A stretch of DNA of 63,862 bases, the filler included, from Kipferlia bialata (Eukaryota), in NCBI GenBank assembly GCA_003568945.1. It is 7 parts of 7 records of this genome, joined end to end, with 100 filler letters (N's around TTAATTAATTAA, not from the genome) between each part and the next. Parts side by side here need not be neighbours in the genome. Positions count along the whole stretch, not along the records: positions 44,971 to 56,099 come from BDIP01001283.1; 6 more parts are not named here. The stretch is one strand, 5' to 3'. Both the position numbers and the translations under genes were made by a program. Positions 1-63,862 of this stretch are shown here, piece after piece. Every line of letters starts with the position of its first letter. Position 1 is the stretch's first letter. A model generated the notes under the pieces. That model worked only from the letters and a program-made list of their open reading frames with translations, was not told the origin of the DNA and searched no databases.

Positions 1-54453: not shown

Positions 54454-55354
54454 ACTGTCAGGGTTGGCAGCGGCAAGGGAGCTGATATAAGGGGGTAGAG
54501 AGAGAGAGAGAGAGAGAGAGAGAACACTGTCAATGTTGGCAGCAGCAAGTGAGCTGATATAAGGGGGTAGAGAGAGATAGAGAGAGAGAGAGAGGGAGAC
54601 ACACACACTGTGTGCTTCTGGGTAGTATCAGCTATGTAAATATTACTATATGTATATATCTATACTAACCTAGGCAGTGTGAGCTGTGTGTATGCCCCCT
54701 CCTCTGCTGTTCCGTTGTCCGACAGAATATATATAGAATATACACAACTAATGCACTATATGTAAATGTAATATATACCTTGGGAGTGTCAACTGGGTGT
54801 ATGCTCCCTCCTCTGCTGTTCCGTTGTCCGACAGAGTATACAGAGTATATACAGTATAAGAGCATAACTAATGAACTTTGGATGTACATACCTAGGCAGT
54901 GTGAGCTGTGTGTATGCCCCCTCCTCTGCTGTGCCGTTGTCCGACAGAGTATACAAAGTAAATACAGTATAAGAACATAACTAATGAACTATGCATGTAC
55001 ATACCTAGGTAGGGTTAGCTGTGTGTATGCCCCCTCCTCTGCTGTACCATTGTCTGACAGAGTGACAGAGTGTGTCATGAGGTCAGTGGCCACAGTGCCA
55101 GTGGACAGAGACTCAATCTCAACCTGGGTATTAGGGTTACTATCAAGATATAATAAGAGAGAACGAGAGAGAGAGAGAGAGTGGCCACAGTGCCAGTGGA
55201 CAGAGACTCAATCTCAACCTGGGGTGAGTACAATTATTACTATATTCATATATGTAATAGAGGTATATAGACAATGTGAATGGAAGGTATATATAGTGTA
55301 TAATTGATTGAGATTGTCCCAGTGGACAGAGACTCAATCTCAACCTGAGGGTCA

Positions 55355-55392
<38 letters not shown>

Positions 55393-55970
55393 GAGCAAGA
55401 GAGACTGTAATTAGATATATGAACGCATCTCACCTCATCTGCGTCTGACAGTATATATATATACCATATATAATGTGTGTGAGAAATACTTGTCTATATA
55501 ATGAATATTATTAACCCATTAATGTATATACTGTACTATATAATGTAGATACTGTATCTCACCTCATCTGCGTCTGACAGTTCACTGACACCAGACCCAG
55601 TCACGGCAGAGCCTGATGTAAGGGGAATACTATACGCATATATACTAGATACTATATATTATTATATATTATTATATATACATTTTTATATTATTACAAT
55701 CATGTGAAGACTCCTGGTTGAAGGATGTCTCCATGTATATACATACGAGAGAGAGCTATACTAGTCTATACACATACCTGACGATTAGTACCAGTCTGAC
55801 GCTGTCTCGTCCACACTATATACATATATGTGTAAACAACTACTATTATACTAATAATCCACTGAGAGAGAGAGAGAGAGGAGGGTATATGTACCTGACG
55901 AGTAGTACCAGTCCGATGCCGTCTCGTCGACATGCACAGAGGTCAGGGCAGAGACATGGTTAGTGTACAA
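45197..55970 (-). CDS. Type-I membrane protein with von Willebrand factor type D (VWD) domain and C8-like cysteine module (5'-truncated, about 30 exons)
   Basis: [20 protein letters not shown] (GDPH at 50342-50353), [31 protein letters not shown], transmembrane segment [19 protein letters not shown], basic stop-transfer GRRRRRRK, and acidic tail ending [11 protein letters not shown] (stop 45197-45199). Confidence 0.82.
46723..46806. repeat. Intronic ~21-bp minisatellite (GAATAAAGGGTGTAGGGGAGA), about 4 copies
   Basis: Direct tandem repeat visible in the sequence. Confidence 0.8.
50372..50627. repeat. 14-bp minisatellite TTAATCTAATG(A/G)GC interleaved with acceptor echoes of the GDPH exon; spans an assembly gap
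   Basis: Repeats at about 50372-50415, 50465-50487 and 50599-50628; CTCCATGGGCCATGCCTGGA occurs three times. Confidence 0.8.
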
Positions 55971-56099
55971 CTCCTACAGTTGAGAAGAGGTTGTAACTAG
56001 ATATATATATATATATATAGAGAAAGAGAGAGAGAGAGAGTATATGCACAGAGGTCAGGGCAGAGACATGGTTGGTATAGAGCTCCTAAGGGTGAAATA

Positions 56100-56199
56100 N
56101 NNNNNNNNNNNNNNNNNNNNNNNNNNNNNNNNNNNNNNNNNNNTTAATTAATTAANNNNNNNNNNNNNNNNNNNNNNNNNNNNNNNNNNNNNNNNNNNN
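56100..56199. other. Artificial contig-join spacer
   Basis: 44 N + TTAATTAATTAA + 44 N. Confidence 0.98.
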
Positions 56200-56268
56200 G
56201 GGGCTCCCCCCCCCCAAAAACCCCCCCCCCCCCCCCCCATCTCTCTTTCTCTCTTTCCTCACCCCCAG

Positions 56269-56647
56269 CCAAGATGGGTGCACAGTGGAAGGCTCTGTGG
56301 GGCATGGACATATCTGCAGAGATTGTGGAGGTGGACAAGAGATCATACGATGCAGTCTTCAAGTGAGTGCATTGATACTGGATGTGTGTTGCCACCTTGA
56401 GTGTCCAGTTGTGTTTGATATATATATATATGTATACACCCATATTCCTCACCCCCAGGTGGATGACGGGTCTTGGCAAGGACTTCAAGCACTACGGGTA
56501 TGCGTTCTCAGGAAAGGTAAGAGGCCCATCACAAGTCAATATCAATCAGTCTGGGGTCTCTTCTTTGAGTAACTGCTTCTTCTTCTGACCCCCCAGACCC
56601 GTAAGGTAACCGCTAGAAGGTCCAAGGCGAAGGGGACAGCCCAGTAG
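56269..56647 (+). CDS. Hypothetical protein, last three exons
   Basis: In-phase exons KMGAQWKALWGMDISAEIVEVDKRSYDAVFK/WMTGLGKDFKHYGYAFSGK/TRKVTARRSKAKGTAQ* with typical TCACCCCCAG/TGACCCCCAG acceptors. Confidence 0.6.
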
Positions 56648-56990
56648 AGGCGGTATTAGCATATACTGACAGGACATGCACGCTGACTGGGTTGTGTTAC
56701 ACAACTTGTGTATGTTTTGCACGTTTGATGGAGTTCTGGGCAGCATTTGAGCATTAGGGAGTGAGGTCGTTTGTAGATATACTCCAGAGGTGCCTTTTTG
56801 AGCCATCCAATAGATATGACAGGGATTTGGTAAAGAAGTGTAATATATGCACATACGAGACTATGCAGATCTAACAAAATGCACACTAGCAAATAATTTA
56901 TGACGAAGGAAACTACACGGCACACCGAACAACAACATATGACACAACCTGTCTAACAAACCACAGTACCCCTATCCACCTCATGATACC

Positions 56991-59013
56991 TCAGTGGTTG
57001 AAGGGGGAGAAGGCATCCTGGATACCACACTGGGGGGTGAGGGGGGGGGGGGGATAGAGTGAGTGAGTGTAATACATATACATCATGCCGTAAGTATAGT
57101 ACATGTACCCTACCTGTGCGAGGGCCATGCCCTTCTGCTTGAGAGATGCATCGTTGCCGAGGTCGATCAGGGCAGTCGAGGCGTTCTCCCAGCCACCCAC
57201 ACCCAGCAGCCCCTGGTAGTCGGGACTGAGGGACACGGTCATGACAGGGCCAATACCACTCTGCCTGGAGGGGTCAGAGAGGAGACAGTATATATATATA
57301 TATATATATGTCCATTCTATACCTGTTGAGCACGACTGGGTCCACCCCCTCCTGGAACATCTTCTTGGTGTCCAGCACGTTGAGGAACCCATCGGCACCA
57401 CCAGTCACAACCATGCCTGGGGTGGGGGAGATATGTGTCTGTACATAGACACTATATACAATACTATATACCATATATATACCCACCTGGGACTGTCTTG
57501 GAGGCAGACAGGGAGAAGGGGGCGCCTGGGACCCCCTCGTACAGACTCTTGCCGTGGATCCTAGGGGTGAGGTGGGTATATAAATGCCACAGGGTTATCA
57601 CTCATATACGTATGCAGGTACCCATACCTCCTGACCCCCATCTGGGACACATTCCTCAGATCAATGGCTGCCATGACACCACTGTCAAACCCAACCACCA
57701 CAGTGTTGGCGTCAACCCAGGCGCCCTCACACAGATCCCACACAGGGTTCTCGGGGTCAGACTCTGAGGGTGAGGGTGGGAAAAGGGAGGTGAGAAAGAG
57801 AAAGAGAGTGCCTAATGAGGCCATAATTACTCTGCCACTCACTTGCTAGGGATGCCAGGCCCTTGATGGGCATGCCCCCACTCTTGGAGCGGGTGTCGTA
57901 CACCCCACACCTACAGGCCTGGGTGGCTGGGGTGAGAAAGACACAGATAGATACATTCAGTCCAGGTAAGATAATAGATACAATACTATAGATACCTCCG
58001 AGAGCCACGCCCTGTGCGTATGGGCTGAGGGCAGCCACAGACACTGCACCACGCTTGGCATCTCCCTTCATGTGCTGGGAGAAGGTGGCCTGGGGTGAGG
58101 TGTTGTATGTATAAATACAATTATGACAGTAGATGAGAGCAGTCTTTAGAGGTGACAGTGTGTACCCACCTGCTGAGTGGAGAGGTCCCACACCCTGAGG
58201 CTACCATCGGCTGAACCAGCCAGGAGGGAGTTGAGCTCCCCTGTGGTGCGGCCCTCCCAGGACAGGCAGGTCACACTCCTAAGGGGTCAGGCACAGGAGA
58301 ACGAATCTAGATACATACACCGGTATATATATATATGTATACTCAGTGTGTGTGGGGGGGGGGGAGTCGCGCGCACACATATTGCTTGAAGAAACAGTCT
58401 CAGTGTAGAGATGTACATACCTGTCTGTGTCTGCGGCTGGTGCTGCTGCCACCTGCTGGGGCTTGGCCCTTCTGCTCCTCCTGGACCTCTTCTTGGAGGC
58501 CACGGGGGCGGGGGCTGGTGCCTCCTCCTCGCCTCCGATGGTGAACATGGGCTCATTGAGGTCCAGCACATCTGCTGGGAACACTGCAATCTCGGGGGAC
58601 CAGAGGGTACCCACGGCAACAAATGGCTGCTCCTTGTTAGGGCCGTCAATGTAGGCAAGAGAGAGGGGGACAGCAGCCACATCACAGTCCTGGCGGTGCC
58701 ACACGCTTCCAGAGGCCATCTTAGTGCCATCAACATCGTGGAAAGCAGGAGACACAACATCAAAGCTCAGAGAGCTGAGTCCGAATCCGGCCTGACCAGT
58801 CACCAGCATACTATCACGGCTCTCAAGGGAAAACTGAGCCAGCTGGGGGTCGAGAGCATCCTCTGTGAAGTTCTCGTCCACTGGGGCGTCTCCCATCTCT
58901 ACATCTACCGCTCCAGGGGCGACAATAGGTGCTCCGGTCCTTCCGGCGCCTCTGGGGACCCATGCCATACTGGCAATGTAGTTTGGCTGAGGGGCGTCCA
59001 TCTCGGCTTCCAT
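56991..59013 (-). CDS. PWP1: Periodic tryptophan protein 1 (WD40 ribosome-biogenesis factor)
   Basis: YIASMAWVPRG, AVPLSLAYID..FVAVGTLWSPEIAVFPADVLD..PMFTIG, LLAGSADGSLRVWDL, VGFDSGVMAAIDLR and MVVTGGADGFLNVLD. Stop 56991-56993. Confidence 0.88.
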
Positions 59014-59204
59014 CTCTCACAGCCAGAGCACAAAACACCCTCGGCAGCTGTCCTGCTCTATATATCTTTCAGAATCCACAAAAATCTCTAGACCCTTTTG
59101 CCACTCCGAATCGACACGATCATAACTAGATATATGCTTCAGAATCAAGCTCTATTAGTAGTACTATCACCTGGTAGGCGATGTAATAGTATTGTACGAC
59201 CCAA

Positions 59205-59906
59205 TCACTCCCCAATGACCCCTCTCATGTTCCCCCTGTACCCCTCCACTGTGCACGAGGATGGGATGCGGACATCCTCCCTGATGATGAGAGAAAGAGA
59301 GAGACCACTCAAAGGAACCACAATTAGTCAAAGAGAGAGAAAGACATATGAGTAGCCTAGCCCACCTGATTGTGTCTGGGAGTGCATTGTGCAGGGCCAT
59401 GATGTCTCTGAGCACTGCCTCCATCACTCTGTTGGTGCGGTGGATGGAGTCCTTGACACGCTGGGGGTCAGGGGTGTATAAATACAAATAGTATTACTAC
59501 TCATGAATATTATCTCATGTACTCACACACACCTCCATTGTCTGCAGAGTGGCCTTGGAGTCTGCCCTCTTGGTGTCAGCGTGCATGGCCTTCACACTGG
59601 TGGTGAGTAGTGGACACTCCTCCGGGTACATACACTGCATTGATACAACATATGACACAATACCTGTTCATCACGTCCACCGTGACTGTGTGCCTCAGCT
59701 CCTGCATCTGCACCCCTATGAAGGTCTGTCTCTGGCTCAGAGAGGCAGCTGCCGTGGTGAAGTGCTCCCTGGGGGTAAGCGCAAAAATGTCAATACTATA
59801 TAAACTATATACCCACCTGACTGTGTCAGCCATGTGGTCTATGGCCTCTCTACTGACAGGGATGACACCACACCCGGCATCATCAGCATCCTCCTCGGCC
59901 TCGGCC

Positions 59907-59941
<35 letters not shown>

Positions 59942-60656
59942 GTCAGGGATAGACTCCACAAAACCAGCATCCTCCTGAGCCTCCTCCCCCTCTCCCTCGG
60001 GTGCACGCCCAGCCACCACATCATCTAGATCCACAGGCTGGGTCTCTCCCACCATACCCTGGACCAGAACAAACCCAGGGGCCTGGAGTGGGTAAAACAA
60101 TATAAACACGTAATGCGTATAGAGAGGTATCACCTCCCACATGCAATCAACATGAGTCATGACCAGTCTCCATTACCATCGGTTGCATCCACATCCACAT
60201 ATACATACAGTGTGCCAGCATACCTTGGGGTGTGCCATACTGTCGCCTGTCTCTGGGTCTATCAGGGGTGGAACCACAGTCACAGCTGCCAGTAGAGCCT
60301 GACAATGAGGGGTGAGAAGAGAGGGGTAACAGATCCAAAAGAGCAACAGGATGAGAGAGGAGGATATATGGGACGATGCGTGAGACGATACACCAATATA
60401 TGCACCTTAACCCTCTCCATGTCTGCGTTTATCTGCTGCACTGGGCCTGCAGATATCGTCATGACACCGTCATCCTCTCCCACAGGGGCCACTGTCTTAC
60501 CAGCCTTCCCCTGCTTCGCCTTCCCAGCGGGGACGCCATCACTAGACACCTGGGCTCCCTGGTATTAGGGGATAAACAGGTACGCATCATTGACCTAAAG
60601 ACACTTGAGGAGTGGGTCTTGTCTTGTTCTTTTCTTATGGTTCGTATACGTACCAT
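59205..60656 (-). CDS. BORCS5: BORC subunit 5 (myrlysin)-like protein, predicted N-myristoylated, with acidic PE-repeat insertion
   Basis: ATG / 95-nt intron / GAQVS gives MGxxxS. DDGVMTISAG..LLAAVTVVPPLI, REHFTTAAASLSQRQTFIGVQMQEL and RVKDSIHRTNRVMEAVLRDIMALHNALPD match BORCS5 DDIVVVAQG..FQPLL..QDHL..AEAVAFDQ..LNSMLPE. Stop 59205-59207. Confidence 0.72.
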
Positions 60657-60995
60657 ATGACTGGAACTCCCAAGTGCGTCCGACCTCTAGGCTGCTCAAG
60701 TCGACGACAGAGCCAGGTCGATGGATACAGCCACCTCTAGACAGGAGAGAGGAAGGACGAGTTGGCCAGTCGTAATAACCCCTTTCACATAATTGCCAAA
60801 AACGACAAAAAACCCAGGGGTCAGAACAAAAGGGTATAGGGAAAAGCTCACCACGTCCTCTACCCACCGACAGACTCCCTGAGCCTCAGTTTTCGGTCGT
60901 TCTTACCGTAGACAGCAACACAACTCTCCATTCGCCTCTCTAGACCTTTATAGGCCTTCTACAAGCGGGAGAGCGGGTCGGAGCCTCTGTGAACG

Positions 60996-62118
<1,123 letters not shown>

Positions 62119-62146
62119 TAATATACTCTGCCACGTAGTATTTACC

Positions 62147-62196
<50 letters not shown>

Positions 62197-62296
62197 NNNN
62201 NNNNNNNNNNNNNNNNNNNNNNNNNNNNNNNNNNNNNNNNTTAATTAATTAANNNNNNNNNNNNNNNNNNNNNNNNNNNNNNNNNNNNNNNNNNNN
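62197..62296. other. Artificial contig-join spacer
   Basis: 44 N + TTAATTAATTAA + 44 N. Confidence 0.98.
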
Positions 62297-62308
62297 GAAA
62301 GAGAGGGA

Positions 62309-62349
<41 letters not shown>

Positions 62350-62439
62350 TGAGTGAGTGTGACGAGAGCCTTCAAGACAACACTTATGACAGTACCTCGC
62401 TATCTGCACTGCCACTAATACTAACACTGGCACTGATAC

Positions 62440-63078
62440 CTGTTGGGAGGCCATGGCTTCTTGTATGGGATCTCTCTCCACTTGCGGGTGGCGATGGTGT
62501 ATGCCCACAGAGTGCGCATGTGGTTGCCGTTGTGTCCCATACCACCAAAGACAAAGACCTGAGAGGGAGGGAGAGAGGGAGGGAAGGCTATGACTACGGA
62601 AGGGGGGGGGGGGGGGAACATATCACCATGTGGACATACCTGGGTCTTGACCCTACAGGCAGGCACCCATCTGGTGTCTATGGGCAGGGGGCAGTCGATG
62701 ACCTCCGGGGACAGCTTGCCATTGGCAGGGTTCTGGACATGAGAGAGAATATGACACACACACACATCCTACACGCAAGGGATAGCATCGGTGTGCACTG
62801 ATACAACTAATATATGTACTGCCCCTCACCTGTGTCACCACCACACACAGCTCCTTCTCCTCCACCCCGTTCTGGCCCAGCACCAGCACGCTGCGGCTCT
62901 CTCCTACCAGTGAGGCTGAGAGAGAGAGCCTACTGTATGTGGCAACATACCTTCCTCCAGTGTGTCTGAGGGTGACCTCCCATCTGGCCCAAGGGAGCCC
63001 AGGTATGCTATGGCACACTGCCGCGTGGCCTTGTGGCCAACATCCTGGGTGTGGTACGCAACCTCGTTGCTCATTCAC
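62440..63078 (-). CDS. Kelch-repeat-like protein fragment
   Basis: Four splice-bounded exons; the last reads VFVFGGMGHNGNHMRTLWAYTIATRKWREI (kelch pattern hhhhGG...lw.Y.....W). Confidence 0.7.
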
Positions 63079-63370
63079 CTAGAGAAGGATAGTCAGTCAC
63101 AGACTAAAAAGTGCGGCACTTGCAAATAGGGGTTTGGATATCTAGCAATCAGCACATCTAGTCCTTTGAACACTCTTACTCTATTGCCACTCCCTCCAAT
63201 TTCTCTCCAACCCTACTATCTTTCGGTGACACTTCCCCGCTCTGCTGCTATCTACATCTCTGCACAGTATGTGGCTGCACTATTGGCCGATGCGTGTGAC
63301 AGAGAGTTCTACTGACTACCTTCACGAAGTCAATGAGTGTCATTATGACGCACTGTATCATCACATGGCT

Positions 63371-63770
63371 CTACTTGCATCCCCGGCTTGCCTCTAGCCC
63401 TGCTCTCCACCTGTCAGCCCGGGCCTGCTCCCTGTCGTCCACCCTCTTCCTAGCAGCGGTGTTCAGTGCCTCGGCAGCCTCTGTCTCTCCCTGGGACATT
63501 AACACATATAGCAATACAGAGCAAATGTCAGCGACACACAAACAAAGAGAAACCTGTGCGCTCTGATCATAGATATAATCTATGAAAGTAGATAGCTGTG
63601 TGTGTATCAGCTGTAGTATGATAGGCATATGAGTACCTGTGCCATGAGTACATGGTACTGCCGCAGCCCCTTGATGTGGTCGATGCACTCGTCTAGGCAG
63701 GGGTGCTGAATGACGTCGTAGTAGCCAAACACAGGGGAGTACAGCAGTTCCTCGTCTAGTGTATCAGTGA
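63371..63770 (-). CDS. Hypothetical protein, 3' exons
   Basis: Exons TLDEELLYSPVFGYYDVIQHPCLDECIDHIKGLRQYHVLMAQ/GETEAAEALNTAARKRVDDREQARADRWRAGLEASRGCK* with GT-AG boundaries. No family recognised. Confidence 0.45.
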
Positions 63771-63862
63771 GACAATGAACATGATCCACAGGTGGAGGTG
63801 AGAGTCGTAACCAGGGGTGCCAGAATGGATCCAGTCTGGACTGAAGCCAAACTGGATCGCCC

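What the first reader, a model, noticed from the sequence alone, without database searches (positions are those of the whole stretch)
54670..55123. Four tandem versions of [18 protein letters not shown]: no amino-acid change, diverged spacers, possible mosaic copy
Minus strand. The full exon is 55123-55005; echoes end at 54892, 54779 and 54670 with a ~112-bp period. Against the full exon, echo 1 differs in 6 codons and echo 2 in 9 (including CTA>TTG), all silent. The first two spacers are homologous to each other but carry about 5 substitutions, so this looks like a real, aged tandem array rather than random stitching. Echo 3 shares GGA with echo 2 but its remaining codons with echo 1, which hints at recombination between copies; this rests on a single site.
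Basis: partly seen in the sequence, partly recalled or inferred. Interest (0 to 1): 0.85.

Follow-up and report, generated by a model that had tools for sequence, protein, structure and literature searches.

The report
Half-exon echoes as recombination scars
Long genes of the free-living protist Kipferlia carry dozens of half-exon copies in their introns, skipped by the RNA at the one exon tested, that differ from the working exon mostly at silent positions, likely because recombination wrote working alleles from other individuals into them.

Summary
The array is real. One working exon of Kipferlia bialata KIPB_005468 (55123-55005) is followed by three intronic copies of its last 57-60 nt plus the donor site. 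All 13 changes among the four copies are silent. DNA contigs tile the array at single depth with no variant letters. The spliced RNA contig holds only the working exon. The pattern is general: 97 such echoes (5′ halves with acceptor, 3′ halves with donor) lie at 51 of 87 exons in three long genes, and none were found in four compact contigs. Pooled pN/pS is 0.09-0.10; a dead copy beside a live exon predicts about 0.5 (P≤4e-13). Mcm10 alone fits that null. The GGA site does not show mosaicism, but exon parts and spacers give conflicting distances, which does. Best reading (0.5): short tandem duplications, tolerated by first-donor/last-acceptor splicing, whose exon parts were likely overwritten by exchange with very divergent alleles. 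No second isolate was found to test this. Junction-spanning repeats are known (human F7), and the scan noted echoes in sea urchin, where the main case fitted the null. My 10 literature searches found no account of this silent excess.

The parts
55005..55123 (-). Working exon of KIPB_005468 (VEIESL...QLTLP)
   Evidence: the only copy in the spliced RNA contig, depth 199
54952..55004 (-). Spacer 1: live donor and intron start, 53 nt
54892..54951 (-). 3' echo 1 (exon end plus unused donor), 6 silent and 0 replacement codons
   Evidence: in one DNA contig with the exon (54903-55114)
54839..54891 (-). Spacer 2, 5 of 53 letters differ from spacer 1
54779..54838 (-). 3' echo 2, 9 silent and 0 replacement codons
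54730..54778 (-). Spacer 3, 49 nt, strongly diverged
54670..54727 (-). 3' echo 3, 6 silent and 0 replacement codons; 1 letter from echo 1
55180..55218 (-). 5' echo of the same exon (unused acceptor plus 39 nt, identical to the exon), ending in a CT repeat
55316..55344 (-). Second 5' echo of the same exon (29 nt, 1 silent difference before trimming)
54317..54393 (-). Next working exon; the RNA joins here and skips its two 5' echoes (acceptors at 54553 and 54481)
55563..55612 (-). Previous working exon; the RNA uses its first donor (3' echo at 55452-55434)
45198..55612 (-). Host gene (KIPB_005468 plus 8 further exons that I predicted): surface protein with a C-terminal hydrophobic stretch; 40 echoes at 18 of 31 exons
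   Evidence: spliced length to the stop 2088 nt against 2182 nt of RNA contig
35212..44772 (+). KIPB_005466: 35 echoes at 19 of 30 exons, pN/pS 0.054
12074..21729 (-). KIPB_005460 (Mcm10 by the database name and Pfam hit): 22 echoes at 14 of 26 exons, pN/pS 0.33, fits the plain null

Best explanation
The echoes are intronic tandem copies of half an exon with one splice site, skipped in the RNA at the exon tested, and their exon parts are likely working alleles of other individuals, written in by unequal crossing-over or gene conversion in a very diverse, recombining population. Step 1 (birth, inferred): a duplication of about 90 nt forms with one end in the exon and one in the next intron, often beside a TA or CT repeat. 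Step 2 (tolerance, shown at one exon): splicing uses the first donor and the last acceptor, so the copy is harmless; other geometries would break the gene and be purged (inferred). Step 3 (overwriting, inferred): exons are the only well-conserved homology between haplotypes. Misaligned pairing of an echo with the homologue's working exon would swap in exon-limited tracts, either into the echo or into the live exon. Differences are then allele differences (about 22% of silent sites) plus a little later decay (about 2% of replacement sites). Fornicates lack Rad51A and NHEJ and have only Dmc1-type recombinases; human and yeast Dmc1 tolerate mismatches, so this would favour such exchange (inferred).
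For: 97 echoes: 146 silent and 40 replacement codons, pS 0.218, pN 0.019. Unique variants: 122 of 162 silent, against 62-77 expected, P≤4e-13. Simulating the null through my detection steps gives a silent share of 0.36-0.41 and pN/pS 0.46-0.56. With 11 more decayed echoes added: 162 of 216 silent, ratio 0.10. Codon states found only in echoes: 44 silent, 25 replacement. The intron parts of the same units differ at 25-27% of aligned sites plus gaps, about ten times pN. pN does not rise with pS (rho -0.12; age-driven models give 0.15-0.35, P≤0.016). Replacement differences lean towards AT in the echo (23:11) and silent ones do not (43:58; P 0.017), which suggests two processes. A Ser codon switches TCA/AGT in three echoes of the exon at 38397. 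Exon parts and spacers give conflicting distances in this array. The one informative site pair in arrays of four or more copies is four-gamete incompatible. 42 of 97 junction flanks carry a dinucleotide repeat, against 27% background. Fornicates lack NHEJ and Rad51A (PMC8516963, section 8); K. bialata has Spo11 and Dmc1 models (supplement rows).
Against: No second allele or isolate was seen. The DNA run shows no variants over 756 nt, the protein clusters have one member and two metagenome scans were empty, so the key step is untested. It needs silent diversity near 0.2-0.26, at the top of values I recall for eukaryotes, and I found no report of sex in this species (listing only). Mcm10 echoes fit the plain null (10 silent of 22, P 0.44). 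K. bialata keeps Msh2, Msh3, XPF and ERCC1, which oppose such exchange. Spacers 1 and 2 are only 9% apart, so the tract here must be limited to the exon. Silent and spacer distances are not correlated across echoes (rho 0.12-0.14, not significant). The detection cut-off can flatten the pN-pS relation, and my trimming at repeats inflates the junction-repeat count. Only three genes were analysed.
Confidence: 0.5

Rival explanations
1. Selection at one remove. Arrays expand and collapse often; a collapse puts an echo into the working position, so lineages whose echoes carry harmful changes are weeded out. No allele import is needed.
For: It explains the silent excess and the mosaics. A rough model reaches pN/pS 0.07-0.13 at Ne*mu 0.15-0.2. 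The copy nearest the exon is the more similar one in 12 arrays against 6, of 27.
Against: It also needs a huge Ne*mu and, by inference, recombination. It predicts that pN rises with pS, which is not seen. It predicts the strongest constraint in an essential gene, yet Mcm10 shows the least (P 0.001).
Confidence: 0.17
2. Serial fossils. Each echo is a frozen earlier state of this lineage's own exon, and the live exon changes at silent sites about ten times faster than dead exon-like DNA, for example through error-prone cDNA conversion or mutation bias.
For: In this array the differences are nested (echo 2 contains the sites of echo 1). Sites where all echoes agree against the exon are 12 silent and 0 replacement. 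Mcm10 fits the equal-rate version.
Against: The equal-rate version is rejected. Dead DNA is not slow: spacers differ at 25% or more. cDNA should convert echoes as well, and conversion within one lineage gives pN/pS of 0.5-1 (my derivation).
Confidence: 0.13
3. Echoes are translated at low level, through rare non-canonical joining of a half-exon to the live exon or through somatic collapse, so ordinary purifying selection acts on them.
For: This is the simplest reason for conserved amino acids. Echo splice sites score about as well as live ones (equal or higher in 52 of 97), although the search was anchored on GT/AG.
Against: The spliced RNA contig (depth 199) holds only the live exon. The one minor piece over the echoes (depth 2.5) runs through the donor unspliced. 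Using an echo site keeps the frame open in only 9 of 97 cases. Some echoes carry frameshifts (2 of 11 extra) or a stop (1 of 97). Contigs drop rare forms, so absence is not shown.
Confidence: 0.08
4. Echoes were copied from diverged paralogues elsewhere in the genome.
For: The host protein has four K. bialata paralogues.
Against: They are only 32-35% identical in protein, while the echoes keep about 98% of replacement sites. Exon queries of all three genes found only the gene itself.
Confidence: 0.04
5. Assembly artefact: alleles or strains in the culture were laid end to end.
For: The short-read assembly is fragmented, and no contig spans the whole array. A few arrays sit beside scaffold gaps.
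Against: Every intron-to-mid-exon junction lies inside contigs at the same depth as the flanks, with no other letters; one 212-nt contig holds exon, spacer and echo 1; an unspliced RNA piece crosses spacer and echo. A true allele would not lack its 5' half.
Confidence: 0.03

Closest known systems
Minisatellites spanning an exon-intron boundary: human F7 IVS7 37-bp VNTR, CBS IVS13, 6-16, LMNB2, PDGF (PMC1557585; 12 of 30 passages seen)
   Same: The unit holds the exon end, the donor and the intron start; later donors are intact but the first is used.
   Different: Those are single loci with near-identical units; the F7 unit holds only 4 exon bases. Here there are 1-4 copies at 59% of exons in three genes, on both acceptor and donor sides, with 15-59 coding nt that differ at 22% of silent sites and 2% of replacement sites.
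Tandem exon duplication with mutually exclusive splicing (PMC8373072, PMC9013439; search listing only)
   Same: Adjacent homologous coding copies under apparent purifying selection.
   Different: Echoes have only one splice site, cover a median 39% of the exon and are absent from the spliced contig tested.
Intron gain by tandem genomic duplication (PMC4974935, PMC3443670; search listing only)
   Same: A short tandem duplication inside a gene is removed by the spliceosome.
   Different: No new intron forms; an existing intron grows by about 88 nt per echo.
Silent-cassette gene conversion (VSG pseudogenes, Borrelia vls, Neisseria pilS; recalled, from no call)
   Same: Unexpressed partial copies that keep the coding frame and can exchange with the expressed copy.
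   Different: Cassettes serve protein diversity in one family. Echoes lie in unrelated genes, including Mcm10, and their differences are mostly silent.

Membership tests
Junction-spanning minisatellite (F7 type) | Tandem unit contains exon end, donor and intron start | tested here: met
   (period 109-113, 3.6 copies)
Junction-spanning minisatellite (F7 type) | Most upstream donor used, later donors silent | tested here: met
   one exon, one RNA run kept as contigs
Junction-spanning minisatellite (F7 type) | Copies decay neutrally or stay near-identical | tested here: not met
   pN/pS 0.09-0.10 against 0.46-0.56 simulated; met for Mcm10 alone
Junction-spanning minisatellite (F7 type) | Copy number varies among individuals | not testable with these tools
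   Only one sample holds the stretch; metagenome scans empty
Mutually exclusive tandem exons | Each copy has its own acceptor and donor | tested here: not met
   3' echoes lack an acceptor and 5' echoes lack a donor
Mutually exclusive tandem exons | Copies appear in spliced mRNA | tested here: not met
   Only the live exon is in the spliced contig; rare forms cannot be excluded
Intron gain by tandem duplication | A new intron is created inside coding sequence | tested here: not met
   Echoes lie within existing introns
Silent conversion cassettes | Copies donate sequence to the expressed locus | tested here: inconclusive
   Mosaic signals show no direction; no variants in the DNA run
Silent conversion cassettes | Copies encode diverse protein variants | tested here: not met
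   75% of unique differences are silent
Assembly artefact from serialised haplotypes | Copies at reduced depth, junctions absent from reads, or variant letters present | tested here: not met
   (possibly the same reads as the assembly)

The most novel reading that the evidence does not exclude
A single Kipferlia clone stores, in the introns of its long genes, a library of working alleles from other individuals. Each half-exon echo is a scar of mismatch-tolerant, Dmc1-only recombination between haplotypes that differ at about a quarter of silent sites. One genome would then prove sex, measure population diversity and map recombination in a fornicate.
Probability: 0.4. Interest if true: 0.88.

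Novelty: new variant of a known kind. Interest (0 to 1): 0.72.

Why it matters
Dead intronic DNA that keeps an amino-acid sequence while silent sites and neighbouring spacers diverge ten times more cannot be ordinary decay. Some process links these copies to working sequence. If it is allele exchange, the echoes make an open question testable from one genome: whether free-living metamonads, relatives of Giardia, recombine, and how a lineage without Rad51A and NHEJ repairs breaks between diverged templates. They also offer many natural tests of splice-site choice: by this reading the site nearest the exon wins over equally strong rivals on both sides, despite short introns (shown at one exon and its neighbours). 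In practice they mislead gene prediction; one echo appears to be annotated as an exon of KIPB_005466.

Tried and rejected
Only one stretch could be laid against sequencing runs (54600-55355); RNA use of all other echoes is untested. No run on record as RNA was listed; X2 is a guess, but its contig is spliced. Metagenome scans with KIPB_005468 and Mcm10 found no relative. Pfam found nothing for KIPB_005468 or KIPB_005466, and only a weak VWD hit below a full stretch in paralogue P0003. The idea that replacement differences are conservative was rejected: mean BLOSUM62 -0.26 against -0.50 random, P 0.17. Replacement changes do not cluster near the junction (P 0.30). Loss of tail-trimming or mismatch-repair genes is not the cause: XPF, ERCC1, Msh2 and Msh3 are listed for K. 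bialata. The GGA site was rejected as proof of mosaicism. The codon table was off frame and is replaced; the Fisher test used 13 silent sites and is replaced. One search crashed and was rerun. Rows dropped before counting: one annotated exon of KIPB_005466 (43203, itself an echo); six doubtful mapped pieces of Mcm10, two of them replaced by single exons; the first and last annotated exon of KIPB_005468 (the first dropped, the last shortened), with 8 exons from my own prediction. Echo ends were trimmed to the last run of 5 matches and before dinucleotide repeats. Ten literature searches listed no paper on these echoes. In the genome paper PMC5874029 'duplicat', 'heteroz' and 'polymorph' occur 0 times in the main text; its supplements were not read, and subscription papers are not searched.

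Full report
Setting. The window is a chain of seven contig pieces separated by N spacers. The exon at 55123-55005 matches NCBI KIPB_005468 of Kipferlia bialata at 100%, on an 11,129-nt contig that equals window 44971-56099. K. bialata is a free-living, intron-rich fornicate assembled from Illumina reads with SPAdes (PMC5874029, 12 of 16 passages seen). I mapped the protein to 24 exons and extended the gene to a stop at 45198. The spliced length from this exon to the stop is 2088 nt, against 2182 nt in the RNA contig; this fits a 94-nt tail and leaves little room for included echoes (inference). The protein ends in a hydrophobic stretch and a basic run. Its four relatives are K. bialata paralogues at 32-35% identity, one named VWFD-domain protein.

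The observation. Three copies of the exon's last 57-60 nt plus GT follow at periods of 113, 113 and 109. They differ from the exon in 6, 9 and 6 codons, all silent. The four copies need at least 13 changes, 12 at third positions and one silent first-position change. The copies have no acceptor. The same exon has two mirror copies upstream, each an acceptor plus the exon start.

Real and intronic. In DNA run X1, 15 of 16 laid contigs are 99% or more alike. Unique pieces have depth 401-454, the 43-nt piece shared by echoes 1 and 3 has 985, and no other letters appear. One 212-nt contig holds exon, spacer 1 and echo 1. No piece spans the whole array; the order follows from using each single-depth piece once (inference). 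X1 may be the source of the assembly, so this is a second assembly and not a second sample. In X2 a 6467-nt contig at depth 199 covers only the working exon, and its loose ends are the exons at 54393 and 55563. The first donor and the last acceptor are therefore used, skipping three donor copies, two acceptor copies of this exon and two of the next. A minor piece at depth 2.5 crosses echo 1 unspliced.

A general pattern. Using database proteins for two more genes (KIPB_005466 and KIPB_005460, Mcm10) and the curation listed under Tried and rejected, I found 97 echoes, 47 of the 5′ and 50 of the 3′ kind, at 51 of 87 exons. The median echo is 29 nt, 39% of its exon, and each adds about 88 nt to the intron. 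A search without gene models found none in the other four contig pieces, which hold 48 intron-like donor-acceptor pairs and compact genes such as eIF2-alpha (S1 domain). Echo-rich contigs have 32-45 TATA words per kb; the others have 2-10.

More silent than decay allows. An earlier scan note on a sea urchin gene (e1-9861148) explained a silent bias by protection of the live exon alone, so I tested that null. Mismatches by codon position are 29/25/150 in 935 codons; pS is 0.218 and pN 0.019. Of 162 unique codon variants 122 are silent, against 62-77 expected for transition biases of 1-10 (P≤4e-13). Running the null through my detection and trimming gives a silent share of 0.36-0.41. A gapped search found 11 further, more decayed echoes (16 silent, 14 replacement, 2 frameshifts, 1 in-frame gap); pooled, 162 of 216 are silent and pN/pS is 0.10. 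By gene the ratio is 0.054, 0.079 and, for Mcm10, 0.33; Mcm10 fits the null.

What the units say about history. The intron parts next to echoes differ from the live intron at 25-27% of aligned sites plus gaps, often close to unrelated introns (median 0.44 with gaps). Equally dead exon-derived replacement sites differ at 2%. Replacement distance does not grow with silent distance: the 16 most silent-diverged echoes have 76 silent and 3 replacement differences (simulations). Replacement differences lean to AT in the echo, as intronic decay should, and silent ones do not. They are not more conservative than random. I read the 2% as decay since the echo was last written, and the 22% as divergence that arose while both versions were functional.

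Mosaicism. However, echoes 1 and 3 are nearly identical while their spacers are far apart, and the exon and echo 1 are far apart while their spacers are close. Exon parts and spacers thus have different histories. The single informative site pair among larger arrays (exon at 48747) is incompatible; one pair is thin evidence.

Mechanism. Birth by short tandem duplication near simple repeats is inferred from the junction flanks (42 of 97, background 27%, inflated by my trimming). Tolerance by splice-site choice is shown at one exon and resembles the first-donor rule of the human F7 repeat (PMC1557585, passages). Conversion between echo and exon within one lineage would erase silent and replacement differences alike (ratio 0.5-1, my derivation). 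The remaining routes are exchange with working alleles on other haplotypes, selection through occasional collapse, rate asymmetry, or rare translation. The first best fits the flat pN, the exon-limited mosaics and the weak signal in Mcm10. All examined fornicates lack NHEJ and Rad51A and keep Dmc1 paralogues (PMC8516963, section 8); K. bialata has Spo11 and four Dmc1 models, but also Msh2, Msh3, XPF and ERCC1 (supplement file 6 rows). Dmc1 tolerates mismatches better than Rad51 (PMC8682777, abstract). That link is a lead and was not tested. The clone shows no second allele here, so donors would have to come from past sex. Both leading models need very high diversity. PMC6679479 (all 4 passages on this species) notes a reduced spliceosome and does not mention echoes in those passages.

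Verdict. The structure belongs to a known kind, the junction-spanning repeat. Its density, its two-sided form and a silent excess far beyond the live-versus-dead null did not turn up in my ten searches. The allele-exchange step is inferred from one genome and three genes, one of which does not show the excess. Interest 0.72.

Noticed in passing
window 43203-43238 (+): The NCBI model KIPB_005466 includes what appears to be a 5' echo as an exon, giving a doubled PYAKRGVIM motif in the annotated protein; no RNA check.
   Followed up: partly
window 55344-55301 (-): Beyond its matching part, this 5' echo reads G-T-I-S-I-N in frame where the exon reads G-T-V-A-T-D, like a much older working version; 46846-46813 is similar (AVIGCI against VIIACL).
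   Followed up: partly
window 38560-38822 (+): Three echoes share AGT where the live exon has TCA (both Ser, all three letters differ).
   Followed up: partly
window 11250-22395 (-): The Mcm10 gene carries 22 echoes, including four 5' copies before the exon at 18530; one echo (15769) has an in-frame stop. The database model seems to have mis-called pieces.
   Followed up: yes
window 48129-48119 and 47744-45198 (-): The annotated KIPB_005468 ends early by reading into an intron; the frame continues for 8 more exons to a hydrophobic stretch and an acidic tail, and the RNA contig runs 4164 nt upstream of the tested exon, beyond the contig end.
   Followed up: partly
contigs 1-11149, 22496-33638, 56200-62196: GC-richer contigs with compact genes (eIF2-alpha at 6528-8110; by recalled motifs a WD40 protein at 59016-56992 and a casein-kinase-like gene near 61000-62100) have introns but no echoes.
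   Followed up: partly
window 1914-3572 (+) and 23706-26525 (-): Long open frames of 552 and 939 aa without Pfam hits; the first has a P-loop-like GTPGTGKS motif.
   Followed up: no
window 50372-50629 and 18659-18716: Echo arrays flank scaffold gaps, so copy number there is uncertain; a 14-nt intronic repeat accompanies the first.
   Followed up: no
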